From Octopus vulgaris (Eukaryota), in contig OX597837.1 of NCBI GenBank assembly GCA_951406725.2, positions 28,210,001-28,274,000 on the forward strand: a DNA stretch of 64,000 bases, read 5' to 3'. Numbering within the stretch: the first letter of the stretch is position 1; each line of letters begins with the position of its first letter. Shown here in pieces: positions 1 through 64,000 of this stretch. The notes under the pieces are model-generated. The model had not been told where the DNA came from. It ran no database searches and saw only the letters and a list, made by a program, of their open reading frames with translations. The translations under genes and the position numbers were made by a program.

Positions 1-960
1 TTTCACACTTTATCTTATTTACAAAATATAATTGGACAATTATCTCAATATGAAAATGTACAGAAAGTAATAAGAAAACACAATATATGGAGATTATTTA
101 AAGCATAGAACATGCAAAGTAAAATAAATAAAAGATATTTTTTTTTAAAAATGACTTTTAATCTTTTATTCCGTTAATGATTCTCCGTATGATTCTAAAC
201 CAACCAACCAACCAACTAACCAACCTTTTTACTCAGAAAAGCATAGAGAAATAATTATTTATTTAAGATTCGAAACATCAAGGAAACCAATTAGTTCTGC
301 AAATGAACAGCCATGAGACGAGTAAAAATGATGGGAGCTTCTGTGAGCGGTGAGTCAGTATGTTAGAAGTAGCAACCAAATTTCCTTCAATCATATCCGC
401 TCGTTTTAAAGAAAAATTTTTTGGAGTATGCACTTCTGTAATTTCCATTTTTTTTCCTTCTCGCAAATTCCATGAGCTTTCTAGGTTCAAATATCTAATA
501 ATCCGCTTTTGAATAACAACGATAATCCTGAATAACAACAATGATAATCCAATGATAAACACAAGGCCAGCCCTTTTTTTAGGATAAGGGGTAAGTGGAT
601 TGCATATACCCCAGTACTTGTTTCTATCTACTTCACCGTCCTCGAAAGGATGAAGAGCAAAGTCGGCAGCGACGGAATTTGAACTCAGAGTGTAAAGACA
701 GACGAAATGTTGCTAAGCATTATATCTGGCATGCTCTGGCACATGGCCAGCAATATCAGGTATGGATGGGGGCGTAAATCGATTACATCGACCCCAGTGC
801 TCAACTGGTACTTATTTTATCGATCCCGGGAGAATGAAAGGCAAAGTCGATCTCGGAGGAATTCGAACTCAGAACGTTAAGACAGACGAAACTCCGCTAA
901 GCATTTCACCCGGCGTGCTAACTATTCTACCAGTTCGCCACGATGATGATGATAATAGTA

Positions 961-1023
<63 letters not shown>

Positions 1024-3475
1024 GAGGCGGTACCATGGCCAATGAGGTATACTCGAGGCGTGGTTATTGCTAGTTGAAAATTATTATTATTATTATTATT
1101 GAAAATTTTATTTTTCTCTACTCGTTTTCCATTTCGGAAATAGTTTTAAACGTTGGAGATAATTCTAAAAAAAAATAAGAAAAAAAATGCACATTTTATA
1201 AATTTCCCATATTTTAGTTTTTACAATACACAACCTTTTCAATTTGACTTTCCGTTCGGAAATTTTGTCAGAAGCACGTTTTAAAAATATTTTCTCAAAA
1301 GTATATTTTCAGGTTTCTATAAATGATGAACATGAACACAAATACACAAATATATATATAATACGTTTTATTTTTAAATATTTTTCTTCTTCTTACTCTT
1401 ACCAAACTTCCTTACTTCTAAGTATTTTTTTTTTTTTTGAAACGCTTTTCAAGCAGTTTCTCAAAAACTACTACTCGCAACTGATAGAAATAAAATATAG
1501 CTACCAATGAAGTAGGATTGTATTCTAACTTAATCAACGTTGGAATGGTCACTGTGGAACGCTGTTAGTATGTTTCTTGCTGTTTTGTTTGACCCATTTG
1601 CCCACCTCATTTGACAAGGTGATTAACTATGTTTTGTTTTTTGCGTATCATAATCATTTTAGACATCTGTTTTAATTAAAACAACAGGGGCTCAGTGTAA
1701 CATCACTGTTCAGTCTCGTATTTATGTAGTTTTGCTTTTGGTGATATTACCAGGTTACGTAAACACACACACACACACACACACATACACACACGATGTG
1801 CATTCCAGAAGTATATAAAGATCTTTTTAGTGAAGGTGAGGGTGGCGAGCTGGCAGAATCGTTAGCACGCCGGGCGAAATGCGTAGCCGTATTTCGTCTG
1901 CCGCTACGTTCTTTTAGGTGTTTTCGCTCAATAAACACTCACAACGCCCGGTCTGGGAATCGAAACCGCAATCCTACGACCGTGAGTCCGCTGCCCTAAC
2001 CACTGGTCATTGCGCCTCCACAATTCTTATATACGGCAGGAAAATTGATTAACGTCACTTCTTCAGGGTTTTTACATTCTGGGTTCAAATTCGGCCAAGG
2101 TCTACTTTGCTTTTCATCTTTTCAGGGTCGATAAAATAACTGCCAGTTGAGCACTGGGATCGATGTATTGGACTATAATTGACTTAATCCCTTTGTCTGT
2201 CCTTGTTTGTTCTCTCTGTGTTTAGCCCCTTGTGGGTAGTAAAGAAATAGGTATTTCGTCTGTCGTTACGTTCTGAGTTCAAATTCCGCCGAGGTCGACT
2301 TTCCCTTTCATCCTTTCGGGGTAGATAAATTAAGTACCAGTTACGCACTGGGGTCGATGTAATCGACTTAATCCCTTTGTCTGTCCTTGTTTGTCGCCTC
2401 TATATTTGGCCCCTTGTGGGTAGTAAAGAAATAATTATAGGCGTAGGAGTGGCTGTGTGTCAGTGTCAGTGTTTCGATCGTCTTCACGTTCCGAGTTCAA
2501 ATTCCGCTGAGGTCGACTTTGCTTTTCATTCTTTCGGGGTTGATAAAATAAGTACCAGTCGCGAACCGGGGGTCGACGTCATCGACGTTTGCGCTTCTCC
2601 ACCTCAAATTTCAGGCCTTGTACCTAGAGGAGAAAGAATCATTATTAGTGTTCCTACTTATCTTGTTTTTTATTATAACGACGAAGAGAGTACAAATGGC
2701 GGCGCTGCCGTTGATGATGACATTGATGAATATTCCGATCACGATGACGGTGATGATGACGACAGTGATGAAGCTGCCAACTGCAATTTACGTTAGTTTG
2801 TTAGTTACCAGGAAGAAGGAATTGGATATGGAGATGCAAAGTTTGCCTGAGAGCCTGCATCTGTATACTACCATCTCGGCCGCCATATTTGTACGTCTTT
2901 TGGATGGCTGCCAACAGTGATCCTGTCGAGTTACTTAATGTACCACGAATACATTAGCTTTCTGCCTGTCATTCAAAATCAACCGGTAGCACTTCATCAA
3001 TCTCTGTTCAACTATTAAAACACAGAACTCAATCCTAATAAAGAAAATCCATAGCTTGCACCATCATTCTAACATTCGAGCATTCTGGTATTTTGAATAT
3101 ATTCTTATATTCTGGCGTTTGTTTTCATTTTTCTCCACCCCCCAGGTGTGATGTTATAAATTTAAAACGGAATGTTATTCACAGCTACTCAGTGCATTTC
3201 TTTCTGTCTATTTCCTTTGTTTATTTTGTGTGTCAAAGTGTGAGAGAGAGAGAAAGAGAGTGTGTTTGTGGAGGGTTTTTTTACTGAGTTGTTTACGCCA
3301 TGAGGAATGTTAAAACACACAGACTTATATACATGCATATATGCCGGAGTTTTAGTGGTAAATCAAACTGATCAGTCATAGTACATATATATATATAATA
3401 AAATATTAGGGAATAAATCCAAACTTACAGGGAAAAATCAGATTTAGGATTGAATCCAATTTTATAGTAAAATAT

Positions 3476-3704
3476 TATATTATATTAAATTAGAGATAAA
3501 ACCACTATTAGGCAAATCATACAATGAAAAACTTAAGCCAATACATAAGATTAATTAATTTATATTATTTTAAATATATATCAAAATTATCTTTTTTTAA
3601 TAATTTTGATATATATTTAAAATAATATAAATTAATTAATCTTATGTATTGGCTTGAGTTTTTCATTGTATGGTTTGCCTAATAGTGGTTTTATCTCTAA
3701 TTTA

Positions 3705-3714
<10 letters not shown>
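3476..3714. repeat. Long AT-rich inverted repeat (115-bp arms, 9-nt spacer)
   Basis: 3476-3590 versus 3600-3714, two mismatches seen; a related single arm at about 42372-42440. Confidence 0.9.
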
Positions 3715-3741
<27 letters not shown>

Positions 3742-4042
3742 CATTGCTTGGCAATGACTAACAGATCAATCTAAATATATGCGTATGTATGAAGGAATGT
3801 AGTGACGTCGAATATGAATATTATCAACATGGCGGAGTGGGGTAATATGCCAGACGATTTTCAGCATTTTGAATACAAATAATTAATATATTGAGTTGAA
3901 AAATCTCGATTGACTGAAACTGTTTAAGAAATGGTAAGGCAAAAGACCGCTCTCTAGCTTTGTTCACAATCTAAACACAACAAAGAATATGGAAGTAACT
4001 ACCTTAAGATCAGTTTTGGGGTATATATATATATATATATAT

Positions 4043-4241
4043 GGATCGTTAGCTCCTACACGCAATTTTTTTCTCTCATTGTTTCTCTCCTTGTTTCTTT
4101 TCTATGTATCTTTCTGTCGAAGAGCGTAGGCTCGAAACGTAAAAGACTTGTTCTATTTCTATTCCTGAGCGCCATACTAATACATTGTTTCTTTGTACTC
4201 CACCTGCCTTCGTCTTTTGTTTATTTTCGTAAATCTTCCAG

Positions 4242-4242
<1 letters not shown>
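4043..4242 (+). mobile_element. (TA)n-flanked about 200-bp Penelope-like/retrozyme unit with a variant minimal hammerhead
   Basis: ucuuuCUGUCGA-A-GAGC-guag-GCUC-GAAAC-GUA-aaaga at 4109-4146 (A6 replaced by U); (TA)n on both sides; homologous copy at 33761-33915. Confidence 0.55.
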
Positions 4243-4275
<33 letters not shown>

Positions 4276-4924
4276 ACCGTGACCGACCAGGCTATAATAT
4301 GCTGCTACACATCGCTGGTCACAATGCGCTTCTCATTGTTTGAGCCTTCATATGACGCCACCCCGCTGGCTAAGCGAGTAGTCCAACAGAAGAGAGAGAG
4401 AAAGAGAGAGAAAGTTGTGGCGAAAGAGTACAGCAGGGATCGCCACCACTCCATGCCGGAGCGTCGTGGAGCTTTTAGGTGTTTTTGCTCAATAAACACT
4501 CACAGCGCCCTGTCTGAGAATCGAAACCGCGATCCTATGACCGCGAGTCCGCTGCCCTAACCACTGGGCCATTGATACAAAGCCAGCAATCAATATACTC
4601 TTTACTCTTTTACTTGTTTCAGTCATTTGATTGTGGCCATGCTGGAGCACCGCCTTTAGTCGAGCAAATCGACGCCAGGACTTATTCTTTTGGAAGCCTA
4701 GTACTTATTCTATCGTTCTCTTTTGCGGAACCGCTAATTTACGGGGACGTAAACACACCAGCATCGGTTGTCAAGCGATGTTGGGGGAACAAACACAGTC
4801 ACACAATGCTTTGGTCGGCCCGAGGCTATAGTAGAAGATACTTGCCCAAGGTGGCACGCAGTGGAACTTAACCCGGAACCATATGGTTGGTAAGCAAGCT
4901 ACTTATCACACAGCCACTCCTACG

Positions 4925-4962
<38 letters not shown>

Positions 4963-5008
4963 TCTCTCTCTCTCTTTCTCTCTCTCTCTTTCTCTCTCCC
5001 TCTCGCTC

Positions 5009-5086
<78 letters not shown>

Positions 5087-5669
5087 ATCACATTTTGTAT
5101 TATATAGCAATTAGTGAACATATATGCTATTGGTTACTGTCACTTACTTGCACCTTTGGATTTCTTCCAATTCCGTTGTTATTCTTGCAATAAATTTATC
5201 CATCGCTGCATCTCAAACAGTAAATACTCCTCCCACCCCTACCAAGTCTCTCACTTATTTTCAATAGGTACACACGCACGCACGCGCACACCCCCACACA
5301 TATACACATAAACGTTCACCTGTAACTTGATCTGTCCTATTATTTATTATCAGATGGAAAGGGGACGGGGGGTGGGGGAAAGATGATGTTCGTTTTATGT
5401 GTCAAGTTCCATAAACCTTCACAAAGAACTTGGGTCGGGTTTCGCCAAAACGCAGATAAACGTCAACTAGTAGTGGTGGTGGTGGTATTTAGTGTTGGTA
5501 TCGGAGTGCAATGTTATTGGAGGTGGCTAGAGTGGTAGTAATTGTAAAGGGGTTGTAGACGACGGATATATATAGGCGATGCTGATGGGGAAGGCAGTGT
5601 AGTGATGATGGTGATGGTCATGGTGGTGATGGTTATTGATAGAGTATAGTGTTGTTGTTATTATTATTG

Positions 5670-5721
<52 letters not shown>

Positions 5722-5769
5722 TACTACTACTACTATTATTTGTAGTAGTAGTGGTAGTGGTAGAAGAAG

Positions 5770-6592
5770 TTGGCGAACTGGCAGAATCGTTAGCATGCCG
5801 GACAAAATGCTTAGCGGTATTTCGTCTGTCTTTACGTTCTGAGTTCAAATTCCACCGAGGTCGACTTTGCCTTTTATCCTTTCAGGGTCGATTAAATAAG
5901 TACCAGTTACGCACTGATAACTGGTACTTATTTAATTGACCCCAAAAGGATGAAAGGCAAAATCGACATCGGCGGAATTTGAACCCAGAGTGTAAAGACA
6001 GGCGAAATACTTATTTCTTTATTACCCACAAGGGGCTAAACTCAGAGGGGACAAACAAGGACAGACAAACGGATTAAGTCGATTACATCGACCCCGGTGC
6101 GTAACTGGTACTTAATTTATCGACCCCGAAAGGATGAAAGGCAAAGTCGACCTCGGCAGAATTTGAACTCAGAACGTAACGGCAGACGAACTACCTATTT
6201 CTATTTCTTTACTACCCACAAGGCGCTAAACACAGAGAGGACAAACAAGGACAGACAAATGGATTAAGTCGATTATATCGACCCCAGTGCGTAACTGGTA
6301 CTTATTTAATCGACCCCGAAAGGATGAAAGGCAAAGTCGACTTCGGCGGAATTTGAACTCAGAACGTAGCGGCAGATGAAATACCGCTAAGCATTTCGCC
6401 CAGCGCGCTAACGCTTCTGCCAGCTCGCCGATTAGATCGACCCCAGTACGTAACTGGTACTTAATTTACCGAACCCGAAAGGATGAAAGGCAAAGTCGAC
6501 CTCGGCGAAATTTGAACTCAGAACGTAAAGACAGACGAAATGCCGCTAGCATTTGGCCCGGCAAGCTAACGTTTCTGCCAGCTCGCCGCCTT
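5770..6592. mobile_element. SINE family B cluster: one plus copy then four tandem minus copies
   Basis: gaaaggatgaaaggcaaagtcgacctcggcg-type core at about 5945, 6130, 6318 and 6478; opposite-orientation copy at 5770-5915. Confidence 0.9.
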
Positions 6593-7213
6593 CTTGCATA
6601 TACATATTACGACATACCATGCGAGGCACACAGTTTTTTATTATGGCGTAATTTTACTGATCAGAAGTTAATTGCATGTTCAGGATTTTGTGTCTTTCTC
6701 GAAAGATAACGTTATATCATCTTGAATGCGTCTATATTTCAGAACCTTCATCCGTTTCAAGCAATTTTACATCTTATGTCACTGACCGCTTCATATTACT
6801 GATCTATATTTAGTATAACAAGTCCTGATCAGAGATAGTTTTTCAAACAGCGATAGGGTCATGTCGTATACATTTCTTTAATCTCACATATCGGAAATTG
6901 GCTATTTCCGATTATTCTTTCACTGTATTGATTTAATGTTGTGGCTTCAACTAATTCTTAATTTATATGTATATTTGTTGAGAACGTTCGTGAAAAAGCA
7001 CGTTGATAAGAGTAATTATAGAGTACCCAGTGGACGGCGGGTATTTTTACTGAGTGATACACACATGCACACCAATTAACTATATAATTTATTGGATCAT
7101 GATGGAACTGCATAACGCGTATCTATTCTACTCTGATCGTGCCATCATTTTTGACAAACTAGAATGTACTAATATCCTCGATTGCAGATATTTATTCATT
7201 TTTGTGACTTCTC

Positions 7214-7305
7214 TCTCTCTCTGATGACGGAATAGACAGCTTATGGAATCCTTACTTAATATCATGATCCACTTGCTTGGCTATTCGAGAAACTGCTGTA
7301 AGATA
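7214..7305 (+). ncRNA. Degenerate long-stem-II hammerhead motif
   Basis: ucucuCUGAUGA 7221-27; ggaauag/cuauucg stem; GAAAC 7289-93; GUA 7298-7300; aga pairs with ucu; the closing pair of stem II is mismatched. Confidence 0.4.
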
Positions 7306-7519
7306 TCCTATATTCTCTTTCTCTTTACTTGCTTAAGTCATTTGATTGTAGCCATGCTGGAGCACCGCCTTTAGTCGAGCAAATCGACCCCGGGACTTAT
7401 TCTTTGGAAGTCCAGCACATATTCTATCGGTGTCTTTTGCCGAACCGCTAGGCCACAGGGACGTAAACACACCACCATCGGTTGTCAAGCGATGTTGGGG
7501 GGACAAACACGGACACACA

Positions 7520-7561
<42 letters not shown>

Positions 7562-7855
7562 TACGACGGGCTTCTTTCAGTTTCCATCTACCAAATCCAC
7601 TCACAAGGTTGTGTTCGGCCCGAGGCTATAGTAGAAGACACTTGCCAAGGTGCCACGCAGTGGGAATGAACCAGGAACCATGTGGTTGGTAAGCAAACTA
7701 CTTACCACACAGCCACTCCTTATATTCTCTATCAAAATTAAATATTTTCCGTCTGATGCCAAACGTTTTGATTTTTCCTTATATATATTTTTCGTTTTTG
7801 GATTTGGTTTGCAAGATTCTCTATGTGAGTTCGTGTGTCGAAGCATATTTTGTTG

Positions 7856-8048
7856 TGTCTGGGAAGAGTCATTCTCTTTTGGTGCCTTATATTTTAACAC
7901 ACTCACCGGTAAAATTTCCAGTTCTTTTTTTATTTTTATTTTTTTAAATAATGAGGGATAAAAAATTAAGAAAAAGAAATAAGTGGAAATTTTACTGGTG
8001 AGTGTGTTAAATTATAAGGCACCAAAAGAGAATGACTCTCCCCAGATA
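7856..8048. repeat. Inverted repeat with about 65-bp arms
   Basis: tctgggaagagtcattctcttttggtgccttatattttaacacactcaccggtaaaatttcca versus tggaaattttactggtgagtgtgttaaattataaggcaccaaaagagaatgactctcccaga. Confidence 0.85.
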
Positions 8049-8219
8049 CAACTTTATATATAGGAGTGGCTGTGTGGTGAGTAGCTTGCTTACCAACCAC
8101 ATGGTTCCGAGTTCAGTCCCACTGCATGGCACCTTAGACAAGTGTCTTCTACTATAGCCTCGGGCCGACCAAAGCCTTGTGAGTGGATTTGGTAGACGGA
8201 CTCTGAAAGAAGCCCGTCG

Positions 8220-8256
<37 letters not shown>

Positions 8257-9194
8257 CTGTGTTTGTCCCCCCACTACCGCTTGACAACCGGTGTTGGTGT
8301 GATTACATCCCCGTAACTTAGCAGTTCGGCAATAGACGCCATTAGAATAAGTACTAAGCGTAAGAAATATGTCCTGGTGTCGATTTGTTCGACTAAAACT
8401 CTTTAAGGCAGTGCTCCAACATGGCCGCAGTTAAATGACTGAAACAAGTAAAAAATGAAAGTGTACATATATATATATGTGTGTGTGTGAGTGTGTATAC
8501 ACACACAAACAAACCCAAGTAGAGTGTATGTTTATCATATTTTTCATGTAAAGCGCATTTAAGTATACATTCTCACCGCTCTCTCGTATATATGTGAGGG
8601 AAAGAGAGAGAATGTGTATATAATATCAAATTTTCTTCAAAAAGTTAACAAACAAAATAATGTTTATTATTTCTGGGTTGAGTACGAAATAAATCTGCCT
8701 TCTTCTCTCACCTTGTCTTCTTTTGTACCTCGTGACCGCCTCCTCACTTTCTTATCTTTCCTACCGTTCGTATTTTGTCCGTATCTTCACCCATTCTTGG
8801 CGCCTTCAATCATAATGGTCTTCTTCCCAAATTAATCCATTTTTACTATCCTTGAACTGGTTTCTTTTGCTACTCGAGCCAACAACCTACCTGCTTCAAT
8901 GATCGATTCTAGAATCTGTGTTTCGTCTTCTGGTAGTGAGTATTACATCACTTCGTGACTGCGTCATTTTTGCAGATGCTACCGTTCAATATACGCACAC
9001 AGTACACACACACACACACACACACACACTCTCTTTCACTCTTTAGAGCTAATTCATATACCCTAATATATATCTATGTATCTCGATCAATCAATATATA
9101 TCCATCTATATATATCCGTCTATCTACCTATCTACCTATCTACCTATCTACCTATCTACCTATCTATCTATCTATCTATCTCTCTATCTATCTC

Positions 9195-9225
<31 letters not shown>

Positions 9226-9267
9226 CTCTGTCTGTCTGCCTATCTATCTATCTACCTCTCTATCTAC

Positions 9268-9298
<31 letters not shown>

Positions 9299-9398
9299 CC
9301 TATATCTCTACCTATCTATCTGTGTGTGTATGAATACGCGCGCACTAATATACAATTACACATATGCACACATACATACATTTCTCCTCTGTATATAA

Positions 9399-9450
<52 letters not shown>

Positions 9451-11604
9451 TAAAGTTGATTACACGAACGAAAATAACGTACTCATTTAAAAGAAGGGTG
9501 AAATGTAAGTCAATACTTACTGTTAAAATTAATACATTATAACTTTGCGTTTCGTGTTTAATTAGATATAAATAAATAAATAATAATAATAATAATAATA
9601 ATGATAAGACAAAAAGTACATAAACCTACAGTTTTGGGAGACTTCGAATCATAAACTATGCTCCTGGTAAATGAATGCTGGGATCGAAACTTTATACGGG
9701 CGTAGCTTGTGAATAGAAGTTATTTACTTAAGGAAACTAAAGGCAATATAGAGAATTAAAGAGGACTTTCCTTGAAAGCTATCCCGATAGATGATCCTAG
9801 ATTACTTTCCGAACTTATTGTGTTGGTAGGGTTCTTGGAGAATGGCACTGACGAGAGCTGTTACCTGTAAATTTCGGGATGAGAGAGTACAACGAAACTC
9901 TCTTCTAGACATACTCAGAGTTCGAACATCATTCGCATAGGCGTAGGAGTGGCTGTGTGGTAAGAAGCTTGCTTCCCGGAGGGAGGAGCCCATGCCCTGG
10001 ACAGGGGACGAGAGTGGCCTTCGCAGGTGACTACGAAGATCATATCGGATGTCGCTATGGTCAGAGTAATGAACACCTTCTCAAAGGACATGTTTAGATA
10101 AGCCTTGAGGAGCCCCGACCTAGAGCTGGCGCATTGCCTAAGGGAAGTGTAAGCCAGGTCTGGGAGGAGGGGCTTTGTGTATTGTATTTATATATATTAT
10201 ATGTAATTATTGAACTATGTTGTTGTTTGTAATGGACTGTTAAGTCCAAAAATTGAAAAGTTGTAAAAGTTGTAAGAGGTTTAATACCTTGTTTTGTGTT
10301 TGGTTTTAAAGAACAATGTTTTAGAGAAGCAGAAGTCAGCGGGCGCTTTTTGTCTTCTCCCATCCTTATCATCTTTGTTTCATTATCATTCATTTCATTA
10401 ATGTCCTTGTCCAGCCCACAAAGCTACTTTACTCTATGTACTGCCTTTATGGCAAATGTAATGACATAAATAAGCTTGCTTTCCAACCACTTGGTTCCGG
10501 TCTCAGTCCCACTGCGTAGTATCTTAGGCAAGTGTCTTCTACTATAGCCTCGGGTCGACCAAAGCCTTGTGAGTGGATTTGGTAGACGGAAACAGAAAGA
10601 AGTCCGTCGTATATGTGTGTCTGTCTGTCTGTGTTTGAGCCCCCATCACCACTTGACAACCGGTGTTGGTGCGTTTACGTCCCCGTAACATAGTGGTTCG
10701 GCAAAAGAGACCGATAGAATAAGCACTACGCTTAAAAATAAGTATTGGGGTCGATTCATTCGACAATATATCAGACATTAACACTATCAAAGGTTTTGGG
10801 TTCCCTTTAATCGTATCTTACATACATTATGTCTCAAATATTCTGTTTGAGTTTGTCTTGCATCTCTGCTCATTAATACCTAGGCAACTTATGTTACAAA
10901 CACTGCTAAATTTAACAAAATTACTGAAAAGTGTCGAAATCGTAATGACATCTATAGTCGATAACTGATGAAGAATTGAGCCTTGTCCTTGTGTATGTGT
11001 TTTCCGTCTGTTTCTGTCGTCTCCTGTACCACATCTTTAAAGAGTGTGTGTAATCCGATTAATAAAACAGTTCACCATGCACACAATCTGCAAGAGCATA
11101 TTTGATTGGTATTAGTGACTGAAAGCAACAGATAAAATCGCAAAGTTGACTCTGGCGTGAATTGAAATTAGAGCATAAAAAATCGTAACTAAATAACAAA
11201 TATTGCTTTACCTGGTGCTTTACCTTTTTCTCAATGTTAAGTTATATTAAATCTGTTTTTTCCAAATCAACTGCAAAAGAGAAAAAATACAGCAGAAAGC
11301 TATAATTCAATATTGGTGTTGGTATTAACGATAAGAAGCAATACGGTATCTTGTTCGGTTATTTTTCAATTTCAGACCTTGTATGGGTTACCAGAGACTT
11401 TCATTGCACTTGATGAAAGAAATACTACGAACAATATAATAATAATAATAGACTGTGTAAATACAATCACCAAAACTGCTACGAAAATAATGTACGGGAA
11501 AATAAATCTTTTTTTTTATGGTTTCTTGACAAAAAAATAAGTAAAAAGAAATATTAATATTGATAGACGAGGTGAGGCAGCAGACTAAATTTCTTACAAA
11601 ATAC

Positions 11605-11614
11605 TGTGGTTACC

Positions 11615-11655
<41 letters not shown>

Positions 11656-11895
11656 GTTACTATATATATATATATGTGTGTGTGTGTGTGGTTACTATAT
11701 ATATATATATGTGTGTGTGTGTGTGGTTACTATATATATATATATGTGTGTGTGTGTGTGGTTACTATATATATATATATGTGTGTGTGTGTGTGGTTAC
11801 TATATATATTTTTATATATGTATGTGGTTACTATATATATATGTGTGTGTGTGGTTACTATATATATTTTTATATATGTGTGTGGTTACTATATA

Positions 11896-11900
<5 letters not shown>
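11605..11900. repeat. Compound minisatellite, unit GTGGTTAC(TA)n(TG)n
   Basis: About 9 copies of the gtggttac anchor separated by TA/TG dinucleotide runs. Confidence 0.9.
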
Positions 11901-11940
<40 letters not shown>

Positions 11941-13275
11941 TTCCTACGATTAAACTTCGCCATCAACAATATATTGGTCGTCTAAGGAATCAATAAACTG
12001 TATTCACTCTGAATAAATGCAGACTCAGGCAGCTTGTTTATTTGTTATTTGTTATTTATTTTTTTACGTTTGAAACCAGTAAAGTCTTATTACAAAATTT
12101 TGAGAGATAACTGAATGAAATTAGCTTTACTACATCTCCTCTTCCTTCTACCCCTTCGCCTTTACCCCTCCTCTTTCTGCTACTCTTTCGCCTTTTGTCC
12201 ATCTCTCACAGCATCTTTTCCAAACTCTGCATGGACGTTTACACATCTCAGCCGACATCTTGTTATATTTATCGACAACTCAGGAAGCTAGGTCAAGCGA
12301 AATTAAATCTACGTTGTTGTTAATTTTTATTAATACTATTATTATTATTATTATTGTTGTTGTTATTGGCATCATCATCATCATCGTTCTATTCATCAGT
12401 AACGTTATCATTATTGTTGGTTTTTTTTTAACTTAACAAGATGCAAAATATTCATTATAGTATCATTCGTGTCCGTGTAAAATTTGCAATGTAGTATGTG
12501 TATAGAGAAAATATTTTAATCAATACTTTTGTGTATTTAACATGTACACACACAGGCATACACACAAACACAAATATATACATATATGCATATATATATA
12601 TATATACACACACACACGCATGTATATGCACATACATATATAGGCGCAGGAGTGGCTGTGTGGTAAGTAGCTTGCTTACCAACCAAATGGTGGCAGCTTG
12701 GGAAAATGTACTCTACTCTAACATCGGGCCGACTAAAGCCTTGTGACTGGACTTGATAGACGGAAACTGAAAGAAGCCCGTCCTATATATATATACATAT
12801 ATATATATATGTCTGTGTGTCTGTGTTTGTCCCCCCCCAGCATCGCTTGACAACCGATGTTGGTGTGTTTACGTCCCCGTAACTTAACGGTTCGACAAAA
12901 GTGACCGATAGAATAAGTACTAGGCTTACAAAGAATAAGTCCTGGGGTCGATTCGTTCGACTAAAGGCGGGGCTCCAGCGTGGCCGCAGTCAAATGACTG
13001 ACACAAGTAAAATAACATGCATACCTGCATATCTGTATGTAATATCCTTTATCTCTTAGTCTGTCTGTTCACAATGCATTCCTCAAACGTCACAACCTGA
13101 TCAAATCAAATTTTACATGGTAATATTATCCCATCCCAGGAATGCCAATAGGTAATTTCTTTGGATTGGTCCTGGTTCTGTATTACGTCAGGGCCTGGAA
13201 ACCTCCAAACGGACATATTACATGTCGCTTAGTCGAATTAGACTGTCATTTACTCCATCTGTTTCAACATAACTG

Positions 13276-13337
<62 letters not shown>

Positions 13338-14039
13338 AAAAAATTGTTATCTTACAATTCTTGAAAAGTCACATTATGACGAAAACCGGTTTGAATTAAT
13401 ATATACTCTTTTACTCTCTTTTACTCTTTTACTTGTTTCAGTCATTTGACTGCGGCCATGCTGGAGCACCACCTTTTAGTACTTATTCTATCGGTCTCTT
13501 TTTGCCGAACCGCTAAGTGACGGGGACGTAAACACACCAGCATCGGTTGTCAAGCAATGCTAGGGGGACAAACACACACACACACAAACACACACACATA
13601 TACATATATACGACAGGCTTCTTTCAGTTTCCGTCTACCAAATCCACTCACAAGGCATTGGTCGGCCCGGGGCTATAGCAGAAGACACTTGCCCAAGATG
13701 CCACGCAGTGGGACTGAACCCGCAACCGTGTGGTTGGTTAGCAAGCTACTTACCACACAGCCACTCCTGCTCTGGGTCGCCAGTCCTCAGTCAAATTGTC
13801 CAACTTATGCTAGCATGGAAAGCGGACGTTAAGCGATGATGATGATGATGACAACATAAAAATTATAATGATGTAGAAGACTAAGGAATATGAGGGAGGT
13901 AATAAATTTTATCAATTTCTCATTTCACTAAAATTTTCTTTCAATTTAGCATTCTGCACTTTTATACAATTTTTCCTTGCTTATCATTTCTCCACGTGCG
14001 GTCAACACAACCCCGCCATTTATTGATATATATATATAA

Positions 14040-14338
14040 GTGGAGGCGCAATGGCCCAGTGGTTAGGGCAGCGGACTCGCGGTCGTAGGATCGCGGTTTC
14101 GATTCCCAGGCCGGACATTCTGAGTGTTTATTGAGCGAAAACACCCAAAGCTCCACGAGGCTCCGGCAGGGGGTTGGTGGCGATTCCTGCTGTATTCTTT
14201 CGCCACAACTTTCTCTCACTCTTTCTTCTGTTGGCCTGCTCGCTTAGCCAGCGGGTGGCGTCATTTGAAGGCTAAAACAATGCGAAGCGCATTATGACCA
14301 GCGATGTGTAGCAACATCTGATAGCTTGGTCGGTTACG

Positions 14339-14342
<4 letters not shown>
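14040..14342 (+). mobile_element. SINE family C, short-tail form embedded in (TA)n
   Basis: Same head; tail gaccagcgatgtgtagcaacatctgatagc.tggtcggt.acggtga(TA)n. Other copies: 18609-18880(+), 4275-4573(-). Confidence 0.85.
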
Positions 14343-14395
<53 letters not shown>

Positions 14396-14399
<4 letters not shown>

Positions 14400-15982
14400 A
14401 TATAGATACCAACTTGCAGTCGCTCTGATCAACCTCTGGAGAAATTCTTTAGACTCAGGTTATATACCGAAACAGCTCCTATCCCACCTGTCATCCCGGT
14501 TTTCAAACAGGGAAACAGATCCCTCGCAGTTAACTATCTCCCAATCTCACTCACCTCCCACATCATTAAAGTGTTTGAAAGAGTGGTAACATCAAGGATA
14601 GCTGACTTCCTGGAGACCCGCAAACTCCTAAATGCAAATCAGCATGGCTTTCGCTGTGGCAGGGACTGTCTAACATAGTTCTTAGACCACATTGAAAATA
14701 TACTTAAAGCCTTGGGAACAGGTTCGAACTCTGATGTCATATATCTTGACTTCAGTAAAGCGTTCGTCAGGGTTGACAATATCTTACTCTCAAAATTGGC
14801 AAATGTTGAAATCCGTGGAAAACTTCTACACTGGATTAAGTATTTCCTGGCGAATGGAACACAACATGTTGTGGTCGATGGAGTCCACTCAAGCCCAGGA
14901 AAAATCACCAGTGGTGTCCCTCAGGGGACTGTCTTGGCCCGCTTCTCTTTATAATTTACATAAATGACCTTTCCAGCATCGTAAATCACTGCAAAGTGAA
15001 AATATTTGCTGATAACACTAATCTCCAGCAAATCATTAATGAAGAAGACCGAACTCAACTCAAGTCTGATCTATATACTGTGAGTCAATGGGCAGACAAA
15101 ACAAAATGCAACTTGAACGAGGGAAAATTTGAGCTGATGCATTTTGGAAGAAAGTCTATACTAAAACAGCCATACTCTCTTCCTTCAGGAGAACTGCTCA
15201 CAGCATCTAACAATATCAGAGACCTGGATGTAATTGTAGAAAACAATCTCAGTTGGAGTGCCCACATCAAGAAGGTCGATATAGCTCGTAGGATGAGCTC
15301 CTGGATCTTAAGAAGCTTCCGGTCCAGAGAATAAGGTGTCATCATTTCGCTTTTCTCCCCCTTTGTACAGCCACACCTCGAATACTGCTTCCTCATGTGG
15401 TCTCCCCATACAAAACAAAACATCTCGAGGATTTAATCACCCCAGAGGGCACTCACTAAACTAATTGAAGGTATGACTGATCTCGATTACTGGGACCGCC
15501 TTAGAGCCTTGAAACTCTACTCTCTCCAGCGTCGCCGTGAACGGTACATCATTTGTACGATTTGGAGAATATACCGCCAACTTTGCCCAAACGACCTGAA
15601 CATTAGTTTCAAGGTTCATGTAAGGCTGGGACCACGAGCCACACGTCCCTGCCCAATTCAGGATCACAACATATAGGTACACTGCGACATAATTTCTTTT
15701 CCTCAACAGGTCCTGCACTGTTTAACATTGTCCCGAAAGAGATCAAAGAGGAAAAGATCCCATCACCATTAAACGGAGTCTGGACAGATTTCTTCAAGGA
15801 ATACAGGATAAGCCACCCATACCTCACTCAACAACTCACTCAACAAGAACTCACTACTTGAATGGACCATAAACAAAACTTGACTTAAGCAGGATTTAGA
15901 TAATTCTATCAGGTGGCGCTATTAAATTAGATATGACCTGGACCAATCTTTGGTCGAAATATATCTAAGTTTATCTAAGTTT
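14396..15982 (+). mobile_element. 5'-truncated, decayed non-LTR retrotransposon (CR1/L2-group) ORF2 reverse transcriptase and 3' end
   Basis: RT motifs across frameshifts: PISLTSHIIKVFERVV, QHGFRCGRDC, DVIYLDFSKAF, SGVPQGTVL, IYINDL, KIFADN (degenerate YADD), RDLDVIVENNLSWSAHI, LKLYSLQRRRERY; stops and frameshifts present; 3' stem-loop gaccaatctttggtc and (ATCTAAGTTT)2 tail; begins immediately after a (TA)n run. Confidence 0.9.
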
Positions 15983-16627
15983 GTGGGCGCTGCGGGCTGC
16001 TTTAGTTGTATTTACACCAGTTGTCAACTGCGAAAAATTTTCACCACGAGAAAATACACAGTCAATGGCTTTACTCTTTACTTGTTTCGGTCATTTGACT
16101 GCGGCCATGCTGGAGCACAACCTTCAGCCGAGCAAAGTGACGGCTTGTTCAAAAGGCCGAAAGTCTGACAAGCAAAATTCAAACTCGTAATAACATTGCA
16201 TTTCCCAAAAATGTCTTAGCACAATTCCCCGCCATTATCAGTCATTTGACTGCGGCCATGCTGGAGCATCGCCTTTTAGTCAAGCAAATCGACCCCGGGA
16301 CTTATTCTTTTGTAAGCCCAGTACTTATTCTATCGGTCTCTTTTGCCGAACCGCTAAGTGACAGGGACGTAAACACACCAGCATCGGTTGTCAAGCGATG
16401 CTGGGGGGAAAACACAGACACACATACAAATATATATATATGTATATATATATATAGGACGGGCTTCTTTCAGTTTCCGTCTACCAAGTCCAGTCACAAG
16501 GCTTTGGTCGGCCCGATGTTAGAGTAGAGTACATTTTCCCAAGCTGCCGCCATGTGGTTGGTAAGCAAGCTACTTACCACACATCCACTCCTATGCTAGG
16601 GGGACAAACACAGACACACAAACACAT

Positions 16628-16660
<33 letters not shown>

Positions 16661-16974
16661 CATATATACGAACAGATATGTTCCAATTATGTGATTCCTT
16701 GCCGCCATCTTATCTAATCTTTCCCCTTACAACCCATTAATCTTAAAAGCTTTTTTCCTCTTAACTGGCTGTCATTGTTTCCATAGAAACGGTAATCTGG
16801 AATCTCCCATGTTTCATTCCTTTTGTTCATTCTAACCAAATTCTATAGTTTTATTTTTTCTATCTTCTTTCTTTCGTTTTCTTCATCCCTCCTTTGCTTA
16901 TTTCTTCATTTCCTTCCTTTTCTTTCATAATTCATTCACTTCTCCCATTTCCTCGCCCAGCACTTCCTTTCTTC

Positions 16975-17130
16975 CTCTCACTCTCTCTCTCTCTCTTCCT
17001 TTCTTCCTCTCACCTCTCTCTCTCTCTCTTCTTTTCTTCCTCTCACTCTCTCTCTCTCTTCCTTTCTTCCTCTCACCTCTCTCTCTCTCTCTTCTTTTCT
17101 TCCTCTCACTCTCTCTCTCTCTTCCTTTCT
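16975..17130. repeat. Polypyrimidine tandem repeat
   Basis: Repeated ttcttcctctcac(CT)n units of about 31 bp. Confidence 0.75.
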
Positions 17131-17568
17131 TTCTTCAATATTTCTTTAATCATTCTTTTCTGACCTAATTTCACTTACCCTTTTTTATTTTAATCCCATT
17201 CTTTCTGTCCCCACTTTCCTATTTACGATTTTCGTTCTATATTCCTTCCATTTATTCCTTCCTTCATTCTTCCCTTGTTTTCATTTTTTCCTATTTCTTT
17301 TCTCCGCCTTTTCTTTCTCATAACATTCTCTCATCATCCGTTATCCTCTCTCTCCTCCACAAACTCTTTTACTCTTTTACTTGTTTCAGTCATTTGGACT
17401 GCGGCCATGCTGGAGCACCGGCTTTAATCGAGCAACTCGACCCCGGGACTTATTCTTTTGTAAGCCCAGTACTTATTCTATCGGACACTTTTGCCGAACC
17501 GCTAAGTAACGGGGACATAAACACACCAGCATCGGTTGTCAAGCAATGCTAGGGGACAAAAACACGCA

Positions 17569-17624
<56 letters not shown>

Positions 17625-18082
17625 TATATACATATATATACGACGGGCTTCTTTCAGTTTCCGTCTACCAAATCCACTCACAAAGCTTTGGTCGGCCCAA
17701 GGCTATAGTAGAAGACACTTGCCCTGGGTGCAATGCAGTAGGACTGAACCCGGAACCATGTGGTTGGTAGACAAACTGTATACATCTCTTTATATATTCC
17801 TCTCTTTATCTATCTATATTTCTTTCTCCCCTCCCCTTCCCCCCTCTCTCTCTAACCAAGAAACCTCTGTGTTACCATCCGACCGGCTAGAAATAGCAAA
17901 CATGGGTAAACAGACAAACTGTATCACAAACTAACACATTCGCTCGTGCAAAAATACACACACGCATCTCCCTTTCTCTCTCCCATTCTTTCTCTTTCTC
18001 TCCCCCTCTCTCTCTGTATATATATTTTGATTTTTTGATTTTTCCAGTTTTAGCTAATGAGCTGTGGCCATGCTGGGGCAGC

Positions 18083-18126
<44 letters not shown>

Positions 18127-18517
18127 CGCAGGAGTGGCTGTGTGGTAAGTAGCTTGCTAACCAACCACATGGTTCCGGGTTCAGTCCCACTTCGTGGCAC
18201 CTTGGGCAAGTGTCTTATGCTATAGCCCCGGGCCGACCAATGCCTTGTGAGTGGATTTGGTAGACGGAAACTGAAAGAAGCCTGTCGTATATATATATAT
18301 ATAAGTGTGTGTGCATATGTTTGTGTGTCTGTGTTTGTCCCCCTAGCATTGCTTGACAACCGATGCTGGTGTGTTTACGTCCCTGTCACTTAGCGGTTCG
18401 GCAAAAGAGACCGGTAGAATAAGTACTGGTCTTACAAAGAATAAGTCCCGGGGTCGATTTGCTCGACTAAAGGCTGTGCTCCAGCATGGCCGCAGTCAAA
18501 TGACTGAAGCAAGTAAA

Positions 18518-18602
<85 letters not shown>

Positions 18603-19133
18603 CACACGTAGAGGCGCAATGGCCCAGTGGTTAGGGCAGCGGACACGCGGTCGCAGGATCGCGGTTTCGATTCCCAGACCGGGCGTTGTGAGTGTTTATT
18701 GAGCTAAAACACCTAAAGCTCCACGAGGCTCCGGCAGGGGGTGGTGGCGGTCCCTGCTGTATTCTTTCGCCACAACTTTCTCTCACTCTTTCTTCTGTTG
18801 GCCTGCCCGCTAAAATAATGCGAAGCGCATTGTGACCAGCGATGTGTAGCAACATCTGATAGCCTGGTCTGTCACGGTGATATATATATATATATATATA
18901 TTATTGCTCGTTTCAGTTATTGGACTATACCCATACTGGGACTCCGCCTTGAAATTTAGTCTAACGAAATCGATCCCAGAATTGCTTTTTATTTTTTAAG
19001 CTTGGTACTTACTCTGTCGGTTTCTTTTGTGGCATGCGCCAAGATATTGGGACGTAAACACACCAACACCAGTTGTCAAGCAGTGGAGGGACACACGCAC
19101 ACACACACACATACGTACATATATATATTGTAT

Positions 19134-19222
<89 letters not shown>

Positions 19223-19304
19223 AAAAAATATATATAAAAATACAAAATGGGACAAGATACATGTATATATATATATATTCATACATGTGTGTGTATATAT
19301 ATAC

Positions 19305-19342
<38 letters not shown>

Positions 19343-19358
19343 GTGTGTATATATACAC

Positions 19359-19406
<48 letters not shown>

Positions 19407-19708
19407 GTGTATATGTGTGTGCGTGTTTGCATATGATCTGCGAATGAATTCAGACTGACATATTGTAAACAAGTTGCGAAGGGAGCATTCAACTGACATG
19501 TGTGTGATTTATGTTTTCAAGACTCACATTTCACTCACATTTTACTGAAATTTTCCACTGCAGCTTTGCATGCGAAATATAACTTTGTGTTTCCTAAATG
19601 GCTTTTGATCATTTCAAAATTGGATTCTTTTTTTTTGCTACTTCAGAAATTAAGAATAAATTACACAACAAAACCTAAATATTTTAAAAGCATGTTTTAA
19701 TTAACATA

Positions 19709-20088
19709 CACTTGCGTCAGAAATTAATTAGCACTTCTCAAATTTCTACATTAAATAGGTTAAATTAATTAACCTATGAGCTGTTCAAAACGTCTTACGC
19801 GATGAGAAAACTTAGTATGGTGTGATTTCGGTCCTTGCGAGGCGCTACCTATATCTATTAAACAAAGGAAGATTTGTCTGCATCCGCACTCCAAGTTGTT
19901 GTTGCACTGCTATGTCAACATCATAAGGCTGTAGACTCTCAAACTGCTCTGCAAACAAAGTTACGTCATCGTTCTGCGCAACAGTGAACTCGCAACAAAG
20001 CAATAGTTCGAGATTTGGCCACTAGGTGACAGCACATACCTTGAGTGAAGAGCAAATCAAGGGTGCTAATTAATTTCTGACGGTAGTG
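19709..20088. mobile_element. Tc1/mariner-type MITE (380 bp)
   Basis: TA|cacttgcgtcagaaattaattagcac ... gtgctaattaatttctgacggtagtg|TA: 26-bp TIR with 2 mismatches, TA target duplication, no coding capacity. Confidence 0.8.
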
Positions 20089-20179
20089 TATTTTTCGATA
20101 GTTAGATGTAAGAATCGGTCGTCAGGTACTTTAATGCGATTTTAATAATTCTTTCTACTATAGGCATAGAGCTTGCAAA

Positions 20180-20609
20180 GGCGGCGAGCTGGCAGAAACG
20201 TTAGCACGCCGGGCGAAATGCGTAGCCGTATTTCGTCTGCCGTTACGCTCTGAGTTCAAATTCCGCCGAGGTCGACTTTGCCTTTCATCCTTTCGGGGTC
20301 GATAAATTAAGGACCAGTTACGCACTGGGGTCGATGTAATTGACTTAATCCCTTTGTCTGTCCTTGTTTGTCCCCTTGTGGGCAATAAAGAAATAAGAAA
20401 CGTTCGCACGCCGGGCGAGATGCGTAGCCGTATTTCGTCTGCCGTTACGCTCTGAGTTCAAATTCCGCCGAGGTCGACTTTGCCTTTCATCCTTTTGGGG
20501 TCGATAAATTAAGGACCAGTTACGCACTGGGGTCGATGTAATCGACTTAATCCCTTTGTCTATTCTTGTTTGTCCCCTCTGTGTTTAGCCCCTTGTGAGT
20601 AGTAAAGAA
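20180..20609 (+). mobile_element. SINE family B tandem dimer with TSD, nested in an older minus-strand family B copy
   Basis: Two near-identical units; flanks ataggcatagagcttgcaaa / ataggaatagagcttggaaa. Similar tandems at about 2075-2640 and 38922-39305. Confidence 0.85.
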
Positions 20610-20868
20610 ATAGGAATAGAGCTTGGAAATTGGTTGTGGGCAGAGTCGGTTACATCGACCCAAGTCCTCAACTGGTACTTATAATATCGGCCCCGAAGGA
20701 AGGAAAGGCGGAATCTAAACTCAAAACCTTATCTCAGCGGAAATTAAACTCAAAACACAAAGCCGGAAGAAATGCTGCCAAGTATTTTGTCCGGACTGCT
20801 AACGATTCTACTACCTCACCAATTTAAATAATAAGGATAATGTCAATTAAATCTTTAATTTATATATG

Positions 20869-21402
20869 ACTAGCAGAAATACCCATCGTTGACTGGGTTC
20901 AGAAAGAGTCTTCAAAAATTATACCCTGATTTATGAAAGTTACTGCTTCGATATTATTGAATGTTTCATAGCGGAATATCCGCAGGTTCTTATTGCCAGG
21001 TTTCGGCCCAAAAAGTTATAATATTTTACTAATGGATCTGCTGATAGTCAGTTTCTTCAGCTCTTTCTCTTTTCCTACGCTGAGATTTCTTAGGTAGTCC
21101 AAATCTAATATTTTTCGGAGGCATTGTAGTAGGGTAAAGTAATCTATAAGACAGGAGACTTAACTCATGTTAGCAAACTTACAGATTTCATCGACGTGAA
21201 AATTGGTAAAAGTTATGGTTGAGAAGCTATTTTTACTGCTATCCGGGGATTCCTCGGGGAAAATAATTTGACAAAAGCACAGCCATGATTGTGACTAATG
21301 TCCTCCTAAAATTGGAGCGACATGCGTGCCAATTTGTGGACGTGCATAAAGTACATTCACGTACACACACACACACGCATACAATCTATATAGAGAGAGA
21401 TT
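20869..21402 (+). mobile_element. Non-autonomous Helentron/DINE-1-like element
   Basis: 5' actagcagaaat followed by hairpin acccatcgttgactgggt; 3' (CA)n microsatellite then tatatagagagagat|t, the layout known for HINE/DINE-1 elements. Confidence 0.45.
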
Positions 21403-22550
21403 GAGTGTTTATGGAAGAGAGTGTCTCTGCAAGTGACCAATCAGACTTGAGTATGCAATTTTACAGTGTTCCTTAAGGGAAGATGTGGTACGAGCTTCAA
21501 ATTAGAACTTTTGCTTTAAACATGTTGGACCTGCGGTTCGCAGTACTTGTGGTTCACATGTCAACAGGACATCACTATATCCTATCTTCAAAATACTTCA
21601 TTCCGCTAGTTTACAAATTAGAAAACACTACGAAATGATCACCTGTTCTGTTGAATTGTGATGCTGTCTGCAAATAATTTTCTATGTGAATCAAGATCAT
21701 ATTAAAAGATTTTTAATTAATTCCATCACAACCACTACTACCACTAGCACCACAATCGCCACAGCAAATACTAATTCCCCTCCAAGCACTTCCGGTAGAG
21801 AGTGAAGGAGTTGGCAAAAACAGAGCTTCCCTTTCGGATATTATTAAACGCCAGACTACGAAGAACACATTGTCATTGAAAGGTCAAAAGTGTTGACTGA
21901 CCAAATATAATTAAATATAATAAATTCCTCTGACTGCATGAAACAGCAACAGCTGTGTTCTGGGGAGGTTTTGTCTGTCTTTGTTTGCTAGTCTCGAGTA
22001 TCTCGTGTCGAAGAGCGATAAACTTTCTGACATTCCACAGACACTGTTCCATTGTAAATTACGACAGTTGGCAGTTAACCAGTGTACTATGTACCATCAA
22101 ATTTTCGGGTCATTTTAAAAAATCGATGGGTTTCGCATTTATCAGAACGACTACCGCCATTGATTTCGTAAAACTAAATTTTGTTTGCGACGAATGAGAT
22201 CGGTTCCATGACCTGTTGGAAAAATTCTTTCCGAATATATAACGGGTGACAGACGTTTATTCTTTTATTCTTTTATTTGTTTCATTCATATGACTGCGGC
22301 CATGCTGGAGCACCGCCTTTAGTCGAGCACATCGACCCCAGGACTTATTCTTTGTAAGCCTAGTACTTATTCTATCGGTCTCTCTTGCCGAACCGCTAAG
22401 TGATGGGGACGCAAACACACCAGCATCGGTTGTCAAGCGATGTTGGGGGGACAAAAACAGACACACAAACATATACATACATACATACACACATACATAT
22501 ATATATATGTATGTAGTGTGTATATATATCTATATATATATGTGTGTGTG

Positions 22551-22594
<44 letters not shown>

Positions 22595-22941
22595 CTTAAC
22601 ACACAGCCACTTCTGCGCCTTAATAATAATAATAATAGTAGTAGTAGTTACTAGGGGGCCCCGTGGAAATTCCACAGAACGAAAAAGATTAAGAGAAGCT
22701 ATTTAAGAAAGAAAGATTGATTTGCATTTTAATTTTTATCTTGCTCACTGCCAGTCACAGTAATGTATTATATGATTTGAAATTTTCCCCTAATTGCGCA
22801 CTTTATATTTTTCACTTTCTCTCTACTTCTGCAACAAACTTTTTAATGATGTAATTCCTCTCTTCATGCCTTTAGCATTTCGCTTTCTCTCCACCCGTCA
22901 CGTCCACTAACCGCTTGAGTGACAATATAATGCATCGGCTG

Positions 22942-23325
22942 GGAGGCGTAATGGCCCAGTGGTTAGGGCAGCGGACTCGCGGTCGTAGGATCGCGGTTTC
23001 GATTCCCAGACCGGGCGTTGTGAGTGTTTATTGAGCGAAAACACCTAAAGCTCCACGAGGCTCCGACAGGGATGGTGGTGATCCCTGCTGTACTCTTTCA
23101 CCACAAACTTTCTCTCACTCTTACTTCCTGTTTCTGTTGTACCTGTATTTCAAAGGGCCGGCCTTGTCACTCTCTGTGTCACGCTGAATATCCCCGAGAA
23201 CTACGTTAAGGGTGCACGTGTGTGTGGAGTGCTCAGCCACTTACACATTAATTTCACGAGCAGGCTGTTCCGTTGATCGGATCAACCGGAACCCTCGACG
23301 TCGTAACCGACGGAGTGCTTCCATC
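22942..23325 (+). mobile_element. SINE family C, long-tail form (tRNA-derived head)
   Basis: Head ggaggcg.aatggcccagtggttagggcagcggactcgcggtcgtaggatcgcggtttcgattccc (A and B boxes); TSD aatgcatcggctg. Other copies: 30188-30572(+), 36842-37226(+), 37571-37953(-), 38443-38830(+), 52350-52730(-). Confidence 0.9.
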
Positions 23326-23765
23326 AATGCATCGGCTGGCTATATTCTCTTTCACTTGCTTTCATATTCCCTATTCTTTTCTCTATCTCCACCTCCTCTC
23401 TAACAAACTATAATATTCTTCTACGAACACAGTGAAGAATAAATATATATTTAGTTTTAAAAATATTTATCCACACACCATCACAGTAGTTTTCAATAAC
23501 AAAGCTCATTTCATTTCAGTTCAGTTCAGCTGTTTGTTTTTATCTACTTTTTTTGCTGTCATTGTATCTCCACTCTGACAATACAAACGCTATCTGCCTC
23601 TCTCTCTCTCAATATAAGTACCTCCTCTGTCCCTCTCTCACGATCTCTCAAAATAAGTGCCTCCCCTGTCCCTCTCTTTCTATTTACCTTTCTTTAACCT
23701 CACCACTAGAACTCTATTAATCATATTAACCTAATTGCATCACTTTCAGAACTGCTTACTTCCCT

Positions 23766-23857
<92 letters not shown>

Positions 23858-23974
23858 AAACGATAACGAAACCGGTGTGCCTTTGTATATTGACTCATGA
23901 TAATGGTTTTTATAATTCTTAATTCCACCTTAAATCATTTATTTTTTTATTTATTTTTTTTTTTATTCATTTAT

Positions 23975-24364
23975 TTACTTGTTTCAGTCATTTGACTGTG
24001 GCCATGCTGGAGCACCGCCTTTAATCGAGGAAATCGACCCCGGGACTTATTCTTTGTAAGCCCAGTACTTATTCTATCGGTCTCTTTTGCCGAACCGCTA
24101 AGTGACGGGGACGTAAACACACCAGCATCGGTTGTCAAGCAATGCTAGGGGGACAAACACAGACACACAAACACACACGCACATATATATACATATATAC
24201 GACAGGCTTCTTTCAGTTTCCGTCTACCAAATCCACTCACAAGGCATTGGTCGGCCCGGGGCTATAGTAGAAGACACTTGCCCAAGATGCCACGCAGTGG
24301 GACTGAACCCGGAACCATGTGGTTGGTTAGCAAGCTACTTACCACACAGCCACTCCTGCGCCTA
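23975..24364 (-). mobile_element. SINE family A, full-length (tRNA-like head, central domain, internal TA/TG microsatellite, 3' module)
   Basis: Head aggcgcaggagtggctgtgtgg (A box) and gggttcagtccc (B box); tail ccagcatggcc.cagtcaaatgactgaaacaagtaaa. Other minus copies at about 4595-4927, 7320-7720, 13405-13770, 16238-16650, 17362-17775, 22258-22615, 25232-25633 and 40183-40608. Confidence 0.9.
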
Positions 24365-24422
24365 TTTGTATATATTACTTTTATATCTAGTGTGCATTTT
24401 CTTCGTTTCTTTTTACTTTTAC

Positions 24423-24455
<33 letters not shown>

Positions 24456-25837
24456 TTGCTGATATCAAACAGTGAGAATGAGTGCTCAACACCGCATTGG
24501 TGGATAAATATTCTTTGTTGGGTGGCCAAGCTACGATTGCGTTCATGTTCAGGAAGGTATATCATGATTTTATCGTGTTTTCATCGATGTTGGAGACAGA
24601 CACCAACATCCCATGCAATAGACTTGAAAATAGTTATGAGCTATACCTCTCCTAATATGAAATCAATGGTAGCCTGGTTAAACCACAAATAAAATATATA
24701 TATTCAACATTTCTCGAGCCTAACGTCATTACATACCATTTACTTAAGCGAATACAGAAGTTTAGAGTTAAATATCTTAAACCCCAGTGATGGGATATGA
24801 ACCCTTTACACTGGTTAACTTGTGTCCTAGCAACTCTGTCTTTGAGGTACTTTGACGGTCCCAAAGAATATCGTTAATTTGAGCCAACACTTTCTCAATA
24901 GAAATGATGTGACTTCGTCATATGATTCGATAAAATTCCTGAATTTACTTCCGTATTATGACATAGGTTTCACAACTTCCGGTCGTTTTCTTTTGATTCA
25001 TTGTTCGCACTTATGTGAGTGTATGCATTCATGTGTGTCTATTTGTTACTAGGGAAATTTACTCGAACTTATGTTTCGCTTGATTAAGTTAAAGTGATGT
25101 CTCGTTGTGTAGTTGAACTGTCCTACTCCGTAGCCAAGCCCCGTCGATGACAACAGCCAATCAATTTATTGACAAATGGCAAGAACGAAGTCTAATAATG
25201 TTTTCATATTTCTTTTTTTTCTTTTTCTTTTTCCTTGTTTCAGTCATTTTGACTGCGGCCATGCTGGAACACCGCCTTTAGTCGAGCAACTCGACCCCGG
25301 GACTTATTCTTTTGTAAGCCCAGCAGTACTTATTCTATCGGTCTCTTTGCCAAAGAACCGCTAAGTGACGGGAACATAAACACACCAGCATCGGTTGTCA
25401 AACAATGCTAGGGGGACAAACACAGACACACAAACATACACACACACATATATATATATACATATATACGACGGGCTTCTTTCAGTTTCCGTCTACCAAA
25501 TCCTCTCACAAGGCTTTGGTTGGCCCGAGGCTATAGTAGAAGACACTTGCCCAAGATGCCACGCAGTGGGACTGAACCCGGAACCATGTGGTTGGTAAGC
25601 AAGCTACTTACCACACAGCCACTCCTGCGCCTATATAAATATTTTTCCTATCATTTATATCTCAACCTTGTACACATTGAACAGTAAATCATTCCTTCCA
25701 AATATAACTTTTATGGCATTTTTTTGTATCATTCAGCACTAATTTTTTCATTATGAATAAAATAATTCACCACCAAAAGAAAAAAAAGACCTTAATTATT
25801 CTACTGGAGGAAAACTATATATCACGTGAATTATACA

Positions 25838-25861
25838 ATAAAACTAATATATACATAAAAC

Positions 25862-25908
<47 letters not shown>

Positions 25909-26366
25909 AAACTAATATATATATATATATATATACATAAAACTATATATATATATATATATACATAAAACTAATATATATATATATATATACATACACA
26001 TAAAACTAATATATATATATATATACACATAAAACTAATATATATATATATATACACACACATAAAACTAATATATATATATATATATACATAAAACTAA
26101 TATATATACACATAAAACTAATATATATATATACATAAAACTAATATATATACACATAAAACTAATATATATATATATACATAAAACTAATATATATATA
26201 TATATACATAAAACTAATATATATATATATACACCTAAAACTAATATATATATATACACATAAAACTAATATATATATATACACATAAAACTAATATATA
26301 TATATACACATAAAACTAATATATATATATACACATAAAACTAATATATATATATATACATAAAAC

Positions 26367-26397
<31 letters not shown>

Positions 26398-26409
26398 ATA
26401 CACATAAAA

Positions 26410-26447
<38 letters not shown>

Positions 26448-26478
26448 ATACACATAAAAAAACTAATATATATATATA
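25838..26478. repeat. Compound minisatellite, unit CATAAAACTA(AT)n(AC)n
   Basis: Roughly 20 copies of cataaaacta with variable dinucleotide spacers. Confidence 0.9.
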
Positions 26479-27041
26479 AAGAGATGGGGGCCATCATTGT
26501 TACAAAGAATTGATTGCCAGAGACAAAGCAAGAAATAGAGGGGGGAAAGCTGGAAGAACATAACAGCGAGAATAAGCGGAAAGGACAGAGAGGGAGTGAG
26601 GGAGGAGAGAGAGAAGGCAGATTGAAACAATTTCTAACTGGGTAAAACAGAAAATGTTCAATTGATTGATGGACAAAATAATGAATGAGTATGTGTGTGT
26701 GTGCGTGGGGGGAGGTGGTGGTGGATGCACTACGTGTGTATGATGACAATGAAAAGTAGAAGTGTGATTCTAATAGCTCAGTCAATTGTTGGAGGGAGAA
26801 AGATAGAAATAGAGAGAGGGAGAAGGCGGAAACAAGGAAGTGGACATGGAAGGGGTGAAAATGAAATAAAAATAGCTTACGCATACATATACAGGCGCAG
26901 GAGAGGCTGTGTGGTAAGTAGCTTGCTTACTAACCACATGGTTCCTGGTTCAGTCCCACTGCGTGGCACCTCAGGCAAGCCTCGGGCCGACCAAAGCCTT
27001 GTGAGTGGATTTGGTAGACGGAAACTGAAAGAAACCCGTCG

Positions 27042-27072
<31 letters not shown>

Positions 27073-27608
27073 GTATATTTGTGTGTCTGTATTTGTCCCC
27101 TCAACATCGCTTGACAACCGATGCTGGTGTGTTTACGTCCCCGTCACTTAGCAGTTCGGCAAACGAGACCGGTAGAATAAGTACTAGGCTTACAAAGAAT
27201 AAGTCCTGGGGTCGATTTGCTCGACTAAAGGCGGTGCTCCAACATGGCCGCAGTCACATGACTGAAACAAGTAAAAGAGTATACTTTTGTATATATACAC
27301 ATGCATATTATACCTACTTACGTCTGTTCACGAAACAGATGTAAAACGCAATCATTTCACACAAATCTCATCTGCCAAATACTTTATTCACTCCCGGACG
27401 CTGGCCACTTTATACACGATATTTTCTTATTTCTTCAGTCGAACTTCTAAGAGAAGAATAGGTGGCTTGCTTGCTTGCATTATATACACAAACAGCAAGT
27501 AAGTTCCCCACTAAACGAGAGGACACGACAAGTCACTGGTGACACGGACTCTTCCCATTAGAGGATAATTAACGACCTCAAAAGAACAGGTGTTTTAATT
27601 GTTAAAGT

Positions 27609-28123
27609 TGTTGTGACCCCCTTCAGTCATGAATGACCATGGGATTGCACCTAGAAAGTTACCCTCCGAGGCACAAGTCTGGGCAAGGTTGTTTATGGAA
27701 GACCAGCAGTCGCCGACGCATACCAGCCTCCCCTCTCCACGACAACAGTATTATCCAAGAGAAAGGCAAAGGCCGATACAGCTTGGCACCATTGACGTCG
27801 TAGCTCATTTATTAACGTGTAAGTGGCTGAGCACTCCACAGACATGTATACCCTTAACGTAGTCCTCGGGGAGATTCAGCGTGACACTGAGTGTGACAAG
27901 GCTGGCCCTTCGAAATACAGGTACAACAGAAACAAGAAGAAAGAGTGAAAGAAAGTTGTGGTGAAAGAGTACAGCAGGGATCACCACCATCCCCTGCCGG
28001 AGCCTCGTGGAGCTTTAGGTGCTTTCGCTCAATAAGCACTCACAATTCCCGGTCTGGGAATCGAAACCGCGATCCTACGACCGCGAGTCCACTGCCCTAA
28101 CCACTGGGCCATTGCGCCTCCGC
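27609..28123 (-). mobile_element. SINE family C with a third 3' tail, single insertion
   Basis: TSD aattgttaaagt at 27597-27608 and 28124-28135 brackets the C head/body plus a different about 200-bp tail ending ..cattcatgactgaaggggggtcacaac. Confidence 0.8.
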
Positions 28124-28731
28124 AATTGTTAAAGTAATAGGTTTATAAATCAATAAATTCATAACTGTGTTGTGCGTGTCTGTCTTTCATTCGCGAGGAC
28201 AGTTTAGCAGTGGTTTACATCATTGTTTTTATGTGCCTATGTACACGCAAACATAGGCACCCTGTTGGTCCAGCCCCACTTGATTTCGCGGAACATCGAA
28301 GATGCGTCAACGGATAAGATATAGGGCGGCACTAGCACACGGTTGCTGCTCAGTTGCAGCTGAGAAATTAGGGCAGTGTGAAGTGAAATGTACTGCTGAA
28401 GGATATAACACGTTGTACTGCCTAGGGATCAAACTTACGACTTTAAAATTGTGAGGTTATCGCCCTAACCCCAACGCCATGCAACTTCTCATACACACTT
28501 CATGGTTGTGTGAGTGTGTGTGTGTGTTTCATGTGTGTGTGTGTGTGTGTGTGTGTGTTTCATGTCTGTGTGTGTGTGTTTCATGTCTGTGTGTGTATGT
28601 GTGTGCACGCGCATGCGTGTGTTTCAGAACGTACTTACGGGGAAAGAATAGAGAGCGACAAAGAGCATCGACTGTTTCCACAAACACACACACTCACACA
28701 CACAAACACTCACACACACACACACACACAC

Positions 28732-28827
<96 letters not shown>

Positions 28828-29224
28828 TCACACATACTCACACACATACATATATATATATAATGCGTATGTATCTATGTAGGGTGGGAAGGTGCGGAGG
28901 AGACAAAGAAACAAAAACAAACAAAAACCGTTGTGTTGCTATAAATGGTTCTAATGAGTGAAAGAGAGAGAATGAGATCGAACGAAGGAGCGGGTGAACG
29001 AGTTTGAAACTGATGAATGGTAACGGATTAGTTTGCTATATTTCTTTTTCCTTCAATATTTTGTCCAATGAATATAATATATATAAAAAAAAAGAAAAAA
29101 ACAACTTCTAAAGCCGGTCACTCGATCGATGCTCTATACACAATTTATCGATCTAACATCGATTTGGAACGACTACAATCATGGTTCTGAAGATATGAGT
29201 GAAAACTAGACAACACACACACAC

Positions 29225-29275
<51 letters not shown>

Positions 29276-29280
29276 ATATG

Positions 29281-29327
<47 letters not shown>

Positions 29328-29392
29328 CTATCTGTATGTATATATATGTATGTGTGTATATGTACACATGTATGAATATATATGTATCTATG

Positions 29393-29442
<50 letters not shown>

Positions 29443-29447
29443 CATGC

Positions 29448-29487
<40 letters not shown>

Positions 29488-29564
29488 GTATGTATATACA
29501 CATATATATAACTACTTGATAAATTCTTATAAAAATTTTATCCTATTTTTACACATTGTATGTG

Positions 29565-29607
<43 letters not shown>

Positions 29608-29608
29608 A

Positions 29609-29661
<53 letters not shown>

Positions 29662-31276
29662 GAAAATATGAAAAGCAAAGTTGACCTCGGCGGGATTTGA
29701 ACTCGGAACGTAAAGAGCAGGAACAAACACCGCAAAGCCTTTTGTCCGACGCGCTAACAATTTTGTCAACCCACCCTCGATATCCCGTTTGTGTTTCTTG
29801 ATCTGGTAAATAAACTGCTGGAGTCATGAATCTTTGGACCATCAGACGAACAGATCTTCCAGAATTCTTCAAATATTTACAAGCATTCAATAACAATTGC
29901 AAGCGATCACGACTGATCACAGCCGATCACAAATAATCTCGACTGATCACAAGTGATCACTTTGATGCTTTTATTACTCTCACATAACATTTTCTCGAAT
30001 TTACTGCTTTTGTCTTCTTTCCTCTCGCACTCTTTGTTTGTTTGTGTGTGTGTGTGTTCATGTGTGATTTTTTCCCAGTGTATCTTTTCCTCTCGGTCTA
30101 TCTTCTCCATCTATTTTCTTTTTCCTCTTTCTCCTTAGTTCTCGCTCGCTGTCTATATTGTCTATTATACGATACATGTATGAACATGGAGGCGCAATGG
30201 CCCAGTGGTTAGGGCAGCGGACTCGCGGTCGTAGGATCGCGGTTTCGATTCCCAGACCGGGCGTTGTGAGTGTTTATTGAGCGAAAACACCTAAAGCTCC
30301 ACGAGGCTCCGGCAGGGGATGGTGGTGATCCCTGCTGTACTCTTTCACCACAACTTTCTCTCACTCTTACTTCCTGTTTCTGTTGTACCTGTATTTCAAA
30401 GGGCCGGCCTTGTCACTCTCTGTGTCACGCTGAATATCTCCGAGAACTACGTTAAGGGTACACGTGTCTGTGGAGTGCTCAGCCACTTACACGTTAATTT
30501 CACGAGCAGGCTGTTCCGTTGATTCGGATCAACCGGAACCCTCATCGTCGTAACCGACAGAGTGCTTCCACCACTTTGATGAATAAAATTTCCGCTTTGT
30601 TGAAATATATTGTGATGAATTTCACGTTTCAAAACGTTGCTTACTTTTTACTCAGCCTGACATATTGCTCCAACCTATTCTCGGACAATTAAATTTTAAC
30701 AGCCCAGTATCCATTTCTAACAACAGGCTATTGAGTTGTGGTATTAGTTAAGAATTAGTATATACCAATTTTTGACTAATTAGCACCTTATCAGCGACTA
30801 ATTTCAGCGACAGGAAACAACTATTTTTCTCTGCCCCACATCTGGTCTGATACGGTTGATTTTATTGAAATCTTGACAGGAATATTAAAACAGTAATTTT
30901 TCATATTACTTGTGTTGTTGTTTTTCATATCACCGTAGCTTCTTACATGTGCATTTATGCCTGTGTATGTCTCTGTGCATACGTATGTATGTATGTATGT
31001 ATGTATGTATGTATGTATGTATGTATGTATGTATGTATGTATGTATGTATCAATCAATCGAATTCATGTCGCCGGATCAAAGACAATTTTTTAATCAACT
31101 TAAGCTGACTTATTAAATTCTTCTGTGTGTATTGAGTCACGTTTCTCTCACTTGTTCATCCTAACTCTATGGCCACCATTAAAACTTTTAGCCGTGATGT
31201 ACTTAGACACAAAGAGATATCCGTATATATGTAAACATGTCAATTTGGAATTATCAGCATTACTGGCTGCACGTTA

Positions 31277-31331
<55 letters not shown>

Positions 31332-31473
31332 TGTGTGTAATAAACACAATATATATTTCTATGAAATACTAATAGCTTCATGCGAAGAAAACATCTAACA
31401 GCATTTTTCAATACGTCTAGTGTCTTGGAGTCCATTTTTTTTATCAATTAATCTTACCATCACAGAACAGTAC

Positions 31474-31499
<26 letters not shown>

Positions 31500-31504
<5 letters not shown>

Positions 31505-31620
31505 ATATAAATTAGAAAAAGCCACCTTTTATAATTATATATATATATAAATTAGAAAAAGCCACCTTTTATAATTATATATATATAAATTAGAAAAAAA
31601 ACACCTTTTATAATTATATA
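31500..31620. repeat. Three tandem copies of aaattagaaaaagccaccttttataat(TA)n
   Basis: Direct inspection; the unit start resembles the aaattagagataaaaccact terminus of the 3476-3714 element. Confidence 0.8.
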
Positions 31621-32361
31621 TATATATATACATACACACGTTCTTGTGCATACATATATGTATATATCTATACTTAGCCAATAAGGATATGTATAGATTA
31701 GTTTATAGATTATGCTAAGTCGTTTCGGACGTATTTACATGCATATGAAGATCTCTTTGTATTTGCCATTAAGCTACTATTAACGATGTACTTGATACAC
31801 ACTTATACACATACACACACACTCGTATATTTGTTTCTACATTGGTGCATGCGTTTGTGTGTGTATATATATAGGTGGGGTGTATAATGAGAATGTGGAG
31901 GGGAATAAATAATAATAAAAACGAGATGGTTACGCCGATAACATGGCGAGAAGTCGCTTAATCAAATGCTATACGTTCTGGTGAGAAATTCAAACATATG
32001 AAGTAATTTCGTCTTGCTGCCGGAAAGCAAAAAAAAAAATTACTTTTTCTATCTTAACAACGACGTTCACATCAAATATGTTGGAAGCATTGATTAGGAA
32101 AATGTCAAGGTGTTTCATAAATTCTAAAAGATAAAATCTTGAAATGTCTGTATGGTGTGAGTTATACACTTGTGAGTAAAGATAAGTTATTGATTTCTTG
32201 TGGAGAAATACAATTTATACACTCGTCATTGAGAGTTTATGGTAGAATGTATTTTTGGAATATATTCTACATTCTGTTTTAAAATTATATTATTTTCCCG
32301 TATACTACTTTATACACTTGTGCATCCACACACGCCAATACACACATATAGGTAAAATATA

Positions 32362-32594
32362 TATTTCTTTACTACCCACAAAGGGCTAAACACAGAGGGG
32401 ACAAACAAGGACAGACACACGGATTAAATCGATTACATCGACCCCGGTGCGTAACTGGTACTTATTTAATCGACCCCGAAAGGATGAAAGGTAAAGTCGA
32501 CCTCAGCGGAATTTGAACTCAGAACGTAACGGCAGACGAAATACGGCCACGCATTTCGCCCGGCGTGCTAACGATTCTGCCAGCTCACCGCCTT
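32362..32594 (-). mobile_element. SINE family B (tRNA-like head plus Meta-domain-like core), full-length with 17-bp TSD
   Basis: Head ggcgg.gagctggcagaa..gagttcaaattcc; core gtcgacttt.cctttcatcctttcggggtcgat.aa.taagtaccag; TSD catataggtaaaatata at 32345-32361 and 32595-32611. Other copies at about 590-940, 29668-29770, 35215-35390, 37268-37498, 53040-53570 and 60620-60870. Confidence 0.9.
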
Positions 32595-33080
32595 CATATA
32601 GGTAAAATATAATTGTCACTAAACGCGACTAAGGGAGTCAAGACACGTACATTGCTCGAAATAAGAGCTAAAATGCTCTAATGCTGTAGAAAAGGCACAT
32701 AGATGTATACATATATGCTCACATGGGCTACAATCGCCCAAAATACCGACTCTAGAACTTCTTAGACTGAACGTTTAGTTTCGGCTATTTCTATAGCCTC
32801 CTCAGAAAGGACCGCTCGTTCAGCAGATTACACACACAGATACATAGTATTTATCTTCGATTTGTTGCAGCCATAGTGGAGCACCACCTTGAGCAATTTT
32901 AGTCGGTCTAATCTACCCCAGTACTTATTCTATCATCTCTTTTGTCGAACCGCAATGTTATGGTAACGCAAGCACACCAACACTTGGGCAAGTGTTTTCT
33001 ACTATAGTCTCGGGCCAACCAAAGCCTTGAGTGGATTTGATAGACGGAAGCTGAAAGGAGACCGTTATATATATACTTTC

Positions 33081-33485
33081 AATATGTGACCGCGTGTGTA
33101 TCGTTGGCGATTTTCTTTCTCCGTCTTCCCTTCCATGGACTTTTCCTTTTTCTATGTTTCTGACGAAGAGCTTCGCTCGAAACGTTAAGTCCTCCTTCTT
33201 TTTTCCCTTACTGAGCGTCCAATAACACTATACTTGTCCCAAGTCCTCGCGTTGTTGTGTTTTCTCTTTGTTCATGTTTGGATTACATTCAAAATGTGAC
33301 CGCGTGTATACCGTTGGCGATTTTTTTCCTCCGTCTTCCTTTCTTTGGATCTTTCCTTTTCCTATGTTTCTGACGAAGAGCTCCGCTCGAAACGTTAAAC
33401 CTTCCCTTTTCCCTTCCTTCATGAGTGTCCAATAACACTATATTTGTTCCACGTCCTCGCGTTGTTGTGTTTTCTCTTTGGATTA

Positions 33486-33490
<5 letters not shown>
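33081..33490 (+). repeat. Tandem dimer of an about 210-bp unit, each copy with a minimal hammerhead motif (retrozyme/Penelope pLTR-like)
   Basis: Units start aatatgtgaccgcgtg (33081) and aaaatgtgaccgcgtg (33291); guuuCUGACGA-A-GAGC-uyc-GCUC-GAAAC-GUU-aa at 33160-33186 and 33370-33396; followed by (TA)n. Confidence 0.7.
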
Positions 33491-33520
<30 letters not shown>

Positions 33521-33760
33521 GTGCGTGTGTGTGTATCTTTGTGTATGTGTATGTCCCACAACACCGATTGACAACCAGAGTTGGTGTGTGCGTGTATATG
33601 ATCCCGTAGCTAAGCGGTTCGGCAAAAGAGACCGAAAGAATAAGTACCAGGCTTAACGAAAATGAGTATTGGGGTCGATTCCTTTGGCTAAAAGTTCTTC
33701 AAGGCGGCGCTCCAGCATCGTTGCAATTCAATGATTCTAACAAGTAAAATATAAAAGATT

Positions 33761-33914
33761 ACCGTTAGCCACTGCACACATTTTTTTTCTTTCTGTATAA
33801 GAGCGTAGGCTCGAAACGTAAAAGACTTTTTCTATTCCTGAGCGTTACACTAATACATCTGTTTGTTTTGCACACCACCTGTCCTCGTCTTTTGTTTTTT
33901 TCGTAAACTCTCCC

Positions 33915-33915
<1 letters not shown>
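33761..33915 (+). mobile_element. Second copy of the 4043-4242 unit with a degenerate hammerhead core
   Basis: Shares cgttagc.., aagagcgtaggctcgaaacgtaaaagactt, ctattcctgagcg, ccacctg..ctcgtcttttgttt and ends in (TA)n. Confidence 0.55.
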
Positions 33916-33937
<22 letters not shown>

Positions 33938-33945
<8 letters not shown>

Positions 33946-34348
33946 AGTGAATGAAATAAATGGAGTTGAACGAAGATTGTACAGAATACCTTTTATTACA
34001 TTCTACACATGTTTCGAAGGCCACAAATTTCCAAATTCTGTTTAAATAAGGGTACCATATTGCGGCTTTCTCTTCAGGAAAAAAACAGGAATTCCGTTGA
34101 CAGGACAAAACAAAACAGAGGCACAGCGATTCGAACGAAGATGCTCCTTAGGAGCCCATGGCTGAACTGTTTATCAATTGATAAACAGTTCAGCCTCCTG
34201 TTTTTTTCCTGAAGAGAAAGCCGCAATATGGTACCCTTATTTAAACAGAATTTGGAAATTTGTGGCCTTCGAAACATGTGTAGAATGTAATAAAAGGTAT
34301 TCTGTACAATCTTCGTTCAACTCCATTTATTTCATTCACTAATAATAT
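33938..34348. repeat. Long inverted repeat (153-bp arms) with an internal 36-bp perfect palindrome
   Basis: 33938-34090 is the reverse complement of 34196-34348; 34160-34195 GGCTGAACTGTTTATCAATTGATAAACAGTTCAGCC is a perfect palindrome; the ORF track shows identical N-termini on opposite strands. Confidence 0.95.
34200..34300 (+). ncRNA. Type I hammerhead motif; an identical copy lies on the minus strand at about 33986-34086
   Basis: CUGAAGA 34209-15; stem II GAAAGCCGCAA/UUGUGGCCUUC; GAAAC 34271-75; AUGU loop; GUA 34280-82; stem I uuc/gaa. Same architecture as the 42025 motif. Confidence 0.6.
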
Positions 34349-34494
34349 TAAACTTCAATTATCCGCTCCAACGCACGGTTGCAACACCAAATGGTCTTAT
34401 CTCCAACCGTGCTGTTTCCCGCTGTGATTTTTGCTACCCAGGTATCGGTTAAACCTTTGAATAATCTATTACAAGAAAATTCATCTTTCTATTT

Positions 34495-34543
<49 letters not shown>

Positions 34544-34698
34544 TTATATGTTATTCGACTTTTTCTATCCACGTCTTTCTTTTTAATCCATAGCTCTATC
34601 AGCTTCGTGTTTCCTTGTTCCAAAAAGATATGTGTTTTGTGCACCACCTGTCTTCGTCTTTTGTTGTTTTTTTTTGTAAACTTTCCCCATATATATAT

Positions 34699-34754
<56 letters not shown>

Positions 34755-35399
34755 GTATGTCTGCATTGCTCTGTTGATTATGTATGCATTCGCCTTCCTC
34801 CTTCATCAAATAGTTCTTTTTGCTTGCGCATGTTCCAGGCGGTGGTTTCGACGACGGGATGGCGTTTTCATGTAGTAAATGGGACTCACTCGCTTTGGGT
34901 TAATTTCCTCTTCATCCTGTTTGTGATTCCTCTTAAAGCGGCGAAAAATTACCAGAAGATAACCTAAACTATATTTAAAAGTGTAATAAACACACTGACA
35001 GGCAGAAATTAATAAAATAGCCAGATGATAGGATAGATTAAGGAGAAATAGACACTGTTTCTTTTGTCTGAAGCAAATGTTAAACTGGAAATACAGATAA
35101 ACAAACAGTTTGATAAAAATTCAACAGACAAACAGACGTTATGCGTAACATGCACGACCAATGAACATGTATATATAAATGATGATGAAGAAGATGAAGG
35201 CCAGTAAATCTGAGAGTTGAGGAAGTTGACTACATCGACTCCAGTACTTAACTGATACTTATTTCATCGACCCCCGAAAGGATGAAAGGCAAAGTCAACC
35301 ACGGCGGAATTTGAACTCGGAACGTAAGGACGGACGAAATGTCGCTAAGCATTTTGCTCGGCGTGCTAACAATTCTGCCACCTCGCCATCTGTAAATTC

Positions 35400-35429
<30 letters not shown>

Positions 35430-35432
<3 letters not shown>

Positions 35433-35982
35433 TATGCCCTGATGCAGTACCAGGCAGTGGCTCTCGTGGCTTCTGATCTTAACTGATTGGAAGTGTCTTG
35501 GTATAAAAGATAGGCTACAGCAAATATTCTGCTCAATACCACAGATTTGCTTGTCAGTTGTTTGACCTTAACCAGTTGAGCATTCCTTTGGTGGCTGACG
35601 ATATGTGCATCTCTGATTGCAAGAAGTTGTGGGGGAACATCATAGCCATGTGTTGAGAGGGATTCTTTGGGGTTTAAATAATTCACCTCTGGAAACATGA
35701 GCGTTTCGTTCAACATCCTTAACCCTTATTCAGGGACCTTTTGAGCGGGATGGGTTACTCGACCAGAAGAAAATTTTAACGGGGCCTCACCTGCAAGGTC
35801 ATGTGCTGTTTATCTTGATATGAGATCACCATGTCGTGCACATATGGTTGTGATGCCTGTGCCTGGTGTAGCCTTATCAGACGGGTAGTCATGATGGATA
35901 TACTGGGCTTCGTATATTTTACTCCAATGTCACTTTGTTGGCATGCACTGCTCTCTCACTCAATAATAATAATAATAATAAT
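35430..35982. mobile_element. Unclassified about 530-bp element flanked by (AAT)n on both sides
   Basis: GC-richer block bounded by (aat)n at 35400-35430 and 35962-35982; no ORF; family unassigned. Confidence 0.35.
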
Positions 35983-36073
35983 GTGTGAGTTTCAACAAGG
36001 ATGTTAATTTTTTAGCCTTCACATTTACTTCTCCTCTATAAGTAACCCCCATCTTAAAGAATAATTCTCCGTA

Positions 36074-36109
<36 letters not shown>

Positions 36110-36146
36110 TCTCTCTCTCTCTCTCTCACACACTCTCTCTCTCTCA

Positions 36147-36180
<34 letters not shown>

Positions 36181-39100
36181 CTCTCTCTCTCTCTGGTTTC
36201 GATGAGGGATAGAAGTTACTAGTGTTCAATATAAAGTTGAAATCGAGGGAAAACTTTAGTATTTTTTGTATTGTAGTTATGGAACTGAAAGTTATCTCAT
36301 ACTTTGAAGTAATTTTCAATGTAAAACCTAGAGTGAGGGTTCAAATCCAGCTCAAGTTAAGTATTCTAGAATGTAATTTCTAGTTTTCATCTATGGACAC
36401 ACGTTTCTTATATTCTTGTATTCTACCTTTACTGCTCCATGACAGTGTAAGTGAATTTAAGCGAAAATGTTATTACTGTTGATGTTGATTAACTTTAAGT
36501 CAATCCAGATTGTCTTAGACTTCGGATCATCCCGTCATATTTCTGTGTCAGGAAGCCATGAGTGCATTAGTCGGTATTCTCCTTTCTATGGTGGCAGAGT
36601 GGGGTTTATGAGATATTTTGGTGTTATTTCTAGCAGGTTAAGCTACGACCACGTAGAAGTTACCTGACTGGGTCGTTGAGCATTATGCATAAACTGTACG
36701 CGTAAACGGACGAAAGTCATGGAGGACGGTGATACTTTCATCCGCTCAACTGAAGGCATTTACTAACATTTAAATATCGTTCACTGTGAAAATCCATTCA
36801 AAATGAGGACGCTTTTTCCTTATAAACCTATAGAATGTTCGTGGAGGCGCAATGGCCCAGTGGTTAGGGCAGCGGACTCGCGGTCGTAGGATCGCGATTT
36901 CGATTCCCAGACCGGGCGTTGTGAGTGTTTATTGAGCGAAAACACCTAAAAGCTCCACGAGGCTCCGGCAGGGGATGGTGGTGATCCCTGCTGTACTCTT
37001 TCACCACAACTTTCTCTCACTCTTTCTTCCTGTTTCTGTTGTACCTGTATTTCAAAGGGCCGGCCTTGTCACTCTCTGTGTCACGCTGAATATCCCCGAG
37101 AACTACGTTAAGGGTACACGTGTCTGTGGAGTGCTCAGCCACTTACACGTTAATTTCACGAGCAGGCTGTTCCGTTGATCGGATCAACTGGAACCCTTAT
37201 CGTCGTAACCGACGGAGTGCTTCCATCATCCATAGAATGTTCCTTTTCCTATATTATATTCTTTACCTATTTCTTTACTACCCACAAGGGGCTAAACAGA
37301 GAGAGGACAAACAAGGACAGACAAACGGATTAAGTCGATTACATCGACCCCAGTGCGTAACTGGTCCTTAATTTATCGACCCCGAAAGGATGAAAGGTAA
37401 AGTCGACCTCGGCGGAATTTAAACTCAGAACATAACGGCAGACAAAATACGGCCACGCATTTCGCCCGGCGTGCTAACGTTTCTGCCAGCTCGCCGCCTA
37501 TTTCATATTCACTACCATCACTGTAATCTTTAATGTAATTCATCTTGTCTCTGTTCCACTTCGGTCTTAAGGAAGCACTCCGTCGGTTACGACGATGAGG
37601 GTTCCGGTTGATCCGAATCAACGGAACAGCCTGCTCGTGAAATTAACGTGTAAGTGGCTGAGTACTCCACTGACACGTGCACCCTTAACGTAGTTCTCGG
37701 AGATATTCAGCGTGACACAGAGAGTGACAAGGCCGGCCCCTTGAAATACAGGTACAACAGAAACAGGAAGTAAGAGTGAGAGAAAGTTGTGGTGAAAGAG
37801 TACAGCAGGGATCACCACCATCCCCTGCCGGAGCCTCGTGGACCTTTAGGTGTTTTTCGCTCAATAAACACTCACAACGCCCGGTCTGGGAATCGAAACC
37901 GCAATCCTATGACCGCGAGTCCGCTGCCCTAACCACTGGGCCATTGCACCTCCTTCACTTCGGTATTCGGCAGAAGAAAAGAATCGACATGCGTTTCCTA
38001 ATATTACTTATAGAGTTTCTGAAATTTGAGGAAGATTGGTTAGAAATTCTATTGCTGTGTTGTAATTTTTCTCTTGCTTTCTCGAAAAAAAAAGATAATA
38101 CTTATTGATTATAAGTTTAAAGTGGCGTCCAGAAATTTGAGCTAAGTTTAGTATCAACCGTACTTCTTAAATTTAATTCTTTAAATATCTTTCAGATTTT
38201 TGCGACTGCTTATATTACAAGAGATCATTAAACTGTATTCTCTGTATAAGCTTTTTCCTGTACTGAGAAACCGGAATTCGGTGTCGTTTTTATTTCTGTT
38301 TACTTTTTCTTATACGTTCTATAGCACGGTCAGTTATCTATGTTTGTTTATATGCTTACACATATACATACTCACATCCGTTTACACGCTCACATTTGAG
38401 CACGTAGAAACAAACATACTTCTCCCATACACATATTCTAATAGTGGAGGCGCAATGGCCCAGTGGTTAGGGCAGCGGACTCGCGGTCGTAGGATCGCGG
38501 TTTCGATTCCCAGACCGGGCGTTGTGAGTGTTTATTGAGCGAAAACACCTAAAAGTTCCACGAGGCTTCGGCAGGGGATGGTGGTGATCTCTGCTGTACT
38601 CTTTCACCACAACTTTCTCTCACTCTTACTTCCTGTTTCTGTTGTATCTGTATTTCAAAGGGCCGGCCTTGTCACTCTCTGTGTCACGCTGAATATCCCC
38701 GAGAACTACGTTAAGGGTACACGTGTCTGTGGAGTGCTCAGCCACTTACACGTTAATTTCACGAGCAGGCTGTTCCGTTGATTCGGATCAACCGGAACCC
38801 TCATCGTCGTAACCGACGGAGTGCTTCCACTAACAGATATATTAATACTGCATTTTATTATGTTTTCTTGTTTCGCGATGTGCTCCTAGATTCATTATAT
38901 ACTGAATATCATTACCACCAAAAGGGTGATGAGCTGGCAGAATCGTTAGCACGCCGGGCGAAATGCTTTGCGGTATTTCGTCTGCCGTTACGCTCTGAGT
39001 TCAAATTCCGCCGAGGTCGACTTTGCCTTTCATCCTTTCGGGGTCGATTAAATAAGTACCAGTTACGCACTGGGGTCGATGTAATCGACTTAATCCGTTT

Positions 39101-39409
39101 GTCTGTCCTTGTTTGTCCCCTCTATGTTTAGCCCCTTGTGGGCAATTAATAAATAAGAATCGTTAGCAAGGCGGGCAAGATGCATAGCGCTATTTCGTTC
39201 GTCTTTACGTTCTGGGATCAAATTCCGTCGAGGTCCACTTTGCCTTTCATCCATTTAGGGGTTGATAAGATAAGTACCAGTTAAGTACAGGGGTCGATGT
39301 AATTTTGCAATATTATCTTGTTCCTTTATTTTTGTGTGTTTACACTTATCGCCTTCAAAGTATTCTCCATTTGAAGCAATGCGTCGGTCTAGGCGCATTT
39401 TCCACTATT

Positions 39410-39780
39410 CGATGTACGTAAGTACGTACGTATGTATGTAAAACTGGACTCAAGAGTCATCTTCATAGTCATAAAACGAGACAGATGAGTGACAACCTGG
39501 CCACAGGTGGTGGTGTAACACACCATACTAATCATATCTGTCGGGCATGTGGAAGAGAGTGTAATTCGGCAGGAGGACTTAAACGACATGCAAAGGTACA
39601 TGCAAAGCCCAGTTACAACTACAGCCGGCTATTACCAGTAAATGTTTAAGTTGCCAATTCTGTACAAGACATTGTAGATCTTTAGCTGGGCTAAAAAGTC
39701 ACATTCGATCACAGCACCAGTAACAGTTAAGCTTCGTGCAATGGCCATACTCGATAACGAGGGGGCAGCCATAATAATGG
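39410..39780 (+). mobile_element. 3' end of an RTE-like LINE ORF2 encoding three tandem C2H2 zinc fingers (decayed)
   Basis: Own translation: ..CKTGLKSHLHSHK..(in frame)..HICRACGRECNSAGGLKRHAKVH..(frameshift)..SCQFCTRHCRSLAGLKSHIRSQHQ* (TAA 39721-39723), then a short 3' UTR atggccatactcgataacgagggggcagcc and (ATA)n. Not in the ORF track. Confidence 0.7.
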
Positions 39781-40390
39781 ATGTATGTATATAGTTTCAG
39801 AGAAGCTTCCATGATTTAGCAAAAGCGAGTGTTTCTTGATAAAACATTAAATCTGTAAAATAAACTACTTGCTCTTCAGAATAGAATCGTCCTTAGTTGT
39901 CTGGTTTTCTTCATGTTTGATTCAAGAATCTTCATAAATTTGTGCGTGTGTCAGAAAGAGAGAGAGAGACAGAGAGAGGCGGGTACATGTAGTTGACAGA
40001 GAAATGAGTTTTATGAGAGAAGTTATATCCCTTTCATCGTATTAAAATTGAGGCTCCAACAACAAACCAGCATTTCCTTCCCTTGACAAAGTGGCACGGA
40101 TGTATTGTACTGGATGGCATACGACAAAGAGAGTATTTTATTCCTTCCTATAACAGCGGAATTTTTTAAATCTTTATTTTTTCTCTTTTACTTGTTTCAG
40201 TCATTTGACTGCGGCCATGCTGCAGCACCGCCTTTAGTCGAGCAACTCGACCCCGGGACTTATTCTTTTGTAAGCCCAGTACTTATTCTATCGCTCACTT
40301 TTGCCGAACCGCTAAGTGACGGGGACATAAACACACCAGCATCGGTTGTCAAGCAATACTAGGGGACAAACACAGACACACAAACATACA

Positions 40391-40448
<58 letters not shown>

Positions 40449-40788
40449 CGACGGGCTTCTTTCAGTTTCCGTCTACCAAATCCACTCACAAGGCTTTGGT
40501 CGGCCCGAGGCTATAGCAGAAGACACTTGCCCAAGGTGCCACGCAGTGGGACTGAACCCGGAACCATGTGGTTGATAGGCAAGCTACTTACCACACAGCC
40601 AATCCTGTATTTTATTTTATTTATTTATTTATTTATTTATTTATTGTTCCTTCACCAGCTTCAATCATTGGACTGAAATGGTTCCAAGATTCCCTCATAA
40701 GATTTTTATTTGTTTTGTTTTCAATTACGTGTGACTCCTTTCCCTCTCATTGCTTTACTTAACATCCAGTTATATTTCTTTTATCCTG

Positions 40789-41205
40789 ATAGGCACAGGA
40801 GTGGCTGTGTGGTAAGTAGCTTGTTTACCAACCACATGGTTCAGGGTTCAGTCCCACTGCGTGGCACCTTGGGCAAATGTCTTCTACTATAGCCTCGGGC
40901 CAACCAAAGCCTTATGAGTGGATTTGGTAGACGGAAACTGAAAGAAGCCCGTCGTATATATGTATATATATATATATGCATGTGTGTGTGTGTTTGTGTG
41001 TCTGTGTTTGTCCCCCTAGCATTGCTTGACAACCGATGCTGGTGTGTTTATGCCCCTGTCACTTAGCGGTTCGGCAAAAAGAGACCGATAGAATAAGTAC
41101 TGGGCTTACAAAGAATAAGTCCCGGGGTCGAGTTGTTCGACTAAAGGCGGTGCTCCAGCATGGCCGCAGTCAAATGACTGAAACAAGTAAAAGAGTAAAA
41201 GAGTA
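40789..41205 (+). mobile_element. SINE family A, full-length
   Basis: Same consensus with (AAAAGAGT)n tail. Other plus copies at about 8060-8455, 10470-10765, 12641-13012, 18122-18520, 26891-27282 and 51027-51420; head-only fragments at about 2437 and 9937. Confidence 0.9.
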
Positions 41206-41771
41206 ATACTGTTATTGTTTCAAATTCATTCCATTTATCTTTTAACTTTTGATCCTATTTTTCGATTGGCTATCTTAACTTTTGAAAGGAAGCCAGTACG
41301 GGTTTGTACCGGCTCAAAAAAGAAATACTCACACATACACAATGCATATTTTTAAATCCTTTATTTGTTTCTCAATGAATTGCGACTATGCTGGAGCACC
41401 ACCTGGAAAGGTTTCGATCGAACGGATTGCCCTAGTACTTAAGTTTACCTGTTCTACCGTGCTCTTTTGCCGAACCGCTAGCTTACGGGGACGTAAAAAA
41501 AGCATCACCGGTTGTCAATCGATTGGCAGCAAACAGAGACAATAAACTACGCACACACAAACGAGCACGAACACGCGCACACACACACGATATTTTATAA
41601 TTGTGGTTCTTATAGTAGTGCTTAATGTTTCACATGATTGGTGGTTTCTTCCACTAAAGATACAAGATATTTTGAGATGCTGAACTTTCCAGTAGTTACA
41701 ATAACATTGTTACTCTGCAAATGCATCGAATTCGGTCTTCATTTGAGGTAGTCGTCCTAACAAATACCATA

Positions 41772-41815
<44 letters not shown>

Positions 41816-42010
41816 TAGGTGAATGAATTATCCTAGTATGGACAATTCGGTTAACCGATACCCGGGTAGCAAATTCACGTCAGAAAACACGGTTGAAGCT
41901 ACATGCCAAGGGCAGAAATCACGTGTTTTCGTGTGGAAATTTGTGTGTTTTTTGTGGACTCCATGTGGACAGTCATCTAAAAGTTTTTGTTCGTCATGAT
42001 GCTGACATAG

Positions 42011-42110
42011 GTTCCTTGTCTTTCCTGATGAGAAGGCGGCATAATGCACCCTTTATTCCTTCGGAATTAAGAATATGCAGTCTTCGAAACATATGTCGAG
42101 AATAAAGGAA
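42011..42110 (+). ncRNA. Type I hammerhead ribozyme motif with long stem II
   Basis: CUGAUGA 42025-42031; stem II GAAGGC.GCAUA / UAUGC.GUCUUC; GAAA 42086-89; palindromic stem III ACAUAUGU; GUC cleavage triplet 42095-97; stem I uuuc/gaga extended by uuccuugu/auaaaggaa. Confidence 0.75.
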
Positions 42111-42171
42111 TTTTGTTAAAATCGTCGTTCGACTCCACTCTTTCATTTATATATATTGAGTCTGGTTTTGA

Positions 42172-42232
42172 AACCACCTGAAGAATGTCTCAAAGTTGTG
42201 CTGAAATAAGATATGAAACGATCGTAGTGGTT
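42172..42232 (+). ncRNA. Type I hammerhead ribozyme motif (second, different sequence)
   Basis: Perfect stem I AACCAC/GUGGUU; CUGAAGA 42178-84; stem II AUGUCU/AGAUAU; GAAA 42215-18; palindromic stem III ACGAUCGU; GUA cleavage triplet 42224-26. Confidence 0.75.
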
Positions 42233-42284
42233 ATTTATAATTGTTAAATTTCTAAATTTATATAAATTATTATGCAAATCAAAC

Positions 42285-42333
<49 letters not shown>

Positions 42334-42432
42334 CACATATGGTATTTGTTAGGGCAACTACCTCAATACATAAGTATTGGCTTAAGTCTTTCTTTGTCTG
42401 ATTTGCATAATAGTGGTTTTGTCTCTAATTTA

Positions 42433-42479
<47 letters not shown>

Positions 42480-43255
42480 TCTTTTACTGTATATATATAT
42501 TATCTGAACAAATGCACATAGGAAGAAGTAATAAACGTACACAATTAAGTACATAATATTAAATTGACGTTCAAAGAAGAATGGAAAGAATAGAAGTTAC
42601 GTTTTTGACGTAGTACTTCTACGGTTCACTTCAATGAATTCCGGGAGAAGCAAGGAAGAAGAGAAGAGAGTCGATATAAAGAGGAGAGCCAGGAAAAACA
42701 AACGCACGTGGGTTAGGTTTTGACATATGTATACACTGTTATAAGAGGTCTTTTATTCGACTGATGCTCATGTAACTTACGAACCAGTGTGCTTTCAAAA
42801 TCTGGAGCCTCCTTCTGCTATTTTCATGTTTGCAGTTGTAGATAAAAATTGTTTCCAGTATATTTAAGTGCATAATTGTATACATTTTTAATTAGCTCTC
42901 TGTAAAAATCGACTGCTCATCAACAAGACACATCATTGTATGTAGTGCAAAACTTTATATGTGTAAAGCTGTGTGCCTTATGCTAGTGAATATATTGATA
43001 GTTTGTTCTTAGTCAAAGCTATGTTACGTGTCACATAAACCACGCGTCTGTTTGTACATTATTTTTGTGGACAGAAAAACAAGATACAGCCGTATATGCC
43101 ATGTTTGGGTGTTGTATTGTTATTTAATCAATGAATATGCATTTCCTTTAACTATTCCCGAACACATGATTTATTATTAAAGGCTTAACTAAACGGAGTA
43201 GAGCAACTGGGACATACACATGTAGCTTAAAATCAGTTGATAGTTTTCTGTAGTA

Positions 43256-43797
43256 CTGAAATCCCTTGACTATCGCGGGTGTTACGTTCTAAAATCCCCC
43301 GCGATATTTGAAAATCCGCGAAGTAGAAACAGTACTGTACTGTATATTATTTTTTTTATTTTTATGATTTGTATATATTTGGGGTTTTTTTGTGGAGGTA
43401 CATGGCTTAGTGGTTAAAGCACCGGATTCGCAGTCGAGGGATCGCGGGTTCGTATCTCAGACCGGGCGATGTGTGTGCTTATGAGCGAAACACCTAAGCA
43501 CCACGCGGCTCCGGCAGAAGGTAATGGCGAACTTCTGCTGACTCTTTCGCCACAACTTTCTCTCACTCTCTCCTACTGCATCTAGCAGCTCACCTGCGAC
43601 GGTCCGGCGTCTCGTCCAGGTGGGGAACCTATACGCCAAGAAACCGGGAAACCTGCCCTTATGAGTCAGGCATGGCTCAAGAAGGAACAAACAATATATT
43701 TGTTTTATTATAAAGGCAAAACAACGCCACAGAAGAATCGGCGTAAGCTTAGATAATAAACCGCGATAGGTCCCCGCGATATGGCGAGGGCTTACTC
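43256..43797. mobile_element. pogo/Tigger-like MITE interrupted by a SINE
   Basis: TA|ctgaaatcccttgactatcgcggg ... cccgcgatatggcgagggcttactc|TA imperfect TIRs, with subterminal ccgcgata repeats; SINE at 43392-43695 nested inside. Confidence 0.6.
43392..43695 (+). mobile_element. Diverged SINE family C relative with a fourth tail type
   Basis: Head gtggaggtacatggcttagtggttaaagcaccggattcgcagtcgagggatcgcgggttcg; tail aaaccgggaaac..gcatggctcaagaaggaacaaacaa. Confidence 0.7.
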
Positions 43798-44470
43798 TAT
43801 AGCAGTATGAATGCCTGTTATGCACCTAAACACAGAGGATCCAAAAGGTGGTTCTTATATTCATTCAAGCTTTTAAACGAGTCTAAACCATAACCGTATA
43901 TGGGGGAAATACAACTGAAACAAGGACTATCAGATGTCATACAGAGAAGAGTTGTGTACCCCATCGTTCATCTTCCGCTGTACACATAATTGTTCTCTCA
44001 CTGTTACGAAATAATAGCTTCATAAATTTGTTCTCCGGCGATGATAGGCCCTTTTTCTGCTTGCCTCAGTTTTATTTACTTTTTTTATGGCATTATAATC
44101 ATCTGATATACTTGTTAATCCAATGTCTGATCGTCTTTCTTCTCTGCCAGTCTTTGGTATGGTCTTGGAACTATTTATAACTTTTATTAGAAAAAAATAT
44201 AGTTTCGGGAGTATTCTGACATTTGTGTGGCCAATAAGTCTAAAAAGGAGAGGCGTCTTTCACTTTAAACAAAAACAATAAAAAAAAAATCCTTTTGTTA
44301 AAATTAGCAAAAATAGATTTGAAGTGAAAGAACAAAAATTAGAATTTAAAATAACTTTTTTTCAGTACGAAAAGATTATTATCAAAGTAATTAAATTATT
44401 TTACATCGATTTTTGCATCAATTTTGTGAAAGCTATAGATTTTGAAATTATTCTATCTCATTCTTTGCTT

Positions 44471-44501
<31 letters not shown>

Positions 44502-44502
44502 C

Positions 44503-44544
<42 letters not shown>

Positions 44545-44706
44545 CAATGATAAATATCAAAGTGAGTTATATACAGTAGCGGTAACACATCGTGACGTAT
44601 ATTTGCCATTTCAATATGGCTAACCCCTAAGGGTGGATGCTACTGTAGTTTTTAGCCCCAGGAGGACACACTCCTCCAGCTGGCCATAGACACACTATAT
44701 ATATAT

Positions 44707-44810
44707 ATAATTGTGAACTAGCAACATTACCCTTTCGTTATACACACACGCACACGTGTGTGTGTGTGTGTGTGTGTAACGAACGGGTGATCTTTTTAGT
44801 TCACAATTAT
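44707..44810. repeat. Short imperfect hairpin with a CA/TG core
   Basis: ataattgtgaacta..accctttcgtta(ca)n / (tg)n taacgaacgggt..tagttcacaattat. Confidence 0.7.
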
Positions 44811-44990
44811 GAGAGATTCCGATGTTTATTACAAATTAATTGGGGAAATAAATGTGTAGAAATTTTTACGACTTGCCTGACCTTTCCAATGAAACGACTG
44901 TTTGCTAAGCCTTTTCAGATAATATTTCTCTGTTGAGGTTTTACGAACCACGTCTCTGATGATACTTCGTTACTTATACTGTACTATATA

Positions 44991-45036
<46 letters not shown>

Positions 45037-45189
45037 GAAAAAACTTTTGATAAGCATAACAAATGCGCAACCGGTAAAAAGAACTTTCACCTAATTAAAT
45101 TACTTAAATTACTTAAATTATTTTGTCAGCATTTTCTTCATTTCTTTTTTTTATATATCACAACTCGCGTTTCACATCTCCTTTTTTAA

Positions 45190-45233
<44 letters not shown>

Positions 45234-45234
45234 G

Positions 45235-45561
45235 AAAGAAGGTTTGAAAATGCAATTTTAACGATGTTTATCCACTTGACCGATTTCACTTTTTTAGAAA
45301 AAGATTGTCAAAAGTAAAATGTAAAGCTTTGTATGAGGTTTGTTGTGTTAAGCACTGGTTGTCACAAATGCATTAAAATACATATATACATTCTTTGATA
45401 ATAAAAATAAAATGTTAAAAACAGTTTACGAGGAAATATCTGAGAAAAAATGTAAACAAAAATTATCAGGAGTTCAATAAAAATTATGTTTACTTGGAAG
45501 TATCTATATACATACACAGAAAAAGTATTAAGAGATCAATAAAAATCATGTTTGTTTGGTA

Positions 45562-45643
<82 letters not shown>

Positions 45644-45750
45644 GGAGTATATTTAGGAGTTTACAAAGAATTTGAGATGAACCAACCTGTTTTAGCATTT
45701 TTTGTACAAGTGAATAAACATCTTTAAAATTGCATTTTCAAAACTTCTTT
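45235..45750. mobile_element. MITE-like element with 44-bp terminal inverted repeats
   Basis: aaagaaggtttgaaaatgcaattttaacgatgtttatccacttg (45235-45278) versus caagtgaataaacatctttaaaattgcattttcaaaacttcttt (45707-45750), 3 mismatches, TA-rich flanks. Confidence 0.5.
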
Positions 45751-45899
45751 ATATATTTCCACACGTGCGGTACCTTACAACTTCACTTTGTTTTACATAT
45801 ATATATATATACATGAAATATTGATGTCTCCTAGTATAACACACATGGTGGGAAACACCGTAGAGTAAACCGTGTGAGACATCAGCTGACTTCTATGAT

Positions 45900-48031
45900 A
45901 CACAGGCTCTATAATATGCATTGAGTACTCTTTGTTTCGCTTACAATGGCACGCAATATCAACACAATACAAAAAAGAACACCAAACATATTATGTTGTC
46001 AAAAAAGGGGGCTTTATTTGTCTCGTCTATAAAAGTAATAAACCAGACTGAATCATCTAAAAAAAAAAAATTGAAGAAAATAATAAATTATCAAAGAAAG
46101 TAAGTCTTCAATTGTTGCTTCAGCCGATATGACAAACACATTTCCCTTTCTTCTCTGGAGGAAAAGAAAAAAATTCGTTTTCCCTTCATTTCCTTGGTTG
46201 GGTTTCATTTGTTTAGATGGGAAGAATAACACATTATCAAGCAACAAATGAAGGCCTGTATCGATTGTTCTTTTTTGATTTTCTTTTCGTGTTTTTTACT
46301 AAACAATTTTAACAAAGAAAAGGATAGGAAAAAAAATATATGGCGGGTGGTAGCAGCGATAGTTCATTCAACAAGTCTTTATCACGTGACATGCATCAAG
46401 TAGCAATCTAGATTTTATTTGTTTAGTTGATATTTTTTTTTTTACCAATTAGTTGTACTTTAATGATTGCTACTTGCACAATTAAACATAAGATGCCTTG
46501 AAAAGATAACTAGTAAAGAAATATCATTATTTCATTAACAGTCCTACAGAGTATATACTCGTACATTAAGGCCAATACTGTTCTGATTAAATCAATCAAT
46601 AGATCAATAAATAAGCTAGGTCTTGGAAGACTTGGAAGGATTAAAGAAAGGGATAAAGAATCCTTTGGATATATCACACAATATTAGTTAAAAAATAAAC
46701 CTCGATATTTTCTCGATGGTTTGTGATTTTCTCCTTTAAAGCAATTTTTTTCTTTTATTTAATTTGTGCGGCTTTTTCGTTATTCGTATTCACTGTTTCT
46801 CTTGTTCTGTTATCAGGTCTTTTAATCATATCTAATTTTATCGGCCATTGGATAAAAATGACGTAGGTGCATGCACAGTTAGGTAATTTTTATAAATCTG
46901 TGTTTTGGTCGTTCTTTTTAGTGACAAGTTATACAAATTATTTGAAATAACAAACATGGCGGATATTTGAAGAGAAACATCCGATTGTACCTCATTAGTA
47001 TTATTGCTTTATATTGTTACTGTTGTTGTTGTTGATATTTTACTGGGGCATCATTCTAGATTATCATCAAATCAAAATAAAAGCATATAATATTATATCA
47101 TTCCTTCTTTTCATTCATTTTTCCTTCATTATTTTTAGTGTGCGTTCATGTTTTGGACCGGAAAATATCTTCGTCTGCTCTACACTGAAACAGTGAATTA
47201 TTCCTCTCCACATAACCACCATGTTTCCTTCCTTTTTCGTTTTTATTTTTTGCGTGCTTTTTTTTTCCCCACGATCTGCCAATTTTATTTTCATCGGGAT
47301 ATAAATATGTCTCTACATAGACTTCTCTGCACCAAGTTTCCCATTGTAAATATGATTAGAATAATAACTTTGAAAGAAAAAGAAACCAGCTTGGCCATAT
47401 TTAGTCATTGCATATCATTTTGTATACAATATAATTGAATCATTTTGTAATAATTAAAATATATAAATTTCTAATAATTTTTTAAATTAAATCAACAATC
47501 TTTTTTTGTAGGGGTTCTTTTTAATTTAAATTATTTTTAGAAAAAAATCAACAACAACAACAAAACAACCAATCAATCAACCCAACAAATAAACGACATA
47601 TGATTCCATATGTGTATATAAGATATTTAAGAGAAACACAACCAAATTATTGTTTTTGTTTGCTTTTTTTCCTTTGAATCTTACGTAATAAAAGAAGATA
47701 AATATTTTATTGTGACTTAACGGTTTTATATATATTTAATCAACCGTTCATTCAAATAGGTTTTGGGGGGGCTAAACTTCTGTTGTTTATATTTAATTTA
47801 TCTTGTGGGTTTTGTTCAGGGATTTATTTCCCTTTTAGTTTTGTTTATTTTTATTTCGATCATTTTATTTATTTGCCATTTCAGTGAAACCAATAATAAT
47901 GTTTTTTGTTATTTTTTTTTATCGAAAATCACATTATTTCTCAATTATTAATATACTTTGTTGTCCCACAAACGATAATTTATCAGGCTTTCTTTTGTCG
48001 TTTTTATTTTCATAATCTACTGGATATATAT

Positions 48032-48092
<61 letters not shown>

Positions 48093-48196
48093 TTCCTCTC
48101 TGTTATGTTTGCTGTGCCTTTTGCCATTACAACGATAACAAAATACTAGCAGACTAGCTTGGAACACATCCACATGACTATTTTTCGTCGTCAACG

Positions 48197-48237
<41 letters not shown>

Positions 48238-49457
48238 GTGCGTATATGCGTGAGTATATATCGAAAATTTAATTTCAATATGGAAGACAATCGGGCAAAT
48301 AGCTCTTATTTCAAGTTAGAAAATATAAAGAGCTAGAATCTCGATAAATATGAAATAATTCCCATTAAACTGTTGTTCAATTTTTTATTTTTTTTATTTT
48401 TGCTTCTGAAACTACCTTAACACCTGCCGTTGTTGTAACCATACCGGAAGTGGTTAGAGCTGTCGATCACGCACCACCTATGTTAGCAAACATTGAAAGA
48501 GAAAAAAAAAACCTTGCATTCTTGATGTCGTTGTTGCCCTTATTGTTAGTATTATTATTATCATTTGTAAAATTATTAGTTCTAACCTTTGTCCAGATGT
48601 TTTAGTGACGAATAAAGCATTATTGATCTGACTATATATCAGTTTTTTAAAATTATCATTCTTGTCACTAGTATTATTGCTGTTGTTATTACAGCTATTA
48701 GTATTACTACGATTATTACTGATAAAAATAATAATGATACTAATAATAATAATAATAGGCTTGGTCTTTTATTTCCATTCTTTCTCGATAGCTCGTCGTT
48801 TTGCGTACATCACCACGTCAACGTCTACATTAATGGTGTTAACTTGCTAAATATCTTTCCAAGTGCCCTCCTCCGCTGAATTAATAGTCAGCTCCCCTAT
48901 ATAAATCTATTCTTTACAAAAAATAAACGGCATATTTACGTTAGTTATCAAATTTTCCTATTTTATTTTATAGCTATATTATAGATGGTATTATCTATAA
49001 CAAGATTCATGGTGCAATATGGCGAAGTATTAGTTTACTATGCATCTACACATCGACTTTTATATCAATACCACACCATATCCTATTAATATAACCATAT
49101 AACATTTATATCCTTATCATATCACGTATATTATATGGTTTATGGTATTTATAATTTATATCAGTGTATCATATTCTATATCTTTTAGAGCGAATTTATC
49201 TCAGCTTATTTATAAATGTTAATTTTTTCATATATATATATATAAATAAATATAGCATATTGCATGTATAAATATATAATTTATATATTATATTACTTTT
49301 ATATGTATATAAATATGTGTGGTGTTTGTCCTATCATACATAGTAGGCCAACAACAAGAACAAGAAGAAGGCATAGAAGAGGGTGGGTTTTTGCAAAAAA
49401 AAAATGAAGAGAAAATATAAGGCACTTCGTTCTAATATTTCAGATAAAATTTAGCTT
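45900..49457 (-). other. Probable long 3' UTR of the gene ending at 49458
   Basis: About 3.5 kb directly downstream of the stop codon with no recognisable SINE, in a window where SINEs otherwise occur every 1-3 kb; AU-rich with several minus-strand AATAAA (plus-strand tttatt). The end point is a guess. Confidence 0.35.
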
Positions 49458-49707
49458 TTAGAAGTCGGAAACACCCGTGTCTATATAGGCTGGAGGTACA
49501 GGCGAAACGTTGACGGGTTTAGGTGACGGTGGTGGTGGTGGCTGGGCCGCTTTTTTCGGTGGGCTTACACGAGGTCGTGGAGTGCTCTGCACGGGAGCCT
49601 GGGCTGGAGATTTCGGTTCGTTGACCTCTTCATTCGCCTGAATCATGCGTAATAATTCGGATTGCGTCCAGTCACGTTCATGGGCAGGAACTTTTTTCTG
49701 CTGTGCC
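49458..49707 (-). CDS. Terminal coding exon of a minus-strand gene, probably a PDZ-LIM/ALP/Zasp-family protein (LIM-less C-terminus); upstream exons not identified
   Basis: Acceptor ttattatcgtgtttcag|G at 49708/49707; open frame AQQKKVPAHERDWTQSELLRMIQANEEVNEPKSPAQAPVQSTPRPRVSPPKKAAQPPPPPSPKPVNVSPVPPAYIDTGVSDF to TAA (49458-49460); GC-richer and non-repetitive. DWTQSELLRMIQANEE resembles the D-x-x-S-E-V-Y-K/R-M-L-Q-E motif of ALP-subfamily PDLIM proteins (recalled, not searched). Confidence 0.7.
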
Positions 49708-51729
49708 CTGAAACACGATAATAACAATAATAATGATAACTATATCCAAACATAAACACAAGTTCATACAATTTGCAGGAGAGTACAGTCGATTGCATAG
49801 ACATCAGTTCATGTCTGGGACTTGTTTTAACGCCCCTTCCCCCAGGAGGATGAGAGGTAAACTAATTTCTAATAATACAAGGTCACCGATTTCTTGGAGA
49901 TATAGTGTTGAATTGTCACAGTATATTACTGGTACTTTATAGACACACTCTTAAAGAGAGGAAAGAGAAAGGTGACCTTCATTGTATTCTAACTCAAAAC
50001 ATATAGGGACTGTAAATAAATCTTTTAGGGCATTTGGTCTGGAGCTTCTTAACGTGTAGTGAATCTGTTATGGCAAAGGGAAAACTATATTCGTTTCTGA
50101 TTCCAATTATACTAAGTGGCACCCTCACATTTGATTTGCAGTTTAAATGTGAACTAAGAAGTCACGTAACTATTCTTAACTGCAAAATCTGTAACAGCAC
50201 TACCTCATCCGTGTTACTAATGTAACAATGGTGAAATACATCACCTATATTCGTTTTGAAAAATGTTCACAGCTATTCTATTAATGTTCCTATAAATGTC
50301 GTCTGCTTTTGAATGAAAATTGGTTACGCGACGCTGTTTCGAAACATTGATGTTATGGACTGAACATTCTTTACTACAACCACGACAGAAGTCGAAGTTG
50401 TACAAGAAGTGAACCATCCCTCAGAAAGCATAAAGCTCATGCGCTTTCCTTTCAGATCCTCTTTTTCTGACAGATCCCCATGACGGCATCTGTTTCACTG
50501 GTTTTCATTACCAGGTTTTCTTTCTCATTTAACAGCCATCAACTATACACAGTCAAGTTGAGGTCACCAATTTACATACATACATATAAATATTTAAATA
50601 TATGACAAAATATTGTTATCACTTATAATATTTCTCAGTCTCTGGATTATGTATGTATCCGTAGTTTTCCCTTTCTCATAAGAGATTCGCTACAAACGAT
50701 TCTCTCAATCACTATGTAGCAATAATACTGCTAATAATAACAGCAACAACAACATTAAAACTTAAAGGAATTTCTTACGGCCATTTTGTTTTTCTTTAAT
50801 TTGGTAGTAAAGGGAGTTAATTTGGGAATAAAGGAAGTTTTTGAGAGGTGACGTAATGCAATAATTCTTTCTGCTCTCTTATGTCGAAATGCATGGGGAA
50901 AATACAATATAAAATAGAAAGTATTTGGACAGGAGATGAAAATTGTGCAAGGAGTTGAGATAGAGAAGGGATAAAAATGGAGGGGGTCGAGGATGTAACA
51001 AAGGAAGTATATATAGCCACTCCTACATAGGCGCAGGAGTGGCTGTGTGGTGAGTAGCTTGCTTACCAACCACATGGTTCCGGGTTCAGTCCCACTGCGT
51101 GGCACCTTGGGCAAGTGTCTTCTACTATAGCCTAGGGCCGACCAAAGCCTTGTGAGTGGATTTGGTTGACGGAAACTGAAAGAAGCCTGTCGTATATATG
51201 TATATTTATATATTTGTGGGTGTGTATGTTTGTGTGTCTGTGTTTGTCCCCCCCCCCTAACATCGCTTGACAACCGATGCTGGTGTGTTTACGCCCCCGG
51301 AAAAAGAGACCGATAGAATAAATACTAGGCTTACAAAGAATAAGTCCTAGGGTCGATTTGCTCGACTAAAGGCGGTGCTCCAGCATGGCCACAGTCAAAT
51401 AACTGAAACAAGTAAAAGAGATGAGAGAGAGAGAGGAAATGAAGATAAAAGGATGTAAGTGAATTAGAGAAAAAGAGAGAGAAAGGGAGAGAAAATGAGA
51501 ATATGAACGGGAATAAGCTAGAAAATGGAAAAGAAACTGAACGAGAGGGTGTGAAGAGGAGAAAGTGAAAAGTGAAGGAAAGAGGAACAGCAATAGACAG
51601 AAAATGGGAGGAAGGAGACGACGAAGAAAAGGGAGGAGGAGGTTGGCGTATACACTAATAGAACTTTTTTCTTCGTTGATATAGTTATTGTTGTTGTTGT
51701 TGTTGCTGGGGTTATTGCTGAATATTTCT

Positions 51730-52260
51730 ACTTGAGTGGACCCTTTGCTCCAGTCAGACCAAATATTCGATCGCTGTTTCTGGCCGTTCCCCGTCCTATC
51801 TTTAAAGTGGGCCGTGTTGTCTCAAGATTTATAAGAAAATACATTAAAATGGTTTGTCTCAAGAGATTTGCTTGTAATCTTATGGAAGTCGTGAAATTAC
51901 ACACCAACTTCTTTGCACACTGCTTTTTAAAAAATCATTTCGACAACCCTGCGTGGCGTTTTTACACTTACTTTTCGAGAAAACACCCTTACCTGTCTTT
52001 CTTTGATTTTTTTCTCTACCATTGTTTGAGCGCGGTGATACTCATACATAATGTGACAATATTGCAACATAGAGACCAACATATCACAGAGCACATTTAC
52101 TGTCAAAAAGCTCAACATCGTTATTATTGTTACATTGCATTACATGAATCGTGTGATAAATTCATGCCAGAAATGTGCGCAACGGAAAGAAAGGAGACGA
52201 GAATGCAAAGAAAAGACAGGGTTCTTTATTATGGTATTAGATCGTTTGTCACAATGTCTT
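51730..52260 (-). pseudogene. Highly decayed Tc1-like transposase fragment
   Basis: Minus-strand translation ..AHFKDRTGNGQKQRSNIWSDWSK.. resembles Tc1 FAK.H..W....W..VIWSDESK; upstream RKVSVKTPRRVVEMI resembles the segment after GRPRK; many frameshifts; TIRs not found. Confidence 0.4.
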
Positions 52261-53893
52261 GCTATTTATGCTTAGTGAGGCTAAATCTGTCGAGTCTGTG
52301 AGTCTGTAAAGCACTTCTTTGTTGCAGTACCTCTTTGAAGCTAAATGGATGGAAGCACTCCGTCGGTTACGACGACGAGGGTTCCGGTTGATCCGAATCA
52401 ACGGAACAGCCTGCTCGTGAAATTAACGTGTAAGTGGCTGAGCACTCCACAGACACGTATACCCTTAACGTAGTTCTCGGGGATATTCAGCGTGACACAG
52501 AGAGTGACAAGGCCGGCCCCTTGAAATACAGGTACAACAGAAACAGGAAGTAAGAGAAAGTTGTGGTGAAAGAGTACAGCAGGGATCACCACCATCCCTG
52601 CCAGAGCCTCGTGGAGCTTTTTTAGGTGTTTTCGCTCAATAAATACTCACAACGCCCGGTCTGGGAATCGAAACCGCGATCCTATGACCGCGAGTCCGCT
52701 GCCCTAACCACTGGGCCATTGCGCCTCCACTAAATAACTCCTGTATTGCTGATAAGGTGCGCAAGGTAAGATCACTGACGTCACGTTGGCGCATTGCTTT
52801 GCTGGTTAACACAAAATTTGTTACTGTCAACTAAGATTCCAAAATAAAAGAACAAGAAACATTTTTATTTTCTAATGTGGGTCCTAGATAGGATTAAATA
52901 ATGTTCTAAGAGTGAGGGTCGAATTAATGGATTAGGATATATTATTGCCAAGAATCGTGTACAAGCGATCCAGTTTATAGCGACGGAACTACAAATAATT
53001 ATTTATAACTTTAGCGTAAGGTCAACATTTTCTGAGGAGATGCAACTCTTTTGTATCAACCCCATTGCTTGGCTGATACTTATTTTGTCGATTCCAAAAG
53101 GATGAAATGCAAAGTCGATCTCGGTTGATATTGAACTCAGAACGTTTGGAGTCGAAAGAAAAGCCGCTAAGTATTTTGTCCGACGTACAAACGATTATGC
53201 TAGCTCGCCGCTTTGTTTTTTCAAATTTTGGCAGGAGGACAGAAGTGTTGACGGCAGGGCTAAGTCGATTTCATTGAGTCCAGTATATGACTGGTACTTT
53301 ATCGATCCTGAAAGGATGAAGGGTATATTTGATCTCGATTCAATTTAAACTTAAAAAGTGAGCCGGAACAAATACCGCAATTTTTATTTTTCGATTCTGT
53401 AATGTTTCTGCCAAACAATTACTCTTAAAGTTATTTGTAGCATACGAACAAGGACTAAACTTTGGGGAGAGAAAATTGGTCGATGGAAGCGACCCCAGTA
53501 CTTATTCACGACGGGATTTAAACTTAAAATGTAAAGGGAGGGAATAAATACTGCAAAGCGTTTTGCTTGACACTCTCGTGATCAGAAGCTGAAAGACAAC
53601 GGTTTCAATTCTTATTATAACCACCATTGCCACCTAGGCCAGGAGAATGAAAGCATATGCCCTCTGAGTCAGTTGTAAAACAGCGTGGTAATCATTTTCA
53701 AGGACTCGTATCGGTGTGTTATTCATCGTTATGTCCAATGTTTGTCGGTATTAACCATCGTCTTCATCGTCATACATCGTTGTCATTGTCGTCAGCGTCA
53801 TTGTTACTATTTATAATAAGTCAGAACTGAGTGTACCTACTTAAGATCCTGCTAAAGACTGTACGCAAAGGAAAGAAATGTGCGAAAGTTAGA

Positions 53894-53932
<39 letters not shown>

Positions 53933-54084
53933 TAATAAAAGTGCTCTAATTTTGAGTGTGAAACTATACACAGATTTGACCAGCTACATTATTTTAGAAT
54001 ATATTTAACTGCTTATCATCTTCATGAGGTAACAGATAATATTTGAAATATATAAATATATTTGCAATATATTTTTTAATTTTT

Positions 54085-54141
<57 letters not shown>

Positions 54142-54244
54142 GTATTAATAATTTTTACTGTATCCCAGTCTTTATACGCTAGGCCACTTTGTGTTTTAAA
54201 TTGATCTTATTAATTAATATTCAATTTTTTTCACCCTTATTGTG

Positions 54245-54279
<35 letters not shown>

Positions 54280-54949
54280 CAAACAAATGGACCTCATTTG
54301 TTTGATGATGAGAAATCGGTAGTTCAATCGAGTTACCCGCTCCTAAATAAACGTGTAAGTAGCAAAGCATATTCTAGATAAAAATCAATGTGGTACAGTA
54401 ACGAAGCTGTACCTTTTTGAATTACAGGCAATCCACCCGAAATGTTTCTGCACAGTTTCCGACTACCCAATCTTAATCACCAGGTATAGTCAGTCGACTC
54501 AGTATTATGGAAACAGTATTTCCTTAAAATGTTATGCAGTGAAATTGAACCCGCAGCTTCGTGGTTGCGAAGCGAAATTCGGTAACCATTCAGCTATTGG
54601 GACCTTCGATTCACACCCCACAACCCAACACTTAGTTCTTATTTATTGTCTAGCTGGTCAAATCACGGTATTGTGCTGCTAAGATGTGTGGTCATGCACG
54701 ATCCAGGGATCATTAAGTGCAGTGCATCTACGCTACTTTATGAACGAGCGTGTGCATATTTTTATGTATGTGGCTTATATTTGTAAGTTCGTGAGCGCGT
54801 ATGTGCCCGTAATGAAATGTATAACTCAGCATGTTTGTGTCTCTGTGAGTGTATCTGTGTGTGTGTGTGTGTATGTGTGTGTGTGTGTGTGTATGATGTT
54901 AGATTCTCTTACATCGTTTGTCTCAATGTTTGTTCTCCTAATTATGTGC

Positions 54950-54996
<47 letters not shown>

Positions 54997-56072
54997 TTGA
55001 ATAAAGTTACAACATGGTCAAGTTTTCGCGTTTTTTTTTATTATTTCAAGGGGCCGGCCCCTTTTAAAAATACAATAATAAAAACCGTGAAAATCAGACC
55101 ATGTTGTAACTTTTTTCAACTGCTATTTTGTTCTATACACATTTACACAAATTCGGAATACGTATATATATATATATATATATATATACCGACACAAACA
55201 TATACATTGGTTTTCATGTACCAGATTGAAACTGACCATTTGCAAGGTCTGAAGATATATCCAACAGAATATGTACCAATATATGATTGGAACCTAGACT
55301 GGTAATTGCACAGGTTCTACCCTGGTGTGTTTCGGATTCAGAATGTAGAGAAGGTAGAATAATTTCCATAGTTATAATGTGAATCTATTGTAATCCACTG
55401 TATAACTCTGTGTTACCATATGCTAACGTCATAAATAAGTGGAAATGAACAAGATGTGATTGTATGTATGTGACAGAGTATGTACGTGCCCGTGTGATTG
55501 GATATGTGTGTATGTGTCTGTATTTTTTTTTTTCATAATTGAATTGCTATTTTATCACATTGAATGTACTAAACATAAATACAAACATAAAAAGAAAAAT
55601 AAATACAAATAAATATACAAAAGAAAACGAAAAATAAAAGAAACTTAAGAATGAAAATAAAACAAAAATAATTTATCTAAATTATAAAAAATAATCTATA
55701 AAATAAAATAAATAATTTCAGTTCCCCCATATGGTTGTAATTTACGAGATTTTGAAAATTCTAGAAATTTAAACTTAACTGAAGTATGTGGCATAGAGTA
55801 AAGAAGTTAATAACTGATCTTGCTAGCACTACGGTACGGTTTCATTTCCTGGTTGAAATTTATTCACTTCACTTACGCTTCTAATGAATCTCACCACAAA
55901 TCACTTAAGGCCTTTACTGACCCAAAGGAGGGCAGAAAATTCACTATATGTCACAGATGACTTGAAAGCCGCTGTGAGAAGCATGGAGTTCCTACATCCC
56001 TTCACTCATGCAGGGAAGCAGGATGTTCGAGTCTGTATCCCTTCATCATACCTTTTAATATTTAGTGAAATA

Positions 56073-56639
56073 TTGGGTTGTCCGGAAAGTTCGTGCTGAT
56101 TTATAGTAGCTTTCCTTTCGATTTATTTTAGAACATACTTGAGTCCGTAAAATAGGATTTGACTACACCTCTATTTACAATACAGTTTAAGCTATCTTTT
56201 TGTGGAAGAAGGTTTATGTTCCTATAACCTGTGTTAATTTTGTAACCCTTTAAAATGGAAGATAAGAAAGTTCATTTTCGGCACTTAATGTTTTGGGAAC
56301 CAGACAAAAATTGCTGCAGCTCGGCTGGGATATATTACCCCACCCTCCATATTCACCAGATATTGCTCCTTCGGATTTCCACTTACTCAGGTCTCTGCAG
56401 AATAGTCTTAATGATAAAAATTTCAATTCTTTGGATGACGCAAAGATATACCTTGATGAATTATTTGCCATGAAACCACCTCAATTCTGGGAAGAGGGTA
56501 TTTTCAAGTTAAAGGAAAGATGGAGACGCATTGTGCAACAAAATAGTTCATATTTGGTTGATTAAAAATGTAATGGCAAGTATTTATTGACCTTTTTCTT
56601 TCCTTTAAAAAACCTGCACGAACTTTCCGGATAACCCAA
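56073..56639 (+). mobile_element. Internally deleted mariner transposon
   Basis: TIRs ttgggttgtccggaaagttcgtgc / gcacgaactttccggataacccaa with TA at 56071-72 and 56640-41; transposase N-terminus MEDKKVHFRHLMFWE joined out of frame to C-terminus TRQKLLQLGWDILPHPPYSPDIAPSDFHLLRSLQNSL (mariner YSPDLAP motif). Confidence 0.92.
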
Positions 56640-56824
56640 TATTATCTATGATTTCTCTTGCAAATTCATAAAGCCTTTCTCTTTAAGTCTACACATCTTT
56701 GGGTAACAGTTAATAATTAATCATATTAATAGCTTCATTCCTAATCCCTGGACCATTCTAATCCTATTTTCTACTCCTCCTATTACCAAAACACTTTAAA
56801 ACCGTACGGGCTCAGCGCATTCCT

Positions 56825-56902
56825 TTAACCCTTTTGTTACCAGCCCGGCTGAAACCGGCTCTGGCTCTGAGTACAAATGTCTTGTTTTCAAAAGTTCTGA
56901 AT
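56825..56902 (+). mobile_element. Possible piggyBac-type terminus fragment
   Basis: TTAA|CCCTTT start typical of piggyBac ends; matching other end not found. Confidence 0.25.
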
Positions 56903-57703
56903 CAAGCTTGTCACCTTTCCCCACTCACATCCCAGCTATGTAAATTAATGCCACGGTTCACTGACGCATCTCACTGCTGCAGCAGTAGATAACACTATAA
57001 GAATCGAGGTTCTCATAAATTTGGTGCAGCGAATTTGAATCCTGTTATATTTATTACTCAAACAATAGTTGGTATCCTAGGTAAAGCTGCTTTACTTCTA
57101 TCAGGGGAGAAAGGCTCGGCAAAATCAACCTCGTCCTCCACCAAAATTACCATGCAGTCAATGTCATGACTCTTCTATGCAAGAATTGTTCCACAAAGTC
57201 ATCAACGCCATCATATAAAGGAAGCGTTCGGCAAAGAAGAAACTAGATTTTCGGATACAAGATAAAGCCGTTGACGTTTTAAGGCACCATGAGAATTTGC
57301 ATAATTCCTTAAGCACAGTCATTCAAAATGTAATAAAACTAGCAAAGATTAAACTAGAAAAACACTGAAGATAACATTGTCGATGTCTGGCTTTAAGCAT
57401 GTTGGAATTGCTAAAAGACAAAAATCCCGAAAAATTCGGTTTACACTATAAAGTGCCATGGCATAATGTCTGTCTCTGTTTTTCTCGGAAAAACAGAATC
57501 AAAATATGAATATTCTTTATGACTAAATTTCCTCTCTTTCTTTACTTTCAGTTTGACTATTTCAACCCCCCCAAATAAATAAAAATCTAGTAAAATAATA
57601 AATAATAAAAATTTTAAAAAATTAAAACAAAAATAAAATGTAACACAAAATATATTTAAAAACTGAAAAAATATGAAATAAAAATGCCTAAAATCTAAAA
57701 ATG

Positions 57704-57754
<51 letters not shown>

Positions 57755-58068
57755 CAAATCAAAGAAAATGAAATAATAATAATAATAATAATAATAATAG
57801 TAACGACAACATTGAAACAGACGGCAAAGAACTAATCAACAAGTTGAACAGTATTAACATTTTGAAAAAATAACAAGTGAAACGCACACAATATTACAGA
57901 GGAGAACAATATATAACAATAAATACTACTACTACTACTACTAGTGTTACTGTTGCTTACTAATATTAGTAGAAATACATTGTGAATAAGGGAAGAAAAT
58001 GAACACACGTGTGTCTGCTTGTATGTATAATTATAAAGTATATATGTGTGATTATGTATCTTATATGC

Positions 58069-58100
<32 letters not shown>

Positions 58101-58137
58101 ATATATTTTAGCATTTTCTATTTTGACTTGTTTTTTC

Positions 58138-58185
<48 letters not shown>

Positions 58186-58606
58186 GTATATATATGTATG
58201 TATGTATATATATGTATTGTATGTATATATATGTATGTATGTATATATATTTATATATGTATGTATATATATGTATGTATGTATGTATGTATATATATAT
58301 ATATATCTATATATATATATATATATATATGTGTGTATATAGTAAAGTGGATACTAATATAATTGTTGTCCGAAACGAAGAAAATTCAGCTAATTAAAAC
58401 TATTAATGACGAGGACAATAATTTTCTAAATGACTAATTCTGGTGAAATTGACAATGCAGACTTTACTTTACAAAAAAAACTTAGAATTAATTAAAAAGA
58501 GCCTAATTTTTAACAGTATAATAAATAAGTTGACGGATGCTTTTGATTTGGGTGTTATTTTTTTCCACCATTATTCTAACGTTAAATTGTACTTTTTGTC
58601 ATGTTG

Positions 58607-58640
<34 letters not shown>

Positions 58641-59701
58641 GTAATGATGATGATCGCGATCGCGAGGGTTTGAAGTTTGCTTTCAGTCAGTTTGTGGTGC
58701 ATTTAGTAATGGCAAAACAAGAATGGCAATAGCAAAAAAAAAAAAAGAAAAAAGCCTAAAAGCTTGTTGGAGCAAAACGAAGCGTTAATAAAAACGTGTT
58801 TCAAAACAACAGCAGCAGCAGCAGTAACAGCATTAATGCTAGTAGTAGCAGTAGCAACAGCAGCAAGAACAATAACAAGTTAATCAAATCATGACTAAAT
58901 ATAAAATAAATACGAAGCCAAACGAAATGTATTTGAAGAATACGGCACTTACGTGAACAATGTAAATATTTGTAAGCCATTTTTTTTTTATTTTCTGGTT
59001 GGCAGCTTTTGACAGATTTCATAGAATTTTCATGTTTTCCCTTTTTTTTTCTTAAAGAAATGTTTAGTTGCAGAAAAACGTGCAGTTTACCGAGCAGCGT
59101 TGACAGGGAATAATATAAGAATTTTACCATCTTTCTTGCTTTTTTCGATTTGTTTTTGTTTTTTTTTTTTAGTTTTAATTATTAATTTTTTTTCCAAATG
59201 TCATATTAATGCAAAAAGTTTCAAGATTCAGCGAAAAGAAAATAGTAAAACTTCAAAATGGCGATGACTGTGAGAACAAGAACAAATGGAAGAAAGAAAA
59301 AAGAAGACGAGGAAGAAGAGGAGGAGAAAAAGAAAATAGAAAAAAGTAAAGAAATGATAGGGAGAAAATAGGGGGGAAAGGGTGAAAAAGGTTGGGGGTT
59401 CAACAAAGAAAACCCAATACCAAACACTCAGTAAAACCTCAATGGGTTATCAAAAACAATTCTCAAAAAAAAAAACCTTCACCTGGAGTTCAACTTCAAT
59501 TACACTATGCTGACCATCGAGCTATCTATCTATTATTCTGTATATAAGTGATAATTTATCGAGCTATTTATTGAATTATCTATCGTTCTATCTGCCTATA
59601 TTTTTGCATACGACCTTATATAACATTTGTTCAATGTACGCAAAGTTTATTTTTACACATATACCTACACAAACGCGCGTATAAGTATACACACACACAT
59701 C

Positions 59702-59740
<39 letters not shown>

Positions 59741-60430
59741 ATTAAATGCATCTTTTAGTCGCTGTATTCACTTTACTGGTTATACGATTTCAGATTCATT
59801 ATGGAAAAATATAAAAATGTGATATTTTATGCCTTTCCAGAGATGATTACGTAAGCGAGAAAGGACTTTAGCTGAATTATCTCTCTCTATATATATACCT
59901 CCATCCATACATACATACATACATTCACACATATTTGTTTTATGATAGAATGTTAAAGAATATTCTTCGAAACACACTGTTTCGCATCCTGTAGTACACA
60001 AATGATAAAACGATATGAAAGTTCTTACAAAATGCTTCGTTCTATTATGATCTAAAGCCGAATAGTATTTTCTTTCACTTCTCTCTTGTATATAATAGAT
60101 TTGAAAATATTTAGCAATTTTATAGATATGACGAGTAACCTATCCCGAAGAACAATTATCACGCAATCATTTTCAGCGATGAAACCAGAAATAAGAAACT
60201 GATCCTTAAAAAGTTTCTCAGGATTTAGAGGTACCAATTTTCCCCTCTATCTTTCACTGTTTCTTTTTCTTTCGCATTTTATATTTCGATATCTCGTGCT
60301 TGTGATTAAATTTTCCGAGAGCTGCGACGTTGACATAATAGTTTAATATCAAAAAGATCCATACTTTTTTTTTTTAGTTTTATCAGTAAGGAACTTAAAG
60401 TAAACAGAATAGAAACACCTATATATATAT

Positions 60431-60476
<46 letters not shown>

Positions 60477-61342
60477 TTATTATACACAATCTCGAGTGTT
60501 GCTTCTCCTAAAACAAAAATAAAGTTCCTCTTGAGAACCATTATATGAGGAGGCCCTTAATACCACAACACTACATTTTTCTGATTTCTAAACAGAGATA
60601 AACTATGAAATATGTCCATATTTGGATAAAGACGGACGAAATGTCGCCAAGCATTTTGTCCGGCGTACTAACGATTCCGCTAATTCGCCGCCTTTATGAT
60701 AATAATAATAATAATAATAATCATAATAATAATAATTGTTATTATTATTGATATTATTATTGTTATTATTTTGGCACAAAGCCATCAATTTTGAAGGGAG
60801 GAGTAAGGCGATTATATTGGCCCGAGTACATAATCAGTACTTACTTTATCGATCCCGATTGATGAAAGGTATAGGTTGTTCCACGATGGACCTAATTTTT
60901 TAATTAGCGAAACTCTTGATGTATTTCTCACTATAAAATATGAGGATAATAAATAGTAAAAATAATAATAATAATAATAATAAATGCCAGTATTATTGTT
61001 GATACTTGTATCTATTTTTTCTATGCAAGTTTTTTTTTTATATGTATATATATATATATATATACCTGAATCCAGTTGAGAGGAAGGAAGGTAACAATTA
61101 TTTTCGTTTCAAGCATGGATCGTTTAGTTGTTAGTAAGCGAATTAAGATATTTAGCCGAAACAGTTGGAAAGAGGAGAAAAGTCTGGTGTTAATTTTGCG
61201 TTCCGAATAATATTATCATATTGTGTCTTGCAGTTACCATTAAAAAAAAAACATAGGAGAAAAAAAAACGACAAAAATAAAATGAAATTCAATAGGAGGG
61301 TAAGAATAATAAGATAAGACACTTTAATGATAATTATCTCAC

Positions 61343-61417
61343 CTGAGAACTCCGGCTGGATTAAGGGATTAAGGGTAGGATCAGTTGCTTACTACAACTG
61401 GATCAACAACCGCACCG
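61343..61417 (-). other. Candidate small exon (possible alternative terminal coding exon GAVVDPVVVSN*)
   Basis: Acceptor ttttattgttcacag|C at 61418/61417 and donor CAG|gtgaga at 61343/61342, plus an internal GTA|gtaagc donor. Read in the same phase as the 49707 exon (1 nt then codons), it gives GAVVDPVVVSN then TGA. Confidence 0.3.
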
Positions 61418-61511
61418 CTGTGAACAATAAAATACTTAAAACATTGACTTTTTTCAAATATATTTCCAATTGACTGTTTTTATGTAGGTGTTTGTTTAAT
61501 ATATGTGCAGT

Positions 61512-61554
<43 letters not shown>

Positions 61555-61594
61555 ATATGTGTATGCATGTATGTATTAGAAGACATATGAATAC

Positions 61595-61665
61595 ATATAT
61601 ATTATATATATAGACATATAATGTTATATATATTATATATATATATATAGACATATAATGTTATA

Positions 61666-61761
<96 letters not shown>

Positions 61762-61771
61762 CATAATATTA

Positions 61772-61822
<51 letters not shown>

Positions 61823-61849
61823 TATAATATTATATATATTATATATATA

Positions 61850-61892
<43 letters not shown>

Positions 61893-61925
61893 TATAATAT
61901 TATATATATTATATATATATATATT
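61595..61925. repeat. AT-rich compound minisatellite (agacatataatRttatatatatt(TA)n)
   Basis: About 5 copies of the anchor within (TA)n. Confidence 0.8.
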
Positions 61926-62417
61926 ACATACATGCATACACGATATATTATAGCACATACATGTGTGAGTGTATATATGTGTATGAAATATGTATGTGTC
62001 TGTGGTTGCTTTTTGCATGTATATTTTTATGAACATAAGTGCCAGAGACTTCCTCCATTTTGAAGTGTTGTATGCTTTGACTTGACAATAGTTCCTCCTG
62101 GATCGGTAATAATCATTCTCATTGATATCTCACTCACACACGCGCATCTAACACATATTTCATTCACTATGACTTGTATTTCACACAGTTTCGATAATCC
62201 CCCATCGATTTCATTAGTATCAACTCCCACCTCATCGACGCTCCCGACCCCCTTTTAAAAATCAGAGATAACAGCGTTATTACGGTTCATTATAGACTCA
62301 GTTAATTCCTAATTTTCGTGCTGAAATTGTTACTTGCAAATGAGGAAAAAAAAAGGAATGAAAAATAAAAGAACAAATGTAAAAAATACTTCGTAGAATT
62401 GTCAACATCATTTCTTA

Positions 62418-62454
<37 letters not shown>

Positions 62455-62827
62455 CCCATTTTTACACACGTGGATCAAGCACAATTTGACACACACTCAC
62501 ACACACACATATATATATATGTATAATATATATTTATATTATACATATATATATGTATAATATATATTTATATTATATATATATATAATATGTATATATA
62601 CGTATATAATATATATATAATATAAATTTATATATAATATATAATATAAATATATGAATATATATATATAATATAGATATATAATATAAATTTATACATA
62701 GTATAAATATATATATATATATATATAATATATATTTAATATAAATATATAATATATAATTATATATCTATATGTATATATAATAAAACTATATAATATA
62801 TATATATAATATATATAACAATATATA

Positions 62828-62871
<44 letters not shown>

Positions 62872-63198
62872 TGTGGGTGTGTGTGAGTGTGCGTACACGC
62901 ATGCACACATTTATTCAACACAAAATACTGACATAGATATACATGAACACACATACAGGCTCGCGCACTCGCATACACACAGGCACATCTATACTTGCAT
63001 ATGTACATATATAATATATACGTATATACATACGCATATAATATATAATGTATATACGTACATGTATGCGCCCAAACACATATAAGAGAACATTATTATA
63101 AATTCGATCTGTAGTGTGTTTGAAGTCAGATTAAATACAAGGATTGGTCCGAACGAAAATACACTTGAAAAGTGAAACAATTTGTGTGTTTGTGTGTG

Positions 63199-63253
<55 letters not shown>

Positions 63254-63799
63254 GATGTTGATGATTAATTAAATAGAAGTGTGTGTAAGAAGAAAGTAAT
63301 GCAGAGAGATGGGGATAGAAAGGGAAGTTTCATATAGAAAATGAAAGGTGGTAAAATGTAGAAGAGTATGGGTTCGTGTGTGTTGTAGGGAAGAGGAAAA
63401 TCGAACGTTTGGTTATCGACACTTTTTTTTGGGAGATATGGAAGTATTCATTTCAAGCAGTTTATAGATACATATTTACATTCATTCAAACATACACACA
63501 CTCGCGTGTGCATATGCATATATAGTACGCACGCATACATACATTTATATAAGAGAACAAATAGCGCATGGGATATATCTGTTCATATATAAAGCAAAGA
63601 CATACATACTCTCATATATAAACCGACTTTAGCGTAGTCAGAATATTTCGGTTTAACCTGGTGATTGTATTATATTATTTGCTATAAACGTTAATTAATT
63701 TACTAAAATAAATGTTATTCATAGAAATTCTACTGATTTTCCTGCCAACCCTTGTCCGATAGTCTATTCATACTTTGTTTTTTTCTCCCCCTACTTCAG

Positions 63800-63904
63800 C
63801 AAGTACGGCGATGTCTTTTTCACCGAAGAAATCCCTATAAGACACATACATGTCTGAAGTTGTTTCTCTTGCTGGTTCAAATTGTTGACATGATATTCAT
63901 TCAG
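63800..63904 (+). other. Candidate 105-nt plus-strand internal exon
   Basis: Strong polypyrimidine tract and acceptor (tttgtttttttctccccctacttcag|C) and donor CAG|gtaagg; length divisible by 3; phase-0 frame is open (QVRRCLFHRRNPYKTHTCLKLFLLLVQIVDMIFIQ) but no protein was recognised. Confidence 0.35.
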
Positions 63905-64000
63905 GTAAGGTTGATTTTTCCTCACTACACATTTCTAATTAGCTAATTAATGTTGTCTGCGTTAATAATACTAGCTTTCTTTGCATCACTGATATTGGTT

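Follow-up and report, generated by a model that had tools for sequence, protein, structure and literature searches.

We examined a locus in Octopus vulgaris DNA where two hammerhead ribozyme motifs lie 129 nt apart. The motifs come from two different repeat families and are likely the truncated ends of two Penelope-like retroelements (PLEs) that inserted successively at one (TA)n target and are inert where they now stand. PLE membership is probable for the family of the first motif (family A) and less sure for that of the second (family B). The locus lies in a 64,000-nt stretch of contig OX597837.1 (assembly GCA_951406725.2; hereafter the window), which is animal DNA rich in AT and dense in repeats, among them 120 tandem-repeat rows and numerous SINE-like copies. 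A preliminary description, made from the sequence alone, had read the locus as a single (TA)n-bounded unit that could excise and circularize an RNA.

Two hammerhead motifs on one strand

The features of the locus, together with a second copy of family A elsewhere in the window, are as follows.

41784–41813, no strand: (TA)15 run, left target microsatellite (tandem-repeat scan)
41814–41953, minus: inverted 3' extension of family A (the tail, ~140 nt), matching the tail of a relative at 34350–34500
41954–42155, plus: 5'-truncated forward copy of family A, stopping at the family's short 3' end
42021–42101, plus: hammerhead 1, type I; core 42025–42097, one G·A mismatch in the 12-pair stem II, a palindromic stem III and cleavage expected after 42097
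42101–42106, plus: AAUAAA, a possible polyadenylation signal just 3' of the hammerhead 1 cut site, also present in the window relative
42148–42155, no strand: (TA)4, parting the two ribozyme modules; either what is left of the target or family A's AT-rich end
42156–42284, plus: part of another repeat family (B) that is rarer, multi-copy in the sequencing runs at far lower summed depth
42172–42232, plus: hammerhead 2, type I; core 42178–42226, with A-U at the closing pair 10.1-11.1, a palindromic stem III and cleavage expected after 42226
42285–42327, no strand: (AT)21 run, right microsatellite (tandem-repeat scan)
33941–34500, no strand: second family-A insertion, with perfect 141-nt inverted arms, a tail on one arm only and (TA)n at both ends
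41822–41830 (minus), 42141–42148, 33950–33958 (minus) and 34479–34485: UUCAU sites

Both motifs are type I hammerheads with the core CUGANGA, GAAA and UH and three helices, of which helix I is open. Hammerhead 1 has CUGAUGA at 42025–42031, GAAA at 42086–42089, the palindrome ACAUAUGU at 42089–42096 and the triplet GUC, with 4 pairs in stem I, 11 of 12 in stem II and a 30-nt loop II; in the predicted fold, its stem I can be extended via an internal loop to 42012/42110. Hammerhead 2 has CUGAAGA at 42178–42184, the palindrome ACGAUCGU at 42218–42225 and the triplet GUA, with 6 pairs each in stems I and II. The pair G10.1-C11.1, a consensus trait that is not absolute, is present in hammerhead 1 and is A-U in hammerhead 2, and neither motif has an extra nucleotide before 10.1. 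Within a monomer, each 8-nt palindrome gives a stem III of 2 pairs with a 4-nt loop; in a homodimer it gives 8 pairs.

The positions, strand and 129-nt cut-to-cut spacing given in the preliminary description were borne out, as was its statement that the two sets of stems are unrelated apart from the palindromic design of stem III. A strict descriptor, composed after the motifs had been seen and too strict for a diverged relative at 34209, had exactly two matches on the two strands of the window and none in 300 block-wise dinucleotide shuffles. Outside the core, the local alignment score of the two motifs was matched by 1312 of 2000 shuffles. The Rfam check that the description had proposed gave no support, with no match of the hammerhead models to either motif at E up to 10. 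The same search also missed textbook minimal hammerheads at 33160 and 33370 in the window and is thus insensitive for PLE-type motifs. The block as a whole folds no better than shuffles (z 0.07).

Contigs of four sequencing runs (X1, X3, X5 and X11) were aligned to the locus at 80% likeness. Runs from four organisms share part of 41590–42432, and none has half of its words among the 20 of 24 rows listed. We classed the 22 listed variants within 42019–42102 and 42196–42212, scoring each, unphased, against the partner base of the window copy and adding two distal stem I positions. None falls in the core, 12 fall in loops and 10 in stems. Eight of the 10 stem variants turn a G·U or a mismatch into a Watson–Crick pair, one gives a G·U and one breaks a pair, against an expectation of 12 Watson–Crick outcomes in 204 possible substitutions. 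The majority variant at 42212, for example, changes a G·U of hammerhead 2 into G-C. The window copy carries G·A and C·A mismatches and G·U pairs at sites where the family variants pair Watson–Crick. Because the listed stem variants mostly restore pairing and no listed variant falls in the core, both motifs are real, and the window copy has departed a little from family forms with better pairing. The two ribozymes, called apparently intact in the preliminary description, are so in their cores and not in their stems.

Loop II of hammerhead 1 (42050–42058) is complementary over 9 nt to 42100–42108, which includes the AAUAAA, and more weakly so in the relative. Such pairing could be a pseudoknot or a switch that masks the polyadenylation signal. 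Scored as a pseudoknot between loop II and the AAUAAAGG stretch, it proved weak: 61 and 171 of 2000 shuffles did equally well, and distal stem I is in competition with it. We set aside as chance a reading frame (41827–42105) that passes through hammerhead 1; it spans the inversion point and has no Pfam match.

Family A at the locus and elsewhere in the window

The stretch 41814–42155 is a complete family-A insertion, in which an inverted 3' tail is joined to a truncated forward copy bearing hammerhead 1. Segment 41814–41953 matches 34350–34500 in the opposite orientation relative to the ribozyme, with a score reached by none of 2000 shuffles, and 42018–42148 is identical to 33941–34150 in 92 of 136 columns. 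Contigs have loose ends and joints at 41953/41954 and at 42155, and the short arm of the relative runs into (TA)n at the place matching (TA)4.

The relative itself runs from (TA)n through an inverted arm and a forward arm that matches it exactly over 141 nt to an extension and a further (TA)n. Hammerhead 1 is present in each arm (34209–34282 on the plus strand, ~34077–34004 on the minus strand), the extension measures 150 nt before it meets (TA)n, and hammerhead 2 is absent from the whole insertion. The plus-strand hammerhead of the relative keeps 15 of 17 pairs, with two pairs altered on both sides. Its core letters are identical at 11 of 13 places, the two differences falling at the free positions N7 and H17, and its stem III variant still pairs 8 of 8, two G·U among them. 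The insertion looks young, and a further hairpin lies at its arm junction (~34161–34197).

Both family-A insertions terminate in TA runs. The TA borders that the preliminary description gave its unit (41784–41813 and 42285–42327) are in place, and what lies between them is not one unit: 41814–41953 is inverted, and (TA)4 parts the two modules. The window holds 119 runs of at least six TA/AT units, and 47 of the 72 gaps longer than 40 nt measure 600 nt or less; with TA runs this abundant and most gaps this short, the borders of the block say little. A UUCAU motif lies ~5–20 nt before the TA run at the short and the long family-A ends of both copies, and possibly marks two reverse-transcription start sites.

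Unrelated hammerhead families are also stacked, with TA runs between them, at 33074–34690, and such stacking is ordinary within the window. Here, 33074–33480 is a tandem of two 210-nt units that ends in (TA)n, each unit containing one minimal hammerhead (33160 and 33370 for the cores) whose stem III is reduced to C-G. It could be a PLE pLTR tandem or a small non-LTR retrozyme and, unlike the pair described here, could homodimerize in cis. A decayed minimal-hammerhead-like motif lies near 33792–33820 within 33755–33925, and 34540–34690 is a piece with a similar 3' end; both stretches run out into (TA)n, one on either side of the family-A palindrome.

The junction between families A and B

Family B has no second copy in the window and was followed through the contigs, for which the listing covers 15 joints out of 19, 24 loose ends out of 310 and 32 pieces out of 6716. 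The 42196 variant of hammerhead 2 occurs in 14, 7 and 13 contigs of X1, X3 and X5. The mean summed depth of the six hammerhead-1 bins relative to that of the four hammerhead-2 bins is 41.6 (X1), 54.7 (X3), 48.5 (X5) and 614.7 (X11); summed depth does not count copies and runs too high where a family is variable. X11 may be an RNA run, and its depth is not taken as a measure of expression.

An opposite-strand joint between 41953 and 42155 recurs in three of the four runs (X1, X3 and X5), so other family-A copies continue from 42155 into the tail and not into hammerhead 2. Twelve of the 15 listed joints lead from the tail region 41845–41925 to a later place at 41930–42129, in single contigs at a depth of 8–58. 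Such scattered tail/body joints are what a large number of separate insertions, truncated at different points, should produce. Of the 15 joints listed of 19, none touches a place beyond 42155, and none of the 32 pieces listed of 6716 bridges the A/B junction. The only listed piece over hammerhead 2 (X11, record 16) matches 42167–42257, and the 29 letters upstream of the match are unlike; it could be no more than a truncated copy.

Clearly, most family-A copies lack hammerhead 2. Most family-B copies likely lack hammerhead 1, to judge from that one contig and the layout. The preliminary description had proposed looking for genome-wide copies in which the two ribozymes co-occur with stem covariation. 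The covariation is there, with 8 of 10 stem variants Watson–Crick; for co-occurrence, no bridging piece is among the 32 listed of 6716. It had also named separate elements adjacent only here as the outcome that would count against it, and this is largely what we see: family A stands without hammerhead 2 in the window, and its other copies leave the locus at 42155.

The two modules might still form a composite end, in which a family-A piece was fused upstream of a family-B end and then spread as a subfamily of tens to hundreds of copies. Most hammerhead-2 copies would then have hammerhead 1 upstream, and each ribozyme would pair with its own kind in a tandem transcript to give two independent cuts per unit. 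This fits the multi-copy state of hammerhead 2 in X1, X3 and X5, and a depth that holds up on approach to the junction in X3 and X5 (bins 42166–42197) and that, in the junction bin 42150–42165, is not below that over hammerhead 2. It also fits the single strand and the unusual 8-nt palindrome design that both motifs share, and the hammerheads reported in several regions of Terminons (cited in PMC7761336). However, no bridging piece or joint is among those listed, and the informative contig differs upstream. Family A, moreover, stops at its normal short end beside (TA)4, and the upstream inverted tail would need to be carried along too. We regard a composite end as unlikely and favor two successive insertions.

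Several further observations concern the flanks. Positions 42371–42432 resemble, at ~91%, each arm of an element at 3385–3710 that is palindromic and tailed on one side, and 42268–42285 is an inverted copy, at 17 of 18 letters, of part of that element (1 of 2000 shuffles). One X5 contig departs from the hammerhead-2 flank at 42271 with 13 letters that occur in the window only in the same element. Family B may, on these likenesses, continue into the family of element 3385–3710. We also considered whether the 3' flank of hammerhead 2 is homologous to the palindromic element at 3598–3655, and rejected this as not significant (232 of 2000 shuffles). An inverted pair of ~40 nt (41743–41783 and 42330–42367) faces inward across the TA-bounded block; it could represent two ends of yet another family, or the target flank copied as a fold-back.

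Probable assignment to Penelope-like elements

No open reading frame for a Penelope reverse transcriptase (RT) or a GIY-YIG domain was found beside either motif, so the PLE label rests on the RNA motif and the insertion layout. A Pfam scan of 34 frames yielded neither domain, and no family passed the cut-off in the 29 frames around the two loci. The sole match above the cut-off among all 34 frames is an unrelated RVT_1 fragment (14840–15331, E 1.2e-08), which from its motifs we take to be LINE-like and to have no link to the hammerhead block. A single C2H2 zinc-finger-like stretch (39422–39646, E 0.003, below the Pfam cut-off) could be a small exon or chance.

PLE insertions are marked by an inverted 5'-truncated copy, a one-sided tail and (TA)n targets (PMC8557442). 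The inverted layout with a tail at one end is seen for family A, in both insertions, and is not established for family B. PLEs also tend to insert in or beside PLE copies (PMC6765202).

We consider it quite improbable that the two modules are separate neighbors of another kind, namely hammerhead-bearing SINE-like or other non-autonomous retroposons placed by some other (TA)n-targeting enzyme. The empty search of 34 frames would suit such retroposons, as would a tail exceeding the described length and a hammerhead 1 stem II longer than the 7–8 pairs of PLE motifs (PMC4209133). Yet the literature treats the combination of inverted arms and a one-sided tail as a peculiarity of PLEs (PMC8557442, PMC11167929), the flanks of hammerhead 1 match the U-rich/AU-rich PLE-hammerhead consensus (PMC4209133 supplement), and neither a tRNA gene nor a tRNA head is present in the window. 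Penelope-type ends remain our reading of both modules.

Dimers, monomers and the proposed 129-nt circle

The active monomer fold is predicted to make up 0.00084 of the ensemble for hammerhead 1 and 0.00012 for hammerhead 2. Homodimers fare far differently in the model. Their stem III duplexes form all 8 pairs, at −7.0 (hammerhead 1) and −10.0 kcal/mol (hammerhead 2), and their stem I has 4 and 6 pairs, respectively. These predictions support the view, taken in the preliminary description, that the motifs are Penelope-type hammerheads whose palindromic stem III would let them act as dimers.

The heterodimer is a different matter. Its stem III would have 5 of 8 pairs at +0.9 kcal/mol, and its cross stem I a single contiguous pair per side. 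With so little pairing between them, the neighbors are predicted to be unable to switch each other on.

If 42226 were joined to 42098, the core of ribozyme 2 would be followed by the stem I strand from ribozyme 1, with one contiguous pair and no hammerhead rebuilt. The 129-nt circle has a predicted energy of −11.3 kcal/mol, less stable than the −16.3 ± 3.2 kcal/mol of 200 shuffles, and 197 of 200 shuffles are as good as or better than the linear form. A 42226-to-42098 joint is absent from those listed for the contigs, an absence that carries no weight for or against circles. Since ligation rebuilds no ribozyme, the circle could not, on these models, serve as a self-processing retrozyme unit.

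Hammerhead cleavage leaves 5'-OH and cyclic phosphate ends, and both cores at this locus are complete and lie on the same strand, 129 nt apart. The preliminary description had drawn a heterologous pair that could excise a 129-nt RNA for an RtcB-type ligase to circularize, possibly as a two-ribozyme, retrozyme-like element. That element, whose transcript would lose 42098–42226 to be ligated into a circle and reverse-transcribed, is very improbable: the heterodimer is predicted to be impossible, the tandem-repeat scan found no tandem repeat at the locus, the circle holds no ribozyme and folds worse than its shuffles, and 129 nt falls short of the 170–400 nt of metazoan retrozymes (PMC7229834).

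Discussion

Our preferred reading is that two PLE ends landed one after the other at one (TA)n target. Its mechanism can be sketched by analogy with the anole Poseidon element, for which two internal RT start sites give rise to the one-sided tail in vitro (Frangieh et al. 2024, PMC11167929). On this analogy, the protein of the element at our locus would have nicked both strands of an AT-rich target, and two cDNAs would have been primed at two RNA start sites, ~55 nt and ~200 nt past the ribozyme cut. Both cDNAs would have stopped early and been joined head to head, giving an inverted tail and a forward body. The family-B end with hammerhead 2 would have landed at the same spot, before or after family A.

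Each ribozyme would presumably cut only as a homodimer, two copies swapping the strands of their palindromic stem III and of stem I. The setting for this would be a tandem transcript of the parent element, possibly assisted by protein. At a locus with one copy of each, the 129-nt RNA would be released only after two separate homodimer events in trans, and it would probably be unable to propagate as a retrozyme.

As it stands, the locus is probably dead and adds two further hammerhead families of the kind described in 2014. Family A is of interest in itself: it is very abundant, its base pairs clearly covary and its stem II is unusually long. The many junctions between inverted tail and body in this family offer a clean natural test of the two-start-site, both-strand priming model of anole Poseidon. 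We see a slim chance of something more: a chimeric Penelope-type end with two orthogonal dimer-type hammerheads that spread as a unit, its tandem transcript cut twice per unit and shedding a fixed 129-nt RNA with ligatable ends. Such an end would amount to a ribozyme cassette with two keys, made by nature, and would capture how PLE ends swap ribozymes, and its spread as a unit would bear on the open question of PLE hammerhead function.

The literature searched, which comprised neither the Terminon and Lunse et al. dimer papers nor some supplements (these may describe unlike neighbors), gave no account of two unrelated hammerheads in one PLE end, and none of hammerheads in octopus PLEs. Exact-pattern scans had no match for hammerhead 1 in viral and metagenome contigs and none for hammerhead 2 in metagenome contigs. 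Ten short motifs from the window likewise had no match in the supplementary data of PMC8557442, where long sequences appear in shortened form, so that this absence carries no weight.

Among known systems, Terminons (Arkhipova et al. 2017) are elements with hammerheads in several regions (cited in PMC7761336), and with them the locus shares several PLE-like hammerheads in one stretch. In contrast, Terminons are described as giant, ORF-rich and telomere-attached, and none of this is seen at the locus.

The non-LTR retrozymes of metazoans (Cervera and de la Pena 2020, PMC7229834; Li et al. 2026, 10.64898/2026.07.22.740005) are likewise non-coding, AT-rich and PLE-related and carry type I hammerheads. 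Retrozymes, however, are tandem repeats, and their circles rebuild the ribozyme because every tandem unit carries the same one. The locus has unlike motifs, no tandem with the same hammerhead, and a poorly folding circle that would be ribozyme-free.

The inverted tailed PLE insertions of Neptune/Naiad type (Craig et al. 2021, PMC8557442) share with family A an inverted truncated copy joined to a forward copy, an extension at one end, a (TA)n target and variable junctions. The tail of family A measures ~140 nt, compared with 30–40 bp in the insertions described there. Such (TA)n targets are also recorded for two octopus Naiads (among PMC4209133, PMC8557442, PMC11167929, 10.64898/2026.07.22.740005, PMC7761336, PMC7229834, PMC6765202 and PMC13282606). 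Naiads have no hammerheads of the canonical type, which makes family A an unlikely member of that group.

The closest comparison is with the hammerheads of metazoan PLE pLTRs (described by Cervera and de la Pena 2014, PMC4209133), which include variants with a small palindromic helix III in Drosophila, rotifers, shrimp and mosquito. In that account, dual minimal hammerheads lie on opposite strands 100–700 bp apart, many families occur per genome, and stem II has 7–8 pairs. Unlike these, the present motifs have an 8-nt palindrome and no extra nucleotide before 10.1; stem II of hammerhead 1 has 12 pairs with a 30-nt loop, and hammerhead 2 has A10.1-U11.1. Shared with them are the type I topology, the CUGANGA/GAAA/UH core, a palindromic, unstable and dimer-requiring helix III and a long helix II, as well as the occurrence of several unrelated families per genome, mostly as solo motifs or inverted pairs in truncated copies.
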